From: Dehalococcoidia bacterium
GTDB taxonomy: Bacteria; Chloroflexota; Dehalococcoidia; Plut-88900
Length of the DNA stretch: 64,000 nucleotides
Direction: 5' to 3'
Assembly: GCA_965197645.1 (NCBI GenBank)
Contig: OZ240219.1
Span: 1,664,001 to 1,728,000 of the forward strand
Under the pieces are notes generated by a model, which ran no database searches, was not told the DNA's origin, and saw only the letters and a program-made list of their open reading frames with translations. Numbering within the stretch: position 1 is the stretch's first letter; each line of letters starts with the position of its first letter. The position numbers and the translations under genes are program-made. Shown here piece by piece: positions 1 through 64,000 of the stretch.

Positions 1-66
1 TGCGGCCAGGACAAGCACCAGCACGGCAACACAAATGATACATAAAGCTGTTTTGCGAGGGTTCAT
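1..66 (-). CDS. 5' end of a secreted/lipoprotein gene running off the window
   Basis: ATG at 66 reads MNPRKTALCIICVAVLVLVLAA: basic N-terminus plus hydrophobic core (signal peptide). Confidence 0.5.
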   Translation of the reverse strand, partial: MNPRKTALCIICVAVLVLVLAA

Positions 67-193
67 GGATCACACGGGACGTCGTCTGGATAACATACAG
101 AGCATCGGGGGGGATTGTACAACATTTACATCGGTGAGATGCGCTGCCTGAACGGGTGGATTGCTGAGATACGGGGCTGAAACCGGATGATGC

Positions 194-1111
194 CTACTGT
201 GGCTCTTCCCGTCGCAACTGGTCCAGGATGCCGGATACGTGAGCCCGGGCATTGTCGTCGTCTGTCAGCGCCAGCGCTTTTTCCAGGTCTGCGATGGCCA
301 TAGCCGTCCTGCCGGTGCGTGCGTAGACTATAGCTCGATTGTTGTAGGCCAAGACGTTCTTGGGATCGATTGTCAGAGCTGCGTTTACGTCCTCGAAGGC
401 TTGGCCGTCGGCGCCCTTATCGAGATGGGCAGCAGCCCGATTGACGAGGGCGACGGCGGAGTCGGGGTGCTCTTCCAAGACCGTCGTGGCATCGGCAATC
501 GCCTGGTCGAAGTCTCCCTTGTAGCGGTGGGCTTCGCCTCTATCTATGTAGGGTTGGGGCAGCCTGGGGTCCAGCTCTATCGCCTTTGAGGCATCGTCTA
601 TGCACCGGTCCAGGGCGCCCAGCTGCAGGAAGGCGCTGGCCCGGTTGCTGTACGCCAAGGGATAGGCGGGATCCAGCCCTACTGCGTTGTTGTAGTCCCC
701 CAACGCCATCCTCAGCTTGCCCTGCCCTCTATAGGCCCCGCCCCTGTTGACGTAAGCCGATACCGAATCGGGGTTCAGGCTCAGAGCCTCGTTGGCATCA
801 TCCAAAGCTTTGTCGAGATCACCCTTTCTCAAGTATGCGGCGGACCTGGCGGTGTACGCATCCGCGTTGTTGGGGCTCAGCATCAAGACCTTGGTGGCAT
901 CCATTATTGCTTTGCCATACTCTCCCTGGAGGACGTGCAGCTCGCTCCGGTGGAGATATGCTGCGACTTGCGTGCCGTCCAGCTCCAACGCTTTGCTGAA
1001 AAGCTCGATGGCGCCCTCGATATCTTCTTCGTTTCTTAGCTCAACGCCGCGCTCCAGGTAGCACCGGGACTGTTCCTGCGCCTCTTCCGTTATGGAGGTA
1101 TCTTTATTCAT
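194..1111 (-). CDS. Tetratricopeptide repeat protein
   Basis: About 8 tandem 34-aa TPR motifs (AYxxRG...A..D...AL.L.P); ATG at 1111 preferred over TTG at 1126. Confidence 0.9.
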   Translation of the reverse strand: MNKDTSITEEAQEQSRCYLERGVELRNEEDIEGAIELFSKALELDGTQVAAYLHRSELHVLQGEYGKAIMDATKVLMLSPNNADAYTARSAAYLRKGDLDKALDDANEALSLNPDSVSAYVNRGGAYRGQGKLRMALGDYNNAVGLDPAYPLAYSNRASAFLQLGALDRCIDDASKAIELDPRLPQPYIDRGEAHRYKGDFDQAIADATTVLEEHPDSAVALVNRAAAHLDKGADGQAFEDVNAALTIDPKNVLAYNNRAIVYARTGRTAMAIADLEKALALTDDDNARAHVSGILDQLRREEPQ

Positions 1112-1152
1112 ATCCAGTTGGAGCAAGAAGCCCTATGCCCAGGCGGGCCGAC

Positions 1153-3015
1153 TTATATGTACTCCTTGACCCGCTCCGCCAACGATCGGGTCATTCCCAT
1201 TACCGCCGCCAAGTCGTCTATCTCCGCCTCTCGGATGGCCTTCACGGAGCCAAACTTTCGCAGAAGCGCCTTCTTTCGTTTGGGCCCGATGCCGGGCACG
1301 TTGTCCATGATGGACCTTACCCCGGTCTTCTTGCGCAGCTGCCGGTGAAAGGTTATTGCGAACCGGTGGGCCTCGTCCCTGAGGCGCTGCACCAGATAGA
1401 GGGCCTGGGAGCTGCGGGGCAGGATTATCGGCTCGCTGGAATCCGGCCGGAATATCTCCTCGTACTGCTTGGCGATGCTGGCCAGGGGCACGTCGGCCAC
1501 ACCCAACTCCAACATCACCTGGTGGACCGCGCTCAGGTGGCCTTTTCCGCCGTCTATCATCACCAGGTCCGGTATCCGGCCCCAGCTTCCATTTTGCTTT
1601 CGACCGTTCGCCTCGTCGCTGTTCCTATCGTCTCTCGGTGAGTCCTTCATGCGGCGGAACCGACGTCTCAGCATCTCCTGCATCATCGAGTAGTCATCTA
1701 TGCCCTCCACCGTCTTGATTTTGAATCTACGGTACTGGGAGGGCGCCGGCTCGCCGTCCTGGAAGACCACCATGCTGCCGACGGGGTTGCTGCCCTGGAT
1801 GTTGGATATGTCGTAGCACTCCATCCGCGCGGGCCTGGTCGGTAGGTTGAGCTGCTCCTGGATCTCGTCCAGAGCCTGGGAGATAGCATCGCTGTTGGCC
1901 ATCCACTTCACTCTGTGTTGGGCCAGGCCTTGAGCGGCGTTCTCGGCAACCAGGTCCACCATGTGCCGACGTTCGCCCCGGCTGGGTCGCCGGACCTCCA
2001 CCTTTCGGCCCCGCTTGTTCTCCAGCCAGGTACGAATCAAGGACAGGTCTTCGGGAGAATGCTGGGTCAGAATGAGGGGTGGGATGTACGATGCAAAGTC
2101 GTAGAACTGCTTGAGGAAGCTGGCCATGATCTGTGCATCAGACTCGTCCTGGGTCCCCTCCATGATGAAGTGGTCCCGGCCCACCAGCTTTCCTTCCCGA
2201 ACGAAGAAAGCCTCGACCCAAGCCTCGTCCTGGGAGCGGGCCATGGCCACGATATCCTCGTTGGCCAGCAGACGAGATACCATCTTCTGGGCTTGGGAGA
2301 CCTTTTCTATGGCCCGTACCTGGTCCCGGAGCGCCGCTGCCCGTTCGAACTGGAGCTCCTCCGCGGCCTGGTTCATGCCATGGGTCAGGTCCTGGACTAC
2401 GGCTTCGTGTTTACCTTCGAGAAAAAGGACCACCTGGTCGATGACTTTGTGATACTCCTCCTTGTCCGCCGCCCCTATGCAGGGCCCGACACACCGGTGA
2501 ATGTAGTAGTCCAGGCACGGACGAACGTCCTCACCGGTGATGGTCTTGGTACAGGAGCGATAGGGGAACAGCTTCTTGATCAGGTCGAGGGTCCTTCGAA
2601 CGGAGCTGGCGCTGGCGAAGGGCCCGAAGTACCGGGAGCCGTCCTCGTCCTGCCGCCGGGTGAAATAGACCCTGGGGAACTCCTCTTTAAGGTCGATTTT
2701 GATGTAAGGATAGGTCTTATCGTCTTTGAGCCGGACGTTGTAGCGAGGCTTGTGCCGCTTGATCAGGATGTTCTCCAGGATCAGCGCCTCTTGCTCCGAA
2801 TCGGTTACCACGTACTCGTACTCGGCCACCCTCGACATCAGGGTCCTGAGCTTGGAGGGCAGCAACGAGGAGTCGGCAAAGTAAGACCGGACGCGGCTTC
2901 GCAAACTGGCCGCTTTACCCACGTAGAGGACCTTTCCCGTGGCGTCCCTGTAGATGTAGACGCCGGGCTTTGTCGGGGTTGCCTTTACCTGGCTGGTCAG
3001 CGACTTGGTGGTCAT
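1153..3015 (-). CDS. uvrC: Excinuclease ABC subunit C
   Basis: GIY-YIG (PGVYIY..LYVGKA), UVR domain FERAAALRD, ECYDISN, PDLVMIDGGKG, RDEAHRFA, HhH GIGPKR. Confidence 0.97.
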   Translation of the reverse strand: MTTKSLTSQVKATPTKPGVYIYRDATGKVLYVGKAASLRSRVRSYFADSSLLPSKLRTLMSRVAEYEYVVTDSEQEALILENILIKRHKPRYNVRLKDDKTYPYIKIDLKEEFPRVYFTRRQDEDGSRYFGPFASASSVRRTLDLIKKLFPYRSCTKTITGEDVRPCLDYYIHRCVGPCIGAADKEEYHKVIDQVVLFLEGKHEAVVQDLTHGMNQAAEELQFERAAALRDQVRAIEKVSQAQKMVSRLLANEDIVAMARSQDEAWVEAFFVREGKLVGRDHFIMEGTQDESDAQIMASFLKQFYDFASYIPPLILTQHSPEDLSLIRTWLENKRGRKVEVRRPSRGERRHMVDLVAENAAQGLAQHRVKWMANSDAISQALDEIQEQLNLPTRPARMECYDISNIQGSNPVGSMVVFQDGEPAPSQYRRFKIKTVEGIDDYSMMQEMLRRRFRRMKDSPRDDRNSDEANGRKQNGSWGRIPDLVMIDGGKGHLSAVHQVMLELGVADVPLASIAKQYEEIFRPDSSEPIILPRSSQALYLVQRLRDEAHRFAITFHRQLRKKTGVRSIMDNVPGIGPKRKKALLRKFGSVKAIREAEIDDLAAVMGMTRSLAERVKEYI

Positions 3016-3110
3016 AGCCAACCCAATTTTAGCACGATGCGCAGCGGCGGTTGGTCATTAGCCCGAGCTATCGGGTGGATTCAGCGAGGAGATCTGGGAG
3101 GTGGGGGAAG

Positions 3111-3458
3111 CTATCCCACAACTACGGCCAGGATGCCGATGGTGATGAAGATCCCTACGGAGAAGATGCCGATCCGCTTCACGTCCCGTACCACGTAGGC
3201 ATAGGGCCAGGGCGCCGCCGTCGCCACTTCCGGTATTGTGCCCACCGGCTCGGGAGCCGTTCCAAGTTCGGCCGGTCCTGTGCCGACGTTGGCGGCATCG
3301 CCGGTCTGCTCCACGGGCTCTGATATCTCTTCCGGCGCAACGTCGGAAGTCGCAGCGGGTTGGATGGGCTCGGGTCGGGACTTTGGCTGCCGTTTCAGCT
3401 TACGGCGTCCGGCCAGGGCGGCTTGTCGAGCGGCGAGTTTTCGAGACTTTCTAGGCAA
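3111..3458 (-). CDS. Small hypothetical membrane protein (basic N-terminus, acidic linker, C-terminal TM helix)
   Basis: Fills the gap in a same-strand run; C-terminal hydrophobic segment IGIFSVGIFITIGILAVVV. Confidence 0.65.
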   Translation of the reverse strand: MPRKSRKLAARQAALAGRRKLKRQPKSRPEPIQPAATSDVAPEEISEPVEQTGDAANVGTGPAELGTAPEPVGTIPEVATAAPWPYAYVVRDVKRIGIFSVGIFITIGILAVVVG

Positions 3459-3544
3459 TGTTCATCCTATCGGCTGTTTAGTCAATTATAGGTAGGAAGA
3501 TATTCGGGTGCAAGGAGACCTTAACGCCGAGGGCATCCACGGGT

Positions 3545-4258
3545 TCATAGCAACTCGGTGAGGCTGGTTATGATCCGGTCGGGCCTGACCTTCGCGGTTT
3601 CCGGCGGTCCATCTCCCCTCGGGTTTACCCAGATGCCGGTGATCCCCAGCTTCTGTGGGCCTCCGACGTCCCACTCCAGGTTGTCCCCAACCATCCACGT
3701 TTCGGCGGCGCTGGCATCGAGCTGTTCCAGGGCGTGGCGATAAACTCGCTGGTCCGGTTTGCCGACCCCGAACTCGCCTTCGACGAGAATGTAGTTGAAC
3801 AACGGTCCGAGCCCAAACCGATCGATCTTGCTCCGCTGGGCCTCTTTGTTGCCGTTGGTGATCAGCGCCAGTCCTATGCCATCCTCGCCGAGCCGCTTTA
3901 CCGTTTCGATGGCTCCGGGAAAGGGGGTCACGCTGGTCTCCCTGATCTTGGAGTAAGACTCCGACAGCTCTTCTGTCAGAGCCTGATCAGCGACGCCGAG
4001 GCTATTGAGGGCTTTGGAGACGATCTCCTGAACGGGATTGATCATCCTGAGCCGGCCCCTTCTATGGCGTTCCGGGTCGCTCCAGAACCATCGGCTCGTG
4101 GACTTCAAGGCGTCCAGTAACTGGCCCACCCCCACGTTTTCAATCCGGCCGGCAAATCGTTGACATACGTCGTACCAGCACTTGTTGGATACGGACCCGT
4201 AAGCGAGGATCGTATCGTCTAGATCAAGTAGGATCGCTTTGGGGAGAGAACGGCTCAT
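3545..4258 (-). CDS. HAD-superfamily hydrolase (IA)
   Basis: DLDDT motif I, ITNG motif II, KP motif III, GDNLEWD motif IV. Confidence 0.92.
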   Translation of the reverse strand: MSRSLPKAILLDLDDTILAYGSVSNKCWYDVCQRFAGRIENVGVGQLLDALKSTSRWFWSDPERHRRGRLRMINPVQEIVSKALNSLGVADQALTEELSESYSKIRETSVTPFPGAIETVKRLGEDGIGLALITNGNKEAQRSKIDRFGLGPLFNYILVEGEFGVGKPDQRVYRHALEQLDASAAETWMVGDNLEWDVGGPQKLGITGIWVNPRGDGPPETAKVRPDRIITSLTELL

Positions 4259-4329
4259 GATATCGGTACGAGGCGGTCCGGTCTGACGATAGGGCCTGGA
4301 GACAACTGGTGTGATCCCAGGGGTGAGGA

Positions 4330-5247
4330 CTATTCGGCTCTGGGATGGGCTTTGTCGTACTCAGACCTTACGTGGTCGCTGGCCAGGTGGGTATACACCT
4401 GGGTAGTGGAGATGTTGGCGTGACCCAAGAGCTCCTGGACGTGCCGCAGGGGAGCTCCATTCCTGAGCATGTGGGTGGCGAAGCTGTGCCTCAGAACGTG
4501 GGGTGTGATGGGGGAGGTGATGCCGACCTCTCGGGCGTAGCCTTTGAGAATCAGCCAGAACCCCTGGCGTGTGAGCCTGTCGCCGCGGCGGTTGAGGAGC
4601 ATCGCTTGCTCATCGGAGCTTCTGAGAAGCCGGCGGCGTCCGTTCTCCATGTAATCGGCCAACGCCTTGGACGCCTCTTGGTGAATGGGCAGAATCCGCT
4701 CCTTGGCGCCTTTGCCCATGCATCGTATCTGATGGTTCTCCAGATCGGCGTCCTGGACATTCAGGGAGACCAGCTCGGTCACTCTCATGCCCGTTGCATA
4801 CAGGAGTTCCATCATCGCCCAGTCTCGTTTTCCTTCGGGAGATGAGCCGGACCGGGACCTGGCGCTCTCGATAAGGCTGTTGATCGCTTCGACGCTGAGG
4901 GCCTTGGGCAGCGCCCTGCCCACCTTAGGAGATGAAAGGTTCTCCGTCGGCGAGGTCTCCAGTTCCCCCTCCTCCACCATGAACGCGAAGAAGGACTTGA
5001 TGGCGGCCACCTTTCGGGCGATGGTCGAGGACTTGAGGGTCCTATCGTGGAGGTCCATCCCGTAGCTGGCTATCACAGCCTCGTCAACGTCGGACCAGTT
5101 GGTAATCGTTTTGGAGCCGTGGTTGTGGTTGCCCTGCAGAAAGCTCAGGAACTGGTAAAGATCGTTTCGGTAGGCGAACAGTGTGTTGGATGAAAGGCCT
5201 CGCTCCACTGTTAGATGGTTGAGATAGGTGTCGATGGCGGGCTTCAC
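4330..5247 (-). CDS. xerD: Site-specific tyrosine recombinase XerD
   Basis: ERGLSSNT..AY..DL N-terminus; YATGMRVTE, KGAKER, TRQGFW, HVLRHSFATH, LGH, TTQVY catalytic residues. Confidence 0.93.
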   Translation of the reverse strand: MKPAIDTYLNHLTVERGLSSNTLFAYRNDLYQFLSFLQGNHNHGSKTITNWSDVDEAVIASYGMDLHDRTLKSSTIARKVAAIKSFFAFMVEEGELETSPTENLSSPKVGRALPKALSVEAINSLIESARSRSGSSPEGKRDWAMMELLYATGMRVTELVSLNVQDADLENHQIRCMGKGAKERILPIHQEASKALADYMENGRRRLLRSSDEQAMLLNRRGDRLTRQGFWLILKGYAREVGITSPITPHVLRHSFATHMLRNGAPLRHVQELLGHANISTTQVYTHLASDHVRSEYDKAHPRAE

Positions 5248-5446
5248 ATCTCAGCTCCTTAACGTCTTATGACTTTCGCGTTTGCTTTCACAATTAAACA
5301 TTTTAGCATAGGGCGTTACGGGATGTGCAATTAAGTCTTGCGGTAAACCGGGAAATTCTTGACCCTGGAGCCCATTGATTACTACACTAGGTTATAGTTG
5401 GTACGGGGGACGCCGTTGTAAATCATATCGGCACATTTCCTGGCTT

Positions 5447-6259
5447 ATGCTCGAAATAGATCTCGATCCTAATCTGTTTGGCGGCCTTACCTGGCACGGG
5501 GTGTACACGGCCCTGGCGGTGGCTATGGCAGTGGTTGTCGTGGCCCGGCTGGCCCCCAAGCTGGACGTTGATCCCTCTGTAGTCTACTCTACAGCCACCT
5601 GGGCCGTCCCCGGCGGGATCGTAGGAGCCCGCTTGATTCACGTCATAGACCACTGGGGCTTCTACAGCGACAATCCCCTGGACATCATCTACTTTTGGCA
5701 AGGCGGCGTGGCCCTCTTCGGAGCGATACTCGGCGGGGCGTTGGTCGGTGTGGTCTACGCCCTGTTCCGGGGCTATCCGATGGCGAAGCTGGCGGACCTG
5801 ACTGCTCCGGCATTGCTCATCGCCCAGGCCGTAGGGAGAGTCGGCGACGTTATCAACGGTGAGCACTTCAGCAATCCCACCGGCCTTCCCTGGTCCTGGG
5901 TACATATCCATGATCGCTGGCCGGGAAACCCCGTCCTGGCTCCGACGCCCAACGAGGGAGGCTACCATCCATCCGTGGGATACGAAATGGTACTGGACTG
6001 CGTCCTTCTATTCGTGGTCTGGAGACTCGTTGGAAGGGTCGCACCCAACGGGATGGTCATGCTCATATACCTGGTCCTGTACTCGCTGGGGAGATTCGCC
6101 ATCCAGTTCACCAGGGTAGATGCCGAACGCGCAGGCTCTCTGCAACAGGGACACATCATCGCCCTGGCTACCATCGGAGTGGCGCTGCTATGGATCGTCC
6201 TGCTTCAGGTGCGGCATCGCCAGAGGCTGGCCGGTGTCTCTGCAGCCGAACATCAGTAA
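5447..6259 (+). CDS. lgt: Prolipoprotein diacylglyceryl transferase
   Basis: GARL, GG...GAILGG, AQAVGRVGDVINGE, HPS..YE motifs; ATG 5447. Confidence 0.9.
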   Translation: MLEIDLDPNLFGGLTWHGVYTALAVAMAVVVVARLAPKLDVDPSVVYSTATWAVPGGIVGARLIHVIDHWGFYSDNPLDIIYFWQGGVALFGAILGGALVGVVYALFRGYPMAKLADLTAPALLIAQAVGRVGDVINGEHFSNPTGLPWSWVHIHDRWPGNPVLAPTPNEGGYHPSVGYEMVLDCVLLFVVWRLVGRVAPNGMVMLIYLVLYSLGRFAIQFTRVDAERAGSLQQGHIIALATIGVALLWIVLLQVRHRQRLAGVSAAEHQ

Positions 6260-6396
6260 CCAACCGTAGCTCGGAACGTTATCTAAACGATAGCCTCTGA
6301 TAGAATGTGGGCAACTAGGCGTCCCTGAGTTCCTGGGAAGTCATACGGCAGACTAGTACTGACAGACGGCAAGTAGCTGGTTAAGGGGATAGAGAC

Positions 6397-7215
6397 TTGG
6401 ATTCCGATACGCAAGTCACATCGGGGGGTGTGCCCGGAATGGGGATAGTGAGGTCCTTCTCGCTGCCACCTTTCCTACATTCCCTGGCGTTTGTAACCGG
6501 CTTCTCCATAGTTTTCACCGCCCTGGGCGCCGCGATAGGCCTTGCTGGGCCGGGAGGCTGGAGGGACTGGCTCGAGATCGCCGCCGGCATCGTCCTCATC
6601 ATCCTGGGGTTCAATCTCAGCGGAGTGATCAGATTCGGTCGGTTGACCGAGTTCCTGTACCGGGAACGGAAGCTCAACATCGGTGTGGGGGAAAGGCCCA
6701 GCTACTTCAGGTCCTCCGTGGTGGGATCGGCGTTTGCCATCGGTTGGACCCCCTGCGTCGGGCCGATACTGGCCGGCATTCTCTCCCTGACGCTGGAAGG
6801 CTCGGTAGTCCAGGGCGCTATATTGATGTTCGGCTACTCTTTGGGACTGGGAATACCCTTCTTGGGAGTCGGCGCCTTCCTGGGAGTCGCCAGGCGATGG
6901 CTGAGGAAGATCAATCCGTACATGGAAGCGATCGAGCTCTTCAGCGGACTCCTGCTGGTCTTCATCGGCGCCCTGATAGTCACCGATTCTCTGCTGCTGC
7001 TCAACAGCTACTTCTCATTCATCCCCGAGGTCACCGGCAGTGGAGAGGTCATCAGCATGGGGCTGGGATCACTGATAATCGCATTCGGCGGAGGAGTCCT
7101 CTCATTCCTGTCGCCGTGCATCCTGCCGCTGGTCCCCATCTGGCTCGGATACATGGCCGGCTCCACCCTGGATGGACAGCGCGCCGTTCCCCAGCCGGCG
7201 CCGTCCACCAGCTAG
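6397..7215 (+). CDS. ccdA: Cytochrome c biogenesis/thiol-disulfide transporter CcdA, circularly permuted
   Basis: GWTPCVGPIL and YSLGLGIPF motifs present; the SFLSPCILPLVP motif, normally N-terminal, lies at the C-terminus. Confidence 0.85.
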   Translation: MDSDTQVTSGGVPGMGIVRSFSLPPFLHSLAFVTGFSIVFTALGAAIGLAGPGGWRDWLEIAAGIVLIILGFNLSGVIRFGRLTEFLYRERKLNIGVGERPSYFRSSVVGSAFAIGWTPCVGPILAGILSLTLEGSVVQGAILMFGYSLGLGIPFLGVGAFLGVARRWLRKINPYMEAIELFSGLLLVFIGALIVTDSLLLLNSYFSFIPEVTGSGEVISMGLGSLIIAFGGGVLSFLSPCILPLVPIWLGYMAGSTLDGQRAVPQPAPSTS

Positions 7216-8904
7216 TCACACCAGGACGGGGTCCAGATCCAGGATCTCCAGCCGCAGGGTGCCGGCCGAGGACCGGTTGTCCCGGCTCAACCGGTACACC
7301 AGCTCCACTACCGACCCGACCGCTGGCGCCCTGTCTCCGATGCCGAAGCCGATGGCATCCCAGACCGCCGGCCCATCCCGTAGCTTCAGCCTCAGGTGCC
7401 GCCCTTCGTCTCCCAGCAGCCTCACGTCGATGACCCTGGCGTCTTTGGCCAGGAATACGGGAGCCGGGTTTTGGAAACCGCAGGGCTCCAGCAGCCCCAG
7501 GAACTTGATCAGCCGCTTATCGATCCCCTTTATCGGTAACGCCGTATCGATTTTCTTCGACGGCCGAAGGTCCACTCCATCCAGCTCCTGGGACGCTAGC
7601 TCGACGAGCCGTTGCTGGAGGAGCCCCAGGTTTTCGTTGGCGATAACGAATCCCGCCGCCTGGGCATGGCCTCCGTAACGGATGAACAGATCATCGCATT
7701 TACGGAACGCCGCGATGATATCGAAATCCGGAATGCTCCGCGCACTGGCCCTGGCGGTGTCTCCATCTATGGACATGACGATGGCAGGCCGGTAGAACTG
7801 CTCCACCAGCTTTCCCGCCGCCAGTCCTACGACTCCTGGGAGGAAGTCCTTAGCCCCGACCATGAGAATCGGCTGGTCCGATTGCCGGGCGACCACCTCT
7901 TCGACAGCCCTCTCTGTGACTTCGCTGCTGAGCTTTCGGCGCTCCCGGTTCTTGATCTCCAAATCCTGTGCCAACGGCCTCGCCTCTTCCGCCGAACCGG
8001 CGCAAAGAAGTCGATAGCTGATCATAGCGTGGTCCACACGGCCCGCCGCGTTGATACGAGGCCCCAACCCATAGGAGATCGATTCGGCGTCCAGGCTGCC
8101 TGGAGAGAGACCCGCCACCGATACCAGCTCCCTGATACCGGCCTTATCCGTCGAGTTCAGGACCTCCAGCCCCCTTTTGACCAGGGTCCTGTTCTCGCCG
8201 ATGAGGGGCGCCACGTCTGCAATGGTACCTATAGCCACCAGATCCAACAGGCTGTCGTCATCCTCCTTACCCCACGCTTCCCGCAGGGCTTGGACCAGCT
8301 TGTATGCCACGCCCACGGCGGAGAGGTGTAGAAACGGATAACGGGACCCGTTCAGCTTAGGGTCGACGATGGCCAGTGCGGGAGGCAGCGTGGCGGGCGG
8401 CGTGTGGTGGTCTGTGATCACCACGTCCATCCCCATGTCCTGGGCCGTCACGACCTCGGAGTAGGAGCTGACCCCGCAATCTGCGGTGATGATAAGGGAG
8501 GCGCCTTGCTTGTGGAGAAATGTCAGGCCGAGAGAGCTGATACCGTGCCCCTCGTCGGTACGGTGGGGGATGTAGGTCGTAGTCTTGGCGCCCAGCTTGC
8601 CCAGCCCGTGATGAAGCAGTGCAGATGAAGTGACTCCATCGGCATCGAAATCGCCGTGAATGCCTATAGTCTCGCCGGTTTCGATGGCGGCCTTTATCCG
8701 GCCAACCGCATCCTCCATCGAAGAAAATCGAAGCGGATCGTACGTCGCTGTCTTCTCCGGGGACAGAAAGGAGATCAGCTCCGGGCGGTCCGCTATCCCG
8801 CGATTGTAGGCGAGATGAGCAATCGGAAATGGAACGTCAGGCAGGGCGCGTAAATAGGACTCGGGAGGGGGCGGGGACATGATCCAGCGGCGTTCCAGGT
8901 TCAT
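7216..8904 (-). CDS. recJ: ssDNA exonuclease RecJ
   Basis: GDFDADG, ITADCG, TDHH, GTIAD, GPRINAAGR, GGHAQAAG. Confidence 0.96.
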   Translation of the reverse strand: MNLERRWIMSPPPPESYLRALPDVPFPIAHLAYNRGIADRPELISFLSPEKTATYDPLRFSSMEDAVGRIKAAIETGETIGIHGDFDADGVTSSALLHHGLGKLGAKTTTYIPHRTDEGHGISSLGLTFLHKQGASLIITADCGVSSYSEVVTAQDMGMDVVITDHHTPPATLPPALAIVDPKLNGSRYPFLHLSAVGVAYKLVQALREAWGKEDDDSLLDLVAIGTIADVAPLIGENRTLVKRGLEVLNSTDKAGIRELVSVAGLSPGSLDAESISYGLGPRINAAGRVDHAMISYRLLCAGSAEEARPLAQDLEIKNRERRKLSSEVTERAVEEVVARQSDQPILMVGAKDFLPGVVGLAAGKLVEQFYRPAIVMSIDGDTARASARSIPDFDIIAAFRKCDDLFIRYGGHAQAAGFVIANENLGLLQQRLVELASQELDGVDLRPSKKIDTALPIKGIDKRLIKFLGLLEPCGFQNPAPVFLAKDARVIDVRLLGDEGRHLRLKLRDGPAVWDAIGFGIGDRAPAVGSVVELVYRLSRDNRSSAGTLRLEILDLDPVLV

Positions 8905-8968
8905 GGATCAAGAATCGAGGGCGGCGATTCTGGGGGAGACTCTTCCCGGCCGGCTCGCCGGACCGAAG

Positions 8969-9661
8969 CTACCAGGGAGAGGAACCGTGTTTGTCTCGAT
9001 AGTCGTTGTAGTCCACCGCCAGATTGTATGCCCTGCTGGTAAGGTAGATCCACACGGTCAACGACAAAGCGATGAAAATGTAGGCTACGTCTACTTCCCG
9101 GCCGATGCCGATGACGGTGAACGTTATGGCCAGCGCGGAGAGCCAACGTGCTATTCCAGATATGTTGGCGGCTCTGATCTCAGGATAGGCCCATGCCATC
9201 AAGAGACCCCATACCACCACCCCAAACGCCCAAAAGAGGGGGTGGTCTTTACCTATCTCATTGAGTCCGAGATATGTCGCCCACGTCGCCGCACCGGCCA
9301 GGAGAAGCAATATACCGGTGGACTTCTTGCCCACGTAGAAATGCCCGATGCCCCAGACTCCGAAAACACCGGTCAGCGAGGCCAGCATACCAGCCAACTC
9401 GGGGTCCTTGCCGGGCAGGGCGGGCTCGTCTCCTACCTGAGCGTGAGATGGGATTGGAGGGAAAATGAAGCCCCGGTATCCCGGAAGCTTTAGCGGCGCG
9501 TCGTGCTGTTTGACGGCGTCGGGATCTACCGAGTAGGCTAACTCACGGGGTATGGGAGCCCAGTTGGTCTCGTCACAGCTATCACATTCCTCTTGGTCTG
9601 CGGGCGCCAGCGTAGAGCAGCTACGGCATACTTTGGAGTCCGTTACGCCTCGAACGCCCAT
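8969..9661 (-). CDS. Membrane protein with N-terminal zinc ribbon and TM2-like segment
   Basis: CRSC...CDSC pair; GVFGVWGIGHFYVG TM2-like motif; several TM helices. Confidence 0.7.
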   Translation of the reverse strand: MGVRGVTDSKVCRSCSTLAPADQEECDSCDETNWAPIPRELAYSVDPDAVKQHDAPLKLPGYRGFIFPPIPSHAQVGDEPALPGKDPELAGMLASLTGVFGVWGIGHFYVGKKSTGILLLLAGAATWATYLGLNEIGKDHPLFWAFGVVVWGLLMAWAYPEIRAANISGIARWLSALAITFTVIGIGREVDVAYIFIALSLTVWIYLTSRAYNLAVDYNDYRDKHGSSPW

Positions 9662-9755
9662 TACGCTTTACCCTGCCAAACTGTGCCCTTGCCCACTTAA
9701 GAGGTGAGCTGGACGACTAAGAGATCCAGTCAGAGGAGAGGGCTCGCCGCCTCTC

Positions 9756-10118
9756 CTACTCTCCTCCGGAGCCGGGCGAAACCAGCTTGCCTATTCCGGC
9801 GTACTTGAAGTCTTGTCCTGAGTAGCACCTGTAGGCGCCGAACAGAGAGTAAACAACGGCTGCCAGTATCAACACTAGACCGATCTCGGCCAGCGCATTA
9901 AGAATAATAAAGTATATGAAGATAGCGATAGCTTGGAAGATGAATGCCTGCAACGCCTGGGTACCCACGTACTGGGATGTCTTTCTCTTGAACAGCCAGA
10001 TGACCATGGCGCCGATGACACCCAGCAAGGGGAGCACGGGGATGATGTTCACCACCATGATGGCGTGGGCTATGGCCGCCCACATCTTCTCGTCAGACGA
10101 CCTAGTTTCAGAGTTCAT
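9756..10118 (-). CDS. DUF4870-family membrane protein
   Basis: DEKMWAAIAH...QALQAFIFQ...G.DFKY pattern. Confidence 0.8.
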   Translation of the reverse strand: MNSETRSSDEKMWAAIAHAIMVVNIIPVLPLLGVIGAMVIWLFKRKTSQYVGTQALQAFIFQAIAIFIYFIILNALAEIGLVLILAAVVYSLFGAYRCYSGQDFKYAGIGKLVSPGSGGE

Positions 10119-10308
10119 TCTCGCCGCCGAGTCCCACAGAATTAAAAGAATACATTAGTACAACCCCGCACTTACGTCAACTTTTTGGCAGTCTTTCCCG
10201 GAGGAAACATTTACCCCTTGGTACTACTTGTAACGCTTCAACGGTGGGTATGATTTCTTGCAGCCTTCTGTTTTCCGCTGGTATGGCGAGACACCGGGGG
10301 ATAGGAGG

Positions 10309-11550
10309 TCAGCCCTGGTACTCTTTGAAAATGAGCACCGAGTTGTGCCCCCCGAATCCAAGGGAGTTGGAAAGGGCCACTTTTATCTTGCCTCTTCGAG
10401 GCGTGTAAGGGGTGTAGTCCAAGTCGCAATCCGGGTCGGGATTTTCCAGATTGATAGTGGGTGGTATCTCACCGTTCTTGACCGACAGGGCGGTGACGGT
10501 CGCTTCCAGGGCTGCCGCTGCACCGATCAGGTGGCCGGTCATCGATTTGGTGGAGCTTATGGGTATCTTGTACGCTTCCTCCCCAAACACTGACTTGATA
10601 GCAATGGTTTCGAACTTGTCGTTCAGTTGGGTGGAGGTCCCGTGAGCGTTGATGTAGTCGATTTCGTCGGGCTCTACGTTGGCCTCATCCAAGGCCATCT
10701 TCATCGCCTGGACGCTCCCCGCTCCCCCTTCGGCTGGAGCTGTGAGGTGGTAAGCATCACCTGATGAGCCGTATCCCGCCAGCTCAGCGAGAATGGGAGC
10801 ACCCCTGGCTACAGCGTAATCCAGGTCCTCCAAGACCACTATCGCGGCGCCCTCGCCCATAACGAATCCATCACGCTCGGCGTCGAAGGGTCTGCAGGCC
10901 TTCTCCGGCTCGTCGTTCCGAGTAGAAAGGGCTTTGGCCGAATTGAATCCTGCGACTGCTATAGGGGTTATCGGCGCCTCGGCGCCTCCGGTAACAAAGG
11001 CCTTGGTGCGTCCGCTTTTAATCATCTGGAACGCCATGCCGATGGCATCGCTGCCGCTGGCGCAGGCGGACGTGGTGCAAAAATTCGGCCCCTTGGCGCC
11101 CAGGTCGATGGAGACGTACCCAGGGCCCATGTCCGTGATCATCATTGGCACCAGGAAGGGGCTTATGCGGGACGGCCCCTTCTCCGCCAGTACCTCGAAC
11201 TGTTGAGACAGGGTGATCAACCCGCCGATGCCGCTGCCTATTACCACCCCTACGTCCTCGGCATTGGAATCGTCGATGGTAAGCTCGGCCCGGTTGACCG
11301 CTTCCCGGCTCGCTGCAACGGCGAACTGGACGAAACGGTCCATGCGGCGGGCCTCTTTGCGTCCGAAGTAATCGGTGGGGACGAAATCGGAAGCTTCGGC
11401 GGCGATGTGGGTATCGAAGGGCTCGGAATCGAAGGCGGTAATATGGCCGACGCCGGACTTACCGGCCAGAAGGCCCTTCCAGGTGGAATCCGTATCCAGA
11501 CCCAGAGGACTGACGATCCCTGTACCGGTTACGACTACCCGGTGGTTCAA
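10309..11550 (-). CDS. fabF: Beta-ketoacyl-ACP synthase II
   Basis: VVVTGTGIVSPLG, TSACASG, INAHGTST, SSTKSMTGH, SNSLGFGGHN. Confidence 0.97.
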   Translation of the reverse strand: MNHRVVVTGTGIVSPLGLDTDSTWKGLLAGKSGVGHITAFDSEPFDTHIAAEASDFVPTDYFGRKEARRMDRFVQFAVAASREAVNRAELTIDDSNAEDVGVVIGSGIGGLITLSQQFEVLAEKGPSRISPFLVPMMITDMGPGYVSIDLGAKGPNFCTTSACASGSDAIGMAFQMIKSGRTKAFVTGGAEAPITPIAVAGFNSAKALSTRNDEPEKACRPFDAERDGFVMGEGAAIVVLEDLDYAVARGAPILAELAGYGSSGDAYHLTAPAEGGAGSVQAMKMALDEANVEPDEIDYINAHGTSTQLNDKFETIAIKSVFGEEAYKIPISSTKSMTGHLIGAAAALEATVTALSVKNGEIPPTINLENPDPDCDLDYTPYTPRRGKIKVALSNSLGFGGHNSVLIFKEYQG

Positions 11551-11573
11551 GCCCTCTTTACCTTCGAGCTCTT

Positions 11574-13118
11574 CTATGCGTTGCTTTGCGCCTCGGCCCG
11601 GACGCCGTCATTGGCCTTTTCGAGGATCTCGATACCCGAGTCGTAGGTGCTGATATCGGACAGGGTCTTGTACTGTCGCAGGAACCTCATGATGCTCTCT
11701 CTGGTCGTTGAGACCTCCCGGAGCATCTTCCTGACGCGGTCGAACCCGCCATCGCCGACGGACCGCCACAGCGAGGCGTATTGCTCATAGAACTTGTTGT
11801 GGTTGAGGTTGGTCGGCAACACGCTGTGCAGGAAGTCGAAGAACCTGGGTTCGCTGGTTACCAGGGTGTCCTGTACGTCGTTCCACTGCTTGGTGCCGGG
11901 CAGGGGGGTGAGAATAGTGTAGTTGGGGAACTCTATCTTGGTCTGATGCACCTTTTCTTTAAGGTTATCGAAGTTCTTTTCCGCCCAGCCCTGGAAGATT
12001 ATTACACCGCCCCAGATGCGGACGCCAACGCTGTGCAGAATGTCGATGGCTTTCTCGTTGTCCCCAACACGGGTGCCTTTCGAAACGGAATTGAGGGTGT
12101 CCTGTTCAAAGGACTCCAGGCCCACCAGGGTGGTGTCCAGGCCGGCTCTGGCCCACTTCTCGAATTTTCGAGGGTTGCGGACCACGTTGTCCGCTCTTAC
12201 CTGCATCCAGTATCGCTGACCCAGGTCCAGCTCGATGAGCCGATCGGCCAAGTCCTCCATCGGATCGTAACCGTCGGCGTTCTGGAGCTTCATTGCGCCC
12301 GAGGGCTCGGGGATGGCCAGATCGTCCACTATGTTTATCCACGAATTTCTCGGAAGCTGGGATAGCTCCTGGATAGTGCGGTCGTTGCCCTGGACTTTGA
12401 ACTCGCCCCGGTGGAACTCGTGGACCGAGCAGAAGTTGCAGCGATACTGGCAACCTCTGGCCGTTTCGACGGAGTAGGGGTTGGTGTGGTAGAGGAAGAA
12501 GTACTGGTCCCTGTACCTATCCACCAGATGACGCGCCGGGAACGGTCTGCCGTTCATCATCGGTGAATCCATCTCTTTGAGGGAGCTCTTCTTCTGGAAC
12601 ATCAGATTCGTGGTATCGAAGTTGCCCTCAGAGTCCTGGAAGATGACTTCGCCCACTCCGTTGAGCCCTTTGCCCTGTTGCAGGTTCAGCACTATCTGCC
12701 GGAATGTGGCCTCGCCATCGCCAATCACTATAGCGTCCACGTGGGGAGAGTAGGCGTCTCGAGGCACCAAACTCACGTGGTGGCCGCCCACAACGACCGG
12801 CACGTCCGGGTCGATGGCTTTAACCCAACCCGCCACCTCTTTAACCGAGTCGACGTCTACGGTGTAGCCCTCTTTTATTCCCACCAGGTCCGGGGCGAAC
12901 TCTTCCATCACCTGCCGCAGCGGGGTATCGTCCACCCGCATATCGAAAATCATTACGTCGGCCAGGTCTATGATGCCGCCGCCCAGGTACTGGAGGCCCA
13001 ACGGTTCGACTACTACCGTGGCATTGAAGCCTACGTATAGATTGTTGGGCGGTTCAATGAGGAGTACTTTCCGTGCCTTGGGGAAATTCCTAACACGGAC
13101 GGATGATACGACGGCCAT
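11574..13118 (-). CDS. Cobalamin-dependent radical SAM protein (HpnR-like class B methylase)
   Basis: EPLGL and VVGGHH B12-binding domain, ETARGCQYRCNFC motif, GLES, TPLPGT, FDFLHSVLPT tail. Confidence 0.88.
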   Translation of the reverse strand: MAVVSSVRVRNFPKARKVLLIEPPNNLYVGFNATVVVEPLGLQYLGGGIIDLADVMIFDMRVDDTPLRQVMEEFAPDLVGIKEGYTVDVDSVKEVAGWVKAIDPDVPVVVGGHHVSLVPRDAYSPHVDAIVIGDGEATFRQIVLNLQQGKGLNGVGEVIFQDSEGNFDTTNLMFQKKSSLKEMDSPMMNGRPFPARHLVDRYRDQYFFLYHTNPYSVETARGCQYRCNFCSVHEFHRGEFKVQGNDRTIQELSQLPRNSWINIVDDLAIPEPSGAMKLQNADGYDPMEDLADRLIELDLGQRYWMQVRADNVVRNPRKFEKWARAGLDTTLVGLESFEQDTLNSVSKGTRVGDNEKAIDILHSVGVRIWGGVIIFQGWAEKNFDNLKEKVHQTKIEFPNYTILTPLPGTKQWNDVQDTLVTSEPRFFDFLHSVLPTNLNHNKFYEQYASLWRSVGDGGFDRVRKMLREVSTTRESIMRFLRQYKTLSDISTYDSGIEILEKANDGVRAEAQSNA

Positions 13119-13228
13119 CTAGAGCACCTTCATAGGCCGGCCTGACACGTATGGGAGCCCGTCAAGCGTGGCTATAGAAATGGATAAGTTAATGCTGTTT
13201 TTCAATGCAGAGCCGTTCAACCATTAAG

Positions 13229-13237
13229 ATTATACCA
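13229..13237 (-). promoter_or_regulatory. Extended -10 promoter for the radical SAM-fabF operon
   Basis: Minus strand TGGTATAAT in an AT-rich intergenic region. Confidence 0.5.
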
Positions 13238-13312
13238 CAGGTCACAATACAACGCGTGAAAAAGTACACAAACATCCTTTGACCGGTTTATCTGGTCACC
13301 GCAGGCCAGCTG

Positions 13313-14230
13313 TCAGACCTTGATCGGCGATGGCACGTGGGCATCCGCAAGGATGGCGGTGAGACTTCCGATCGCTTCTTCCGCTTCCGAGGGGGTCAGG
13401 TCCCGCAGCGGCGGCCTGACGAAGCTCAAGGGCAGCCCGGCGAAGTATCCCAAGGCGTGCTTGATGGCGCTGTGGGATGGATATCTGTCGAGGGTCCTCC
13501 TTATCTCCGAGAGGCGGTCTTGAGTGGAAGTCGCAGGCTTCCCTTCCTTCACACTGTGAAAGATCGATTTCAAGATGTGAGGGAATACATTGGCGGCTGC
13601 GCTTACGTTGCCCTTGGCGCCCGATAAGGCGGCCTGCTCCACGTACAGATCCGTGCCGCTGAAAATGCTGAGCTCCGGGAACCGCTCGATGAAGTGCCGG
13701 GTCTGATCGATGCTGCCGGAGGTGTCCTTGACTCCCAGCAGCATCGAGGGATACCGCTCCAGCAGGGCCTCTATGACCGGGTCCGTGATCTCGACTCCCG
13801 ATAGCTTGGGTATGTTGTACAGGGCCACCTTCCCATCCGAGGGCAGCGAATTGAAGATGGCGCCATAGTACTCGATCAGGCCTTTGTCGGACAGGCCTTT
13901 GAAGTAGAAGGGCGGCACGACCAAGACCGCGTCGGCGCCCTGTCCCAGTGCGTACCGGGATAGCTCGATGGTCTCCGGTAGGGCGCTGCATCCGGTGCCA
14001 GCCATAACTCCCAGGTCCCCTCGATTCGCCAGCACGGTGTCTATAACCGCCCTTCGTTCACCGAAGCTGAGCGATGGGCCTTCGCCATTGGTCCCGCTGA
14101 TGAGGACGGCGTCCGCCCCGTTCTTCCTTAGGTACTCAAGGTGCGCAGGTATCCAGTCCAAGTCTACGTTCTCTCCGCCCTTGGTGAAGGGGGTGACCGT
14201 CGCCACTATGACGCCTCTTATCTTTGACAA
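13313..14230 (-). CDS. Dihydrodipicolinate synthase-family aldolase
   Basis: TPF, GTNGE, PPFYF, YNIP, GVKDTSG Schiff-base Lys; TTG start after GGAG. Confidence 0.9.
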   Translation of the reverse strand: MSKIRGVIVATVTPFTKGGENVDLDWIPAHLEYLRKNGADAVLISGTNGEGPSLSFGERRAVIDTVLANRGDLGVMAGTGCSALPETIELSRYALGQGADAVLVVPPFYFKGLSDKGLIEYYGAIFNSLPSDGKVALYNIPKLSGVEITDPVIEALLERYPSMLLGVKDTSGSIDQTRHFIERFPELSIFSGTDLYVEQAALSGAKGNVSAAANVFPHILKSIFHSVKEGKPATSTQDRLSEIRRTLDRYPSHSAIKHALGYFAGLPLSFVRPPLRDLTPSEAEEAIGSLTAILADAHVPSPIKV

Positions 14231-14314
14231 GGTGCCGGCTCCTTTACCTCTACTCGAATCCAATGCCTTGACCCGTTAGAACACCGACAATTATAATATG
14301 CCGAACCTCGGACC

Positions 14315-15706
14315 ATGAAAGCCTCCCCTCCGTCCGCACCGAACCCCGTTAGAGTGGCCGTAGCCACCCACGGCTGCAAGCTCAACCAGGCGGAATCCGA
14401 TTCCATCAGCCGATCCTTCAGCGAGGCCGGTTGCCAAGTTGTCGATCCCAAGGGGCAGGCCGACATCTACGTCCTGAATACCTGCTCGGTGACCCACGTG
14501 GCCGAGAGCAAGGCCCGAAGATGGCTTCGCTCGGCTCATCACAGGAACCCTCAAGCCTCGATAATCGCCACGGGGTGCTACTCGTCCCGGGCCGAGGAGG
14601 AGTTGGAGGGACTCGAAGGAGTTAGTCTGGTTGTAGGCAACCAAGACAAAGGTCGGCTAGCCGAGATCGTTGAGATTTCTGGACTGCTGGAGAAGCACGG
14701 CTCCCTGCCCATCTCGACGGGCACAACTAACCCATTCGCATCGCCGCTTCATCGTACCAGGGCGGCGGTCAAGATCCAGGACGGGTGCAACCAGTTCTGC
14801 GCTTTCTGTGTGGTCCCTCTCACACGGGGAAGAGAGTCCAATCTGCCCATGGACGACGTGATAGAGCTGGTGAGAAGCAAGGTCGAGGAGGGTTACAAAG
14901 AGGTAGTGTTGACCGGCCCTCAGATCGGCTCTTATGGGCTTTACCCCCCGACCGCCGAGGCCCGCAAGGACTACGATTCATATGACGGGCGTCTTCACAG
15001 GCTTATCGAAAGGGTCCTCGGCGAGACCGAGATAGAGCGCCTGCGCATCTCTTCCATCCAGCCCCAGGACCTCACCGATAGCCTACTCAGGACGTGGGAA
15101 GACCCGAGGCTCTGCCGGCATGTCCATATGGCTCTTCAAAGCGGCAGCGATGCCGTCCTCCAGCGAATGCGCCGCAGATATCGCTCCCCCCAGTACCGGG
15201 AGGCGGTGGAGCGTTTGAGGGAGGCTGTACCGGGCATAGCCATAACCACCGACGTAATTGTGGGATTTCCTCAGGAGACCGACAAGGAGTTCGACGAGGG
15301 ATACCAGTTCTGCCTGGAGATGGGCTTTGCAGGGATGCACGTGTTCCCCTATTCCCCCAGGCCCGGCACCTCCGCCGCAGAGATGCAGAGCGGGCTGCCT
15401 GAATCCGATAAGAAGTACAGGCTAGACAGGATGCTCGCCCTCGCCCACGATAGCGCTTCCCGATTCCGCAGGTCCTTCATTGGTCAGAAGTTCGGCGTAC
15501 TCTGGGAGGATCAGGAACAGATAGCAGAGCGTTCAATGTGGTCCGGTCTGACCGATAACTACATTCGGGTCTACTCCGACGATGAGAGACTATCCACCAA
15601 CCAGATCACATCGACCCTACTGACGACACAGTTGGACAACGGATTGCTGGGTGTTCCGGACGTGAACGTCGAGTCCATGTCCGGCGTAAGAGTAAGCCTG
15701 AACTGA
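14315..15706 (+). CDS. mtaB: tRNA t6A37 methylthiotransferase MtaB
   Basis: THGCKLNQAES, NTCSVT, KIQDGCNQFCAFC, HVFPYSPRPGT, GLTDNYIRV. Confidence 0.92.
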   Translation: MKASPPSAPNPVRVAVATHGCKLNQAESDSISRSFSEAGCQVVDPKGQADIYVLNTCSVTHVAESKARRWLRSAHHRNPQASIIATGCYSSRAEEELEGLEGVSLVVGNQDKGRLAEIVEISGLLEKHGSLPISTGTTNPFASPLHRTRAAVKIQDGCNQFCAFCVVPLTRGRESNLPMDDVIELVRSKVEEGYKEVVLTGPQIGSYGLYPPTAEARKDYDSYDGRLHRLIERVLGETEIERLRISSIQPQDLTDSLLRTWEDPRLCRHVHMALQSGSDAVLQRMRRRYRSPQYREAVERLREAVPGIAITTDVIVGFPQETDKEFDEGYQFCLEMGFAGMHVFPYSPRPGTSAAEMQSGLPESDKKYRLDRMLALAHDSASRFRRSFIGQKFGVLWEDQEQIAERSMWSGLTDNYIRVYSDDERLSTNQITSTLLTTQLDNGLLGVPDVNVESMSGVRVSLN

Positions 15707-16833
15707 TGGGGACCGGATTGCGGCTTTCCCCTCTTCTGCTGATTGTAGCAGCCCTCATCGCGGCCGCCTGTAGCGGGGACCCAGAGGAGCCCGAGACGCC
15801 GACGGCGGAAACATCTACGCCGACCGCCATCGCTACCTCGACTCCAACTCCTACAGCGACGCCAACCCCAACTGCCCAGCCTGTGTCCGCCTCATTGCTG
15901 CCGTATACCAGTGATGCCCACGGCGCGACACTGATGGCCCCAGAAGGCTGGGTGGCGTACGAAGGCAACCCAGACGTACTGACCATCACCAATCCAACTG
16001 GCATTGCCGGCATAGAGATCAGGTTCAGCACCTTTCTCGCCGAACCGACCCCGGCCCAGTTCGATGAATTTGTCAGCCTGAGAATACTATCCTTACAAGC
16101 GGAGGTCCCCGGGTTCGAGGAGGTCTCGAGGGAGCGGCTCACCGACCCGCCCGGATTCATCATAGCGTACACCTCCGATGAAACGGGAACTGTAGTCCTG
16201 TATACGTACAGTGGCGCCAGAGGCGTGGAGGCCGTGGCCACTACCGAGCGGGTCTTCTTCTCAAACTTCCGGTCGCTGTTTGAGCAGGTGTTGAGATCTT
16301 TGTCCCTGGCGGCCACTCCCCCCGCTCCCACCCCGACACCCGGCCCCACCGCTTCTCCAACTCCTACGCCCATACCAACCCCCCTGTCCACCATAGCACC
16401 GGGACGCTACACCAACGATCAGTTCGGCTTCACCTTGGAGGTCCCGCTGGGCTGGGGCCTGCTGGCGCCTGCGAAAGAGGATGAGGTGCGGTTCATAGGA
16501 CCGGAACGCGTCATCGTGCAGGTGTTGACCGGCCGCACAGCTGCGGGAATGAGCAACGCCGACTTCTCTCAGGCGTTGGTCGAGAGCCGGTACGAGCCGC
16601 TAGCCGGATTCAACATCGAATCGGAAGATGACGTGACCCATGGAAACCTGGCGGGCCGCGAGCTTCGATTCACGGCCAGTACGGGGTTGGGCGGGGCTAC
16701 TCAAAAGTACCTGGTGCTGGTCACGAAACGAGGGATAAGGGCCTACGTGATAGAGGCCATCGGTCCGGAATCGGCCTTCGAAGACTACGGGGCGGAGATA
16801 GAGGCCTTAGTCTCCAGCTTCCGCCTGCGATGA
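15706..16833 (+). CDS. Lipoprotein with Pro/Thr linkers and two PsbP-like domains
   Basis: Lipobox IAAAC; PTPTAT repeats; two P.GW...SF-type domains; TGATG overlap with mtaB. Confidence 0.8.
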   Translation: MGTGLRLSPLLLIVAALIAAACSGDPEEPETPTAETSTPTAIATSTPTPTATPTPTAQPVSASLLPYTSDAHGATLMAPEGWVAYEGNPDVLTITNPTGIAGIEIRFSTFLAEPTPAQFDEFVSLRILSLQAEVPGFEEVSRERLTDPPGFIIAYTSDETGTVVLYTYSGARGVEAVATTERVFFSNFRSLFEQVLRSLSLAATPPAPTPTPGPTASPTPTPIPTPLSTIAPGRYTNDQFGFTLEVPLGWGLLAPAKEDEVRFIGPERVIVQVLTGRTAAGMSNADFSQALVESRYEPLAGFNIESEDDVTHGNLAGRELRFTASTGLGGATQKYLVLVTKRGIRAYVIEAIGPESAFEDYGAEIEALVSSFRLR

Positions 16834-16840
16834 AGGTGGC

Positions 16841-17680
16841 CTAGGTTACCTTTACTTCCCTCAGGTAGACCTTACCGTTCCTGCGCTCCAGGTACCCGGT
16901 TGCCTTTTCCGTGCTGTGGGAAAAGATCAGCAGCCACCCTTCGTCCTCAGCCTGTTCCAGGATGTCCCGCTTGACCTTAAGCGTGTCCATCGGATACATG
17001 TCGAACGCCGGGATGTAGGGGAGGGGAAGGTGATGGTTGGTGGAGATGAGGTCTCCCAGGATTGCAGCTTTACGTCTACCGTTGCCGACAACTATGACCT
17101 GGTGGCCTCCGGAGTGACCGCCGGTGATCTTGGCCAGGACCCCGTTGACCAGCTCGCTGTCGCCATCGATTAGTTCCAGCTGACCCTTTTCATTGAGGGG
17201 CTCGAAGTCATCCTTGTGGTAGGCGGCGGCATTTCTCTCGTTGGGATTCATCGCCTCTTCCCAGTCGGTCTTCTGCACAATGTACTTGGCCTTGGGGAAG
17301 GTGCACACTACGTTCCCTTTGCTATCGAACCGGGTGGCGCCGCCTACGTGATCGAAGTGCAGGTGGGTGAGGATAACCATATGGATATCTTTGGGGGTCA
17401 GCCCGTACTGTTTCAGGCCGCGTTGCAGCTTACCCGCCGAGATACCGTAGATATCCTTAACCTTGTCCGGCTCTTTTTTCCCTACCCCGGTGTCCACCAG
17501 TATATTGGTGCCGTTCGACTGGATCAGAAGGCAGTTGAGGCCCATTTGGACCCGGTTTCTTCTATCCGCTCGAACCTTCCGCTCCCACAGGGGTTTGGGT
17601 ACGACTCCGAAAAGGGCGCCAGCGTCCATCTTGAAAGTGCCGTCGCTGACGACGTGGACGTTAAGGCTGCCAAGTCTCAT
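16841..17680 (-). CDS. MBL-fold metallohydrolase (YtnP-like)
   Basis: DAGALFGVVPKPLW, THLHFDHVGG, GGHSGGHQ. Confidence 0.92.
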   Translation of the reverse strand: MRLGSLNVHVVSDGTFKMDAGALFGVVPKPLWERKVRADRRNRVQMGLNCLLIQSNGTNILVDTGVGKKEPDKVKDIYGISAGKLQRGLKQYGLTPKDIHMVILTHLHFDHVGGATRFDSKGNVVCTFPKAKYIVQKTDWEEAMNPNERNAAAYHKDDFEPLNEKGQLELIDGDSELVNGVLAKITGGHSGGHQVIVVGNGRRKAAILGDLISTNHHLPLPYIPAFDMYPMDTLKVKRDILEQAEDEGWLLIFSHSTEKATGYLERRNGKVYLREVKVT

Positions 17681-17744
17681 TGACGGCCTCCTGAATGTGT
17701 AGGAATAGATGGGGCACTAACTATTTTCAAAAAGTATGCGAATA

Positions 17745-17820
17745 TGGCGCGCCTGAAGGGATTCGAACCCCCGACCCTCGGTTCCGAAGACCGATGCTCT
17801 ATCCACTGAGCTACAGGCGC
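17745..17820 (-). tRNA. tRNA-Arg(UCG)
   Basis: GCGCCTGTAGCTCAGTGGATAGAGCATCGGT-CTTCGGA-ACCGAGGGTCGGGGGTTCGAATCCCTTCAGGCGCGCCA; encoded CCA. Confidence 0.95.
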
Positions 17821-17859
17821 AGACGCCCTCTCCTCCAGGGCATTCCTCTAATGAAAGAC

Positions 17860-17936
17860 TGGGGTGAGCGAGGGGATTCGAACCCCCGATCTCCAGGGCC
17901 ACAACCTGGCGCCTTAACCGCTAGGCGACGCTCACC
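17860..17936 (-). tRNA. tRNA-His(GUG)
   Basis: Cloverleaf with loop TTGTGGC, G-1:C73 pair, GGTTCGAATCC T-arm, encoded CCA. Confidence 0.95.
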
Positions 17937-18033
17937 GGGGAAACGAACTGAATTCTAGCATCCCATCAATATCGGGTCAAGGTAAAGCGGTGTGAACAGA
18001 GCGGGATTTCCAGCGGGGATGGGCGATGAATCG

Positions 18034-18795
18034 CTAGCTGCTTTCTTCCCATTCCGCTTCGTTCAACACCCTGCAATCCTCGGCGGTCAAGGGGCTCTTC
18101 TTCAGCAATTCGGGCCGGTTCCGCTTGGTCTGCAGCACTGCTTGCGCCCTTCTCCACCGGGCGATCTCACCGTGATTGCCCGATAGCAGGACATCGGGGA
18201 CGCCGAGACCCTGGTACTCGGGAGGGCGGGTGTACTGGGGATGCTGCAGTAGGCCGTCGGTATGGGACTCGTCGTCCAGCGATTGGTTGGAACCGAGAAC
18301 GCCGGGGATGAGCCGGACTATGGCGTCGGTGACGACCATCGCTGCCAGCTCTCCCCCGGTCAGCACGTAATCACCCAGGCTTATCTGGTGGGTGGCCAGG
18401 TGCCGGCTGACACGGGCGTCGATGCCTTCGTAGTGCCCGCAGATCAGGACCAGGTGGCTCTCCCCTAGCAGCTCTTGGGCCATATCCTGGTTGAAAACCT
18501 GACCCTGAGGCGTCAGCAGTATTACAGGAATCTCTTTCTTTGGATTACGGATATCTCTTCTAACAGCGGATACCACGTCCTCCACCGCCTCGAATATGGG
18601 CTCGGGCTTCATCACCATCCCGGCCCCTCCTCCATAGGGGTAGTCGTCCACGGTCCTGTGCTTATCATGAGCGTAGTCCCGGATGTCGTGAAGGTGGATG
18701 CTCGTCAGGCCCGAGTCCCGAGCCCTCTTGACGATGCTTTCCTCGAAGGGTCCGGAAAACATATCGGGGAACAGGGTCAGGATGTGGATCTCCAT
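18034..18795 (-). CDS. trmD: tRNA (guanine-N1)-methyltransferase
   Basis: LTLFPDMF, VDDYPYGGGAGM, CGHYEGID, GDYVLTGGE, LLSGNH. Confidence 0.97.
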   Translation of the reverse strand: MEIHILTLFPDMFSGPFEESIVKRARDSGLTSIHLHDIRDYAHDKHRTVDDYPYGGGAGMVMKPEPIFEAVEDVVSAVRRDIRNPKKEIPVILLTPQGQVFNQDMAQELLGESHLVLICGHYEGIDARVSRHLATHQISLGDYVLTGGELAAMVVTDAIVRLIPGVLGSNQSLDDESHTDGLLQHPQYTRPPEYQGLGVPDVLLSGNHGEIARWRRAQAVLQTKRNRPELLKKSPLTAEDCRVLNEAEWEESS

Positions 18796-18823
18796 CAGGC
18801 GCCAACCGGGGACGAACGCAGGG

Positions 18824-19318
18824 TCAACTAGGCTCCTGGTGGCTTGTCCGCCGCCCCTGCAGGAGCTCCAGAGCGTGGGGAAGAGTGGGAAGGATCGCCT
18901 CCAGACATTCTCTGACCCCCTTGGGGCTGCCGGGTAGATTGACTATCAGGCACCGCTTCCTTATTCCGGCAGCCTGCCGGCTGAGCATGCCGTGTGGAGT
19001 CTTCTTCAGGCTGGTCGCCCTCATCACCTCGGGAAGGCCGGGAACATCCCGCTCTATGATGGAGCGGGTGGCTTCCGGAGTAACGTCCCGGGGGCTCATC
19101 CCCGTTCCCCCCGTGGTCAATGCCAGATCCACGTCTCCGCTGTCGGCCCACTCTCGGAGGATGTCGGCGATCACCTGCTGTTCATCGGGAACTACGATGT
19201 ACTTGACGACCTCCCCGTCTATCCGGGGTATCATCTCCTTGATGGCGGCGCCACTGGCGTCTTGGCGCTCGCCCTTGGCCCCAAGATCGCTGCTGGTGAG
19301 TACTCCTACGTTGAACAT
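18824..19318 (-). CDS. mog: Molybdopterin adenylyltransferase Mog/MoaB
   Basis: [29 protein letters not shown]. Confidence 0.9.
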
Positions 19319-19430
19319 TTACACCTTCCGGAATCTGGATGTCCATGATATCACAGGCAGGGTTCCCTACTGCCGGGAGTATCCGGGGGGCAAACAGGGG
19401 ATGTGTCGGCAAGTCCAGCTATGAGTATTA

Positions 19431-19483
19431 TTGACAAAAGATGCACTAGTGTTAAAATGTGGCATTACGTGGGGATGAGTGGG
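19431..19483 (+). promoter_or_regulatory. sigma70 promoter plus three MraZ-binding repeats
   Basis: TTGACA(19431)-16 nt-TAAAAT(19453) with TG extension; GTGG repeats at 19459, 19469, 19479 (10-bp period). Confidence 0.85.
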
Positions 19484-19503
19484 GAATTCTTTTATCTACC
19501 GTT

Positions 19504-19929
19504 ATGTTTCTTGGTGAGTACGAGTATCGTATCGACCAGAAGGGAAGGATCGCGGTGCCGCCCAGATTTCGAGAGTCCTTTGCAACTGGCATCGTAGTCA
19601 CCCGCGGGTACGATAGGTGTGTGGTGGCCTACACCCTCGCCGAGTGGAACAAGGTCAGCGAGGACTACGCCTCCCTCCCCACAACGAGCGCCAGCTCTCG
19701 CAGACTCAACCGCCTCATCTTCACTAATGCCTTCAGCCTGTATCTAGACCGGTTGGGCCGGTTCATCCTTCCTCCCTCCCTGAAGGAATACGCCCAGATT
19801 CAGGACGAAGTCGTTATTGCCGGCGTCGGGACTTACCTGGAGGTATGGGGCAGGGAGGGCTGGAGCCAGGAACGGACCGCCATGGAAGACCAGGCAGCCG
19901 AAATAGCGGAAGGACTGCATCCGGAATAG
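19504..19929 (+). CDS. mraZ: Transcriptional regulator MraZ
   Basis: MFLGEY...IDQKGRI.VP, LD..GRF.LP, YLEVW. Confidence 0.95.
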   Translation: MFLGEYEYRIDQKGRIAVPPRFRESFATGIVVTRGYDRCVVAYTLAEWNKVSEDYASLPTTSASSRRLNRLIFTNAFSLYLDRLGRFILPPSLKEYAQIQDEVVIAGVGTYLEVWGREGWSQERTAMEDQAAEIAEGLHPE

Positions 19930-19931
19930 GT

Positions 19932-20858
19932 ATGCAAAAGAGCTTCAGCCAGGTCCCCGTTATGGTCTCGGCGGTGCTCGAGGGACTTGACGTCAAGCCT
20001 GGAGGCCGGTATGTCGACTCTACCCTGGGGGAAGGCGGCCACTCGGAAGCCATCCTTCGGGCCGTCCAACCGGACGGTCGAGTGCTGGGCATAGACGCCG
20101 ACTCCTCTGTCGTAGAGGTAGCCAAGGGTAGGCTGCAGCAGTTCGGTCAGTCCTTCCGTGCCGTAGCCGGCAACCACTCCCGCATCGAAGAGATCTGCTC
20201 AAACGAGGACTTCCTTCCGGTTGAGGGAGTCCTCTTTGACCTGGGCGTCTCGTCTTTCCAGCTAGACAGGGCGTTGCGGGGCTTTAGCTTTCAGCGCAAG
20301 GGACCACTGGACATGAGGTTCGACACCGAACAGGCCCTGACCGCCGACGACGTGGTCAACACGTGGCCGGAGCAGGACCTGGCACGGAGCCTGAAGGAGT
20401 ACGGAGAGGAGCCCCGGAGCCGCCGAATCGCCCGGGCCATCGTTTCTGCCCGCCCCATCTCTTCGACCGTGGAGCTGTCCAAGATCGTGCAACGGGAAAT
20501 CCCAGGCGCCGGCAGAAGGACTCACCCTGCAACCAGGACGTTCCAGGCCTTGAGAATCGTCGTGAACCGGGAACTGGACAAGATCGCGAAAGCCCTGGAC
20601 CAGGTGGCCGACCTTCTGATGACCGGAGGGCGATTGGCGGTCATCACCTATCACTCCCTGGAGGCGAGAATCGTCAAGGACTACCTGCGCCGAGAATCGA
20701 AGGACTGCATCTGTGCACCTGAACAGCCTGTATGCACCTGTGACCACAAGGCCACCATGGTAACGATCACCAAGAAGGCCATCGGCCCCGACGCGAGCGA
20801 AATCGAAGCAAATCCCCGCTGCAGAAGCGCCAAGCTTCGAGTGGGCCAGCGAATCTAG
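19932..20858 (+). CDS. rsmH: 16S rRNA m4C1402 methyltransferase
   Basis: DSTLGEGGHS, DLGVSSFQLD, RGFSF, HPATRTFQALRI, NPRCRSAKLR. Confidence 0.96.
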   Translation: MQKSFSQVPVMVSAVLEGLDVKPGGRYVDSTLGEGGHSEAILRAVQPDGRVLGIDADSSVVEVAKGRLQQFGQSFRAVAGNHSRIEEICSNEDFLPVEGVLFDLGVSSFQLDRALRGFSFQRKGPLDMRFDTEQALTADDVVNTWPEQDLARSLKEYGEEPRSRRIARAIVSARPISSTVELSKIVQREIPGAGRRTHPATRTFQALRIVVNRELDKIAKALDQVADLLMTGGRLAVITYHSLEARIVKDYLRRESKDCICAPEQPVCTCDHKATMVTITKKAIGPDASEIEANPRCRSAKLRVGQRI

Positions 20859-20890
20859 ATGGACTTCCGGGAACGGAAGGGAGGGGCGTA

Positions 20891-22171
20891 GTGCCGGGAC
20901 CGAAGATGGTGGCGTCAATAGACGTTGGCACCACCAAGGTGTGCTCCGTCCTAGCGAGGTTGGAATGGGACGGAAAGTTGGAGGTCCTCGGTGTCAGCAC
21001 CATTCCTTCGGAGGGTCTGTGGAAAGGCGAAGTCGTCGACGTAGAGGAGGCCTCCAGATCGATACGCAAGTCGGTGGAAGAGCTGCATGAGACGTGCGGC
21101 ATCCCCTTAACATCGGCCTACGTCGGCATAACGGGCAGCCACGTCTCCTGCGTCAACAACCGGGGCCTGGTTGGCAGCTCTCGAAACTTTCGCTACTTCT
21201 CCTCGGGGCCGGTCAACAGGACATTGGAGGAGGCCCGTTACAGCAGCATGACGCCGGATACCGAGGTGCTGCACGTAATTCCCCGGGCCTACCACCTGGA
21301 CGGTCATCGCCGGCCGGGCAGCCCCTACGGTGTTCGGGGCCACAATCTGGAGATGGAAACTCACGTGATCACCGGAGCGGTGAACCGGATTAAGCTCCTG
21401 GTAGAGAGCGTCCAGAACGCTGGAGTACAGGTGAAGGGCCTGGTCCTGGAGCCCCTGGCCAGCAGCCAGGCCGTGTTGACCAGAGAAGAGCAGGAAGTAG
21501 GGGTGATTCTGGCGGACATCGGAGGCGGTTCTACGGACGTGGCCGCCTTCATCGAAGGGACCATCTGGGACACATCGGTGATCCCGGTAGGCGGCAATCA
21601 CGTCACCGGCGACCTTGCGGCATGGCTGGACACCGAACCTCAGCAGGCGGAGAGGATCAAGATAAAGCACGGCCACGCCATGCCGGGACAGGTAGACCCA
21701 GAGGAAAGGGTCCCATTATCCGGTACATCCGAGTCGGATGCTGAGCCGGTCTATCGCCGGGAGCTCTGCGAGGTGATCAGGGACAGGATGGAAGAAACGT
21801 TGCAGCTGATAGGCCAACGAGTCAGGGCAGCAGGAATGAAGGAGGGGCCGGCGGGCGGGCTGGTCCTGACGGGAGGGACGTCAAACCTGCCGGGCATCGA
21901 GACCCTGGCCAAACAGGTCCTCGATATGCCGGTGAGGGTAGGCAGGCCTACACTGCTGGAAGGAGCCCCGGCCAGCCTCCGGGACCCGGCCTTTGCCACC
22001 AGCATGGGCATCATAATCTGGAAGCTGGTCCACGAAGACGGCGAGAGCAAGCTGGACCGGCTGGGTTTCACCAACTACTTCAACAACTTCAGCAAGCGGA
22101 TGCTCTCTCGGGTCGAGGCGCCCGTGAACGGTCATTTCCCCGCTCATTTCGAGCCTGAAGCACAGGTCTAG
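20891..22171 (+). CDS. ftsA: Cell division protein FtsA
   Basis: IDVGTTKV, LEPLASS, DIGGGSTD, GGNHVT.DL, LTGG. Confidence 0.93.
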   Translation: MPGPKMVASIDVGTTKVCSVLARLEWDGKLEVLGVSTIPSEGLWKGEVVDVEEASRSIRKSVEELHETCGIPLTSAYVGITGSHVSCVNNRGLVGSSRNFRYFSSGPVNRTLEEARYSSMTPDTEVLHVIPRAYHLDGHRRPGSPYGVRGHNLEMETHVITGAVNRIKLLVESVQNAGVQVKGLVLEPLASSQAVLTREEQEVGVILADIGGGSTDVAAFIEGTIWDTSVIPVGGNHVTGDLAAWLDTEPQQAERIKIKHGHAMPGQVDPEERVPLSGTSESDAEPVYRRELCEVIRDRMEETLQLIGQRVRAAGMKEGPAGGLVLTGGTSNLPGIETLAKQVLDMPVRVGRPTLLEGAPASLRDPAFATSMGIIIWKLVHEDGESKLDRLGFTNYFNNFSKRMLSRVEAPVNGHFPAHFEPEAQV

Positions 22172-22205
22172 CAGGTATTAGAGGGGAAGGGAAAGGAGCG
22201 GACCA

Positions 22206-23336
22206 GTGACGACGAACAATATGAGGTCTACGGAGGTCAATATCGTGATCATGGGTGTTGGTGGCGGAGGCTCTAATGCCGTCTCGCGCATGGTCAAAGG
22301 TAGGGCGGAAAGCACCCAGCTGTGTTGCCTCAACACCGATGTCCAGGCCCTGGAGAACATGGACGTGACCCGCAAGATCCCCATAGGGCAACGGCTCACC
22401 AAGGGCCTGGGGGCCGGCGGCGACCCTGATCTGGGTCGACAGTCGGCGGAGGAGAGCAAGGCCGAGATCCTCAAGGCGATACAGGGCGCCGACATAGTGT
22501 TCGTCGCCGCCGGAATGGGCGGTGGAACGGGTACTGGCGCCGCACCGGTAGTAGCCCGGCTCGCCAAGGATGCCGGCGCCCTGACCATCGCCGTCGTCAC
22601 CAAGCCTTTCAGCTTCGAGGGACAGAAACGCCGCCGGCTGGCCGACGCGGGCATCAAGGCCCTCACAAAAAGGGTGGACACCATCGTTACCATCAGCAAC
22701 GATCGCCTGCTGGAGATGTGCGACTCAAACGTCTCGATGATGGGCGCTTTGGCAATGGCCGACGATGTCCTGGCCCAGGGCATACGGGCCATCTCCGACG
22801 TGATCACCGTCGCCGGCGAGATCAATGTGGACTTCGCCGACGTCCGCTCCATCATGACCGACTCCGGTCGAGCCCTGATGGCCATCGGTACCGGCAAGGG
22901 CGTCAACAGGGTCAAAGAGGCCACCCACGCCGTTCTATCGTCACCGTTGCTCGATACCCCGATCAAGGGAGCCACGGGCGTTCTCTTCGACATCACCGGC
23001 GGCGACGATCTTACCCTCGTCGAGGTCAACAGAGTGGCCCAGCTCATAGGCGAAGCCGTCAACCCCGAGGCGGAGAAGATTTTCGGCGTGCTCACTGACA
23101 AGAAGTTGGACGGCTTCCTCAGGATCACGCTGATAGCCACCGGCCTCGGTGCAGATGGCGCCGGCCGGTCCTCCAACGAGGACTACCGCAAGGGGTCCAC
23201 CGCCGAACGCAACGGTCGTTACTCCCTGGCCGGGGAGCCGGCGCTGTCGTCGAACCGGGAAGGGTTCAACCTGGATATACCAACTTTCCTCAGGCGCAAG
23301 GGCGGCGACAAGGTGAGGGAGCAGTCCCTTCCCTGA
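22206..23336 (+). CDS. ftsZ: Cell division protein FtsZ
   Basis: GVGGGGSNA, NTD, GMGGGTGTG, INVDFADV, C-terminal LDIPTFLR. Confidence 0.97.
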   Translation: MTTNNMRSTEVNIVIMGVGGGGSNAVSRMVKGRAESTQLCCLNTDVQALENMDVTRKIPIGQRLTKGLGAGGDPDLGRQSAEESKAEILKAIQGADIVFVAAGMGGGTGTGAAPVVARLAKDAGALTIAVVTKPFSFEGQKRRRLADAGIKALTKRVDTIVTISNDRLLEMCDSNVSMMGALAMADDVLAQGIRAISDVITVAGEINVDFADVRSIMTDSGRALMAIGTGKGVNRVKEATHAVLSSPLLDTPIKGATGVLFDITGGDDLTLVEVNRVAQLIGEAVNPEAEKIFGVLTDKKLDGFLRITLIATGLGADGAGRSSNEDYRKGSTAERNGRYSLAGEPALSSNREGFNLDIPTFLRRKGGDKVREQSLP

Positions 23337-23418
23337 GAAACCCGTTCTAACCTAGGGACGGATACCGGCTCCCCTTTCCTCCCGAAAGGCCCCCTGGAAA
23401 ACCCCGGGTTCGTGGTCA

Positions 23419-23454
23419 GGCTCCGATGGCACACCCAGCTGTCGGAGCCCTTTT
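23419..23454 (+). terminator. Rho-independent terminator candidate after ftsZ
   Basis: 12-bp stem GGCTCCGATGGC/GCTGTCGGAGCC followed by CTTTT. Confidence 0.55.
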
Positions 23455-23577
23455 GCGCACCCCTTTTTTTCAGCCTGCTGGAAACCCGGGACCATGGGCG
23501 GCCCCGACGGTGCCCCGCACCGTCGAGGTCGTTCTATACACATCTTAATTCCCCTCCGAAATTCATGTACAATTGTA

Positions 23578-23631
23578 TTGACACACCCACTATCTTGTGG
23601 TAATTTCACTCGGCAACACAATATATTGTGG
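23578..23631 (+). promoter_or_regulatory. Promoter overlapped by tandem NrdR boxes
   Basis: TTGACA(23578)-17 nt-TAATTT; boxes ACCCACTATCTTGTGG (23585) and ACACAATATATTGTGG (23616), 31 bp apart. Confidence 0.88.
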
Positions 23632-23660
23632 TTGAAACCCTCTACCAAAGACTGCTTATC

Positions 23661-24209
23661 ATGAGATGCCCGTTCTGCGACAACGAAGATTCCAAGGTTA
23701 TCGACTCCCGTGACGTCGACAACGCCATAAGGCGTCGCAGGCAGTGTCATCGCTGTGGTCTTCGCTTCACAACCCTGGAGCGGATTCAGGCCGCCATCAT
23801 GTCCCTGATTAAGAAGGACGGCCGTCGGGAGGAGTACAACCGGGGCAAGCTGGCAGCCGGCATTCGAAAGGCGTGTGCCAAGCGCTCGTTGCCCACTGGC
23901 ACCATAGAGAAAGTGGTGGACGACATCGAGGCGGACCTGCAAAAGCTGAGCAAAGCCGAAGTCCCCAGCGGCATCGTCGGTGAAATGGTAATGAACCATC
24001 TGAGAAAACTGGACAGGGTGGCTTACATCCGGTTCGCCAGCGTTTACAGAGACTTCTCCGATGCCGAGACCTTCAAGGTAGAGGTGGACTCGTTGCTCGA
24101 GACCGGAAAAGGAGAGACGACGCCCTCGGCTCAGTTGCCCCTCATGCTGGAGGAAGATAGGGCCTCCATTCGGCCCAGACAGCGCCGGCGTAAGAAACCC
24201 ACCAGCTAG
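23661..24209 (+). CDS. nrdR: Transcriptional repressor NrdR
   Basis: MRCPFC..SKVIDSR..IRRRRQC..C..RFTTLE; VAYIRFASVY. Confidence 0.97.
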   Translation: MRCPFCDNEDSKVIDSRDVDNAIRRRRQCHRCGLRFTTLERIQAAIMSLIKKDGRREEYNRGKLAAGIRKACAKRSLPTGTIEKVVDDIEADLQKLSKAEVPSGIVGEMVMNHLRKLDRVAYIRFASVYRDFSDAETFKVEVDSLLETGKGETTPSAQLPLMLEEDRASIRPRQRRRKKPTS

Positions 24210-24337
24210 CCGGGGCCGAGACCTTCCCTTGCGACATTCGGGTCTCAGCGTTGATTTCCGGCCCTGACGCCAACCGGAACCAGGGCGCTAACAATTTACA
24301 GGACAATACACAAGTTTCTAGAAAGCAAACCGGAATC

Positions 24338-26734
24338 ATGGCAACTCTCCGCACAGACAAGCAGACCATAAAGAGCCCTCATTACAGGAGGGTTCGTGGT
24401 CTGCGTGCGGAAATGAAGACTCAGGGGCACGATAGCGGCCCAGATGTATCGGCGAACGCCATGGCGGTCCTCAAGCGGCGCTACCTCACCAAGGACATCA
24501 AGGGCGTCGTCACCGAGGAGCCGGAGCAGCTTTACCGCCGGGTAGCCGGAAACATCGCCGAGGGGGATGTAGAGTTCGGTGCGTCGATGTCACAGGTGGA
24601 GGCTCTGGCCGAACGTTTCTACCAGATGATGGCCCGCAGAGAGTTCATGCCCAACTCTCCCACGCTGATGAACGCGGGAAGAGAGCTGCAGCAGCTCTCG
24701 GCCTGCTTCGTGCTGCCGGTCCCCGACTCCATGGAAGACATCTTCGAGGCCGCCAAGTACACCGCTATCATCCACAAAAGCGGCGGCGGGACCGGTTTCG
24801 CCTTTTCCAACCTCAGGCCGGAGATGGACAGGGTCGGATCCACCGGCGGCATCGCCAGCGGGCCCGTATCCTTCATCCGCATATTTGATACCGCTACCGA
24901 TGTGGTCAAGCAGGGCGGCACGCGACGGGGCGCCAACATGGCCATCCTGGACGTGACCCACCCCGATATTCTCCGGTTCGTCCATTCCAAAGACGACGAT
25001 AAGTCCCTTCAGAACTTCAACATCTCCGTGGCCGTCACTGAGGACTTCATGGAAGCGGTCGACAAGGGCGGAGACTACGATCTGATCAATCCCCGCACCC
25101 GGGAGACGGTCGACAGCCTGAACGCCACCGAAGTTTTCGAAGAGCTGGTGCAAAGCGCCTGGAAGACTGGTGACCCGGGCATCGTTTTCATGGACCGGAT
25201 GAACGAACCGCACTCCAACCCGGTGCCCAAGCGAGGGCCCATCCAGGCGACCAACCCCTGCGGCGAGCAGCCCCTCTATCCATACGACTCGTGCAACCTG
25301 GGGTCGATCAATCTCGCCGCCTTCGTGGTGGACACAGGTGAGGAGCCAACCCTCGACTGGGACGGGCTGAGGGAGTCCTGCAAGCTCGCCGTCCACTTCC
25401 TGGATAACGTGGTAAGCCAGAACCGGTACCCCATCCCCCAGATAGAAGATACCTCCAAGCGTATACGACGTATCGGACTGGGGGTTATGGGCTGGGCTGA
25501 CCTGCTCATCCAGCTGGGCATCCCGTACGACTCCCAAGAGGCTTTAGACCTGGGCGAACGGGTGATGCAGTTCATAAGCACCGTGGCGACGGACGCATCC
25601 CAGGAACTGGCGGGAGAACGAGGCAGCTTCCCGGACTGGGAAGACTCGGTGTACGGGCCGGATGGCAGCCTGGACAATAGGTCGATGAGGAACTCGACCC
25701 GCACGACCATCGCGCCCACGGGTACCATCAGCATAATCGCCAACTGCTCCAGCGGAATCGAGCCCCTCTTCGCTCTGAGCTACGCAAGACACGTCATGGA
25801 CGGCACGCGGCTGGTCGAGGTCAACCCCTATTTCGAGTCGGTTGCCAAGCGGGAAGGGTTCTACAGCCCCAGCCTGATGGAAGAGCTGGCGGAGCGGGGC
25901 AGCATCCGGGGCGTCGAAGAAGTACCCGAGTGGGTGCAGGAGATCTTCGTTACGTCCCACGATATCGAACCGGAATGGCACGTGAAGATGCAAGCCGCTT
26001 TCCAGAGGCATACGGACAACGCCGTATCCAAGACGGTGAACTTCCCCCACGACGCCACGGAAGACGACGTACGAGAAGTCTACATGCTAGCGTACCGGGA
26101 AGGCTGTAAAGGCGTCACCATCTACCGGGACGGGAGCAAGAGCGAGCAGGTGCTCAATATTGGTCATACGGAAAAGGTCAACGGCGACCAGCCAGCCTCG
26201 GAAGCTCAGAACGGGCCGGTGCCGCGCAAACGACCGCAAGTGGTGCACGGGGTGACTGAGAAGGTGCACACCGGACACGGCAACATGTACGTGACCATAA
26301 ACTTCGATGAGGAAAAGAGACCCTTTGAGCTGTTTGCCAATTTAGGCAAGGCCGGAGGATGTGACTCGGCCCAGTTGGAGGCTATCACGAGGCTGATATC
26401 GCTGAGTCTTCGGGCCGGCATAGACCCGAACCAGATCATCGATCACATGCGCGGCATAACCTGTTGCCCGGTGTTCAACGGCGGAGGCGAGATGGTCAGG
26501 TCCAGCCCCGACGGAGTTGCCCTGGTCCTGAGCCGGCATAGCCGGGAGAGCGAGTTCGGCGCAGGATTTGGAAATCAGACCTTGGTTGCCCAGCCCAGCC
26601 TTTTCGAGCATGTCGAGGCAAAAACCAATGGGAAAAGCGAGTTCTTGGGTCGTTGCAAAGAGTGCAACAGCACGCTGGTCTACCAGGAAGGTTGCGTAAT
26701 GTGCCCGGGTTGCGGGTACAACAAATGTGGGTAA
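24338..26734 (+). CDS. nrdJ: Class II (adenosylcobalamin-dependent) ribonucleotide reductase
   Basis: PNSPTLMNAG, SACFV, RRGANM, TNPCGEQ, TIAPTGT; C-terminal TSCPD-type domain and Zn ribbon; start uncertain. Confidence 0.93.
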   Translation: MATLRTDKQTIKSPHYRRVRGLRAEMKTQGHDSGPDVSANAMAVLKRRYLTKDIKGVVTEEPEQLYRRVAGNIAEGDVEFGASMSQVEALAERFYQMMARREFMPNSPTLMNAGRELQQLSACFVLPVPDSMEDIFEAAKYTAIIHKSGGGTGFAFSNLRPEMDRVGSTGGIASGPVSFIRIFDTATDVVKQGGTRRGANMAILDVTHPDILRFVHSKDDDKSLQNFNISVAVTEDFMEAVDKGGDYDLINPRTRETVDSLNATEVFEELVQSAWKTGDPGIVFMDRMNEPHSNPVPKRGPIQATNPCGEQPLYPYDSCNLGSINLAAFVVDTGEEPTLDWDGLRESCKLAVHFLDNVVSQNRYPIPQIEDTSKRIRRIGLGVMGWADLLIQLGIPYDSQEALDLGERVMQFISTVATDASQELAGERGSFPDWEDSVYGPDGSLDNRSMRNSTRTTIAPTGTISIIANCSSGIEPLFALSYARHVMDGTRLVEVNPYFESVAKREGFYSPSLMEELAERGSIRGVEEVPEWVQEIFVTSHDIEPEWHVKMQAAFQRHTDNAVSKTVNFPHDATEDDVREVYMLAYREGCKGVTIYRDGSKSEQVLNIGHTEKVNGDQPASEAQNGPVPRKRPQVVHGVTEKVHTGHGNMYVTINFDEEKRPFELFANLGKAGGCDSAQLEAITRLISLSLRAGIDPNQIIDHMRGITCCPVFNGGGEMVRSSPDGVALVLSRHSRESEFGAGFGNQTLVAQPSLFEHVEAKTNGKSEFLGRCKECNSTLVYQEGCVMCPGCGYNKCG

Positions 26735-27096
26735 ATATGAAAAACTGCCTGACGGCTCGTCTAGGCGAGCCGCCTTAACAAATTTGTAAGTAACCGGGGA
26801 GGGTTCCACCCCGGAACCGTCCCGAGCTACTCGGGCGCCTCCCCGCTTACTTGACCCCGTGCGCTGCTCCTCCCAGCGCACGTCTCCTCGGGCACCCTAG
26901 GGCGCCACCTCCCCCCAGGGTGCCCACCCTTTTGTCCGGGATTACCTGGATAGCCCCCCTCAGGTTACTGAACGAGTGAACTACCTAGATAGCCCGGTGA
27001 TAGGCTGGTATAATCTACTACTGCCTTCTTCATCGCACAAGGGGGCCTTGTTCGCACAGGGCTTTAGCACGGGTCTATAACCCCAAGGAGACGTAG

Positions 27097-27897
27097 ATTA
27101 AAGTATCGTTCATTGGCGGCGGCCTTATGGCCGAAGCCATCATCAAAGGAGTCCTGGACAGTCGGATAGCGCAGGCCAACGAGATCGTCGCCAGTGACCC
27201 CGACACTTCTCGCCGGGACCTTCTCTCGAGTAGGTACGGAGTCGAAGCCACCACCAGCAACACCGAGGCGTTAAGCTCAGGAGAGATCACGGTGCTGGCG
27301 GTTAAACCCCAGACCCTATCCCAGGTCTTTTCTGACCTGGAGGGCCAGTCAAATGACGGCAGGGTGGTCCTGTCCATAGCCGCCGGGGTGAAGCTGGATA
27401 CCATCAGGAGCGGGCTGCGACACGACCTCCTGGTTCGGGCTATGCCCAACACTCCCGCCAGGATAGGCCGCGGCATCACGATGTGGACCGCTACCGAAGG
27501 GGTCGATTCCCGGGGCAAGGAGGCCTGTTCCGCGGTGCTTCGAGCCCTGGGCGAAGAGGTATACGTAGACGACGAAAAGTACCTTGACATGGCCACCGCT
27601 CTGAGCGGCAGCGGCCCGGCCTACGTCTTTACGTTTATCGAGGCGTTGATAGACGCCGGCGTCCACATGGGCCTGGCACGAGAGATCTCACAAAAGCTGG
27701 TCCTGGAAACGGTGCTTGGCTCGGCTGCTCTGGTCAAGGAGATGGACGCTCATCCCGCGGTGCTGAGAAATATGGTCACCTCGCCGGGGGGTACAACCGC
27801 CGAGGCCTTACTGGCGTTGGAAGAAGGCGGCCTTAGAAACACCTTGATGCAGGCTGTACTGGCCGCGTATCGGAAGTCCCAGGGCCTAGGTAGGTAA
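27097..27897 (+). CDS. proC: Pyrroline-5-carboxylate reductase, probable ATT start
   Basis: LAVKPQ, RAMPNTP, ALSGSGPAY, VTSPGGTT; the nucleotide-binding KVSFIGGGLMA lies upstream of the ATG at 27127. Confidence 0.92.
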   Translation: MKVSFIGGGLMAEAIIKGVLDSRIAQANEIVASDPDTSRRDLLSSRYGVEATTSNTEALSSGEITVLAVKPQTLSQVFSDLEGQSNDGRVVLSIAAGVKLDTIRSGLRHDLLVRAMPNTPARIGRGITMWTATEGVDSRGKEACSAVLRALGEEVYVDDEKYLDMATALSGSGPAYVFTFIEALIDAGVHMGLAREISQKLVLETVLGSAALVKEMDAHPAVLRNMVTSPGGTTAEALLALEEGGLRNTLMQAVLAAYRKSQGLGR

Positions 27898-27899
27898 TC

Positions 27900-28160
27900 T
27901 TGATAGTACAGATAATATCAATACTAATTCAACTCCTATCTTGGGCGATCATCGCCAGGATAGTCCTGGCCTGGCTCCCCGGCACCTTCCCGCCAGACGG
28001 ACAGATTATGCGGTTCCTGTTCAGTATCACGGAGCCGATCCTGGCCCCGATTCGAAGGTTGGTGCACAAAGGCGGCGGCGCCTTCGATCTGAGCCCGATG
28101 ATCGCCATCGTCCTGCTGTTTGTCATATCCCTGATGCTGGGCGGTGGCGGCCTCTTCTAG
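27900..28160 (+). CDS. yggT: YggT-family membrane protein
   Basis: ITEPILAPIRRL, FDLSPMIA. Confidence 0.88.
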   Translation: MIVQIISILIQLLSWAIIARIVLAWLPGTFPPDGQIMRFLFSITEPILAPIRRLVHKGGGAFDLSPMIAIVLLFVISLMLGGGGLF

Positions 28161-28277
28161 CTTTCAGGCAACCCGGCCCGCGAGTCAGCTCCTGCGCAGG
28201 CCTCCGAAGGGTTGACAACCGGCGGCCCGATTCATTAGCTTCTTTCTTAGTTTTGCCGCTGTTCAGGGGGAGCGTGG

Positions 28278-29144
28278 ATGCCCAGAGTCGCCGTTGTAAC
28301 CGATAGCACGGCGTGCATTCCCAGGAATCTGGTTGAGCAGTACGGCATAGGGATCGTGCCTGTTACCTTCCTGTTCGGCGATACCACCTACATCGATGAT
28401 CCCGACACGGACATCCAGGAGTTCTACCATCGATTGCGGACCGAGAAGACCGTCCCCACCACCTCCCCCGCGTCGCCTGGAGCGTACCTGGAGGCGTATG
28501 AAAAACTGAGGTGCCAGTGTGAGGCCATACTCTGCGTAACGGTGGCATCGCGGGTGAGCGGTATGTACCAGGCGGCCCGCATAGCCAAGGACATGGCGGC
28601 GGATACACTTCCGGATACCTGCATCGAAGTGCTGGACTCGGAGACTGCGTCAATGGCCCAGGGGTTCATGGTACTTGCCGCCGCTCGGGCGGCCGCGGAA
28701 GGCAAATCGGTGCGCGAGGTCATGGCCGCTGCCAGAGCGGTGCAGTCCCAAGTGGAGCTGGTGGCGGTGGTCGACACCCTGGACTACCTGGCGAAGAGCG
28801 GACGGATCCCGAAGGCAGGGGCGTGGGCCGGGTCTCTCGTAGGGCTGAAGCCGGTCCTCTCCATAAAAGATGGCAGGATCAGGCTCAAGTCTGCATCACG
28901 GAGCATGCAGAAGGCGGCGGCGGGGATGGTGAAGAGCCTCGGAGAACGCTCAGATGGCAAAGGAGGCCTGCGTGTCTCGGTGATCCATGCCGACGTCCCG
29001 GACCTGGCTGAGCAGTTGCAGCAGAGGGTGGTACAGAAGGTGGACTGCGCCGAGATTCTCGTGGCTCGGTTCAGTCCTGTGATGGGGCTGTATACGGGGC
29101 CAGGTGTGCTGGGCCTTGTCTACTATAACGAACGGCGGAACTGA
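28278..29144 (+). CDS. DegV-family fatty acid-binding protein
   Basis: VAVVTDST, PTTSPASPG, DSETASMAQG, LDYLAKSGRI, GPG. Confidence 0.92.
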   Translation: MPRVAVVTDSTACIPRNLVEQYGIGIVPVTFLFGDTTYIDDPDTDIQEFYHRLRTEKTVPTTSPASPGAYLEAYEKLRCQCEAILCVTVASRVSGMYQAARIAKDMAADTLPDTCIEVLDSETASMAQGFMVLAAARAAAEGKSVREVMAAARAVQSQVELVAVVDTLDYLAKSGRIPKAGAWAGSLVGLKPVLSIKDGRIRLKSASRSMQKAAAGMVKSLGERSDGKGGLRVSVIHADVPDLAEQLQQRVVQKVDCAEILVARFSPVMGLYTGPGVLGLVYYNERRN

Positions 29145-29168
29145 GGATAGGGGCGGCATCTCACTCTT

Positions 29169-29858
29169 ATGCTGAAGGCACTTTTTCTCATAGTGGCCTA
29201 TCTCTACGGCTCGCTGCCCGTGGTGGAGTATCTGGCTAAACGCGAGGGGATAGACCTGCGCGAAGTGGGCACAGGGAAGGTCGGTTCAGGCAATCTGTGG
29301 CAGACTACCGGCGCCATGAACGGAATGATAGGAGGGCTGGCAGACCTCTCCAAGGGTGCGTTGCCCTTCATAGTAGCCAGGATGCTGGGGTTCGGGTCGA
29401 TGGTGGCCGGCCTGGCGTCGGTGGCCGGGCTGGCGGGCCAGATGTGGCCGCCGGGCCGAAGCTCCGGCGGCGGACGAGGCAACAGCGCGGCCCTTGGACT
29501 GGCCCTGGTGCTGAGCCCTCGAGCCTTCCTCATGTCCATTACACCCATGCTGGCGGGAGGCGCCATCTGGAGTCTGCCGGTGGTTTCTCAACGTCACCTA
29601 CCCTGGAAAAAGCGGATGCAGTTTCGAAGGTCCATGAGTCAGGCCATTCCCCTGGGCATGATCGCCGGCTGGGCCGGCCTGCCCCTCTTTGCCTGGATGC
29701 TTCGAGAGCCGCGCCCGGTAGTAAAGGCGTGCTTTATCGCATCCCTACTTCTGCTCATTCGGAGGGCTACGGGCGGACTGGAAGACGACCTTGGTTCCGG
29801 TGAGGGCCTGAGAACCCGGATGCTAAATCGGGTGCTGTACGATCGGCCCAACCGATAA
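29169..29858 (+). CDS. plsY: Glycerol-3-phosphate acyltransferase PlsY-like (divergent)
   Basis: AYLYGSLP, DLREVGTG.VG..N, D.SKG, GGGRG. Confidence 0.75.
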   Translation: MLKALFLIVAYLYGSLPVVEYLAKREGIDLREVGTGKVGSGNLWQTTGAMNGMIGGLADLSKGALPFIVARMLGFGSMVAGLASVAGLAGQMWPPGRSSGGGRGNSAALGLALVLSPRAFLMSITPMLAGGAIWSLPVVSQRHLPWKKRMQFRRSMSQAIPLGMIAGWAGLPLFAWMLREPRPVVKACFIASLLLLIRRATGGLEDDLGSGEGLRTRMLNRVLYDRPNR

Positions 29859-29919
29859 TGGGCCCGTCAGTCCGCTTTGCGCAAACCGGCGCCTGCGCCT
29901 ATAATTGACGTAGGCGCCG

Positions 29920-30510
29920 ATGAAGCAAGAAACGGAAATCCGGCGAGATGTAGAGCTCCTCCGGTCAAGCCTTCCGGATCTTCCAGAACCCGTAGCCGAA
30001 CCCTTCCTCATACTCGTCTGCGGCCTTCCGGGGACAGGTAAGTCCTGGATAAGTCGCAGACTGGCCGAAAGATTGCGCCTCGCTGTGCTGGAAGCGGATG
30101 CGCTGAGAAAGACTCTGTATCCTACGCCCGCGTACACAGCTGACGAGAACGGACATCTCTTCATGGCGACGCATTTTCTGATCGAAGAGCTGCTGGCCGG
30201 TAGGATTTCGGTGCTGCTGGATGCCACAAACCTGATCGAGCGGAACAGACAGTACCTGTACAGCATCGCCGGTAAGGTCAATGCGAAGCTGGCAATCGTC
30301 CGGACCACGGCGCCGAGGGACGTAGTGAGGCAGAGGCTGAGGGACCGGAGCGAAGACCCGCTCAACCGCAACGCATCCGACGCCGATTGGGAAGTGTATC
30401 GGAAGATGAGCGCGAGAATGGACCCCATACGCTGGAACCATTTCGTCGCCGATACGTCAAAAGATGTAACCGGGACCATCGAAAAGGTGGTGCAGGAGGT
30501 CGATCGATGA
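29920..30510 (+). CDS. P-loop kinase (AAA_33/COG0645-like)
   Basis: GLPGTGKS, D.LRK, LLDATN, SDADWEVY. Confidence 0.85.
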   Translation: MKQETEIRRDVELLRSSLPDLPEPVAEPFLILVCGLPGTGKSWISRRLAERLRLAVLEADALRKTLYPTPAYTADENGHLFMATHFLIEELLAGRISVLLDATNLIERNRQYLYSIAGKVNAKLAIVRTTAPRDVVRQRLRDRSEDPLNRNASDADWEVYRKMSARMDPIRWNHFVADTSKDVTGTIEKVVQEVDR

Positions 30511-30538
30511 TCTCGAGACTAGTAGAGAGGAATGTCAA

Positions 30539-32041
30539 ATGGACATAACGGTCATGGCAGGCGATATTGCCCAGGCCGAGGTCGATGCCGCCATAGTCAA
30601 CCTGTTCCAGGGCGTCACCAGCCCCGGCGGCGCTACGGGAGCGGTGGATAAGGCCCTGGACGGGGCCATAAGCTCTCTCATCGAGGATGGGGAGCTGACC
30701 GGCAAGAAGAACGAGATGGTACTCATCCACACCCTGGGGAAGATCAAACCCAAGCGGATCCTGGTTGCCGGCCTCGGGAAGCGGGACGAGTTCGATCAGG
30801 AGACCGTTCGCCAGGTGATGGCCGTCGGTGGTCGCTACCTGAAGGGCAAAGGGGTCCGGAAAGTGGCCACCATAGTTCACGGCGCCGGTATCGCCGGCCT
30901 GGACTCTACCCTTGCCACCCAGGCTATGACAGAGGGAGTTCTTCTCGGGCTCTACCGGTTTGACCGGTACAAAAGCAGCAACGACAAGAAGGCGATCGAA
31001 GAGCTTCAGATCATAGAGATCGATGATTCCAAGGTACCGGCCTTGAAGGAGGGCAGCGCTAAAGGCAAGGTCTTGGCCGAGGCGGTAATGCTGGCCCGGG
31101 ACATGGCGAACGAGCCGGCCAACAACATGACCCCTACCCATATGGCAAGCATCGCTAAACAGGTGGCCGGCCAGGTGGGGCTGGAAGTTGAGATCCTGGA
31201 ACAGCCCCAGATGGAAGAGTTGGAGATGGGCGCCTTGTTGGGAGTGGCCAAAGGGACCAGCCAACCTCCTCGATTCATCGTGCTCCGGTATGTGGGCAAT
31301 GAAGATGCTCCTTCCCAGAACGTCGGGCTCCTTGGCAAGGGAGTGACCTTCGATTCCGGTGGAATCTCCCTGAAGCCGGCGTCCAACATGGGTGAGATGA
31401 AGGGCGATATGGCCGGTGGAGCGGCCGTCATCGGTGCCATGAGGGCTATCGGGCAGCTGAAGCCTAAGATCAACGTTACCGCTTTGGTCCCCGCCTCGGA
31501 GAACCTGCCCGGCGGCAATGCGCAGAAGCCGGGAGACGTGGTCAGGGCGATGAATGGTAAGACCATCGAGATAGAAAATACCGATGCCGAAGGCCGTCTG
31601 CTCTTGGCCGATGCTTTGAGCTACGGGAGGAAGAATGGGATCTCCCCGATGATAGACGTGGCCACCCTGACTGGCGCCATCGTAACGGCCCTAGGCGGGG
31701 TCTGCGTCGGCGCCTTCAGCAACAACCAGACCGAGGTAGACCGGGTCTTGAAGGCCGGCGAAAAGGCTGGGGAGAAGATCTGGCAGCTTCCTATCTTCGA
31801 TGAGTACCGAGAGCAGAACAAGAGCGACGTGGCCGATATCAAGAACACCGGGGGAAGGCCCGCCGGCTCCATTACCGCCGCCCTGTTCCTGAACGAGTTC
31901 AGCGAGGATACTCCCTGGGTCCACCTGGACATAGCCGGCGTGGACATCGCACGGAAGCAAACCGGGTATCTGGTGAAGGGGGCCACCGGCATTCCCGTAC
32001 GGACGCTGGTCAACTACGTGCTGGACCTGGCCGGTGAATGA
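30539..32041 (+). CDS. pepA: Leucyl aminopeptidase (M17)
   Basis: GKGVTFDSGG, MKGDMAG, NTDAEGRL, ATLTGA, HLDIAG. Confidence 0.97.
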   Translation: MDITVMAGDIAQAEVDAAIVNLFQGVTSPGGATGAVDKALDGAISSLIEDGELTGKKNEMVLIHTLGKIKPKRILVAGLGKRDEFDQETVRQVMAVGGRYLKGKGVRKVATIVHGAGIAGLDSTLATQAMTEGVLLGLYRFDRYKSSNDKKAIEELQIIEIDDSKVPALKEGSAKGKVLAEAVMLARDMANEPANNMTPTHMASIAKQVAGQVGLEVEILEQPQMEELEMGALLGVAKGTSQPPRFIVLRYVGNEDAPSQNVGLLGKGVTFDSGGISLKPASNMGEMKGDMAGGAAVIGAMRAIGQLKPKINVTALVPASENLPGGNAQKPGDVVRAMNGKTIEIENTDAEGRLLLADALSYGRKNGISPMIDVATLTGAIVTALGGVCVGAFSNNQTEVDRVLKAGEKAGEKIWQLPIFDEYREQNKSDVADIKNTGGRPAGSITAALFLNEFSEDTPWVHLDIAGVDIARKQTGYLVKGATGIPVRTLVNYVLDLAGE

Positions 32042-32073
32042 GATCGTCGCACAGACGAAGTAGAGCCAACTGA

Positions 32074-33207
32074 ATGATTCAATCTCTAAGACGACAAAAG
32101 AGGGATACAGACGAGGAGGAACGGGAGCGGTTCCTCGGCTATCTTCGAAACGAGCTGGAGTCATTGACCCTGTACAACTCCATGGCGGAGATAGAGAAGG
32201 ACTCTGAACGGTCCCAGCTGTTTCGCAACCTGGCCCAGGCGGAAACGCGCCACGTTCGAGTGTGGGCCCGGAAACTGGGTATTGAAGACCCAATCAACCG
32301 GATATCAGGTCGCACGACGAGAGTCAAGCTTCTTAGCTTCATCGCCCGGGTCTTCGGCACCCGGTCCGTAATGCCCCTCATCCTGAGAGCCGAGGCGGCG
32401 GACATCGACACCCTCAGGGACGACCCCGACGCATCCTCGATTATAGGGGAGGAACGGGAGCACTTCGGCGCTTTGGGCAAGCTGGCGGGTACGGCTGGAT
32501 ACGCCCAGATCGTCTCCCTGGAGCGTCGACACTACAGCGGCACGGCCAACGTTCGTGCAGGGGTGTTGGGGTTCAACGATGGCCTAGTGTCAAATCTCAG
32601 TCTGGTGATGGGCGTGGCAGGAGCGACTACCGAGGTCGGCTTCATCGTCCTGGCAGGTGTGTCCGGGCTGCTGGCCGGAGCGTTTTCCATGGCCGCGGGA
32701 GAGTACGTATCCGTCCGCGCCCAACGGGATATCTACGAGAGAGAGCTGGACGTGGAGCGGGCCGAGCTCAAGGAGGTGCCGGGGCAGGAGGCCCAGGAGT
32801 TGGCGATGATCTATCGTGACAAGGGTTTCAGCCGGGAGGAGGCTAGGGCCGTCGCAAATCGCATCATCTCCAATCCCGAGGTGGCCCTTGAGACGTTGGC
32901 TCGGGAGGAGCTCGGACTTGACCCGTCCCAGCTTGGCTCGCCCTGGGCTGCCGCTATCAGCTCTTTCATCGCCTTCGCCCTGGGGGCGCTGGTGCCCGTC
33001 TTGCCTCACATGATCGCTTCGGGGATGTTGGGCTTTGCTTTGAGCATCGGGATCAGCGGCGGCATGCTGTTGACCGTGGGCGCCCTCATCGCCGTTCTCA
33101 CCGGTAAGAACGGCATCGTAGGCGGTGTGCGCATGTTGATGGTGGGGGCAACCGCCGCTGCGATAACCTTCGGAATCGGGAATGCCGTCGGCGTTGTCAT
33201 CGATTGA
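32074..33207 (+). CDS. VIT1/CCC1 transporter with N-terminal rubrerythrin-like domain
   Basis: ExxH motifs (ETRH, EREH); LGFNDGLVS, AGAFSMAAGEYVS, REELG. Confidence 0.92.
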   Translation: MIQSLRRQKRDTDEEERERFLGYLRNELESLTLYNSMAEIEKDSERSQLFRNLAQAETRHVRVWARKLGIEDPINRISGRTTRVKLLSFIARVFGTRSVMPLILRAEAADIDTLRDDPDASSIIGEEREHFGALGKLAGTAGYAQIVSLERRHYSGTANVRAGVLGFNDGLVSNLSLVMGVAGATTEVGFIVLAGVSGLLAGAFSMAAGEYVSVRAQRDIYERELDVERAELKEVPGQEAQELAMIYRDKGFSREEARAVANRIISNPEVALETLAREELGLDPSQLGSPWAAAISSFIAFALGALVPVLPHMIASGMLGFALSIGISGGMLLTVGALIAVLTGKNGIVGGVRMLMVGATAAAITFGIGNAVGVVID

Positions 33208-33223
33208 GGAGCAAGCAGGTAAG

Positions 33224-34735
33224 ATGAGGAACCTACCGACAGTATTGCTTGTCCTTCTGATAGGCGCGGTTATCCTCTCGGGATGCAACCCTCGAGGATC
33301 ATCTGACGATGGGGCCTTTTCCGAGTGGATACCGGTCCCGTCCAACGCTGACTTCGTTGTCAGCATTCGCGTAGGCGAGCTACTGGCCGACCCAGACGTC
33401 GCCAGTATCGTCGAGTCCATATCCTTGTTCGACGGTGAGTCTCTAACCCTTGATAGTCTAGTGGCGGAGGCGACGGAGGAGGTGGGGATAGACTTTCGAC
33501 GGGTGAACAGGTTAATCGTATTTGGAGACCTGAATACTGACGAATATTTTGGGGCCCTCATTGAAAGCGATATAGACCAAGAGCTGTTCCTCGCCGAGCT
33601 GGAGGCGTTGCTGAACGAGTCGCCTAGCATTGAGGACTACAAGGGGTACGAACTGCATGTCTTCAGCGACGACGGTGTGACGCTGGTCTGGCTGGACTCG
33701 GACACCGTGCTGGCTGGCGGCCCCAGTTCGGAGGTGGCAAAGGACGTGATCGACGTCGTCGAACGCGATGCCGAGCCGGCGTCTGGCCCGATGATGGGCC
33801 TCTTCGGTACCCTGGGAGAACCTTGGGTCAAAGGCGCGTTCAAGCTACCGGCGGAGCTGGCGAGTGAAGACGAAGTGATAATTTCGGGTCTCGATCTAAG
33901 CCTGCTCACGGAGATCCAATTGATTGGCTTCGTCGTAGACAAGGTGCAGAGTGAGTTTAACGTAGAGGTGTCAATACGGTATCCAACAGAGGAGCGAGCG
34001 GAGGAGGCGGCCGAGGTACTGAACAGTCTCGTCACACTGATAGATGCGTTCACCGACGACGGGTACGCCGCGGGGTACATCGACCGGATCGAGGCATCAT
34101 CGGAAGACACCATCACAAGGGCTACCTACAGCATCACCGTCGAAGAGTTGCTATCGGCGTTCGAGGAGTGGACGGATCTATTGGCGAGCTTCGGGTTGGG
34201 CGATGAATTCTCTTCCTCCGAATCGGTGGAACCCCTGGAGATTGAGGGGACAACCGACCCAACGGACGGAGCTCCCCAATTGCTGGTCGGAGAGCTGTAT
34301 TTTCAGGCCGTTGCAATCGATAGCCGGGAGCATATCCCCGTCGGGCAGGCCGCTCGCTCCTATTCCAGCAACCCGCCTACATCCGGCCCTCATTGGAGCG
34401 CGGTGGGCATTGCGCCAACACCCTGGGGCATCAAGACGGACGTGGTGCCGGACGAGGCTCTGGTGCACAATCTGGAGCACGGCGGCATAGTCATCCACTA
34501 TCAGCCTACGGCCCCTCCAAGTCTCGTAGATCAGCTAGTGAGCTTTGTTCAAAGCCAGCCGAACTATCCCAACGGATACGTTCTGGCCCCGCGAGAAACC
34601 TTGCCCGCCACTATCACCCTGAGCGCGTGGGAATACTATCTCCCTCTGTTCCAGTTTAACGAGCAGCAGATGCGGGGCTTCATAAGCGCGCACTACGACC
34701 AAGGGCCAGAGACATTAGACGGCCAACTCAAGTAA
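33224..34735 (+). CDS. Acidic lipoprotein with C-terminal DUF3105 domain
   Basis: Lipobox ILSGC; YSSNPPTSGPHW and VHNLEHG motifs. Confidence 0.8.
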   Translation: MRNLPTVLLVLLIGAVILSGCNPRGSSDDGAFSEWIPVPSNADFVVSIRVGELLADPDVASIVESISLFDGESLTLDSLVAEATEEVGIDFRRVNRLIVFGDLNTDEYFGALIESDIDQELFLAELEALLNESPSIEDYKGYELHVFSDDGVTLVWLDSDTVLAGGPSSEVAKDVIDVVERDAEPASGPMMGLFGTLGEPWVKGAFKLPAELASEDEVIISGLDLSLLTEIQLIGFVVDKVQSEFNVEVSIRYPTEERAEEAAEVLNSLVTLIDAFTDDGYAAGYIDRIEASSEDTITRATYSITVEELLSAFEEWTDLLASFGLGDEFSSSESVEPLEIEGTTDPTDGAPQLLVGELYFQAVAIDSREHIPVGQAARSYSSNPPTSGPHWSAVGIAPTPWGIKTDVVPDEALVHNLEHGGIVIHYQPTAPPSLVDQLVSFVQSQPNYPNGYVLAPRETLPATITLSAWEYYLPLFQFNEQQMRGFISAHYDQGPETLDGQLK

Positions 34736-34755
34736 GAGCTGGGCCGCCCTTAGCC

Positions 34756-34823
34756 ATGTTTCTGGCCAAGATCTTCGTCACGCTAAAGCCGACGTGAATG
34801 ACCCCCAGCCCTGAACGGTCAGG
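34756..34823 (+). pseudogene. purS: Degenerate 5' fragment of purS
   Basis: ATG reads MFLAKIFVTLKPT then TGA; a 1-nt shift continues VNDPQ, then decays (PurS N-terminus pattern V.LKP.V.DPQG). Confidence 0.65.
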
Positions 34824-34862
34824 AAGCCACGTGGATGTTCGGAAGGGCTTTTCGATACTCGG

Positions 34863-35834
34863 CTACACCCGGCGACTCTCAGTCAAAATCTCCCTGAGCT
34901 GAGCGATGTCCAGGTTGCCGCCGCTGAGGACCAGCACCACCTTCTTGCCCCTTATCCGGCTCCTGATCTGCAAGGCTCCGGCCAGGGCCGCGGCCCCGGC
35001 TCCTTCAGCGAGAGAGTGGGCCTTCTCCAACAGCATGACTATCGCCGCCTTCATCTCCTCTTCGCTGACCTGAAGGAAATCGTCCAATAGGTCCCTCATT
35101 ATGCTCTGGGTCAGGTCGAAGGGTACCCGGGTGGCCAGCCCTTCGGCGAAGGTCTCCACCTTCGCCTCTACGTGCGTTCGATTCTTCCAGGACAGGTATG
35201 CCGCGGGCGCTTTCTCGGCCCCGACCCCTATGACCTGTATGGCGGGATTGATGCTCTTGGACACGATGGCGGTGCCGCACACTCCGCTTCCCCCTCCTAC
35301 CGGCACCAGAACGACGTCGACGTCCGGGAGGTCCTCGATGATCTCCAGGGCGTAGGTACCGACGCCTGCTATGAGGAGCGGTTCGTTGCCGCTGTGGATG
35401 TACCTGTAGTTGAACTCGGCGGTCAGGCGACCTACCTCTTCTCGGGCCTCGTCGAAGTCGGCGCCGTGGACCACGATCTCTGCACCCAGATTTTCCATGG
35501 CCTCGACCTTGCCCGGGTTGGCGCCTTCCGGCACCACGATGACGGACTTGGTTCCGAACAGCCGGCTGGCGTAAGCCACGGACTGACCATGGTTCCCCGT
35601 GGATGCCGAGATCACGCCCCTGGCTCTCTCGTCGTTGGAGAGCCTGGAGATCAGATTGATGCCGCCCCTGACTTTGAATGCGCCAATGGGTTGGTGGTTC
35701 TCGTGCTTCAGATAGGTCTCGGAGCCCAGGACCTGGCTGAGGCCCGGGTAGTGGATCAGGGGAGTGGGAGGTAGATAAGGGCTGATGACGTCACGCGCTG
35801 ACAAGACGTCTGCCAGTGTTGGGCGATGATCCAT
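34863..35834 (-). CDS. PLP-dependent threonine/serine dehydratase (no ACT domain)
   Basis: KHENHQPIGAFKVRG, STGNHG, PVGGGSG, SGGN. Confidence 0.92.
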   Translation of the reverse strand: MDHRPTLADVLSARDVISPYLPPTPLIHYPGLSQVLGSETYLKHENHQPIGAFKVRGGINLISRLSNDERARGVISASTGNHGQSVAYASRLFGTKSVIVVPEGANPGKVEAMENLGAEIVVHGADFDEAREEVGRLTAEFNYRYIHSGNEPLLIAGVGTYALEIIEDLPDVDVVLVPVGGGSGVCGTAIVSKSINPAIQVIGVGAEKAPAAYLSWKNRTHVEAKVETFAEGLATRVPFDLTQSIMRDLLDDFLQVSEEEMKAAIVMLLEKAHSLAEGAGAAALAGALQIRSRIRGKKVVLVLSGGNLDIAQLREILTESRRV

Positions 35835-36039
35835 ATGTCGGGCTCAATGCCTCCTTGGAGGGGATTTGGCCCCATGATAAGAGCGGTCCCGTAGTGGTGC
35901 AATGCTTGATCCGGCGCTGGTTGCAACTTGCCTGTACCGAGTTGAGTTATTGTTGAAATGAGTACCGACGCAGTGTAACATCGAAGGTATGCCATCAGCT
36001 TCGTGGAAGGCTCGACGGAGGAGGAGTCAGGGGTTGTAA

Positions 36040-38109
36040 ATGGACCTGGACAAACTGCTGGAAGAGGCTAGACAGGACCAGGAGAAGCTCAGCTGGGAAG
36101 GTACCTTTGGCGACTATCTGGAGATGGTCATCAAGGACCCCGGATTGGCCAGGCTGTCCCACGCCCGGATCTACGACATGATAATGGGCGCCGGCGTGGA
36201 GACCAATGAGCTGGGCGAGCGCCAATACAAGCTCTTCCTGGATGACCTGTATGGCCTGGAGCGGCCTCTGGAGCGCATCGTTGACTACTTCAGCTCCGCC
36301 GCCAACCGCCTGGAGGTCCGCAAGCGGATACTCCTGCTCCTGGGTCCTCCCAGCACCGGCAAGTCCACCATCGTCAACATACTGAAGAAGGCCCTGGAAG
36401 AGTACACCAGGACCGAAGAAGGCGAGGTCTACTCCATCAAGGGCTGTCCCATGCAGGAGGAGCCTCTCCACCTGATACCGGACCGGCTTCGAGCACAGTT
36501 CGAGAAGGAGTACGGGGTGTATATCGAGGGCGATCTGTGTCCTCACTGCACCTACGTGCTTCGGGACCGATACCAGGGTAAAGTCAAAGAGGTGCCTGTG
36601 GAACGGATCGTGCTCAGCGAGCGGCAGGGTGTCGGCATCGGCACCTACGTAGCGACCGACCCGGAGTCCCAGGACATCACCCGTCTCGTCGGGTCTATAG
36701 ATTCGTCCTTCGTCGGGAAGGATAGGGTGGAGACGGCCGGCAAGACCTACCGATTGGACGGCGAGCTGAACGTGGCCAGCCGCGGCGTCATGGACTTCAT
36801 AGAGATGCTCAAGTGCAACGAGCTGTTCCTGACCACTCTGGTGACGGTGACCCAAGAGCAGACCATCAAGATGGGCAGGTTCGGCACCGTCTACGTGGAC
36901 GAAGCGATAGTGGCCCACAGCAACGAAGGCGACTATCGCGCCTTCGTTGAGAACCAGCACACCGAGGCGCTGCAAGACCGGATAGTGTTGGTAAAGATCC
37001 CCTATAACCTCAAGCTGAGTGAAGAGACCCGCATTTATCGGAAGCTGCTTCAGGGGACCGAGACCGACAAGGTCCACTTCGCTCCTCTCACCCTCAACGT
37101 GGCGAGCACCCTGGCGATCCTGTCCAGGCTGGACACCTCGAAGAAGAGCGGGATGTCCATCATGGACAAGCTGGCCCTGTACGATGGCCAGCACGTGCGA
37201 GGATTCAGCCGTAAGGACGCGATAGAGCTGCAGGACAAGTCCACGGACGAAGGCCTCACAGGCATCTCTCCCAGGTACGTGGTGAACCGGCTCTCGGCTT
37301 TGAGCTCCGATCCGGACCTGAAGTGCATCGATCCCATGACTGCTCTTCAGGCCCTGGCGGACGGGCTGGACCAGCACATACCTATCTACGAGCAGACCAT
37401 GGAGCCGGTGGACGGTCAACAACAGCAACCCCGGCGTTCGAGGGTTACGGGTCTTACTTCCAAGGAAGACTACTTGAAGGGCCTGCAGACCATATTCATC
37501 GAGGCCCGTGATGGGTACAGGGAGCTGGCGAAGAAGGAGTTTCGAAAGGCCTTCGTGGACTCCTTCGAGCACCAGGCTCGGAACACTTTCAATACCTACG
37601 TCAAGAACATCACGGCCTATGTGAACGACGACAAGATCATCGATGAAGGGTCCGGGCAAGAGCGGGAGTCGGACGATCGGTTCATGAGGCAGATCGAGGA
37701 CTCCGCTTCAATCCGAGGGCATAATCGCGATGCCTTTCGGAAGGAAGCGCTCGACCGCTTGAGCTACCTAAAGGAGAGGGGTCGGGAGATCGATTACACC
37801 AGCCATGATATCCTTAAGGACGGCATCGAGAGGCGACTGCTCCCGGACGGCCGCGAGATAGAGCAGGTACTGCACTCCGGCAGAATATCCGATGAGGAAC
37901 GAAGGGAAAAGCTTGAACAGGTCCGGAAGCGGTTGGTAGATCATTTCGGATACTGTCAAATCTGCTCTGCAAAGCTGGTAGACTACGTGGCATCGGATAC
38001 CAGCGATTCAAGAGAGCTATACAGGGGAAGGAGAGAACCGACAAACAGAGAACTTGAGCCGATAGGACAAAGGCGAGGCTTGTTCAGCTGGTTGTTGGGC
38101 GATAGATAG
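36040..38109 (+). CDS. prkA: PrkA/YeaG-family AAA+ serine protein kinase
   Basis: [43 protein letters not shown]...FGYC..C. Confidence 0.9.
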
Positions 38110-38114
38110 AAACT

Positions 38115-38477
38115 ATGAGTCCTCTTATAAAAGTCGATGTAGCAGACATAGTCAAGGTGGAACCCAACCCAGACGTCCCCCGCATCGAGTCGGGGCAGAC
38201 GGTCAAGGTCCACTTCAAGGTCGTCGAGGGAGAGCGGGAGCGGGTCCAGGTGTTCCAGGGAACGGTCATCCGGGTGCGCAATGGCGGCCCGGACGCCAAC
38301 TTTACCGTTCGGCGCATCTCCCACGGAGTGGGCGTGGAGCGCACCTTCCTTCTACACTCCCCCAGACTTCAAAAGGTAGAGGTGGTCCGCCACGGCAGGG
38401 TCAGGCGGTCCCGGCTCTACTACCTGAGGCAACGGTCCGGCAAGGCCGCCCGCATCCGAGAGAAGCGCTTCAACTAG
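38115..38477 (+). CDS. rplS: 50S ribosomal protein L19
   Basis: [33 protein letters not shown]. Confidence 0.97.
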
Positions 38478-38548
38478 TGGCGCCCTTGGGAACGGACCTC
38501 TTTCCGTGCCCGGAGGCGCAAGCTCGGACCGGAAATGCTCGCTTGTAG

Positions 38549-41011
38549 ATGAGCTTCGCAGAGGTAGCAGTAGACGCCCCTTGGACGCAACAGAGGACAT
38601 TTAGCTACTCCGTTCCCAACGAGCTCTCCGTACAGGCAGCCCAATCGGTCTGGGTCCCCTTCGGACGGCGGGTCCTTCAGGGGATAGTTTACGAGATTGG
38701 CCCCACCTCCGCGGTCGAAGAGACCAAGGACGTAATCTCCGTAATCGATCCTTCTCCCCTTTTGTCGCAAGCACAGCTAAATCTGGCCCGCTGGATCTCA
38801 GGGCGCTATCTCACCTCCCTGTTTGACGCCACGGCCCTGATGCTTCCCGCTGGTTTTCGCAGGCGAATCCTCACCTTCTTCTCCATCGCTCCGGTCTGCC
38901 ATGACAAGCCTTCAAGCCCCGGTCAGAAACGGGTCTTCGATTACGTGCAACGCCGGGGCACGGTGGAGCTGGAATCCATGAAGAAGGGTCTTGGCGTCAA
39001 GGCGGTCAATGCGGCGGAAAGAATGGCCAAGAAAGGCATTCTAAATCGTGAATGGCGTTGGGCCAGGCCGAAAATAGGGCCCAAGTACGTCAATGCTGTA
39101 CGGCTGGCCATCGACAAAGACGAAGCTGCCATTCAGATGGAGGCGCTGAGGAAAAAGCGGGCTACCCGGCGATCGGCTCTTATCGGGGCCCTGGTAGACC
39201 ACGACGGGCCAATCTCATCCACCGAGCTGCGGGGCTTGGACATCGATCCCTCAGTGGCGAGAGCGCTGGAGGAGCAGGGGCTGGTAACCATCGAACGGGT
39301 CCGCGTGCACCGGGACCCGTTGGGATACAAGAGCTTCCAGCGATCTTCCCAGCCCCGGCTCACCCGACACCAGCAGGAAGCCTGGCAGACCGTATCCGAT
39401 TCCATGGACCGGGGTGAAGCGAGACCGTTCCTTCTATACGGGGTCACCGGCAGTGGAAAAACCGAAATATACCTCAGAGCCCTGGAAAAGGCTGTGGCCC
39501 TCGGTAAGCGGGGCCTGGTCCTCGTGCCGGAGATATCTCTCACGCCCCAGACCATCGACCGGTTCGGCTCCCGATTTCCGAACAGGGTTGCAGTGCTCCA
39601 CAGCCGGTTGTCCCTGGGGGAGCGGTTCGATGAGTGGTGGCGGATAAAAGAGGGGCAGTTCGACGTGGTGATAGGCTCGAGGAGCGCGGTCTTCGCCCCT
39701 CAGCCGGACCTGGGTCTGATTGTGCTCGACGAAGAGCATGACGCCGCATACAAGCAGGCCGACCCGGCGCCCCGGTATCACGCTCGAGAGGTGACATTGA
39801 AGCTGGCCCGGGAGACCGGCGCCACGGTCGTGTTGGGAAGCGCTACCCCGGACGTCGGCATCTACCACAGGGCTAGCCAGGGTGAGTTCCAGCTACTGGA
39901 GCTGCCCGAACGGATTATCGCCAACGGCCCCTCGCTCCGAGAGGACAACGGCTCTGCGCAGTACCAGGTGAAGGAGAAGCCGCAGCTTCCCCAGGTACAG
40001 GTAGTCGACATGAGGGCGGAGCTGCGAGAGGGCAACAGGAGTATCTTTAGTAGTGCCCTCACCGGGGCCATAGACTCCGCTCTGTCCAGCAGGGAACAGA
40101 TAATCCTGTTTATCAACCGCCGGGGGACCGCGGCTTTCATCCAGTGCCAGGACTGCGGCTACTCCTCCAAATGCAAGAGATGCGAGGTAAGTCTGACGTA
40201 CCACTCGTCCTGGGAACGGCTGGTGTGCCATCACTGCGGCTACAACACCACCAGGCCGAAGACCTGTCAGGAGTGTGGCAGCCAGCGGCTCGGCTATCTG
40301 GGTCTAGGGACGCAAGGGGTGGAGGAGGAGATGCTCAGAGCTTTTCCCAGCGCCAGGTTGCTCCGCTGGGACAGAGACGTCACTGGCGGCAAGCACTCCC
40401 ACGAGGAGATACTGCAGAAATTTCTTTCCCACGAGGCCGATGTACTGATAGGGACCCAGATGATAGCCAAGGGCCTGCACATGCCCCGGGTGACGCTGGT
40501 AGGGGTGATAAGCGCCGACGTCGGCATCAACCTGCCGGACTTTCGGGCGGGCGAGAGAGTATTCCAGGTATTGAATCAGGTGGCCGGGCGGGCCGGCCGC
40601 GGGCCTTTGGGGGGCAGCGTGATAGTCCAGACTTTCAACCCGCACCACTATGCCATCGAAGCGGCGGCCCACCACGACTACGCCGGGTTCTACAAGCAGG
40701 AGATGACCTATAGAAGGCATCACCATTACCCTCCCTTCAGCAGGCTCGCCAGGCTGGTCTATACCCACACAGGTATGGCCCAAACCCGTGAGGAGTCCCA
40801 GCGGATGGCCAAGGAGCTGAGACGAGAGGTGGAGGTCAAGGGGACTCCAAACACGGACGTCCTGGGCCCGGTGCCCTGCTACATACCCAGGGTTAGAGGC
40901 AGGCACAGGTGGCAGATTCTGGTCAGAACGTCCGAACCTGAAGTGCTCCTAAAAGATATCCCGTTGCCGGAGCGATGGGCAGTCGATATAGACCCGGCAA
41001 CCCTTCTTTGA
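38549..41011 (+). CDS. priA: Primosomal protein N'
   Basis: GVTGSGKTE, DEEH, GSATP, four CxxC motifs, GTQMIAKG, QVAGRAGR. Confidence 0.97.
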   Translation: MSFAEVAVDAPWTQQRTFSYSVPNELSVQAAQSVWVPFGRRVLQGIVYEIGPTSAVEETKDVISVIDPSPLLSQAQLNLARWISGRYLTSLFDATALMLPAGFRRRILTFFSIAPVCHDKPSSPGQKRVFDYVQRRGTVELESMKKGLGVKAVNAAERMAKKGILNREWRWARPKIGPKYVNAVRLAIDKDEAAIQMEALRKKRATRRSALIGALVDHDGPISSTELRGLDIDPSVARALEEQGLVTIERVRVHRDPLGYKSFQRSSQPRLTRHQQEAWQTVSDSMDRGEARPFLLYGVTGSGKTEIYLRALEKAVALGKRGLVLVPEISLTPQTIDRFGSRFPNRVAVLHSRLSLGERFDEWWRIKEGQFDVVIGSRSAVFAPQPDLGLIVLDEEHDAAYKQADPAPRYHAREVTLKLARETGATVVLGSATPDVGIYHRASQGEFQLLELPERIIANGPSLREDNGSAQYQVKEKPQLPQVQVVDMRAELREGNRSIFSSALTGAIDSALSSREQIILFINRRGTAAFIQCQDCGYSSKCKRCEVSLTYHSSWERLVCHHCGYNTTRPKTCQECGSQRLGYLGLGTQGVEEEMLRAFPSARLLRWDRDVTGGKHSHEEILQKFLSHEADVLIGTQMIAKGLHMPRVTLVGVISADVGINLPDFRAGERVFQVLNQVAGRAGRGPLGGSVIVQTFNPHHYAIEAAAHHDYAGFYKQEMTYRRHHHYPPFSRLARLVYTHTGMAQTREESQRMAKELRREVEVKGTPNTDVLGPVPCYIPRVRGRHRWQILVRTSEPEVLLKDIPLPERWAVDIDPATLL

Positions 41012-41115
41012 GGTTTACAAGTTTTAGACCATTTCATAAAATGTAGCCCGATTCAATCCTGTGGTCGGCACGGCCTTAATATCTAGTCTAGAAAGCAAAC
41101 TGGTGGAGGCCTAAC

Positions 41116-41643
41116 TTGGCGGTTCGTCCCCTTAGAGTCGTGCCCGATCCGGTCCTTCGGCAGAAGGCCAAGAAGGTACGAAACATAGACGCCTCTATAC
41201 GCAGGCTGGTCGAGGATATGATCGATACGATGCGGGCCAACCATGGGGTTGGGCTGGCGGCGCCCCAGGTTGGCGTGTCCCTCAGGGTTATAGTAATCGA
41301 GATACCGGAGGAGCCGGTACTGACCATGGTCAATCCGGAAATAGTGAAAAGGTCCGGACTGCGGGATGTAACCGAGGGCTGTCTCAGCGTGCCCGGCTAT
41401 CGAGGCGAAATCAAGCGCGCCGAGACGATCACTGCCAAGGGACTGGGCCTTGACGGCAAAGTGGTACGGATCAAGGGCCAGGAGCTTCTCGCCCAGGCTC
41501 TGGAGCACGAAACTGGACATATTCAGGGCAACCTATACACTGACTTGCTGGAGAGCATGGACGATCTCTACAGGCTGGAGCTGGCAGAGGAATCGCCGAG
41601 GATCCATGCCGCCGATCCAGTATCCCACGGTACGGATAGTTGA
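41116..41643 (+). CDS. def: Peptide deformylase
   Basis: GVGLAAPQVG, EGCLS, EHETGHI. Confidence 0.95.
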   Translation: MAVRPLRVVPDPVLRQKAKKVRNIDASIRRLVEDMIDTMRANHGVGLAAPQVGVSLRVIVIEIPEEPVLTMVNPEIVKRSGLRDVTEGCLSVPGYRGEIKRAETITAKGLGLDGKVVRIKGQELLAQALEHETGHIQGNLYTDLLESMDDLYRLELAEESPRIHAADPVSHGTDS

Positions 41644-43130
41644 ACACTGAAACAGAGATAGATACCAACGCTGTCCCTTTCCTGGGGCAGCTGGCAGCAC
41701 ATATCCGAGACCACGCCGGCGAAACCTACCTGGTTGGCGGGTTCCTGCGGGACACTCTCCTGGGTCGATCGACCGGTGACATCGACCTGGCGGTTACGGG
41801 CCCCTTCGAGTCCCTGGCTGGGACCATCGCAGACTCCTTGAACGGTACCCTCGTAGTGCTGGGCAAAGAGGAGCGGGTTGCCCGGGTAGTCTTATCCACT
41901 GACGAAGTCCGCCAGATAGACATCACGCCCATCACCGAGGACATAGCCTCGGATCTGGCGCGCCGAGACTTCACCATAGATGCCCTGGCCGTCTCACTGG
42001 ATTACGCAAACGGCGCACCCTGCGTTGCCGACGTCATCGATCCATTCGGCGGGGTGAAGGACCTTCGAAAAGGGGTAGTCCAGGCAGTGGGTACGGAGGT
42101 CTTCCGAAACGATCCGGTGAGGATGATGAGGGCGGTCCGGCTGTCGGCCGAGCTCGGCTTCTCCATAGACCGGGACACTCGGACCCTCATCAGAAGAGAC
42201 TGCCAGCTGTTGAAGGGAGTACCGGCCGAACGGACAACAGCCGAGTTGTGTCTCATCCTCGCCTCGAACCGCACACACCAATCGCTTGGACTGATGGAGG
42301 ACCTGGGCCTGCTGCGACTGATCATACCGGAGCTGGATGAAAGCATAGGCGTAGAACAGCCGAAGGAACACTACTGGGAGGTCTACGAGCATTTGCTGGA
42401 AACGGTACGCGCCGTCGAGCAGGTCATGGGCGAGACCACCGAAGAGCCCGATGCGTTCATAGGTTCCCTGGACTGGACTGGCGAGTACCTTCATTACCTG
42501 AATGAAGAAATGGCGGGTCCCTGCTCCAGGCGGGGCCTTGCGAAACTGGCGGCGCTTCTACACGACGTGGCCAAACCCCGGACCAAGACCATCCAACCCG
42601 ACGGTAGGATGAGGTTCTTCGGCCACTCCCAAGTTGGAGCCGAAATGGTGGGCCCAATCATGAGGAGGTTGCGGTTCGGTACGCGGGAGACGAGGCACGT
42701 GGAAGCCATAGTACTCCACCATCTCCGGCCGGGCCTGATGAACAGCCCCGGAGAGCCACCCACGCCTAGGGCGATCTACAAGTTCTTCCGCGACGCCGGC
42801 CGCTCCGCCGTGGACACCGTTCTGGTCAACCTATCCGATTACAGGGCCACCCGCGGGCCGATGCTTACCTGGGATGAATGGACCAGATACACGGAAAACT
42901 GCAAGCGTATCCTATCCAAGGGTCTGGAACAGAAGGCCCCTCGCCCTAAGCCCCTGGTCACGGGACATGATCTGATGAAGACGCTGCGAATATCCGAGGG
43001 CCCGCTGGTGGGAAGGCTGCTCGAAGAAGTTAGGGAAGCCCTGGCTGCCGGAGAGATCGATACCCGGGAGCAGGCCCTGGAACTGGCCGGGAAAAAGGTT
43101 GGAGCCTCGGTATCTGAAAGTACCGATTGA
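41640..43130 (+). CDS. cca: CCA tRNA nucleotidyltransferase with HD domain
   Basis: LVGGFLRD..LG...DIDL, DLARRDFTI, DPVRMMRA, LLHDVAK. Confidence 0.88.
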   Translation: MNTETEIDTNAVPFLGQLAAHIRDHAGETYLVGGFLRDTLLGRSTGDIDLAVTGPFESLAGTIADSLNGTLVVLGKEERVARVVLSTDEVRQIDITPITEDIASDLARRDFTIDALAVSLDYANGAPCVADVIDPFGGVKDLRKGVVQAVGTEVFRNDPVRMMRAVRLSAELGFSIDRDTRTLIRRDCQLLKGVPAERTTAELCLILASNRTHQSLGLMEDLGLLRLIIPELDESIGVEQPKEHYWEVYEHLLETVRAVEQVMGETTEEPDAFIGSLDWTGEYLHYLNEEMAGPCSRRGLAKLAALLHDVAKPRTKTIQPDGRMRFFGHSQVGAEMVGPIMRRLRFGTRETRHVEAIVLHHLRPGLMNSPGEPPTPRAIYKFFRDAGRSAVDTVLVNLSDYRATRGPMLTWDEWTRYTENCKRILSKGLEQKAPRPKPLVTGHDLMKTLRISEGPLVGRLLEEVREALAAGEIDTREQALELAGKKVGASVSESTD

Positions 43131-43183
43131 AATCCGTTGCAATTCGTTAATAAACAATAGTGAAGGACTAAGCTGGAGTCGAT

Positions 43184-45601
43184 TTGTTCTCTATTCTCAG
43201 ACTGTTAAGGTATTTGCCGAAGGGCAACGCCCTTCGATTGCTGATAGTAGGCGTGATCTTCGTCCTGGGGCTCATGGCCTTGGCGTTCAACGACCTTTCC
43301 CCCTTTGGCATCGACCGGCAGGGGTTCAGGCAAGGGCTGGACATACAGGGCGGGAGCCACCTGGTGTACGAGGCCCGAGCCGACGAGGACGGGGATATCA
43401 ACGTTACACAAGCCCAGATGGAGGGAGTTGCCAGAATCATCCGCAGGCGGGTGGATGCCTTCGGAGTCGCAGAGCCCATAGTGCAGCGGGTCGGCGACCA
43501 TCGGATCATGGTCCAGATTCCCGGAGTAAGGGACGTGGAGAGGGCCAAGAAGCTGATCGGCGCCACGGCCCAACTGGACTTCCGGGAGCAGAGACTTCGA
43601 GAAGACGGCACCCCCGTTATCGATCTGAACGGGAGCATAATCTGGGACCCGGCCATGGGCACCGGTCGCAGCGGGCAGGCGGTGCACCTGACGGGTCAGT
43701 TCATGCTGCCCAACTCCCAGGTGATCGTTGATCCCACGACGAACCTGCCCAACGTGGCGTTTCAGCTCAATGGCGATGGAGCCAGGCTCTTCGAGCAGAT
43801 CACCGAAAGGCTTCTCGGCCAGCCCCTGGGAATCTTCCTGGACGATCTCTTGATTTCCGCTCCCACCGTTCAAGCGGTAATCCGTGAAAACGGTGTGATT
43901 AGCAACCTCAGCTTGGACGAGGCGGAAGACCTGTCCATTGAGCTTAACGCAGGCGCCCTGCCCATACCAATAGAGCTCATCCGGGAGCAGGACGTGGACG
44001 CTACGCTGGGGCAGGAATCGGTGGACAAGAGCATGGTGGCCGCGGTGATTGGCCTGCTGGCCGTGTTGGTCTTCATGATGCTCTACTACCGTCTGCCCGG
44101 AGCGTTGGCGGCGTGCGCCCTGGTGATTTACGGCATCGTGGTGCTTTGCTCCTTCAAGCTGATACCCGTCACCCTGACCCTATCGGGTCTCGCAGGGTTC
44201 ATACTCTCCATCGGTATGGCGGTGGACGCAAACATCCTGATATTCGAACGTCTGAAAGAGGAGCTCAGGTCCGGAAGAAGTTTGAGAGCCGCCGTCGAGG
44301 CCGGATTCAACCGTGCCTGGCCGGCTATCCGAGACAGCAACGTGTCCACCCTGCTGACCTGCGGCATCCTGTTTTGGTTCGGCGATAAGCTGGGTACCCC
44401 GCTGGTGACCGGGTTCGCAGTGGCCCTTGCCATCGGTGTGGTTACCAGCATGTTTACGGCCATGTTCGTAACCCGCAGCTTCCTCCGGTTCTTCATCGGC
44501 CCCAACCTGGAGACCAAGCTGCATTACTTCAACGTGGACAGAAGAGTTCAAAACGATGAAGACCGAGAGGCAGCGCCGGCGGTCGGCAGGTTGGAGAACA
44601 CCCGGCTAAATCTGGTGGACCGGCGGATGTGGTACATCATTATCTCGGCGATAGTGATACTGCCCGGTTTGATGTCCCTGATCTTTCCACCGGCCTTCAA
44701 GCTCGGCATCGAGTTCTCCTCCGGCGCCACTATAGAGGTATCGTTCATCAATCCCCAGGACGTCGGGCTGCGGAGAGAAGCCCAGGTAACCACCTCGGCA
44801 ATCAGGGACGAGGTAGCCAACCTCGGGCACGGGGACGCCATCGTCCAGAAGCTGGGGTCCAACTCGTTCCTCATTCGAACGAAGGCACTGGCCTCCGGGG
44901 AGCTGGACGATCAGGGCAACGTGGGTCCATCAGAGAGCGAGATGATCAAGAATGCCCTGGAGAGGAGATACGGTCCAACCAGCATAGACAAATTCGAGAT
45001 ATCCTTCGTCTCGGCGATTGTAGCCGCGGAATCGGTGCGCAACGCGGGCATCGCAGTCCTCGTGGCTATATTGGGCATCTTCGTGTACATCGCCTACGCT
45101 TTTCGCAAGATGCCCCACTTCTTCCGGTATAGCTTCGCCGCAATCATCGCTCTCTTCCACGACGTGATCATCATCCTCGGGCTCTTCTCCATCTTGGGCA
45201 AAGTCATCGACATGGAGATCAGCACCATGTTCATCACCGGGCTGCTGGCGGTGATCGGCTACAGCATCAACGATACCATCGTAGTGCTGGACAGGGTGCG
45301 AGAGAACGTTCAGAACCGGGCGGGCGAGAGCTTCGAGCAGATAGTGAACAACAGTCTCCTGGAGACCATGGGCCGATCTATGAATACCAGTCTCACGACT
45401 GCGTTCATGCAGATATCTCTGCTGGTCATAGGCGGCGCCACGCTAAAGCCCTTCATCCTCGTCCTGTTTATCGGTACAATAGTCGGGACGTATAGCTCTA
45501 TCTTCATCGCTACGCAGCTGCTGGTTATCTGGGATAAGCAGGAGTTCGGGCAGCTGTGGCGCAGAGTGCAGGTCAGACTGGCCGGAGCCAGGGAAAACTA
45601 G
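43184..45601 (+). CDS. secDF: Fused protein translocase SecDF
   Basis: GLDIQGG, GMAVDANILIFER (SecD); GIEFSSG, GYSINDTIVVLDRVRE (SecF) in one ORF. Confidence 0.95.
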   Translation: MFSILRLLRYLPKGNALRLLIVGVIFVLGLMALAFNDLSPFGIDRQGFRQGLDIQGGSHLVYEARADEDGDINVTQAQMEGVARIIRRRVDAFGVAEPIVQRVGDHRIMVQIPGVRDVERAKKLIGATAQLDFREQRLREDGTPVIDLNGSIIWDPAMGTGRSGQAVHLTGQFMLPNSQVIVDPTTNLPNVAFQLNGDGARLFEQITERLLGQPLGIFLDDLLISAPTVQAVIRENGVISNLSLDEAEDLSIELNAGALPIPIELIREQDVDATLGQESVDKSMVAAVIGLLAVLVFMMLYYRLPGALAACALVIYGIVVLCSFKLIPVTLTLSGLAGFILSIGMAVDANILIFERLKEELRSGRSLRAAVEAGFNRAWPAIRDSNVSTLLTCGILFWFGDKLGTPLVTGFAVALAIGVVTSMFTAMFVTRSFLRFFIGPNLETKLHYFNVDRRVQNDEDREAAPAVGRLENTRLNLVDRRMWYIIISAIVILPGLMSLIFPPAFKLGIEFSSGATIEVSFINPQDVGLRREAQVTTSAIRDEVANLGHGDAIVQKLGSNSFLIRTKALASGELDDQGNVGPSESEMIKNALERRYGPTSIDKFEISFVSAIVAAESVRNAGIAVLVAILGIFVYIAYAFRKMPHFFRYSFAAIIALFHDVIIILGLFSILGKVIDMEISTMFITGLLAVIGYSINDTIVVLDRVRENVQNRAGESFEQIVNNSLLETMGRSMNTSLTTAFMQISLLVIGGATLKPFILVLFIGTIVGTYSSIFIATQLLVIWDKQEFGQLWRRVQVRLAGAREN

Positions 45602-45611
45602 GGGGTAGGAA

Positions 45612-46487
45612 ATGAGAGAGAAGCTGATTCCGCTGGAGCAGGTCAGCAAGCTGGTCCGGGACGGAGACCAGGTGCTGATGATGGGCGGCATGGAGTTCAC
45701 GCCCATGGCCGTCCTGAGAGAGATAGTCAGAGCCGGGGTCAAGGACCTCCACACCGTCGGAGTGGTAGGCGGGGCCATGAACCTGGACTTCCTCATCGGG
45801 GCCGGCGTCACAAACACCGTCGAAACCTGCGACCTGAGCCTGCCCCCGTATGCTCGGGTGGCTCCCAACTACCTGCGATACCAGAAGGCCGGCCGGGTCA
45901 AGATGAAGGACAACACCTGAGGGATCATGTACAGCATGGTCCAGGCTGGATCAATGGGAGTCCCCTTCGTGCCCACCCTTGGATACGCGGGCACCGACAT
46001 CCTTGAGCGTAGAGAGGACTTCAAGGTGATTCCACACCCCTTCGCGGAGGGTGAACGGATTGTGGTCGCCGAAGCCATTACCCCGGACGTGGCCCTCTTC
46101 CACGGCCCCAGGGCCGACAGGTTCGGGAATGTCCTGGCCGCGAATACGGGAGAGGCGCTGACACTGGCGCTGGCCTCCCGCAAGGTCATAGTCTCCGTCG
46201 AAGAGATTGTTGACGAGGTATCACCTCACGACCACGCCGGAGAGTACATACCCGCCCTGAACGTTACCGCGGTGGTGCATGCTCCCTTTGGGGCGCACCC
46301 CACCGGATGTCCCGGTTTCTACGAAGAAGACGTGGCCCACGTACAAGAGTACGTGGAGGCCTCGGCCTCCGACGATGCCTTCTCCGGGTACTTGGAGAGA
46401 TACGTCTTCGGCCCCGGGAGCCACGACTCTTATCTTGATAGGGTCGAGTTGAAGACCGAGGAGAAGGTGCCGGGACCGGTAGGTTAG
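45612..46487 (+). CDS. CoA-transferase-family alpha subunit with in-frame TGA (probable selenocysteine, codon 103)
   Basis: ORFs 45612-45920 and 45927-46487 are in the same frame: ...KMKDNT-TGA-GIMYSMVQAGSMGVPFVP...PDVALFH..RADRFGN; SECIS-like hairpin follows; selB in window. Confidence 0.8.
45921..45964 (+). promoter_or_regulatory. Candidate bacterial SECIS element
   Basis: Lower stem GGGA/TCCC; upper stem CAT-GGTCCA [GGC] TGGATC-A-ATG; apical G about 23 nt after the TGA. Confidence 0.6.
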
Positions 46488-47233
46488 TGTCCACTACCGG
46501 CGCCGACTGCAAACTGGAAGAGTACCTAGCGGTCCTCCTGTCGCGGGAGGTGCGGGACTTCGAGACCTCCGCCTGTGGAGCGCTCTCCTTCATACCGGCG
46601 GCCGGCCTGATCCTCGCCGAGTCTACTCACGCCTCTCACGGGGAGTACATCATCCTCGGCAGCCCGGCTTACCAGCCCTTCGCCTCTCCCAAAGACTTCC
46701 ACTACTTGGCCCAACGCGGGCAGATGGACCTGTTCTTCATCGGGGCAATCGAGATCGATAAGAGGGCGAATTTCAACCTCCACCTGATCGGTGACCCCGA
46801 CGAGCCGGATGTCCGGATGCCCGGCGGATACGGTACGGGCCTGCTTTACTACGCCGTGCCTCGCATCGTGCTGTTCCGTACCAAGCACGACAGGCGGACG
46901 TTCGTGGAAGAGGTCAATTTCGTGTCGGGGGCCGGCACGTCCCCCGAGGGGATAGCCAGGCGAAACCGAGAGGTCAGGGTGATCACACCGATGTCGATTA
47001 TGGAGCTGGACACGGAGACCCGTCTGCTAAAGCTGGTCTCGATACATGCCGGATACACCCTGGACGACGTTCAGGCAAACACTGGATTCGATCTGGGAGT
47101 GGACGGCGAAGCTCCGGTGACGCCTCCACCGACGAACGAGGAACTGACGAGTCTTCGTACCGTAGCGAAGCAGCGGATGATCGAGAGCGATACCTACGCC
47201 GATCTGGCCAGGTCTCTGATCAGAGAGCCCTAG
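46487..47233 (+). CDS. CoA-transferase-family beta subunit
   Basis: DLFFIGAIEIDKRANFNL, RMPGGYG, H..RTFVEEV.FVS, H.GYTLDDVQANTGF; GTG overlaps the alpha-subunit stop. Confidence 0.85.
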   Translation: MSTTGADCKLEEYLAVLLSREVRDFETSACGALSFIPAAGLILAESTHASHGEYIILGSPAYQPFASPKDFHYLAQRGQMDLFFIGAIEIDKRANFNLHLIGDPDEPDVRMPGGYGTGLLYYAVPRIVLFRTKHDRRTFVEEVNFVSGAGTSPEGIARRNREVRVITPMSIMELDTETRLLKLVSIHAGYTLDDVQANTGFDLGVDGEAPVTPPPTNEELTSLRTVAKQRMIESDTYADLARSLIREP

Positions 47234-48326
47234 CCCGTCTCAACCAGCTTTCGTCGAACCCGGGGCCGGTGTAGACGTTCTTGAGGGTGCGGACCCTTTC
47301 GATCCGCTCTTCAGCCAGCCGGTCTGCGGCTTGGGCCGTGGTCACTCCGTCCGCCTTGGACTTGGCTATGACGTTGGTCATCGTATCGTACACGTTGGCG
47401 GTCATGTCCATGGCGGCTTCCCGGCTGTAGCCCCCTATCTCGCACGCCACGGTTATGATCCCGCCGGGATTGATGGCGTAGTCCGGGGCGTAGAGAATTC
47501 CCGCATCGTGGAGCTCTTTGGCGTGCTCATCTTCCAGGAGCTGGTTGTTGGCCGCTCCGGCGACGATGGGGGACTTGAGCCGGGGTATTGTGTCGCTGTT
47601 TAGGACTCCGCCCAGAGCGCAGGGGGAGAAGATATCGCACTCTACGTCGTAGATATCATCAGGGCTGACTATAGTGGCGCCCATTTCGGAAGCCATGGCT
47701 ATTCGACCCTCGTTAATATCGGCGGCGATGATGTGAGCGCCTTCCTCTTTCAGGTACTCGGCGAAGCTGTAGGCGACCTTGCCGAATCCCTGTATTGCTA
47801 CCGTCTTACCCTCCAGCGAGTCTGAGCCGAAGACCTCTTTGCAGCAGGCCTGAGAGCCTTTGTAGATTCCATAGCCGGTGATCACCTCTGCGCCACCCAG
47901 ACCGCCCCGGGCCTCGGGCAGGCCCGATGCGTAGGGCGTCTCCTTCCGGACGTTGACCAGGTCGTCCACCACCGTACCCACGTCTTCAGTGGTGAGGTAC
48001 CGGCCGCCCAGGGTGTTGATGAATCGACCGTGGGCGCGGAACAGAGCTTCGGTCTTATCGGTGTTGGGGTCGCCGATGATGAGGGCTTTGCCGCCGCCCA
48101 GGTCCAGTCCGGCGAGGGAAGACTTGTAGGTCATGGCCCTGGCTAGGCGAAGTACGTCGAGAAGGGCCTCTTCTTCGGTGGCGAAGGGCCACATGCGGGT
48201 GCCGCCACAGGCCGGGCCCAGGGTGGTATCGTGAACGCAGATGAGGGCTTTCAGCCCCGCTTCCTTGTCGGTATAGATGGCCAGCTCTTCGTACTCGTAC
48301 TGGCCCATGTAATCGAAAATCTTCAA
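47220..48326 (-). CDS. Leucine/valine dehydrogenase (Glu/Leu/Phe/Val family)
   Basis: HDTTLGPACGGTR, MTYK, GGGK, EDVG, QGFGKV, PCALG, GAANNQL. Confidence 0.92.
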   Translation of the reverse strand: MKIFDYMGQYEYEELAIYTDKEAGLKALICVHDTTLGPACGGTRMWPFATEEEALLDVLRLARAMTYKSSLAGLDLGGGKALIIGDPNTDKTEALFRAHGRFINTLGGRYLTTEDVGTVVDDLVNVRKETPYASGLPEARGGLGGAEVITGYGIYKGSQACCKEVFGSDSLEGKTVAIQGFGKVAYSFAEYLKEEGAHIIAADINEGRIAMASEMGATIVSPDDIYDVECDIFSPCALGGVLNSDTIPRLKSPIVAGAANNQLLEDEHAKELHDAGILYAPDYAINPGGIITVACEIGGYSREAAMDMTANVYDTMTNVIAKSKADGVTTAQAADRLAEERIERVRTLKNVYTGPGFDESWLRRARAL

Positions 48327-48473
48327 GGAGTCACCTCCACCGGTTCAATCAAAGCGCGATGGGGCAAGAGCTAGCTTTATTGGATGTTTCGACAGCCCCC
48401 CCCGCTGTGCGACCCTATGATAACACACGGTGCTGCCTATCGACCGGGGATTCGGGAGTTGCGGAGCTGGTCT

Positions 48474-49727
48474 CTACTCGGGGGAAGCTGTGGTCTCGGA
48501 GATGAGGGCTTCCCCTTCCGAGATGAGCTCCCGTTTTCTCTGCTCGGACCAACCCCTGGAATCGGACATCGAGTCGACGTAGGCTTTGAGGGAGTCCAGC
48601 GGGGTCATCGACTCTACGGACTGATCGCCCAGCCTGACGGTGCGCTCCCTTTCCACCTCTCTGGATATGGATGCGACGAAGTGGGCGTCGGACAGGGCTC
48701 TGCGGATCTCCGCCTCGCGGATGCCGGCGTCCAGCTCTGAGGGGACCTTGATGCGGAGGCGGACTATGGCGTCGGCGATCGAGTGTCGCTGTACCTCCCG
48801 GAGTACGACAGCCGTCGGGTCCAGATCGTCGGGTTTGACGTCGATGTCGATGGTGACGAAACGCCTGGCCTTTACCTGGTGGAACTGGTAGGAGGTAACC
48901 CGCTGGCCCTGGGGCAACGACGGGTCTATATCGACTACGTAGAATCCCTTGTCGTCCTTCTCTTCGCCGAAGTCCACCCGCTGCAGGCTGCCGCAGTACA
49001 CGACGGGCGGCGATTCGTTCAGCACCTGCATGCGATGGATGTGGCCGAGGCCGACGTAATCGAAGGTGGGCTGTGAAACGGTGCTTCGGAGCAGGACGTG
49101 ATCGCTGCCGACCATCATGCTCCGCTCCGAGCCGAGGGTGGCTTCGGATATGGACACGTGGGCGGTGAGGATGGAGGGGATGGAGGCGTCGAGGGCCTGG
49201 GACTCCTTCAGCACGTGGGCGGTCAGGATGTCCTCGATGCGCCGGTTCATCTCGTCGAAGGTGAGATTCTTTGCGGTGTCTCTCGCCAGGAGGACGCTGC
49301 GTCGAGGCCAGGGGATGGCGACGATCTGGACGGGGCCGGAGCGGGTCTCTATTCGGGTTGTGCCGGCGGTCCCGGCTACTGTGACGTTGTCGATGGCCAG
49401 GGTATCGAATATCTCGATGGCGGTGGCCCGGGCGAGGGCATTGGGTAGATCGTGGTTTCCCACCAGGAGGAAGACCTTGATGCCCTCTCCCGCCAGGCGG
49501 CCGATGCGCTTGGCGAACTCTCGCTGCTGGGTCTGGTTGGGCTCTCTGCTCTTGTAGGCGTCCCCGGCGAAGAGGACCAGGTCCACGGAGCTTTCTATGG
49601 CGAAGTCCACCAGCTCGTCGAAGGCGGCGAGGAAGTCTCCCATGCGGGTGGAGAGGCCGGTGGCGGGATCGGTGCGGCCATAGTTCTCCACGCCGATGTG
49701 CAGGTCAGAGAAGTGGAGTATACGCAT
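48474..49727 (-). CDS. sbcD: SbcD/Mre11 exonuclease subunit
   Basis: HFSDLHIG, AGD, GNHD, LGHIH, Y.GSL...DFGE. Confidence 0.92.
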   Translation of the reverse strand: MRILHFSDLHIGVENYGRTDPATGLSTRMGDFLAAFDELVDFAIESSVDLVLFAGDAYKSREPNQTQQREFAKRIGRLAGEGIKVFLLVGNHDLPNALARATAIEIFDTLAIDNVTVAGTAGTTRIETRSGPVQIVAIPWPRRSVLLARDTAKNLTFDEMNRRIEDILTAHVLKESQALDASIPSILTAHVSISEATLGSERSMMVGSDHVLLRSTVSQPTFDYVGLGHIHRMQVLNESPPVVYCGSLQRVDFGEEKDDKGFYVVDIDPSLPQGQRVTSYQFHQVKARRFVTIDIDVKPDDLDPTAVVLREVQRHSIADAIVRLRIKVPSELDAGIREAEIRRALSDAHFVASISREVERERTVRLGDQSVESMTPLDSLKAYVDSMSDSRGWSEQRKRELISEGEALISETTASPE

Positions 49728-49931
49728 TAGGGGTGGGGTTGGGTATTTTACCTAGGGTTTGCGCCGGATTGACGCCGAACTCACTCGTCTAGTGTGCTGC
49801 TCCCTATGGAGACCTCAATGATAACAAACGGACGAAAAGAACGCCGGCGTTTACTGAAGAAGACGTTCTCTTGGGTTAAGTCCCGAATGCTATAGGTATC
49901 GCGGCTATGCTACAATGACATTGATTATGGT

Positions 49932-50375
49932 CTAGAATGGCAAATCGTCTGCTACCATCACGGGATCGTCTGAATTGCTTTCCCAATCAGCCAGCGCCCA
50001 CATTCCTTGGCCAAGACTCACAAATCTGGCGTCAGAACTTAGGTGAGCACCTGTATTCTTGACGGGGTCTTCCCCGGGTACATTGATGCCATAGTCAAGC
50101 AAATTGTCGTATATCGCCTTATAGTGCAATGGGGTTTGAGCACACCCCAGTATCTCGAACATCGTATCGTGCAAATCTTCTGACCGCAGTTGTTGACCTG
50201 CGGTGGCTCCTTCCCACTGGGAGTAGTCAGCGAGCATACCTCGATAATTCTCAACTTTCTCAGCGATGTGGTCGTATGAGGCTTGTGCCTCCTTCAATTG
50301 CCTGTCGCGATCTCCCAACTCTGCCTCCAACTCTTTCAGGCGTTTCGTTACGTCGCGGATTACGATACTACTCAT
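49932..50375 (-). CDS. Coiled-coil plus HARE-HTH (RpoE/delta-like winged helix) protein with acidic DDLPF tail
   Basis: Strong RBS AGGAGGAGG before ATG 50375; heptad N-terminus; PLHYKAI...AHLSSDARFVSLGQGMWAL; lower GC. Confidence 0.75.
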   Translation of the reverse strand: MSSIVIRDVTKRLKELEAELGDRDRQLKEAQASYDHIAEKVENYRGMLADYSQWEGATAGQQLRSEDLHDTMFEILGCAQTPLHYKAIYDNLLDYGINVPGEDPVKNTGAHLSSDARFVSLGQGMWALADWESNSDDPVMVADDLPF

Positions 50376-50430
50376 AAAATTCCTCCTCCTAGCCCTTGAC
50401 AACATGACCCTAGTGTGTTCAATGAATGTG

Positions 50431-50502
50431 TGGAGAGGACGGGTATCGAACCCGCATCACCCGACTCTAACTCGGGTATCTTCCCCATTAGAAGACCTCC
50501 CC
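50431..50502 (-). tRNA. Atypical tRNA-like gene: Ala identity elements, UAG anticodon, no encoded CCA
   Basis: GGGGAGG-TC-TTCT-AATGGGGA-AGAT-A-CCCGA-GTTAGAG-TCGGG-TGAT-GCGGG-TTCGATA-CCCGT-CCTCTCC-A (72 nt cloverleaf). Confidence 0.75.
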
Positions 50503-50505
50503 ACG

Positions 50506-50671
50506 ACGTGCATTCGGTAGGGTTTGCCCCCCGCCACCGGATCCCCGCAAGGGACCAGTGGCCAATGCCGAAGGTACGTGTGGCCCAGGTAGGGATTGCA
50601 CGTACAGCATTAATTGGTGTTGCAGCACCAGCTGATACTCCTGTGATCTCAGGCCCCTGCCTGGGCCACAT
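50506..50671. ncRNA. Two long stem-loops, candidate structured ncRNA
   Basis: Three-way junction 50506-50579; 16-bp inverted repeat TGTGGCCCAGGTAGGG/CCCTGCCTGGGCCACA enclosing an inner stem; several G-U pairs. Confidence 0.4.
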
Positions 50672-50775
50672 CCATTGTAGGGCAGCGCATGATACGCCGT
50701 CAATCGGAATATGAAGCAATTTTCCCCATGTAGTGTCCACCCGTCTCGTGCCTGCCGCAGAATGGCCATCGATAG

Positions 50776-51027
50776 TCAGTTATCAACCCGTACGATGGAG
50801 TGACCCATGGCCGGCCCCAACTTCGCTGGCAGGCCGTTCCGCCTACAATGAAGTCTGGCGAAGGCTGCCATCTTCCTGCGAGTCACCTCGAGGAATGTGT
50901 TTCCGTCCCATCCTCCAGCCCATTCCGTTGCACGTCCCATTCCGGCTAAGGCGAAAAGAAAGCTGTACACCGGCTCTGGTGGTCGGTTGAGGTACGAGAT
51001 TTTAACTACACCCACATCGAGTCCCAT
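50776..51027 (-). CDS. Small hypothetical protein, possibly truncated
   Basis: GGGGGAA RBS then MGLDVGVVKISYLNRPP...; no motif recognised with confidence. Confidence 0.45.
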   Translation of the reverse strand: MGLDVGVVKISYLNRPPEPVYSFLFALAGMGRATEWAGGWDGNTFLEVTRRKMAAFARLHCRRNGLPAKLGPAMGHSIVRVDN

Positions 51028-51099
51028 GCTGTTCCCCCCGTTGAATTTGGTCCAGCATTGTATCGGACCCGCGGCGATTTGAGAGGACCCTAACGGAAA

Positions 51100-51206
51100 C
51101 CCTCACCCCTGGCCCCTCTCCCTTAGCAAGGGAGAGGGGAATAAGAACAGGTGGGGGACACCCCCATACCCCCGTCAAAAGGGGCAAGGCCCCTTTGGAA
51201 TCCCCC
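51100..51206. repeat. Cluster of REP-like palindromes
   Basis: CCCTCACCCC..CCCCTCTCCCTT-AGC-AAGGGAGAGGGG; TGGGGG-ACA-CCCCCA; AAAGGGGC-AAG-GCCCCTTT. Confidence 0.7.
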
Positions 51207-51286
51207 CTGTATCGACGGCTAGTTGGGAGAAATCAGGTGGGGAACCCCCGGCTCTCGTTTCGGGGTTGAGGAAAGGGCCGGTGGCC

Positions 51287-52612
51287 TCAGCTCTCTAGCT
51301 GGTTTCGCAGGGCGTCCGCCAACCCGTCTATACTCACCCGCTCCTGGGCCATGGTGTCCCGGTTGCGGACGGTGACCTGGTGGTCATCCAGGGAGTCGAA
51401 GTCCACGGTGACGCAGAGGGGCGTGCCGATCTCGTCCTGCCGGCGGTAGCGGCGGCCGATGCTCTGGGCATCGTCGTACTGGGCCCGGAAGTGGGAGCGC
51501 ACCTGGTTGAAGACCTCCCTCGCCTTGGGCAGGAGCTTTTCGTTGCGGCTCAGGGGCAGGACGGCCACCTGCACCGGGCAGAGGTCTTTGTGCAGCTTCA
51601 GCAGGACTCGGGTCTCATCGCGGACCATCTCCTCGTGGTAGGCGTCGATGATGAAGGCCAGGGCGGCCCTGTCCACGCCGGCGGCAGGCTCGATGACGTA
51701 GGGCAGGACGTGCTCCTTGGCATCGTTGTCGAAGTAGGTTAGCGAGCGGCCGCTGCTCTGGGAATGCTGCTTGAGATCGTAGTCGGTGCGGTTGGCGATG
51801 CCCTCGAGCTCGGACCAGCCCATGGGGAAGAGGTACTCGACGTCGGAGCAGGCCTTGGCGTAGTGGGCAAGCTCATCGGCCTCGTGGGGCCGGAGGCGCA
51901 GGTTTTCCTTTCGAATGCCCAGGTCAACGTACCAATCGAACCGCTCCTGAATCCAGTACTCGAGCCACTCGTCGTCGGCGCCGGGGTTGACGAAGAACTC
52001 CATCTCCATCTGCTCGAACTCCCGGGTACGGAAGGTGAAGTTGCCGGGAGTGATCTCGTTGCGAAAGGACTTGCCTATCTGGGCGATGCCGAAGGGGAGG
52101 CGCTTGCGGGTGGAGGTGAGGACGTTTTCGAAGTTGACGAAGATGCCCTGGGCGGTCTCCGGCCTGAGGTAGACGGTGGCGGCGTCCTCCTCGACGGGGC
52201 CCATGAAGGTCTTGAACATCAGATTGAACTGTCGAGGATCGGCCAGATCGCCCCCGCAGTCGGGGCAGGTGTCACCCTCGAGATCGTCGGAGCGAAAGCG
52301 GTGATGACAGACCCGGCACTCGACGAGGGGGTCAGAGAAGCTGTCCAGGTGCCCGCTGGCCTTCCAGACATCGGGATGGAGAAGGATGGCCGAATCGAGG
52401 CCGACGACGTCGTCCCTCCCGTGTACCATCGATCGCCACCACGCCTCCTTGACGTTGCGCTTGAGCTCGACGCCCAGGGGGCCGTAGTCCCATACGCTGC
52501 CGAGGCCGCCGTATATCTCGCTGTTCTGAAAGATCAGCCCCCGGCGCTTGCACAGGGACACGATCTTCTCCATCGTCACTACGTCCGAAGTTTGGGTCAC
52601 AGGGGTCTCCAT
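51287..52612 (-). CDS. glyQS: Glycine--tRNA ligase (alpha2 type)
   Basis: [51 protein letters not shown]; start 52612 or 52573. Confidence 0.96.
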
Positions 52613-52762
52613 CGTGGTCGGTAGTCGGTAATGTACGGGTCTGACGCTTTTTCGAACGTTAACAATTTCGTCCAGGCATGTCAAAAGCGGATTTGAGTAG
52701 CGTCTTGACTGGGCAAGGCGCGATATGACAGACTAGGTCGTTGCTTCGGTAATCAGTCACAG

Positions 52763-53398
52763 ATGCTAATAGACCTTCACAATCACACCTGGCCCGCTTC
52801 CGACGACAGCCTGTTAAGTCCCGAGGAGCTGATAGAGAAGGCGAAGGCCGCCGGCATGGACGGCATCTGCATAACCGACCACGATTGGTTCTGGGACCCG
52901 GAGGAGGTCAAGCACCTGGGTGAAAAGATGGACTTCCTGGTGATTCCCGGCGTGGAAATCAATACCGAGGAGGGCCACCTGCTGGTCTTTGGACTGGAGG
53001 AGTATGTGTTCGGGATGCATAGGGCCTCCTTCGTGAAGAACGAGTTGGAGAAGAACGGCGGCGGAGCGATTATCGCCGCCCACCCCTATCGCAGGCAGTA
53101 CAAGCCGGAGCACGATGCAGAACAGTATCAGGAATCGTTGGAGAAGGCCGCCCGAAAGGGGATCTACGCCGTGGCCGATGGCATCGAGGTGATGAACGGC
53201 AGAGGTAAGGACCTGGAGAACAACTACTCCGGTGAGCTGGCCGGGATGCTGGGCATGAGCGGCGCCGCAACCAGCGATGCCCACCAGCAGCACGACATCG
53301 CCAAGAACGCCACCCGGTTCGAGCGCAGGATCACCGGCCTAGAGGACCTGATCACCGAGCTGAAAGCGGGCCGGTTCAAACCCGAGCCCCTTAGATAG
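52763..53398 (+). CDS. PHP-domain metal-dependent phosphoesterase
   Basis: IDLHNHT, ITDHD, GHLL, AHPYR, SDAH. Confidence 0.9.
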   Translation: MLIDLHNHTWPASDDSLLSPEELIEKAKAAGMDGICITDHDWFWDPEEVKHLGEKMDFLVIPGVEINTEEGHLLVFGLEEYVFGMHRASFVKNELEKNGGGAIIAAHPYRRQYKPEHDAEQYQESLEKAARKGIYAVADGIEVMNGRGKDLENNYSGELAGMLGMSGAATSDAHQQHDIAKNATRFERRITGLEDLITELKAGRFKPEPLR

Positions 53399-53434
53399 GC
53401 TACTTCCACTTCGGGCCTATCGGCGAGGATAGCA

Positions 53435-54436
53435 ATGCAAGCTGCAACTCCCCAGAATGACGTAGTACTGCAGGTCAAGAACCTCCACTCCTATTACAAC
53501 ACCAAGGAGGGAGTAGTTAAGGCCGTCAACGGTGTGACCTTCGATCTGCGGAAGGGCACCGTACTGGGAATCTTGGGCGAAAGCGGATGCGGCAAGACGG
53601 CCACGGCGCTATCCCTGCTCAGGCTGCTGCCCTTTCCTGGAGAGACCGTCGAGGGCGAGGTGATACTGAACGGCCGGGACCTGCTATCGCTGGATGATGA
53701 AGAGATAAGGCTGGTGCGAGGCTACGAGATGGCCATATCGTTCCAGGACGCCTCCAACGCACTCAATCCGGTGGCTACCGTGGGCGAGCAGGTCGGCGAG
53801 ATATTCTCGGCCCACTTCGAGATGACGGGGGAGGAGGCTGAGGAACGGGCCATAGATGCCCTCGACCGGATGGAGCTGCCCGACCCGGAGGAGCTGGTAA
53901 GACGGTACCCGTTCCAGATCAGCGGCGGCATGGCCCAGCGGGTGATGATGGCGATGGCGCTGGCCCTCCAGCCGGACGTACTGATCGCCGATGAGCCCAC
54001 GTCGGCCGTGGACGTTACGGTCCAAGCCTACATGGTGGGGCTGCTGAGGAAGCTGAAGGAGGAGCAGGGAGCCGCCATTATCCTCATAACCCACGATCTG
54101 GGGGTCATCGCCCAGCTAGCTGACATGGTAGCGGTGATGTACGCCGGATCGATAGTGGAGTACGCCGATACGGACACCCTTTTCAAACGGCCTTCCCATC
54201 CCTATACGTCGGCACTTATAGAATCCGTGCCCAGGATGGACATGCCCCACAAGATTCTGAAACCGCTGAGAGGCGCGCCTCCCAGCCTGTTGGACCCGCC
54301 CGAAGAGTGCTCCTTCCTTCCCAGGTGCCACAAGGCGATGACCCACTGCCGGATCTCGCCGATGCCGGCGTTGGAAGAGTTTGAATCGGGACACAGTGTG
54401 GCCTGTTACAATCGGGTGCTCCACGACTGGGCCTAG
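53435..54436 (+). CDS. Oligopeptide/dipeptide ABC transporter ATP-binding subunit (OppD/DppD-like)
   Basis: GESGCGKT, ISGGMAQR, IADEPT, ITHDL, HPYT, C.F.PRC. Confidence 0.93.
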   Translation: MQAATPQNDVVLQVKNLHSYYNTKEGVVKAVNGVTFDLRKGTVLGILGESGCGKTATALSLLRLLPFPGETVEGEVILNGRDLLSLDDEEIRLVRGYEMAISFQDASNALNPVATVGEQVGEIFSAHFEMTGEEAEERAIDALDRMELPDPEELVRRYPFQISGGMAQRVMMAMALALQPDVLIADEPTSAVDVTVQAYMVGLLRKLKEEQGAAIILITHDLGVIAQLADMVAVMYAGSIVEYADTDTLFKRPSHPYTSALIESVPRMDMPHKILKPLRGAPPSLLDPPEECSFLPRCHKAMTHCRISPMPALEEFESGHSVACYNRVLHDWA

Positions 54437-54500
54437 GCAGGGCAGGCCTTGCACCCATAACATGATAGAAGAGAGAGCAACATCCGAATCCGCACCCCCC

Positions 54501-54540
54501 TGTCATTGCGAGACCCGACGAAGTCGGGGCGTGGCAATCT
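54501..54540. repeat. REP-like palindromic element between convergent genes
   Basis: TGTCATTGCGAG-ACCCGAC-GAA-GTCGGG-GCGTGGCAATCT; nested inverted repeats. Confidence 0.6.
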
Positions 54541-54623
54541 AGCTACGTCTGGACGTTGCTCCGCCCCAGGTTGTTCTTCCATCCCGCTTTCGAACGAGGC
54601 TAGGGCGGGCTCGTCCTGGGGTG

Positions 54624-55652
54624 TTATTCGGTCCGGCGTGGAGGAACGCGAGACTGGGCCAGTTCGATGACCAGCAATTCCAGTGAGAGCTTTTCCGGAA
54701 GCTCGCCGGACTTGAAGGCCAAGTCAGCCTGCAGCATCTGTCGGTAGGCGCCCTTCAGCTCTTCGGTACGGTAGACGGCGGACTGGTCTAGCACTTTGCC
54801 GAGAGCGTAATCCGAGCTCAATCCCGCCGCTCGGCCGATATCCTGCCTGGATCCTCCCCGACGTTCCAGGTCCTTTGCAAGGGTGAGCATCCGGTACTGC
54901 CTGGCGAGCATGGTCATTACGTAGGAGGACGAGGCGCCGGACCTATACAGCGTGTCCAACTCGAGACAGGCCCGGGCGGGTCGTCCCTCTACAACAGCGT
55001 CCACCAGAGCGAAAATGTTGGACTCCCGAGAACCCGCTACCAGCCTCTCTACGTCCTGTTCATCTATCGGGCGGTCCAGGGCGAACACGGAGAGCTTGTC
55101 TATCTCGGCAGCCAGTGCCCAGAGGGACCCTCCTGCCGCGTGAGCCAGCCGTCTCACCGCTTCCGGGGTGATGGTAGAACCGGACTTGGAGGCGCGGTGC
55201 TGAATCCATTGATTAAGTCGTGATCCTCTCAGCGGGGTGAACTCCTTTGCCTCGGCGAGGGGAGAGAGGAGCTTGAGCATGGCGTTTTGCTTCTTCAGAA
55301 GTCCATCGACGAAGACCAGTGCCGTCGTTTCGGGCAGTGCCTGGAGGGAATCAGCGATGGATTGCCAGTCCTTTATGTTGGAGGAGTCCTTCCGCCGGCC
55401 GGCTGCTCCCCTTCGACCTCGGCGGTCCCTTTCCTCCCAACGGCCCAGAAAACCCTCGACGACGACCAACCGCCGGGGGCCGAGGAAGGGTACGGTTGAT
55501 GAGGCCATCAGAAGCTGGTCCGGGGTCAAGTCCGGGCCCTGGAGCCTGCTGGTGTTGGTCTCCAGCATGTCGGGCGGCCCCAGGTCGGCCTTCAACTCCT
55601 CGAGGGCCTCTCGCCGAGAGTAGTCGTTTTCGCCGAAGTAGATATGGATCAT
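54624..55652 (-). CDS. holA: DNA polymerase III delta subunit
   Basis: IHIYFGENDY, TVPFLGPRRLVVV, EIDKL, IFALVDAV, AD..FKSG. Confidence 0.9.
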   Translation of the reverse strand: MIHIYFGENDYSRREALEELKADLGPPDMLETNTSRLQGPDLTPDQLLMASSTVPFLGPRRLVVVEGFLGRWEERDRRGRRGAAGRRKDSSNIKDWQSIADSLQALPETTALVFVDGLLKKQNAMLKLLSPLAEAKEFTPLRGSRLNQWIQHRASKSGSTITPEAVRRLAHAAGGSLWALAAEIDKLSVFALDRPIDEQDVERLVAGSRESNIFALVDAVVEGRPARACLELDTLYRSGASSSYVMTMLARQYRMLTLAKDLERRGGSRQDIGRAAGLSSDYALGKVLDQSAVYRTEELKGAYRQMLQADLAFKSGELPEKLSLELLVIELAQSRVPPRRTE

Positions 55653-55661
55653 GCAGATCGA

Positions 55662-56942
55662 TCAGGTGGGTGTCGCGGTAATTCTAGGGCTGCGGGCGAG
55701 AAGGGTCAAAATCGCAGCGACGGCCAGCCCTACCAGGAAAATCCAAAAGGCGATGGTGAAATCTCCAGTACGATCGGCTATCACGACGGTGAGTAGAGGA
55801 GCCGCGGCGAAGGCGCAGCCGGTGGTAAACGAGACGACGCCCCGTATGCTCCCCAAGAATGTACGTCCAAAGTAGTTGGCGAAGAGCTGGGAAGTCAACG
55901 GGTCCATGCCGGCGACACCGGTGCCAAAGCAGATGGCCCACAAGACCATAAAGGGAACGTTGGTGGCATGGATCAGAAACAGCATGCCCACGCCGGCGAA
56001 GATGAAAGCGCCCGCCGCCGAGTACTTGGGGTTGACCCTGTCGGCGACCAGGAGCCAGATAGCCCGGCTGGTAAAGCTGGACACCGTTACAAGAGTCGCT
56101 CCAGTAATGGCGACGTCATCGGAGAAGTTCCCTTTGAGGTAGGTGACGCCGTTGATGAGGACCCCGGCCAGCGCCGACAGACCCAGATTGGTCGCGATCA
56201 GGATTAGCCAAAAGGGGGCGGTCCGCATAGCCGATGCCAATGTCCAGGAGACGCCCGATATGTGAGGGGTCGGTCTCGTTGCTCCGGCATGGGGTCCCGT
56301 GGGCGAATCTCCGTCTGGGAGAAGGCCGATATCTTCGGGGCTGCGCCTCATCAAGAGACTGTTCGCCGGCACCAAAACGGCGGCGATGATGATGCCCATG
56401 ATCAACCAGGTGGCCCTCCATCCGACCCCGGATACCATTACCTGGGTCAGAGGCAGCAGAATGATCCCGCTCAAGGGCCGTCCCATGGTGGCCATGATGA
56501 GCGCCTTGCCCCTGCGGCGGGTGAAGAACTTCGAGACCACCGTCGGCACCACGAGGGAGGCGGAGGCGTTCATCAGGAAGGCCACAAGCAGACCGAACAC
56601 AAGATAGTACTGCCACAGCTCTTGCACCTGGCTAACCAGGGCTATGCCCACGCCGCCGGTTAACGAGGCTATGGCCATGATGGCCCGCGGGCCGTTCTTC
56701 CGGTCCACCAGGGGTCCAACGAAGGGACTGACAACCGTGCCCACGATGGCGGAAATGGTTATACCCCAGACGATCTCGGTGAGGGACCAGCCCAGGTCTG
56801 CATCGTCGGCCATGGGCTTGATGAGCACGGCGAAGGCGTAGCCGGCGAAACCGGCCCCTCCGAAGTTGTTGGCGAAGCCAAGGGCTACTATCCACCACCC
56901 GTAGAAGGGACGCTGTCCGGTTATGGTGGGGAGCCTGGGCAA
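55662..56942 (-). CDS. MFS transporter
   Basis: FYGWWIV, G.LVDR..GPR, 12 TM pattern, YFGRTFLGSIRG. Confidence 0.9.
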   Translation of the reverse strand: MPRLPTITGQRPFYGWWIVALGFANNFGGAGFAGYAFAVLIKPMADDADLGWSLTEIVWGITISAIVGTVVSPFVGPLVDRKNGPRAIMAIASLTGGVGIALVSQVQELWQYYLVFGLLVAFLMNASASLVVPTVVSKFFTRRRGKALIMATMGRPLSGIILLPLTQVMVSGVGWRATWLIMGIIIAAVLVPANSLLMRRSPEDIGLLPDGDSPTGPHAGATRPTPHISGVSWTLASAMRTAPFWLILIATNLGLSALAGVLINGVTYLKGNFSDDVAITGATLVTVSSFTSRAIWLLVADRVNPKYSAAGAFIFAGVGMLFLIHATNVPFMVLWAICFGTGVAGMDPLTSQLFANYFGRTFLGSIRGVVSFTTGCAFAAAPLLTVVIADRTGDFTIAFWIFLVGLAVAAILTLLARSPRITATPT

Positions 56943-57076
56943 GGGTGTAGTCGGCGGTGGGGAGAGATATCGCCCGTGTAGGGTACATCAGTTAGGGGCG
57001 GGACACTAGAGTTGGAAGGAGCGGTTGGCGAAGCGATCGGCGCCTCGCCGAATCGCGGCGGAGAATCAGGTCGTCT

Positions 57077-58381
57077 TCACGGGGCCGGTCTTGGTTCGGG
57101 GATGGAAGGCTTCTTGGCAAACAGCATGAGGACGGCGCAGAGGAGGAAGACGGCCAGGAAGAGGGTGAAGGGCAGGGTGTAGCTGTCTGTGACATCGTAC
57201 ATCCATGCGGCGAACACGGGTGCGCCGGCCATGGTCAGAAAGGTGACCGGCGAGGTTATGCCCCTTATCGATCCAAGGAAGGTCCGGCCATAGTAGTCGC
57301 CCCAGGCCAGGGCCGGTAGGGGCGATATCCCCGATACGCCGGTCCCGTATACCGCACCCCAGAGCACCAGCATCCAGAAGCTGTGGGCGTTCAAGAGCAG
57401 GATCACGGCCAGGCCGGGTAGGGCGAAGGTGAAGGCCGTCGAGAGGCGAATGTCGATCCGATCGGCCAGGAATGCCCACGGGAGCTTGCCGGTGAGCGAG
57501 AGGGCAGAGAAGACGGCAAAAGCAATGGTAGCTTCGCTCGAGCTGAAGCCCTGGGCATCGTCGGTGGCGTAGGCGAAGAAGTTGATGAGGATGGCGAGAA
57601 AGGCCATCATTGCCAGGCTGTTGGCAGCGAGGATCAGCCAGAAAGCACGGGTCCGGATGGCCTCCCGCATCGTCCAAGGGTAATCCTTGGCCTGGGCCCG
57701 GAGTGAATGGCCGTCGCCTTCGAGATCGGACAGGGAGTTGGAGTCACCATCGGGCCGCAGGCCTATGTCCTCGGGGCTGCTCCGCATGAACAAGAGACAC
57801 CAGGGGGTGGCCACTGCCCAGATGGTGAAGCCCAGAATGGTCCAGGCGGTCCGCCAGTCGAAGGATGAGATGAGGAAGTTGGTGTATGGGGCTATCAGCA
57901 TGCCGCTGGAGGGCAGTCCCATGCTGGCGAAGGATAGCGCCATGCCCCGCTTGCGCACGAACCATTTGGAGACGATGGTGGGCACGATGAAAGCCGGGAA
58001 GGCCTGGAGACCGAAGATCCCGGCGACGAAAAAGACCCCGAGGAACTGCCAGATGGCCTGGACTTGTCCAGCGGCTATCATCATCAGGCCTATGACGAAG
58101 GACCCGGCGCCGGTGACGAGCCGAGCGCCGTACCTCTCGTCCAGCAACGTCCCGATGTAGTGGCCGAAGATGGCGGCGGCGATCATAGCCAGTGAAGCCG
58201 CGGCAACGATGGAGCTGCGGCTCCAACCAAGGTCGTCCGCCATCGGTTTGACGAAGACGCTGAAGCCGGAGGAGCCGACGCCGGCCGTGGTCAGGTTCAG
58301 GACGTATCCCAGGACAACGATCCGCCAGCCGTAGTAGAACGCCGACCTCTTGGATGTTTCAGCTACGGCTTCGTCGGCCAT
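57077..58381 (-). CDS. MFS transporter (paralog of neighbour)
   Basis: FYYGWRIV, SKWFVRKRG, PEDIGLRPDG, YYGRTFLGSIRG. Confidence 0.9.
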   Translation of the reverse strand: MADEAVAETSKRSAFYYGWRIVVLGYVLNLTTAGVGSSGFSVFVKPMADDLGWSRSSIVAAASLAMIAAAIFGHYIGTLLDERYGARLVTGAGSFVIGLMMIAAGQVQAIWQFLGVFFVAGIFGLQAFPAFIVPTIVSKWFVRKRGMALSFASMGLPSSGMLIAPYTNFLISSFDWRTAWTILGFTIWAVATPWCLLFMRSSPEDIGLRPDGDSNSLSDLEGDGHSLRAQAKDYPWTMREAIRTRAFWLILAANSLAMMAFLAILINFFAYATDDAQGFSSSEATIAFAVFSALSLTGKLPWAFLADRIDIRLSTAFTFALPGLAVILLLNAHSFWMLVLWGAVYGTGVSGISPLPALAWGDYYGRTFLGSIRGITSPVTFLTMAGAPVFAAWMYDVTDSYTLPFTLFLAVFLLCAVLMLFAKKPSIPEPRPAP

Positions 58382-58399
58382 GGGATCGATGATGACGGC

Positions 58400-59302
58400 T
58401 CAGCTGATGGGGAGAGTGAGCTGACGTGCCGGGGGCGGGTTGGAGGGCCGGGGCATCGTTCTGGTCGTGAGGGAGTAGGTGCGGCGGAGCTCCCGGAGTC
58501 GTTTCGCGACGCCATCCTGGAACCGCTTAGAGGCGTAGGCCCCGGGATAGAGGCGCAGATATCCGGGCAGCAGGTGAGGGTACTCTTCCCTCATGAAACC
58601 GAGGAAGTGGTCCCGTGTGCCGTCCTTGAGGTGGAGCACCTGCCCATCTAGGAACCGGGCGCCATTGGCGGATGCGGCTCGGACCACCTCCCGAAGGCCT
58701 TCCAGGCTATCGGTGATGCCGGGTACTATGGGCGCCAGGAGCACGCCGGCGTTGATTCCCGCGCGGGCCAGCCGCTCCAGGGCAACCATGCGTTTCTCGG
58801 GGGGAGGTGTGCCCGGCTCCAGCCGTCTCGCCAGGTCTGTGTCTATGGTGGTCATGCTGAAGCAGACCGTGGCGTCGGCGTGGCGGGTCAGGTCTGATAG
58901 TATGTCTATGTCGCGGATGATCATGCTTCCTTTGGTGACCATGCGCACCGGGCTTCGGTAGTCGGCGAATGCCTCCAGGCATTGGCGGGTCAGTCGATAT
59001 TTGCCCTCGATGGGCTGGTACGGATCGGTGGCCGTTCCCACCGCTACCGGCTCCCTGCGCCACGACCGCCTGGACAGCTCCTGTCGAAGCACCTCGGCGA
59101 CATTGGTCTTGACGATGATAACACCGGTGAAATCGTCCCCCACGTTCAGGTCGTAATAAGAGTGGTAGCGGCGGGCGAAGCAGTAGTGGCAACCGTGGAC
59201 ACAGCCCCTGTAGGGGTTGAGGGACCAGTGAAACTGCATGCCTCGGACTTTGTTGAGGGCGCTGCGGCAAGGGGTCTCTTCGTAGCGAACGCGGGCCGAC
59301 AT
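58400..59302 (-). CDS. SplB-like (Rv2578c-family) radical SAM DNA repair protein
   Basis: LNPYRGCVHGCHYCFAR, GTATDPYQP.E, TKG, LEPGTP. Confidence 0.9.
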   Translation of the reverse strand: MSARVRYEETPCRSALNKVRGMQFHWSLNPYRGCVHGCHYCFARRYHSYYDLNVGDDFTGVIIVKTNVAEVLRQELSRRSWRREPVAVGTATDPYQPIEGKYRLTRQCLEAFADYRSPVRMVTKGSMIIRDIDILSDLTRHADATVCFSMTTIDTDLARRLEPGTPPPEKRMVALERLARAGINAGVLLAPIVPGITDSLEGLREVVRAASANGARFLDGQVLHLKDGTRDHFLGFMREEYPHLLPGYLRLYPGAYASKRFQDGVAKRLRELRRTYSLTTRTMPRPSNPPPARQLTLPIS

Positions 59303-59340
59303 GGGGCGGCCTCCTTAGAAAGGGTGCCGCTAGGATATGA

Positions 59341-59356
59341 TAGAACAACCGTGCTA
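59341..59356. promoter_or_regulatory. Candidate LexA (GAAC-N4-GTTC type) box
   Basis: TAGAAC-AACC-GTGCTA, one core mismatch, between minus-strand TTGACT and TATCCT upstream of a repair gene. Confidence 0.6.
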
Positions 59357-59437
59357 GTCAAGGACTGTCGTCATCCAGCTTCGTTGGGAAGGTTAAGGAA
59401 GGGGCAATCTCCTCTCAGTGCGCATGTTACCACTTTG

Positions 59438-59467
59438 TTGACACCTTCGAAATCCGAGCCATACAAT
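59438..59467 (+). promoter_or_regulatory. sigma70 promoter of ychF-hemW
   Basis: TTGACA-18 nt-TACAAT. Confidence 0.6.
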
Positions 59468-59511
59468 CGAAACGAAGGCCCTGGCATATCGAGCAGAAAG
59501 CGGGATGCGGT

Positions 59512-60603
59512 TTGGATATCGGGATCATCGGGCTATCCGGAAGTGGCAAGTCCACCATCTTCAACTGCCTGATTCGCGGCAACGTCGATGGATCGGGACA
59601 GGGCGATCGGGTAAACCTCGGCGTGGCCAAGGTGCCCGACCCGCGACTCGATCGCCTTGCCGGGATATTTCAGCCGGAGCGGATAGTGCCGGCGGAGGTC
59701 CGGTACGTGGACGTACCCTTTACTCCTCGGGGCCTGGGAAAGACGGAGGGGTTCTCGGGGCAGCTGCTCAATCACCTGAGCAAGTGTGATGCTCTATTGC
59801 ACGTGGTGCGAGAGTTTGGTGAGCCGTCGGTGCCCCACGAGGAGGGAAGCGTCGATGCCGAGCGGGACATCGCAACCATGGACCTGGAGCTGGCCTACTC
59901 GGACATGGGCATTCTGGAACGGCGACGTCAGCGACTGGAAGACACTCTAAAGGGGGCCACGGCCCAGGAACGGCAACCGGTGCTGCGAGAGCAGGCGTTG
60001 ATCTCCCGGATCGAAGAGGGCTTGGAGAACAGTGTCAACGTTCGGGAGCAACAGATCGCTCCCGATGAGTCGAAGTCGATAAGCGGCTATCAGTTCCTTA
60101 CCGCGAAGCCGATGCTCCTGTTGGTCAACATCGGTGAGGAGGACCTTACCCGGATGGAGGAGCTTGAAGCCGACATGGCGGAGCGGTACCGGCGGCCGGG
60201 GGTGGGGACGGCGATGGTATCGGCGAAGCTGGAGGAGGAGCTGGCCCAGCTGGAGGAAGACGAGGCCCAGGTGTTTCGAGACGAGATGAACGTGGGGGAG
60301 CCGGCCACCGATAAGATCCTGCGGCGCTCCTACGATCTGTTGGGGCTGGTATCCTTCTTCACCACCGCCTCCAGCGAGGTCAGGGCCTGGTCCGTCCCCC
60401 GAAACACGGAGGCAGTCAAAGCGGCGGGCCGGATACACACAGATATGGAGCGGGGGTTCATTCGCGCAGAGGTGATAGGGTATGACGACCTGGTGGAGTG
60501 CGGCGGTCTGGCCGAGGCCCGGAAACGAGGGTTGTTGCGTTTGGAGGGGAAGGGTTACCAGGTCCAGGATGGAGACGTGATCACCTTCCTGTTCAATGTG
60601 TGA
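59512..60603 (+). CDS. ychF: Ribosome-binding ATPase YchF
   Basis: GIIGL..SGKSTIFN, VPDPRL, LTAKP, IHTDMERGFIRAE, RLEGK.Y.VQDGDV. Confidence 0.93.
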   Translation: MDIGIIGLSGSGKSTIFNCLIRGNVDGSGQGDRVNLGVAKVPDPRLDRLAGIFQPERIVPAEVRYVDVPFTPRGLGKTEGFSGQLLNHLSKCDALLHVVREFGEPSVPHEEGSVDAERDIATMDLELAYSDMGILERRRQRLEDTLKGATAQERQPVLREQALISRIEEGLENSVNVREQQIAPDESKSISGYQFLTAKPMLLLVNIGEEDLTRMEELEADMAERYRRPGVGTAMVSAKLEEELAQLEEDEAQVFRDEMNVGEPATDKILRRSYDLLGLVSFFTTASSEVRAWSVPRNTEAVKAAGRIHTDMERGFIRAEVIGYDDLVECGGLAEARKRGLLRLEGKGYQVQDGDVITFLFNV

Positions 60604-60607
60604 GCCG

Positions 60608-61912
60608 ATGAACAGTCCACCTCGCCAGCGCAAGGGACCGATGACCCTGGGACTCTATCTGCACGTACCCTTCTGCGTGACCAAGTGCAACTACTGTGAT
60701 TTCAACACCTACGCCGGTATAGAAGACCTGATGCCGGCGTATGTCGATGCCCTGGTACTAGAGATCGGTATGTGGGGTCGGGTGGTGGATGGAGGCCCTC
60801 AAGTGGACACAATCTTCTTCGGCGGAGGCACCCCCTCCCACCTACCCGTGGAACAGATACGCAGGATCGTGGAAGCTTGCAATAATGCCTTCGACGTCGG
60901 TCTTCGTGCCGAGGTTACCCTGGAGTCCAACCCGGGAGACCTGACGTCCAGCCTGCTGGAGGGGCTGGTATCGGCAGGGGTGAACCGGCTGAGCATCGGT
61001 GTGCAGAGCTTTCACAATCGACATCTGGCGGCGCTGACCCGCAGACACTCGGCCGAGGAGGCGGTGAATGCCTTTCGAAGGGCCCAAGACGCCGGGTTCA
61101 CCAGCGTGAATCTGGACCTGATGTACGGCCTACCGGAGCAGTCTCTGCAGGAGTGGCAGGAAACCCTGGCCCAGGCGATGGAGCTGAGACCGGAACATCT
61201 GTCCCTGTACGCTCTGACCCTCGAGGAGGGAACGCCTCTTCATCGGAATGTTCGCCAGGGGACGGTGGCGGATCCTGACCCGGACCTGGCAGCCGACATG
61301 TACCTGCTCACCGAGGAACGGCTGGACAGAGCAGGCTACCGGCACTACGAGATCTCCAGCTGGGTGTTGCCCGGCCACGAGTGCCGGCATAACCTGGTCT
61401 ACTGGCGAAACCTGCCCTACCTCGGTATGGGGGCTGGGGCCCACTCGGGTTACGGGGGTTACCGGTTCTCCGACGAAAGGAGCCCGCGGAGGTACGTCGA
61501 GAGGGTTTCCCGGCTGGCGCAAGCGCGGAAGGAGAGCATCCACACTGATGTTTCGGAGGAGATGCTGAGGACGGTCGCACCCATCGACCAGCTGGAGGCC
61601 ATCGACCAGGGGTTGGAGATGGCAGAGACGATGATGCTGGGGCTGCGGCTCGAAGAGGGGGTCAGCTATGCCGGGTTCGAGGAGCGGTTCGAAAGGTCGT
61701 TGGAATCGGTGTATGGGACGGAGATCAGGGAGCTTGAGGGGCTGGAGCTGCTGGAGAGGCGGCCATCTACCCTCGGGCATGTTCCCCACGATGGCGGAGT
61801 CGACGGGAGCAAGAAGGCGAAAGACGGCGGGACGGAATCGGTGCGATTGACGTCCAGGGGCCGGTTGCTGGGCAACGAGGTGTTCAGCAGGTTTGTCGAG
61901 GTGCGGGTATAG
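60608..61912 (+). CDS. hemW: Radical SAM heme chaperone HemW
   Basis: LYLHVPFCVTKCNYCDFN, FFGGGTPS, YEISSW, HNLVYW. Confidence 0.92.
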   Translation: MNSPPRQRKGPMTLGLYLHVPFCVTKCNYCDFNTYAGIEDLMPAYVDALVLEIGMWGRVVDGGPQVDTIFFGGGTPSHLPVEQIRRIVEACNNAFDVGLRAEVTLESNPGDLTSSLLEGLVSAGVNRLSIGVQSFHNRHLAALTRRHSAEEAVNAFRRAQDAGFTSVNLDLMYGLPEQSLQEWQETLAQAMELRPEHLSLYALTLEEGTPLHRNVRQGTVADPDPDLAADMYLLTEERLDRAGYRHYEISSWVLPGHECRHNLVYWRNLPYLGMGAGAHSGYGGYRFSDERSPRRYVERVSRLAQARKESIHTDVSEEMLRTVAPIDQLEAIDQGLEMAETMMLGLRLEEGVSYAGFEERFERSLESVYGTEIRELEGLELLERRPSTLGHVPHDGGVDGSKKAKDGGTESVRLTSRGRLLGNEVFSRFVEVRV

Positions 61913-61988
61913 GTGTGCTCTGCCCCGTCTCGTTGCCCGTGCCATACCGCTCTGCTATTCTGAATCAGACCATGTACGAGGGTAATCT

Positions 61989-63851
61989 TTGTATGTCATA
62001 GGCACAGCGGGACACGTAGACCATGGGAAGTCGGCGCTGGTCCAGGCGCTGACCGGCATCGATCCGGACCGGCTCCAGGAGGAGAAGGAGCGGGGCCTGA
62101 CCATCGATCTCGGGTTTGCCTGGTTGACCCTGCCCAGCGGGCGTGAGGTCAGCATCGTCGACGTTCCAGGCCACGAGCGATTCATAAAGAACATGCTGGC
62201 CGGTGTGGGAAGCATAGACCTGGCCCTGCTGGTTGTTGCCGCCGACGAGGGGGTCATGCCCCAGACCCGGGAGCACCTGGCCATAGTCGATCTGCTCAGG
62301 ATCGACCGCCACCTGGTGGTGATTACAAAAAAGGACCTCGTGGAGGACGACTGGCTGGAGCTGGTTGAGGCCGATATCCAGGACGCCATCGAGGGGACGA
62401 GCCTGGAAGGGGCACAGATAATGGCGGTCTCGTCGATCACGGGAGACGGGCTGGACGACCTGGTGGCTGCCGTCGATGGCATGCTGCAAGAGGCGACCCC
62501 GAAGCAGGATATCGGCAGGCCGAGGCTGCCCATCGATCGCACGTTCACCATATCGGGATTCGGGACGGTGGTAACGGGTACGCTGATAGATGGCAAGCTG
62601 ACCGTCGGGCAGGAGGTCGAGGTCGTTCCGGGAGCGATAAAGAGCCGCATCCGGGGCATCCAGACCCACAAGAACAAGGTGGAGGTGGGGTCTCCGGGAT
62701 CGAGGGTGGCGGCCAACATATCGGGAGTGGGGCACGCGGAGATACGCAGGGGCCAGGTCCTCACTTCTCCCGGCTGGCTCAGAGAGAGCACCGCCGTTGA
62801 CGTTCGACTACGGATCATCCCGGATTGCCCCATCTCGATAAGACATAATGCCGCGGTGACCCTTCACATGGGCACCAGCGAGACGCCGGCCCTGGTGAGG
62901 CTGCTGGACTCGCAGGAGCTGGAGCCGGGCGCCGAGGGTTGGGCCCAGCTGCGGCTCCAGGACCCGATCGCCTTCATCAAGGGAGACCTGTTCATCATCC
63001 GGTCCCATCTGGGGACCCTGGGGGGCGGCGAGGTGGTAGAGACCCAGCCAAAACGGCACAAGCGTTTCCACGACAAGACCGTGGAGCGGCTGGAGGTGCT
63101 GGCTCAAGGTACTCCTGGGCAGGTGTTGATCAAAGTGCTGGAGTCCTCGGAGCCGCTTTCGGTGAAGAACCTCGTTCGAATAAGCACTCTCGCCGAGGAT
63201 ACGGCCAGGGAAGCCGTGCGGGCCCTGCACGAGGAGAAGGGGATAGTGGTGCTGGGAAAGGATGGACTCCAGGGCAATCCTCTCCTTTATTCCTATGCGG
63301 GGTGGCAGACTGTCAGGGAGAACAGTGAGGAGTACCTGCGGGGATACCACGAGCAGAACCCGCTGCGGCCGGGGGCGCCCAAGGAGGAGTTCCGCGGCAG
63401 GTTGAAGCTCTCGGCCCAGGCCTTCCCCCAGGTAATGGAGCGGCTGAAAGAGGAGGCAGTAGTCGTGGAAGAGGGTGCATCGGTGAGGCTACCCTCTCAC
63501 ACCCGGACGGTTAGCCAGGGCCAGCAGCAGGAGATAAACGCCTATCTGAAGGCGCTGGCCGGCAATCCCTTCTCGCCACCGACGGATATATCGATACTGC
63601 CGGAGCTGCTGTCAGGCCTGGTGGAGGAAGGCAAGGTGATCCGGGTCAGTGGAGACGTGGTCTTCGAGGCCGGTGCCTATCAGAAGATGGTCGACCAGGT
63701 GGTAGAGGAGGTGAGAGCGGAGGGCAAGGTGACAGTGGCGAGGGTAAGGGATATGTTCAAGACCAGTCGCAAGTACGCGCTGGCGTTTATGGAGTACCTG
63801 GACCAGGAAAAGATCACCCGTCGGGTCGGGGACGACAGAGTGCTGAGGTGA
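61989..63851 (+). CDS. selB: Selenocysteine-specific elongation factor SelB
   Basis: [33 protein letters not shown]-terminal winged helices ending SRKYA...EYLD...TRRVGD.R. Confidence 0.96.
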
Positions 63852-63920
63852 GGCGAGTATGGTGACCATTACTACCCCCTGGCCGGGTCAGCGATTTAGC
63901 AAACCGGGAGGCGCCTAGAT

Positions 63921-64000
63921 ATGTCCTTGGACATGGAAAAGACGGTGGGGCAGATCGGGGACATGGTGGAGCTGCTGAAGGGTGGGGAGGAAGAGTGGGG
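63921..64000 (+). CDS. 5' end of a gene running off the window
   Basis: GGGAGG RBS then ATG MSLDMEKTVGQIGDMVELLKGGEEEW; product not assignable. Confidence 0.5.
   Translation, partial: MSLDMEKTVGQIGDMVELLKGGEEEW

Follow-up and report, generated by a model that had tools for sequence, protein, structure and literature searches.

A widespread family with the GctA/IpdA-like CoA-transferase fold in Dehalococcoidia is very probably a selenoprotein family

Introduction

Most known selenoproteins are thiol-type oxidoreductases. The 64,000-nucleotide stretch of a Dehalococcoidia genome analysed here (the window) contains a gene for the alpha subunit of a CoA-transferase-like heterodimer that is interrupted by one in-frame TGA, and the question is whether this codon is a stop, an error or a codon for selenocysteine (Sec), and what a Sec residue might do in such a fold. 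A preliminary description, made from the sequence alone, had inferred a selenoprotein. It held that the inference would fail if homologues carried Trp or variable residues at the site, if reads showed TGC/TGG, or if the TGA were unique to this genome and the accompanying hairpin not conserved, and it left selA, selC and selD, the alignment with homologues and the search for a conserved TGA in related metagenome-assembled genomes (MAGs) to be followed up. The inference is now supported by the Sec machinery of the genome, by the pairing of Sec with Cys among homologues and by a conserved hairpin, with selenium insertion itself remaining inferred. On the same footing, the gene pair very probably represents a widespread selenoprotein family of the GctA/IpdA-like CoA-transferase fold.

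Results

The alpha gene contains a single in-frame TGA within a domain

The alpha frame runs from ATG 45612 to TAG 46485-46487, and its sole stop within 45612-46484 is the TGA at 45918-45920, exactly as first described (Table 1). When this codon is read through, the product comprises 291 aa with U at residue 103, in the context ...RVKMKDNT-U-GIMYSMVQAGSMGVPF... (closest residues, ...KDNT-U-GIMYSMVQAG...). The impression that both halves are intact was confirmed by a single Pfam CoA_trans (PF01144) match extending in one stretch over residues 9-223 (67.8 bits; cut-off 23), indicating that the TGA interrupts a domain and does not separate two genes. In an NCBIfam scan of alpha, only two CoA-transferase models were matched, both below cut-off (TIGR02429, 3-oxoacid CoA-transferase subunit A, 36.1 bits vs. 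128.5; NF007394, acetate CoA-transferase alpha, 29.6 bits vs. 315), and no selenoprotein-specific model was among the matches. The G+C content of the window is 59.8%. TGA is the commonest stop among its long ORFs (18 of 38), which means that the codon is not reassigned genome-wide.

Table 1. Positions of the features discussed, counted from the first nucleotide of the window
Feature	Position	Strand	Description
Alpha subunit gene	45612..46487	+	GctA/IpdA-like CoA-transferase fold; 291 codons + TAG, read through one UGA
UGA codon 103, predicted selenocysteine	45918..45920	+	Motif D-N-T-U-G; TGA/Cys pairing at the aligned codon
Hairpin of the preliminary description	45922..45942	+	9 bp, ACA loop; specific to the window
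Conserved SECIS candidate	45937..45953	+	7-bp stem (45937-45943 with 45947-45953), GGC loop 45944-45946
Beta subunit gene	46487..47233	+	248 aa; PF01144 49.5 bits (cut-off 23); without the canonical catalytic Glu
selB, Sec-specific elongation factor	61989..63851	+	TIGR00475, 346.8 bits (cut-off 242.25); 16 kb downstream of alpha

The genome encodes Sec machinery

The genome to which the window belongs is one contig of 3.21 Mb. In addition to selB, which lies 16 kb away as had been noted, it carries selA (547.7 bits; cut-off 267.9), selD (379.7 bits, with one in-frame TGA of its own) and tRNA-Sec (Rfam, 66.4 bits; tRNA-SeC with anticodon tca in ARAGORN), so that the genes left for confirmation are all present. 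The host is in keeping with BSepDB, in which Dehalococcoidia MAGs are among the most selenoprotein-rich bacteria. The selD gene (G000:C1:941844-942767, locus L009, outside the window) is itself a selenoprotein gene, its TGA standing in ...HCAG-U-ASKF.... Weak sub-threshold matches to the tRNA-Sec model at window positions 17749-17936 are most likely ordinary tRNA genes.

The TGA pairs with Cys in homologues and is conserved across the class

A word-indexed search of 5.8 billion proteins returned 1136 matches, the best 120 of which were examined. Residue 103 was spanned by 43 of these 120, with Cys in 41, Glu in 2 and Trp in none. The read-through alignment thus showed the expected Cys/TGA pairing at residue 103, and the homologue motif D[AT]TCPA.HA.LQA of the preliminary description had placed Cys correctly. 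The remaining 77 matches were short proteins beginning at a point equivalent to query residues 105-115, just past the TGA; gene calling had begun them at the first Met downstream of it. Among the best 120, the named fragment entries were titled as Chloroflexi or SAR202 MAG proteins, and the fragment entries came from NCBI, JGI and ENA and included clusters of 163 and 113 member sequences.

Furthermore, 401 genomes sampled from the class of the window were searched with stops read through (E ≤ 1e-20), and matches were obtained in 191 of them. Exactly one in-frame stop, always TGA, was found in at least 54 homologues from 54 genomes, the window's own included, among 150 matches listed; the figure is a lower bound because 114 further matches stood outside this list. 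Each of these 54 was located (26 from the 30 best loci, together with 4 and 24 loci located separately), and in all 54 the TGA occupies aligned codon 103. The other four of the 30 best loci carry TGC or TGT there. Among the matches listed, the 54 genomes fall in nine families (f1, f5, f6, f26, f27, f30, f38, f64 and f84), and identity of the TGA homologues to the window ranges from 65% down to 36%. The tallies for the 401 genomes include one (G243) with only a distant paralogue without TGA, on which no claim rests. The codon is also TGA in six of six named MAG loci (two from the SAR202 cluster, three Dehalococcoidia and one Chloroflexota), one of which (L086) has the same sequence as L022 for 72 nt around the TGA and possibly comes from the same genome. 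The TGA is thus shared by related MAGs and is not unique to this genome, and the site is not occupied by Trp or by freely varying residues, so that the inference is not refuted on either point. In the TGA forms, Sec is flanked as D-N-T-U-G or D-S-T-U-P. One genome (G177) has both Cys and Sec copies of alpha (contigs C238 and C272; loci L042/L084 and L080).

A maximum-likelihood tree was built from 76 rows, of which 50 are locus translations and 26 are database proteins hand-picked from about 270. One clade of 46 rows in it (SH-aLRT 100) has only Sec (26) or Cys (20) at the site. The two forms interleave inside this clade; parsimony gave seven changes of the Sec label, and at least four Sec/Cys changes are forced by well-supported branches. 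The same column in the other 30 rows holds Gly (13), Asn (9), Cys (4), Glu (2), Gln (1) and His (1). Of all alpha positions, just two combine conservation of 90% or more in the clade with less than 30% in the other rows, namely U/C103 (46/46 vs. 4/30) and Gln111 (44/46 vs. 2/30). Sec/Cys103 is the one clade-specific candidate for a catalytic residue of the pair.

The class also holds at least two paralogous alpha/beta subfamilies besides the Sec/Cys type (loci L063-L069 and L051-L062). In an Asn-type paralogue the Sec column is Asn and beta carries a TEDG motif, on account of which it is probably a true CoA-transferase. A Gly-type paralogue shows Gly in that column, and its beta is longer (about 284 aa) and lacks the TEDG motif.

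A short hairpin downstream of the UGA is conserved with covariation

The conserved hairpin was analysed in an alignment of 35 Sec sequences (34 distinct), gap-free from −9 to +62, and was judged by what published bSECIS models require of spacing and loop. Its stem begins 17 nt past the UGA and overlies the codons for V-Q-A-G-S, and its loop lies 24-26 nt after the UGA, with a G in the apical loop. The sequence is UGGUCCA-GGC-UGGAUCA in the window and GGCUCCA-GGC-UGGAGCC in other lineages, and the hairpin was predicted by RNAalifold unguided. Across the 34 distinct sequences, 97.9% of 238 cells in the stem are standard pairs, compared with 10.9-41.6% when the register was slid by 1-3 columns. 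Two stem pairs covary (GU 14, CG 13, AU 7; and UA 20, GC 7, CG 3, UG 1), with a covariation score of 0.302 vs. 0.091 in shuffles and none of 500 shuffles as high. Because related sequences can beat shuffles without any structure, the slid registers and the pair types outweigh the shuffle test.

The hairpin is also coding sequence. Covariation affects the first positions of Val/Ile/Leu and Ser/Ala codons, so that the peptide changes in step with the stem, and five of the seven conserved base pairs sit in codons of the conserved Q-A-G peptide, so that part of the sequence invariance is at the protein level. The case for an RNA structure therefore rests on the two covarying pairs together with the synonymous sites that are fixed in the Sec forms: Ala is GCT and Gly is GGA in 32 of 34 distinct sequences each, where the Cys forms have GCG/GCC and GGG/GCG. 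Moreover, Cys-form loci (n = 5) retain only 3-4 of the seven stem pairs and lack the conserved hairpin, and 24 further TGA loci retain 5-7 of the seven. After the UGA of the genome's own selD there is a comparable stem of 8 bp with a GUA triloop, the loop being at +31 vs. +27 for the alpha hairpin as counted in this comparison.

The preliminary description had pointed to a stem-loop with a G-containing apical loop starting right after the TGA. A stem-loop is indeed present there in the window, but relatives cannot form it and it was rejected as the SECIS element; the conserved element with the G loop is the next hairpin downstream. Conservation, on which the inference had been made to depend, therefore holds with covariation, though for a hairpin other than the one named. 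The two share bases and are thus mutually exclusive, and in isolation the non-conserved one is the more stable (−11.9 vs. −7.2 kcal/mol) and competes in the window. The 81-nt region after the UGA was no more stable than shuffles (z = 0.39), so that support for the hairpin comes from covariation and not from stability. Extensions of the lower stem form in several lineages, but in differing registers, and are not claimed. An Rfam scan of 45600-46500 with E up to 1 returned only a chance sRNA match (18.1 bits; cut-off 50).

These results bear on two explanations that do without Sec. The TGA could be a true stop in a conserved split gene, with alpha made as two polypeptides, one of 102 aa and the other restarted at Met106 or later. 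The C-terminal piece is what gene callers give alone in the 77 fragment matches, and a GAGG-like run follows the TGA in some lineages. However, both halves remain in one frame with the TGA alone between them in 54 of 54 TGA forms, no indels occur from −9 to +62 in the 35 sequences, and the stop coincides precisely with the position of Cys in relatives; Sec and Cys forms are intermingled in the tree, and the D-S-T-U-P lineages have no ATG within the 60 nt shown after the TGA, which leaves a split gene highly improbable. A pseudogene, or an assembly or sequencing error, would account for a single in-frame stop in one assembly, but not for the same codon being TGA in at least 54 genomes and six named MAG loci. 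In addition, contigs from two other studies span the whole 1.8-kb stretch with 95-99% likeness, and none of the 40 differences listed between them and the window touches the TGA or the hairpin (22 further differences lie outside this listing). The chance of decay or error is accordingly close to nil.

The beta subunit lacks the catalytic Glu of class I CoA-transferases

The coupled beta gene had been described as intact, and it is: its GTG start (46487) overlaps the alpha TAG by 1 nt, and the CoA_trans domain is matched above cut-off. A −1 or −4 alpha/beta overlap recurs in most related loci. In a profile of 23 beta sequences, which covers GctB over its N-terminal part, the Glu of the GctB IIVESG motif aligns with Ile56/Leu57 in the window's beta, give or take one column. 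Glu occurs at neither column in any of the 15 Sec/Cys-clade betas, and all three Asn-type paralogue betas have TEDG, an insertion at the catalytic Glu site. The criterion for a class I CoA-transferase, a catalytic Glu of beta in an (S)ENG-type motif, is not met by the window's beta. The ping-pong mechanism of CoA-transferases needs this Glu, and its absence makes that mechanism unlikely here. The heterodimer thus has the class I CoA-transferase fold but is probably not a CoA-transferase, and it is assigned to the non-transferase branch of this fold.

Residue 103 aligns with a Glu of IpdA

The best matches of alpha in the PDB were GctA (1poi_A, E = 2.7e-33) and AibA (5mzw_A, 7e-23), with the IpdA structures more distant (6co6_A, 1.8e-16; 6coj_A, 5e-17; 6con_A, 3.5e-13). 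For beta, a single-sequence search gave IpdB (6co6_B) as the best match, and the profile of betas matched GctB (1.2e-47), AibB (4.4e-41) and IpdB (1.2e-30). Residue 103 faces Gln in GctA, Gly in AibA, Glu in IpdA 6co6_A and Ala in 6coj_A. It is only in this IpdA column that the two deposited Rhodococcus sequences disagree (Glu in 6co6/6co9, Ala in 6coj), indicating that the depositors mutated exactly this residue. It is reportedly the catalytic Glu105 of the ring-opening hydrolase (Crowe et al. 2018, PNAS).

The comparison with IpdAB, the COCHEA-CoA ring-opening hydrolase of steroid catabolism (6CO6, 6CO9, 6COJ, 6CON), shows both likeness and difference. Both systems have the two-subunit class I CoA-transferase fold with an alpha of about 290 aa and a beta of about 250 aa that lacks the catalytic Glu, and in both the distinctive alpha residue occupies the same aligned column. 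In contrast to the Glu of IpdA (6co6_A), this residue is Sec or Cys here, and the similarity is distant (E = 1.8e-16); the steroid genes ipdC, echA20 and fadA6 were not among the flanks scanned, and the host belongs to SAR202/Dehalococcoidia, whereas IpdAB is from actinobacteria or proteobacteria. Thus, the lack of a beta Glu agrees with IpdAB, and neither the Glu at the alpha site nor a steroid C/D-ring gene neighbourhood is found; because Sec103 stands at the site of the IpdA Glu, alpha was not filed as IpdA. According to PMC5380842, IpdB has Gly57 at the position of the catalytic Glu, which is Glu54-beta in the numbering used for GctB, and IpdAB has no CoA-transferase activity and hydrolyses COCHEA-CoA. 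The reaction is termed retro-Claisen hydrolysis in a review (PMC6678751).

GctAB (glutaconate CoA-transferase, 1POI) has the same subunit architecture and is the closest solved sequence for alpha and, by profile, for beta. It differs in that GctB has the catalytic Glu where the window's beta has Ile/Leu and GctA has Gln in place of Sec. AibAB (Glutaconate CoA-transferase family subunits A and B, 5MZW-5N03), presumably a 3-methylglutaconyl-CoA decarboxylase, resembles the pair as a non-transferase member of the fold whose beta lacks the Glu. Unlike the window's pair, it has Gly at position 103 of AibA. AibB carries a Cys in the column of the lost catalytic Glu or the adjacent one, which the window's beta fills with Ile/Leu, and this Cys is the residue that varies among the deposited AibB mutants.

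Gene context is not conserved beyond the family

The pair is flanked in the window by housekeeping genes and an ELFV (Glu/Leu/Phe/Val) dehydrogenase. A fused SecDF gene (43184-45601) ends 10 nt before the alpha start, and the dehydrogenase gene (47220-48326) is convergent on the end of beta with a 14-nt overlap. The order SecDF-alpha-beta-ELFV dehydrogenase was found in family f1 only, at 10 of the 11 f1 TGA loci tested. Clustering of 239 ORFs from 16 regions revealed nothing in common beyond alpha and beta, and Pfam analysis of 20 flanking proteins from eight other loci gave unrelated functions without a recurring theme. Since no neighbour is conserved beyond the family, gene context does not hint at a substrate.

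In two other families, the Sec-type pair stands in possible catabolic contexts that are not common across families (loci L071, 8990-11032, in G350, and L077, 4662-6834, in G074). Two FAA-hydrolase-family genes adjoin the pair in one of them, and an acyl-CoA dehydrogenase, a ketopantoate-reductase-like gene and a NUDIX gene adjoin it in the other.

Short contigs from sponge metatranscriptomes (RNA libraries) matched 45666-45821, 46081-46294 and 46695-46898 at 97-99%. They cover both halves of alpha as well as beta, none spans the TGA, and DNA carry-over is not excluded, so that the evidence is weak. It suggests that sponges harbour close relatives, which may express the pair.

Discussion

We consider it very likely that TGA 103 is a Sec codon, which SelB would decode with the help of the short conserved hairpin 17 nt downstream, and that the full-length alpha of 291 aa pairs with its translationally coupled beta. 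The pattern of a single Sec, Cys homologues, an intragenic hairpin after the UGA and repeated Sec/Cys exchange is shared with known prokaryotic selenoproteins; selenium insertion is nevertheless inferred. Taken as a whole, the locus is best explained as a selenoprotein that is also a non-transferase enzyme with a catalytic Sec. This combined reading is probable, with no direct evidence of selenium insertion.

Within this reading, the chemistry is less certain. The most likely activity, held at about even odds and with both substrate and chemistry inferred, is that the pair binds an acyl-CoA thioester and acts on it as a hydrolase or lyase, transferring no CoA and using the selenolate as catalyst. 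Sec103, or Cys in sister lineages, occupies the alpha position that is Glu in IpdAB. A selenolate is a good nucleophile and a poor general base, so Sec103 cannot simply copy the role proposed for the IpdA Glu. The selenolate or thiolate may instead attack the beta-keto carbonyl (less likely the thioester carbonyl) of the bound acyl-CoA, whereupon the C-C bond would break as in thiolases via an acyl-selenoester, water would hydrolyse this intermediate, and Gln111 might serve as an oxyanion or positioning partner. This specific sequence of nucleophilic attack, retro-Claisen C-C cleavage and hydrolysis of the acyl-selenoester is inferred and is put forward tentatively, as our preferred specific chemistry but on the doubtful side. 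The corresponding proposal for the SAR202/Dehalococcoidia clade, that Sec acts as a covalent nucleophile in a non-redox, thiolase-like retro-Claisen cleavage of a beta-ketoacyl-CoA, possibly alicyclic, is more speculative again and unlikely as it stands.

Two other readings accept a genuine selenoprotein and assign the residue differently. Sec103 could be redox-active and not a carbonyl nucleophile, forming a selenosulfide with CoA-SH or a partner Cys for CoA-disulfide or persulfide handling or for regulation. The site lies within a CoA-binding fold, most known selenoproteins are redox enzymes, and a CoA-disulfide reductase appears in the selenoprotein table of a 2026 review (PMC13188914). However, the flanks D-N-T-U-G and D-S-T-U-P contain no UxxC or CxxU motif, no second Cys is specific to the clade (only U/C103 and Q111 are), and Pfam/NCBIfam scans gave no flavin or thioredoxin-like domain, which leaves a redox role improbable. 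We give still less credence to a heterodimer that remains a CoA-transferase or an AibAB-like acyl-CoA decarboxylase, with Sec/Cys103 as an auxiliary active-site residue. The structural matches speak for it, in that alpha is closest to GctA and AibA and the beta profile fits GctB and AibB better than IpdB. The beta Glu of the ping-pong mechanism is, however, missing in 15 of 15 clade members; GctA and AibA, with Gln and Gly at position 103, do not use this site as the clade does, and the Cys of AibB stands at or next to a column that is Ile/Leu in the window's beta.

The preliminary description had not recognised the fold among the classical bacterial selenoprotein families, and this is consistent with the literature. 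The 119 families and subfamilies of prokaryotic selenoproteins in Table 1 of a review of May 2026 include no CoA-transferase selenoprotein, and PF01144 appears nowhere in its text (PMC13188914). Term searches through the GOS selenoproteome paper, deep-Sep and BSepDB, confined to their main texts, brought up no CoA-transferase family, and no relevant report on CoA-transferase selenoproteins or SAR202 selenocysteine was found in the literature covered, which was judged mainly from listings and excludes supplements, among them that of a groundwater MAG survey. Most likely, this protein fold has not previously been linked to selenium, although an earlier supplementary listing cannot be excluded. 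The 119-family table does include a glutamine-amidotransferase-type selenoprotein with the motif GxUxG (PMC13188914), in which, by our own reading and not by any statement in the table, Sec replaces the nucleophilic Cys of a non-redox enzyme.

If the assignment is true, it adds a new selenoprotein family in a fold without a known selenium link, with Sec at the catalytic position of a non-redox enzyme type. The variation among Sec, Cys, Glu, Gln, Gly and Asn at one column defines subfamilies of the GctA/IpdA group and thereby provides a basis on which chemistry can be assigned. Most close database entries are C-terminal fragments recorded as truncated proteins (77 of the 120 best matches), and metabolic reconstructions of SAR202/Dehalococcoidia therefore miss or mis-score the enzyme. 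Should a C-C-cleaving Sec nucleophile be borne out, the pair would be the first selenoenzyme of the CoA-transferase fold and would tie the supply of selenium to the degradation of recalcitrant cyclic organic matter in an abundant, ocean and sponge-associated lineage.

What the first reader, a model, noticed from the sequence alone, without database searches (positions are those of the whole stretch)
50431..50502. tRNA with a full alanine identity set but a leucine anticodon
Seen: a 72-nt cloverleaf on the minus strand with the tertiary contacts intact (U8-A14, A15-U48, G18/G19 with U55/C56, T54-A58). The acceptor stem has G1-C72, G2-C71, G3-U70, G4-C69 and A73, and the D-loop has G20. The anticodon is UAG, the variable loop is only 4 nt, and the 3' end reads ACAC rather than ACCA. 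Established: those positions are the AlaRS identity elements, AlaRS ignores the anticodon, and bacterial tRNA-Leu normally has a long variable arm. Inference: it would be charged with Ala and could misread Leu CUA/CUG codons (allo-tRNA-like mistranslation), or serve as a non-ribosomal Ala donor or decoy. The CCA-adding enzyme at 41640 could complete the 3' end.
Basis: partly seen in the sequence, partly recalled or inferred. Interest (0 to 1): 0.88.

Follow-up and report, generated by a model that had tools for sequence, protein, structure and literature searches.

The report
Irregular tRNA heading a mobile cassette
A real but irregular transfer-RNA gene, which looks chargeable with alanine yet carries a leucine anticodon, heads a small foreign-looking two-gene cassette that recurs with other odd tRNAs in a few related bacteria, while the host still reads its leucine codons as leucine.

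Summary
Window 50431-50502 (-) is a 72-nt cloverleaf called by ARAGORN and Rfam. It has G1-C72, G2-C71, G3·U70, G4-C69, A73, G20, anticodon UAG, a 4-nt variable loop and no encoded CCA. It is not a mutated resident tRNA-Ala or a tmRNA remnant. It is the lowest-scoring of 47 tRNAs in the genome and the only one without encoded CCA. It also has U10·U25, G32, G38 and A37. The genome keeps a canonical long-arm tRNA-Leu(UAG), and its CUA/CUG codons align with Leu in relatives, so the code is standard.

The new result is the context. The tRNA lies 52 nt upstream of a coiled-coil/HARE-HTH gene, in a low-GC insert of about 1.1 kb that 10 same-family genomes lack. In three other Chloroflexota-type genomes, homologues of this protein are also preceded, on the same strand and 80-121 nt away, by extra, mostly identity-mismatched tRNAs (anticodons UAA, UAA, GCU, UGC). 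Each of these cassettes is sporadic.

Best reading: this is a cassette-borne irregular tRNA. It could be charged by AlaRS but is probably a weak decoder. Mistranslation is possible but not shown. No expression data were available.

The parts
50431..50502 (-). Irregular class-I tRNA gene: G3·U70/A73 acceptor, anticodon UAG, 4-nt variable loop, U10·U25, G32/A37/G38, no encoded CCA
   Evidence: ARAGORN, Rfam RF00005 48.2 bits, sequence, drawing, position counts
50503..50675 (-). Structured non-coding leader upstream of the tRNA: a long hairpin closed by a 16-nt inverted repeat, plus a second hairpin
   Evidence: MFE -82.1 kcal/mol, z -3.68, 0 of 200 shuffles as stable; inverted repeat I1 50579-50594/50655-50670; no Rfam family at E<=1
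50674..50703 (-). Sigma-70-like promoter candidate (TTGACG-18-TACAAT), about 170 nt upstream of the tRNA
   Evidence: 10 of 12 consensus matches, but 1 site found against 0.9 expected in shuffles, so only a candidate
49932..50378 (-). 148-aa protein gene 52 nt downstream of the tRNA: N-terminal coiled-coil-like region, HARE-HTH domain, acidic tail ending DDLPF that copies the C-terminal tail of a host SSB paralogue
   Evidence: ORF and AGGAGG ribosome-binding site; Pfam HARE-HTH E 1.1e-4, below gathering; NCBIfam RNAP delta-like, below cut-off; 3 homologues at 59-66% identity; alignment A1; SSB tails
49835..49872 (-). Terminator-like hairpin followed by a U-rich tract, after the HARE-HTH ORF
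   Evidence: Stem seen in the fold and the sequence; not called by the consensus scan (too few U)
49734..50824 (.). Low-GC cassette (tRNA, leader, HARE-HTH gene) absent from relatives
   Evidence: GC 52.3% against 60.8% for the genome and 63% for the flanking genes; a metagenome contig of a roughly 90%-identical relative joins 49733 to 50825 (joint table; letters in between not known); 10 same-family genomes have GlyRS followed directly by SbcD-like or LeuDH, with no tRNA
41640..43130 (+). CCA-adding-type class II nucleotidyltransferase (context only)
   Evidence: Pfam PolyA_pol, PolyA_pol_RNAbd, HD, tRNA_NucTran2_2

Best explanation
This is a genuine tRNA-shaped gene of an irregular kind. It arrived as the first gene of a small mobile or accessory cassette: promoter-like site, structured leader, tRNA, then 52 nt to a coiled-coil/HARE-HTH protein with an SSB-like C-terminal tip, then a terminator-like hairpin. 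Inferred mechanism: the tRNA is co-transcribed with the protein gene and cut out at its 5' end by RNase P. Because no CCA is encoded, it needs 3' trimming and CCA addition. Once matured, its G3·U70/A73/G2-C71/G20 set would make it a substrate of the single AlaRS. Its G32/G38/A37 anticodon loop, U10·U25 D stem and lack of encoded CCA would make it at most a weak reader of CUA/CUG. Its selected role is therefore tied to the cassette (expression or processing of the linked gene, or a tRNA-dependent activity outside bulk decoding), not to rewriting the code. Any Leu-to-Ala substitution would be low-level. Shown here: the cloverleaf, the identity nucleotides, the deviations, the standard meaning of CUA/CUG, the insertion, and the recurrence of the tRNA-to-HARE-HTH arrangement. 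Inferred: transcription, processing, charging and weak decoding.
For: The tRNA is real and complete. It is an outlier among the genome's tRNAs: lowest of 47 RF00005 matches, with every other class-I tRNA at 59.1 bits or more; 47 of 47 others encode CCA; G32 in 0 of 47; G10 in 42 of 47; G37 in 11 of 12 tRNAs with G36, including all three Leu CUN readers. A canonical 85-nt tRNA-Leu(UAG) and three tRNA-Ala genes are present. No resident tRNA is close (at most 55.8% by MAFFT). The code is standard: across 4 flanking genes, 8 CUA sites (53 aligned residues from relatives) give 94% Leu, and Ala is not among the residues listed for CUA or the six commonest for CUG.

Insertion: GC is 52% against 61%. 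The region is absent in 10 of 10 same-family GlyRS loci. The HARE protein is found in 0 of 11 same-order genomes. A relative's contig skips 49734-50824.

Recurrence: of 27 HARE-family loci examined, 4 have tRNA gene(s) ending 52-121 nt upstream on the same strand. These are the window, G443 (a Sec-like tRNA with anticodon UAA at 62.8 bits plus a class-I tRNA(UGC) at 37.6 bits lacking G3·U70 and CCA), G584 (a class-I tRNA with a Cys-type D arm, U73 and anticodon GCU, 67 bits) and G883 (a class-II tRNA with A73 and anticodon UAA, 60.6 bits). Canonical counterparts exist elsewhere in those genomes. The cassettes are sporadic: 1 of 22 genomes of G443's genus and 1 of 17 of G584's order. Transposase genes or fragments lie beside two of them. 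All four HARE ORFs have 48-50% GC in loci of 55-62%. The proteins are homologous, with 18 invariant columns.

Precedent: irregular tRNAs that are charged but not used in translation and sit in accessory contexts (PMC5389517, section 16).
Against: No RNA data exist for this organism in the runs offered, so transcription, processing, CCA addition and charging are all untested. The link rests on four cassettes; the other 23 HARE-family loci have no tRNA nearby, and the contexts of the three closest homologues (P0002-P0004) could not be fetched. The partner tRNAs are heterogeneous, so they may not share ancestry. The anticodon stem shared by three of them is common in unrelated tRNAs. G883's tRNA may simply be a foreign but self-consistent tRNA-Leu. 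Weak decoding is argued from departure from consensus, not measured. The arms are intact (one mismatch in 21 pairs), which is equally what an active tRNA would show. The promoter call is at chance level.
Confidence: 0.5

Rival explanations
1. Active, selected mistranslator: the tRNA is matured, alanylated and used by the ribosome at CUA/CUG, giving regulated statistical Leu-to-Ala substitution, perhaps controlled with or by the linked HTH protein.
For: The G3·U70/A73/G2-C71/G20 set is intact, and the acceptor, anticodon and T arms and the tertiary-contact nucleotides are all intact. AlaRS is present, as is a CCA-adding-type enzyme. Three of the five tRNAs in the related cassettes are also clearly identity/anticodon-mismatched although they fold well, which looks more like selection than decay. 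Known mistranslating tRNAs carry attenuating anticodon-loop oddities such as G33/A33 (PMC11415595 passages). The Ashbya mitochondrial tRNA(UAG) with G3:U70 does insert Ala (PMC3874161 abstract).
Against: CUG is 44 per 1000 codons, so efficient misreading would be very costly. The loop has G32, G38 and A37, with no G37; the D stem has U10·U25; no CCA is encoded; RNase Z is seen only as a sub-threshold MBL protein. No second AlaRS or dedicated partner is present. No conservation of this tRNA was found in 400 class genomes. No Ala appears at CUA/CUG-aligned sites, though that test cannot see low-level substitution.
Confidence: 0.2
2. Functionless relic: a foreign tRNA gene that hitch-hiked with the HARE-HTH gene and is decaying. 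G3·U70, G49·U65 and U25 would be ordinary C-to-T changes, and the UAG anticodon an accident.
For: It has the lowest tRNA score in the genome, no CCA, and four departures from near-invariant positions. It is a singleton among 185,579 species representatives for the strict pattern, apart from unrelated analogues. A metagenome contig covers 50430-50505 with 10 differences and 3 gaps; a HARE-gene piece covers 50017-50132 with 21 differences in 116. That gives no sign of stronger constraint on the tRNA than on its neighbour. The G443 class-I partner is visibly degenerate (G8, U56, a T-stem mismatch, 37.6 bits).
Against: Twenty of 21 stem pairs are standard and all tertiary-contact nucleotides are kept. 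The tRNA-first arrangement is retained across proteins only 28-35% identical, and the partner tRNAs in G584 and G883 score 67 and 60.6 bits.
Confidence: 0.15
3. Pure cis element: the cloverleaf serves only as an RNase P (and 3'-end) processing or stabilising module that defines the 5' end of the HARE-HTH mRNA. Charging and anticodon would be irrelevant, which would explain why partner tRNAs vary freely.
For: The order is constant (tRNA first, same strand, 52-121 nt before the ORF) in four cassettes, with different tRNA types and anticodons. No terminator lies between the tRNA and the ORF. There is no enrichment of cognate codons in the linked ORFs: 5/15, 5/14, 5/13 and 4/14.
Against: A processing signal needs only the acceptor/T-arm minihelix, yet the anticodon arms are intact in all five tRNAs. 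This overlaps with the best explanation and cannot be separated from it without RNA data.
Confidence: 0.1
4. A class-I tRNA charged by LeuRS (A73, A14, A15-U48, D-loop GG), i.e. an unusual but faithful tRNA-Leu.
For: A73 and A15-U48 are present, as in the resident Leu tRNAs. Bacterial LeuRS does not read the anticodon (recalled; PMC11415595 passages say LeuRS relies less on the anticodon).
Against: G3·U70 is a dominant AlaRS determinant. There is no long variable arm, no G37, and no resemblance to the five resident Leu tRNAs.
Confidence: 0.04

Closest known systems
Ashbya gossypii mitochondrial tRNA(UAG) charged with Ala (Ling et al. 2014, PMC3874161; abstract and outline seen)
   Same: It has a UAG anticodon combined with a G3:U70 pair that makes AlaRS the charging enzyme.
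   Different: There CUU/CUA are truly reassigned to Ala, no competing tRNA-Leu reads them, and the tRNA was shown to be transcribed, processed and charged. Here a canonical tRNA-Leu(UAG) coexists, CUA aligns with Leu, the gene is bacterial, chromosomal and cassette-borne, and nothing has been tested.
allo-tRNAs and irregular tRNA polycistrons of soil bacteria (Mukai et al. 2017, PMC5389517; passages and section 16 read)
   Same: These are extra tRNAs whose identity elements (including G3:U70) do not match their anticodons. They are sporadic, lie near mobile or toxin-antitoxin genes, and some are charged but not used in translation. That study also reports a U73/GCU irregular tRNA; the G584 partner here has U73 and GCU.
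   Different: allo-tRNAs have 8/4 or 9/3 acceptor/T helices and long variable arms. The window tRNA is 7/5 with a 4-nt variable loop. The link to a HARE-HTH gene did not turn up in my searches. The G443 partner, which matches the tRNA-Sec model and has anticodon UAA, is the nearest to an allo-tRNA.
tRNA-ProX family of Streptomyces/Kitasatospora (PMC11415595 passages; PMC10404621 seen only as a search listing)
   Same: It is a bacterial, genome-encoded tRNA combining identity elements of one amino acid with anticodons of another, with attenuating anticodon-loop features.
   Different: The ProX tRNAs form a conserved family across a clade. Here there is no conserved family and no dedicated synthetase, only one AlaRS.
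Yeast CUG-Ala clade tRNA-Ala(CAG) and human tRNA-Ala anticodon variants (PMC11415595 passages)
   Same: AlaRS ignores the anticodon, so an Ala-identity tRNA with a Leu or Gly anticodon inserts Ala.
   Different: Those are anticodon mutants of bona fide tRNA-Ala genes. The window tRNA's body is not tRNA-Ala-like.
Bacterial tRNA(CCG) with G3:U70 in a proposed CGG-to-Ala reassignment (bioRxiv 10.64898/2026.04.02.715157; passages read)
   Same: A bacterial non-Ala-anticodon tRNA has acquired G3:U70.
   Different: That case is tied to a clade-wide codon reassignment signal in low-GC genomes. Here there is no reassignment signal.
tmRNA tRNA-like domain
   Same: It has a GGGG... acceptor with G3·U70, a T arm and alanylation.
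   Different: The window element has full D and anticodon arms. The genome's tmRNA is intact at 2680279-2680635 with a different acceptor helix. The Rfam permuted-tmRNA hit is 17.7 bits against a gathering score of 47.

Membership tests
tRNA (Rfam RF00005, canonical elongator cloverleaf) | Full-length match above the gathering score with 7/4/5/5 stems | tested here: met
   48.2 bits against 29, model positions 1-71. One non-canonical pair (10:25).
tRNA (Rfam RF00005, canonical elongator cloverleaf) | Conserved elbow and core nucleotides (U8, A14, G18G19, U54-U55-C56, A58, U33) | tested here: met
   Read.
tRNA (Rfam RF00005, canonical elongator cloverleaf) | Conforms to the house style of this genome's tRNAs (encoded CCA, G10, pyrimidine or A at 32, G37 after G36) | tested here: not met
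   CCA 47/47 others against none here; G32 0/47; G10 42/47 against U10 here; G37 11/12 against A37 here.
tRNA-Ala (AlaRS substrates) | G3·U70 wobble pair | tested here: met
   G3 pairs with U70.
tRNA-Ala (AlaRS substrates) | Minor elements A73, G2-C71, G20 (E. coli set, recalled) | tested here: met
tRNA-Ala (AlaRS substrates) | Ala anticodon (NGC) and a tRNA-Ala-type body (paralogy with resident tRNA-Ala) | tested here: not met
   The anticodon is UAG. MAFFT identity to Ala(UGC/GGC/CGC) is 53.9/52.6/50.0%, below Glu(CUC) at 55.8%. The D arm, position 26 and variable loop differ.
tRNA-Ala (AlaRS substrates) | Aminoacylation with Ala | not testable with these tools
   Needs a charging assay. One full-length AlaRS is present.
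Bacterial tRNA-Leu (class II) | Long variable arm | tested here: not met
   4-nt variable loop, against the 85-87-nt resident Leu tRNAs.
Bacterial tRNA-Leu (class II) | A73, A15-U48, and G37 after anticodon NAG | tested here: inconclusive
   A73 and A15-U48 are present. A37 stands in place of the G37 found in all three resident CUN-reading Leu tRNAs.
allo-tRNA (Mukai 2017) | 12-bp acceptor branch split 8/4 or 9/3, and a long variable arm | tested here: not met
   7-bp acceptor, 5-bp T stem, 4-nt variable loop.
Natural identity-mismatched (potentially mistranslating) tRNAs | Identity elements of one aaRS combined with the anticodon of another amino acid | tested here: met
   G3·U70/A73 with UAG.
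Natural identity-mismatched (potentially mistranslating) tRNAs | Conservation of the tRNA across a clade | tested here: not met
   No full-length match in 40 relatives or 400 class genomes. None of 10 syntenic loci has a tRNA.
Natural identity-mismatched (potentially mistranslating) tRNAs | Demonstrated misincorporation | not testable with these tools
   Alignment of CUA/CUG sites shows Leu but cannot detect low-level substitution.
tmRNA remnant | tRNA-like domain without an anticodon arm, derived from the genome's ssrA | tested here: not met
   Full anticodon arm present. tmRNA is intact elsewhere with a different acceptor.
Irregular-tRNA plus HARE-HTH cassette (proposed here) | tRNA gene ending at most about 125 nt upstream of, and on the same strand as, a coiled-coil/HARE-HTH gene; low GC; sporadic presence | tested here: met
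   Window gap 52 nt; G443 121 nt; G584 80 nt; G883 91 nt. GC. Sporadic presence. Only 4 of 27 family loci, so the class is provisional.

The most novel reading that the evidence does not exclude
A mobile two-part module in Chloroflexota-type bacteria in which an identity-mismatched tRNA is the functional partner of a DNA-binding HARE-HTH protein that wears the host SSB's C-terminal tail. Here the tRNA is Ala-chargeable and Leu-reading; elsewhere it is Sec/Ser-like with a Leu anticodon, or Cys-like with a Ser anticodon. The module could be a conditional mistranslation or tRNA-toxin module with its own regulator, or a tRNA-dependent step in the cassette's DNA transactions.
Probability: 0.2. Interest if true: 0.8.

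Novelty: new variant of a known kind. Interest (0 to 1): 0.58.

Why it matters
Identity-mismatched tRNAs are the raw material of genetic-code change and of programmed mistranslation. Only a few natural bacterial cases are described in the papers I read: allo-tRNAs, tRNA-ProX, and a proposed CGG-to-Ala case. This locus adds a class-I bacterial tRNA that joins the AlaRS determinant to a Leu anticodon alongside an intact canonical tRNA-Leu(UAG). More usefully, it links such tRNAs to a specific, recurrent, mobile protein-coding partner. That gives a concrete handle for asking what these tRNAs are for: express the cassette, delete the tRNA or the protein, then measure charging, decoding and growth. 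If the tRNA proves inert, the locus still shows how foreign tRNA genes with hazardous identity combinations can be carried and tolerated.

Tried and rejected
**Homologue searches**
- BLAST of the tRNA against 40 relatives and 400 class genomes gave only 15-32-nt partial matches. On inspection these were T arms of ordinary tRNAs, tmRNA-like 3' ends, or chance matches inside coding sequence.
- A strict pattern (GGGG acceptor with G3·U70, A73, UAG, short variable loop) gave 10 hits in 185,579 species genomes, 48 in metagenome contigs and 6 in viral contigs.
- Of those 64 hits, only 14 loci (13 distinct sequences) are ARAGORN tRNA(tag) cloverleaves, scoring 46-65 bits in Rfam, with two below gathering.
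- None of them is close to the window tRNA, and pairwise identities are inflated by the pattern itself. This shows sporadic analogues, not a family.

**Phage or plasmid origin**
- No DNA or protein match of the cassette or the HARE protein was found in phages, plasmids or IMG/VR.
- Viral contigs do hold 5 tRNA-like genes with the identical G3·U70 acceptor helix, one with anticodon UAG (L128). The G3-C70 control found 22. This is suggestive only.

**Shared anticodon stem**
- The CCCGA/UCGGG anticodon stem shared by the window, G584 and G883 tRNAs was rejected as evidence of homology. The same stem occurs in more than 118 viral-contig tRNAs carrying at least 20 different anticodons.

**Other rejected or blank tests**
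- Codon supply for the linked gene: no enrichment.
- Target-site duplication at the cassette ends: only chance-level short repeats.
- D-stem pair probability as a quality measure: rejected after the control.
- RNase Z: only a 279-aa MBL protein below all cut-offs, so inconclusive.
- Expression: no RNA holder was listed among the sequencing runs. The four runs laid were contigs, so nothing can be said about transcription.

**Things that could not be done**
- tRNAscan-SE isotype models were not available.
- Supplements of the papers were closed and could bear on the lists of irregular tRNAs in PMC5389517.

**Claims of 'not in print'**
- These rest only on the searches in the held library.
Full report
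**1. Observation**

On the minus strand at 50502-50431 there is a 72-nt cloverleaf. ARAGORN calls it tRNA-Leu(tag). Rfam's tRNA model matches it end to end at 48.2 bits, against a gathering score of 29.
- Acceptor stem G1-C72, G2-C71, G3·U70, G4-C69, and discriminator A73.
- U8/A14, A15/U48, a GGGG run supplying G18, G19 and G20, and T-loop UUCGAUA.
- Anticodon UAG, a 4-nt variable loop, and ACAC instead of ACCA at the 3' end.

A pattern encoding this feature set matches once in the window and never in 100 shuffles. The ORF at 41640 has the domain set of a CCA-adding-type nucleotidyltransferase.

**2. How it compares with the genome's own tRNAs**

The window lies in a single 3.21-Mb contig. 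ARAGORN finds 50 tRNA genes. Two of these (95 and 89 nt, no CCA) have no Rfam support and I dropped them.

The genome has a canonical long-arm tRNA-Leu(UAG) (85 nt), four further Leu tRNAs, tRNA-Ala(CGC/GGC/UGC), tRNA-Sec and an intact tmRNA.

The odd tRNA is the lowest of the 47 RF00005 matches. Every other class-I tRNA scores at least 59.1 bits, and only long-arm tRNAs fall in the 49.9-57.3 range. Position by position:
- 47 of 47 other tRNAs encode CCA; this one does not.
- G32 occurs in 0 of 47 others, and G38 in 2 of 47.
- G10 occurs in 42 of 47; here U10 faces U25.
- Of 12 tRNAs whose anticodon ends in G, 11 have G37, including all three Leu CUN readers; here it is A37.

A one-base-shifted D stem is thermodynamically preferred. 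Genuine tRNAs vary from 0.02 to 0.99 on that measure, so I give it no weight.

The body is not tRNA-Ala-like. MAFFT identity is 55.8% to Glu(CUC) and 50-54% to the three Ala tRNAs. It has C9, A26, a 4-nt variable loop and A15-U48, whereas the Ala tRNAs have A9, G26, a 5-nt loop and G15-C48. The tmRNA's acceptor helix is different. So the tRNA is neither a recent anticodon mutant of a resident tRNA-Ala nor a tmRNA fragment.

**3. The genetic code is standard**

CUA is rare (4.5 per 1000 codons) and CUG is common (44 per 1000). I examined four flanking housekeeping genes against same-family relatives:
- 8 CUA sites with 53 aligned residues gave 94% Leu and no Ala.
- 63 CUG sites gave 82% Leu, with Ala not among the six commonest residues.

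If the tRNA works, it is a mistranslator, not a reassignment.

**4. The tRNA lies in an insertion**

In 10 of 11 same-family genomes GlyRS was found.
- None of those loci has a tRNA within 1.5 kb.
- In 7, an SbcD-like gene follows GlyRS directly; in 2, LeuDH does.

The window has an extra 1.56 kb between GlyRS and SbcD. GC is 52.3% for 49734-50824 and 50.1% for the ORF inside it, against 60.8% for the genome and 63% for both flanking genes.

A metagenome contig of a roughly 90%-identical relative, from a different study, joins 49733 to 50825, skipping exactly this part; the letters in between are not known. Short contigs from a second sample of the source study carry the cassette with no differences, so it is not an assembly artefact. 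The insert is single-copy apart from a 53-nt hairpin repeat.

**5. Anatomy of the insert (minus strand)**
- A promoter-like site at 50703-50674, at chance level.
- A 173-nt leader that folds much better than shuffles, z -3.68.
- The tRNA.
- 52 nt containing an AGGAGG ribosome-binding site.
- A 148-aa ORF.
- A terminator-like hairpin.

The protein has a sub-threshold HARE-HTH domain and a weak likeness to RNA polymerase delta. It has only three homologues (59-66% identity) among 5.8 billion proteins. All of them end in DDLPF or EDLPF. One host SSB paralogue ends in a 13-residue tail nearly identical to the tail of this protein.

**6. The turn: the arrangement recurs**

I searched the protein in 400 class genomes, a further set of 209 high-completeness class genomes, 400 phylum genomes, and relatives of the hits. 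This yielded 26 further family loci. They were scanned with ARAGORN and with Rfam at E<=0.5. Three have tRNA gene(s) ending 80-121 nt upstream of the ORF on the same strand:
- **G443.** A tRNA-Sec-model match (62.8 bits) with anticodon UAA, then 18 nt later a class-I tRNA(UGC) (37.6 bits) that lacks G3·U70 and CCA and has G8, U56 and U73. The ORF is 181 aa and ends ADDLPW.
- **G584.** A 67-bit class-I tRNA with the Cys-type D arm (A13·A22), U73, CCG in place of CCA, and anticodon GCU. The ORF is 151 aa, and an IS1595-like transposase lies 220 nt upstream.
- **G883.** A 60.6-bit class-II tRNA with A73, CCA and anticodon UAA, unlike that genome's own tRNA-Leu(UAA) (65% identity). The ORF is 144 aa and ends ADDRPW, and a transposase fragment lies nearby.

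Each genome has the canonical counterpart elsewhere: tRNA-Cys in G584, tRNA-Leu(UAA) in G443 and G883, and a second, better tRNA-Sec match in G443.

Each cassette is sporadic: 1 of 12 genomes in the window's order, 1 of 22 in G443's genus, and 1 of 17 in G584's order. All four ORFs have 48-50% GC in loci of 55-62%. The proteins align with 18 invariant columns in the HARE-HTH core.

A tRNA can sit directly upstream of at most one gene, so fewer than about 2% of genes in such genomes can have one (my estimate: 47 tRNAs per roughly 3000 genes). Four of 27 loci, or four of the five proteins nearest to the window's, is far above that. At least three of the five partner tRNAs have bodies that do not match their anticodons. 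The other 23 loci, mostly proteins with basic C-termini, have no tRNA close by on the same strand; only L048 has a normal tRNA-Ser, about 1 kb away on the opposite strand. The link therefore concerns one sub-family and rests on few cases.

**7. What I conclude**

The tRNA is a cargo or partner of a small mobile cassette. From the sequence it should be cut by RNase P, need 3' trimming and CCA addition, and be charged by the single canonical AlaRS through G3·U70. That is an inference from established identity rules, supported by passages in PMC11415595 and PMC5389517 and the abstract of PMC3874161.

Its anticodon loop and D stem depart from positions that every working tRNA of this genome keeps. 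I therefore expect feeble decoding of CUA/CUG. Given that CUG is 4.4% of codons, efficient decoding would be hard to tolerate.

Mukai et al. describe just such irregular tRNAs in soil bacteria. They are charged but not used in translation, or toxic, and lie near toxin-antitoxin and transposon genes (section 16). Whether the tRNA serves the expression of the linked gene, acts outside translation, or mistranslates at a low, conditional level cannot be decided without RNA and protein data.

**8. Evidence against, and limits**

There are no expression data: no RNA holder was listed, and the runs laid were contigs. The contexts of the closest homologues could not be seen. The partner tRNAs are heterogeneous. 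The anticodon stem shared by three of them is common in unrelated tRNAs. The arms are intact, which fits an active tRNA as well as a recently acquired one. A metagenome contig covers exactly 50430-50505 with 10 differences and 3 gaps; I could not read it, so I cannot say whether it is a homologue or whether its changes are compensatory.

**9. Comparison with known systems, and novelty**

The combination of G3:U70 with a UAG anticodon is known from Ashbya mitochondria, where it reassigns CUU/CUA to Ala (PMC3874161). AlaRS-charged anticodon variants are known in yeasts and humans, and identity-mismatched bacterial tRNAs from allo-tRNAs and tRNA-ProX (PMC11415595, PMC5389517). A 2026 preprint reports G3:U70 in a bacterial tRNA(CCG) (10.64898/2026.04.02.715157).

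My pattern scans found 13 distinct class-I G3·U70/UAG cloverleaves scattered over unrelated genomes and metagenomes, plus one more in a viral contig (L128). The bare combination is therefore rare but recurrent. The apparently new element is the linkage of irregular tRNAs to a HARE-HTH protein with an SSB-like tail in a mobile cassette. Four literature searches turned up no description of it.

I rate the finding a new variant of a known kind, with interest 0.58.

Noticed in passing
window 49932-50378 (-); genome C1 2509926-2510330 (+): The cassette protein's last 13 residues nearly copy the C-terminal tail of one host SSB paralogue (both end ...DDPVM..DDLPF). Its homologues end DDLPF, EDLPF, DDLPW or DDRPW. 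It looks like an SSB-tail mimic on a DNA-binding HARE-HTH protein. The genome has four SSB-domain genes, each ending in a PF or PFD tip.
   Followed up: partly
L154 1168-1251 (= G443:C9:291782-291865): A tRNA-Sec-model match (62.8 bits; 8-bp acceptor, 6-bp D stem, 4-bp T stem) with anticodon UAA instead of UCA, in addition to a better tRNA-Sec match elsewhere in that genome. It is allo-tRNA-like. G883 has three matches above the tRNA-Sec cut-off.
   Followed up: partly
L156 1250-1324 (G584): A 67-bit class-I tRNA with the Cys-type D arm (A13·A22) and U73 but anticodon GCU (Ser AGY) and CCG instead of CCA. A canonical tRNA-Cys exists elsewhere in that genome.
   Followed up: partly
L034, L038, L039, L040, L042, L072/L093, L076, L077, L084, L090, L100, L111, L112, L128: There are scattered class-I tRNAs with a GGGG acceptor, G3·U70, A73 and anticodon UAG in unrelated genomes, metagenomes and one viral contig. 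L040, in a Dehalococcoidia MAG chromosome, has a typical tRNA-Ala D arm and an encoded CCA. L039/L077 and L034/L076 are related pairs.
   Followed up: partly
L065-L070, L079-L081, L085-L089, L091, L092, L094, L096, L099, L105, L107, L108 and viral L116, L117: A conserved 80-nt element from marine-looking metagenome contigs starts GGGGAUAU and ends with a tmRNA-like T arm, a G3·U70 acceptor and CCA. It has no cloverleaf call and may be a mini tRNA-like or tmRNA-related RNA.
   Followed up: no
L127, L131 (viral contigs): Phage-contig tRNAs with the same G3·U70 acceptor helix as the window tRNA, no CCA and an 8-nt anticodon loop (ARAGORN anticodon 'cata'). The 3' half of L127 is nearly identical to that of the window tRNA.
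   Followed up: no
window 51098-51150; genome C1 671984-672036: A 53-nt perfect-hairpin repeat (CCCCTCTCCCTT/AAGGGAGAGGGG), present twice in the genome and matched by many metagenome contigs (depth spike). It is REP-like.
   Followed up: no
window 50503-50675 (-): The 173-nt leader upstream of the tRNA is strongly structured (z -3.68) and matches no Rfam family. A separate metagenome contig matches only its first hairpin (50591-50658).
   Followed up: partly
genome C1 492888-492982 and 904114-904202: Two ARAGORN calls (Thr ggt, 95 nt; Leu gag, 89 nt) lack CCA and have no Rfam tRNA match. They are probably false positives.
   Followed up: partly
window 51287-52684 (-): The GlyRS carries a zinc-ribbon-like insert (weak DUF7129 match, residues 121-148).
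   Followed up: no
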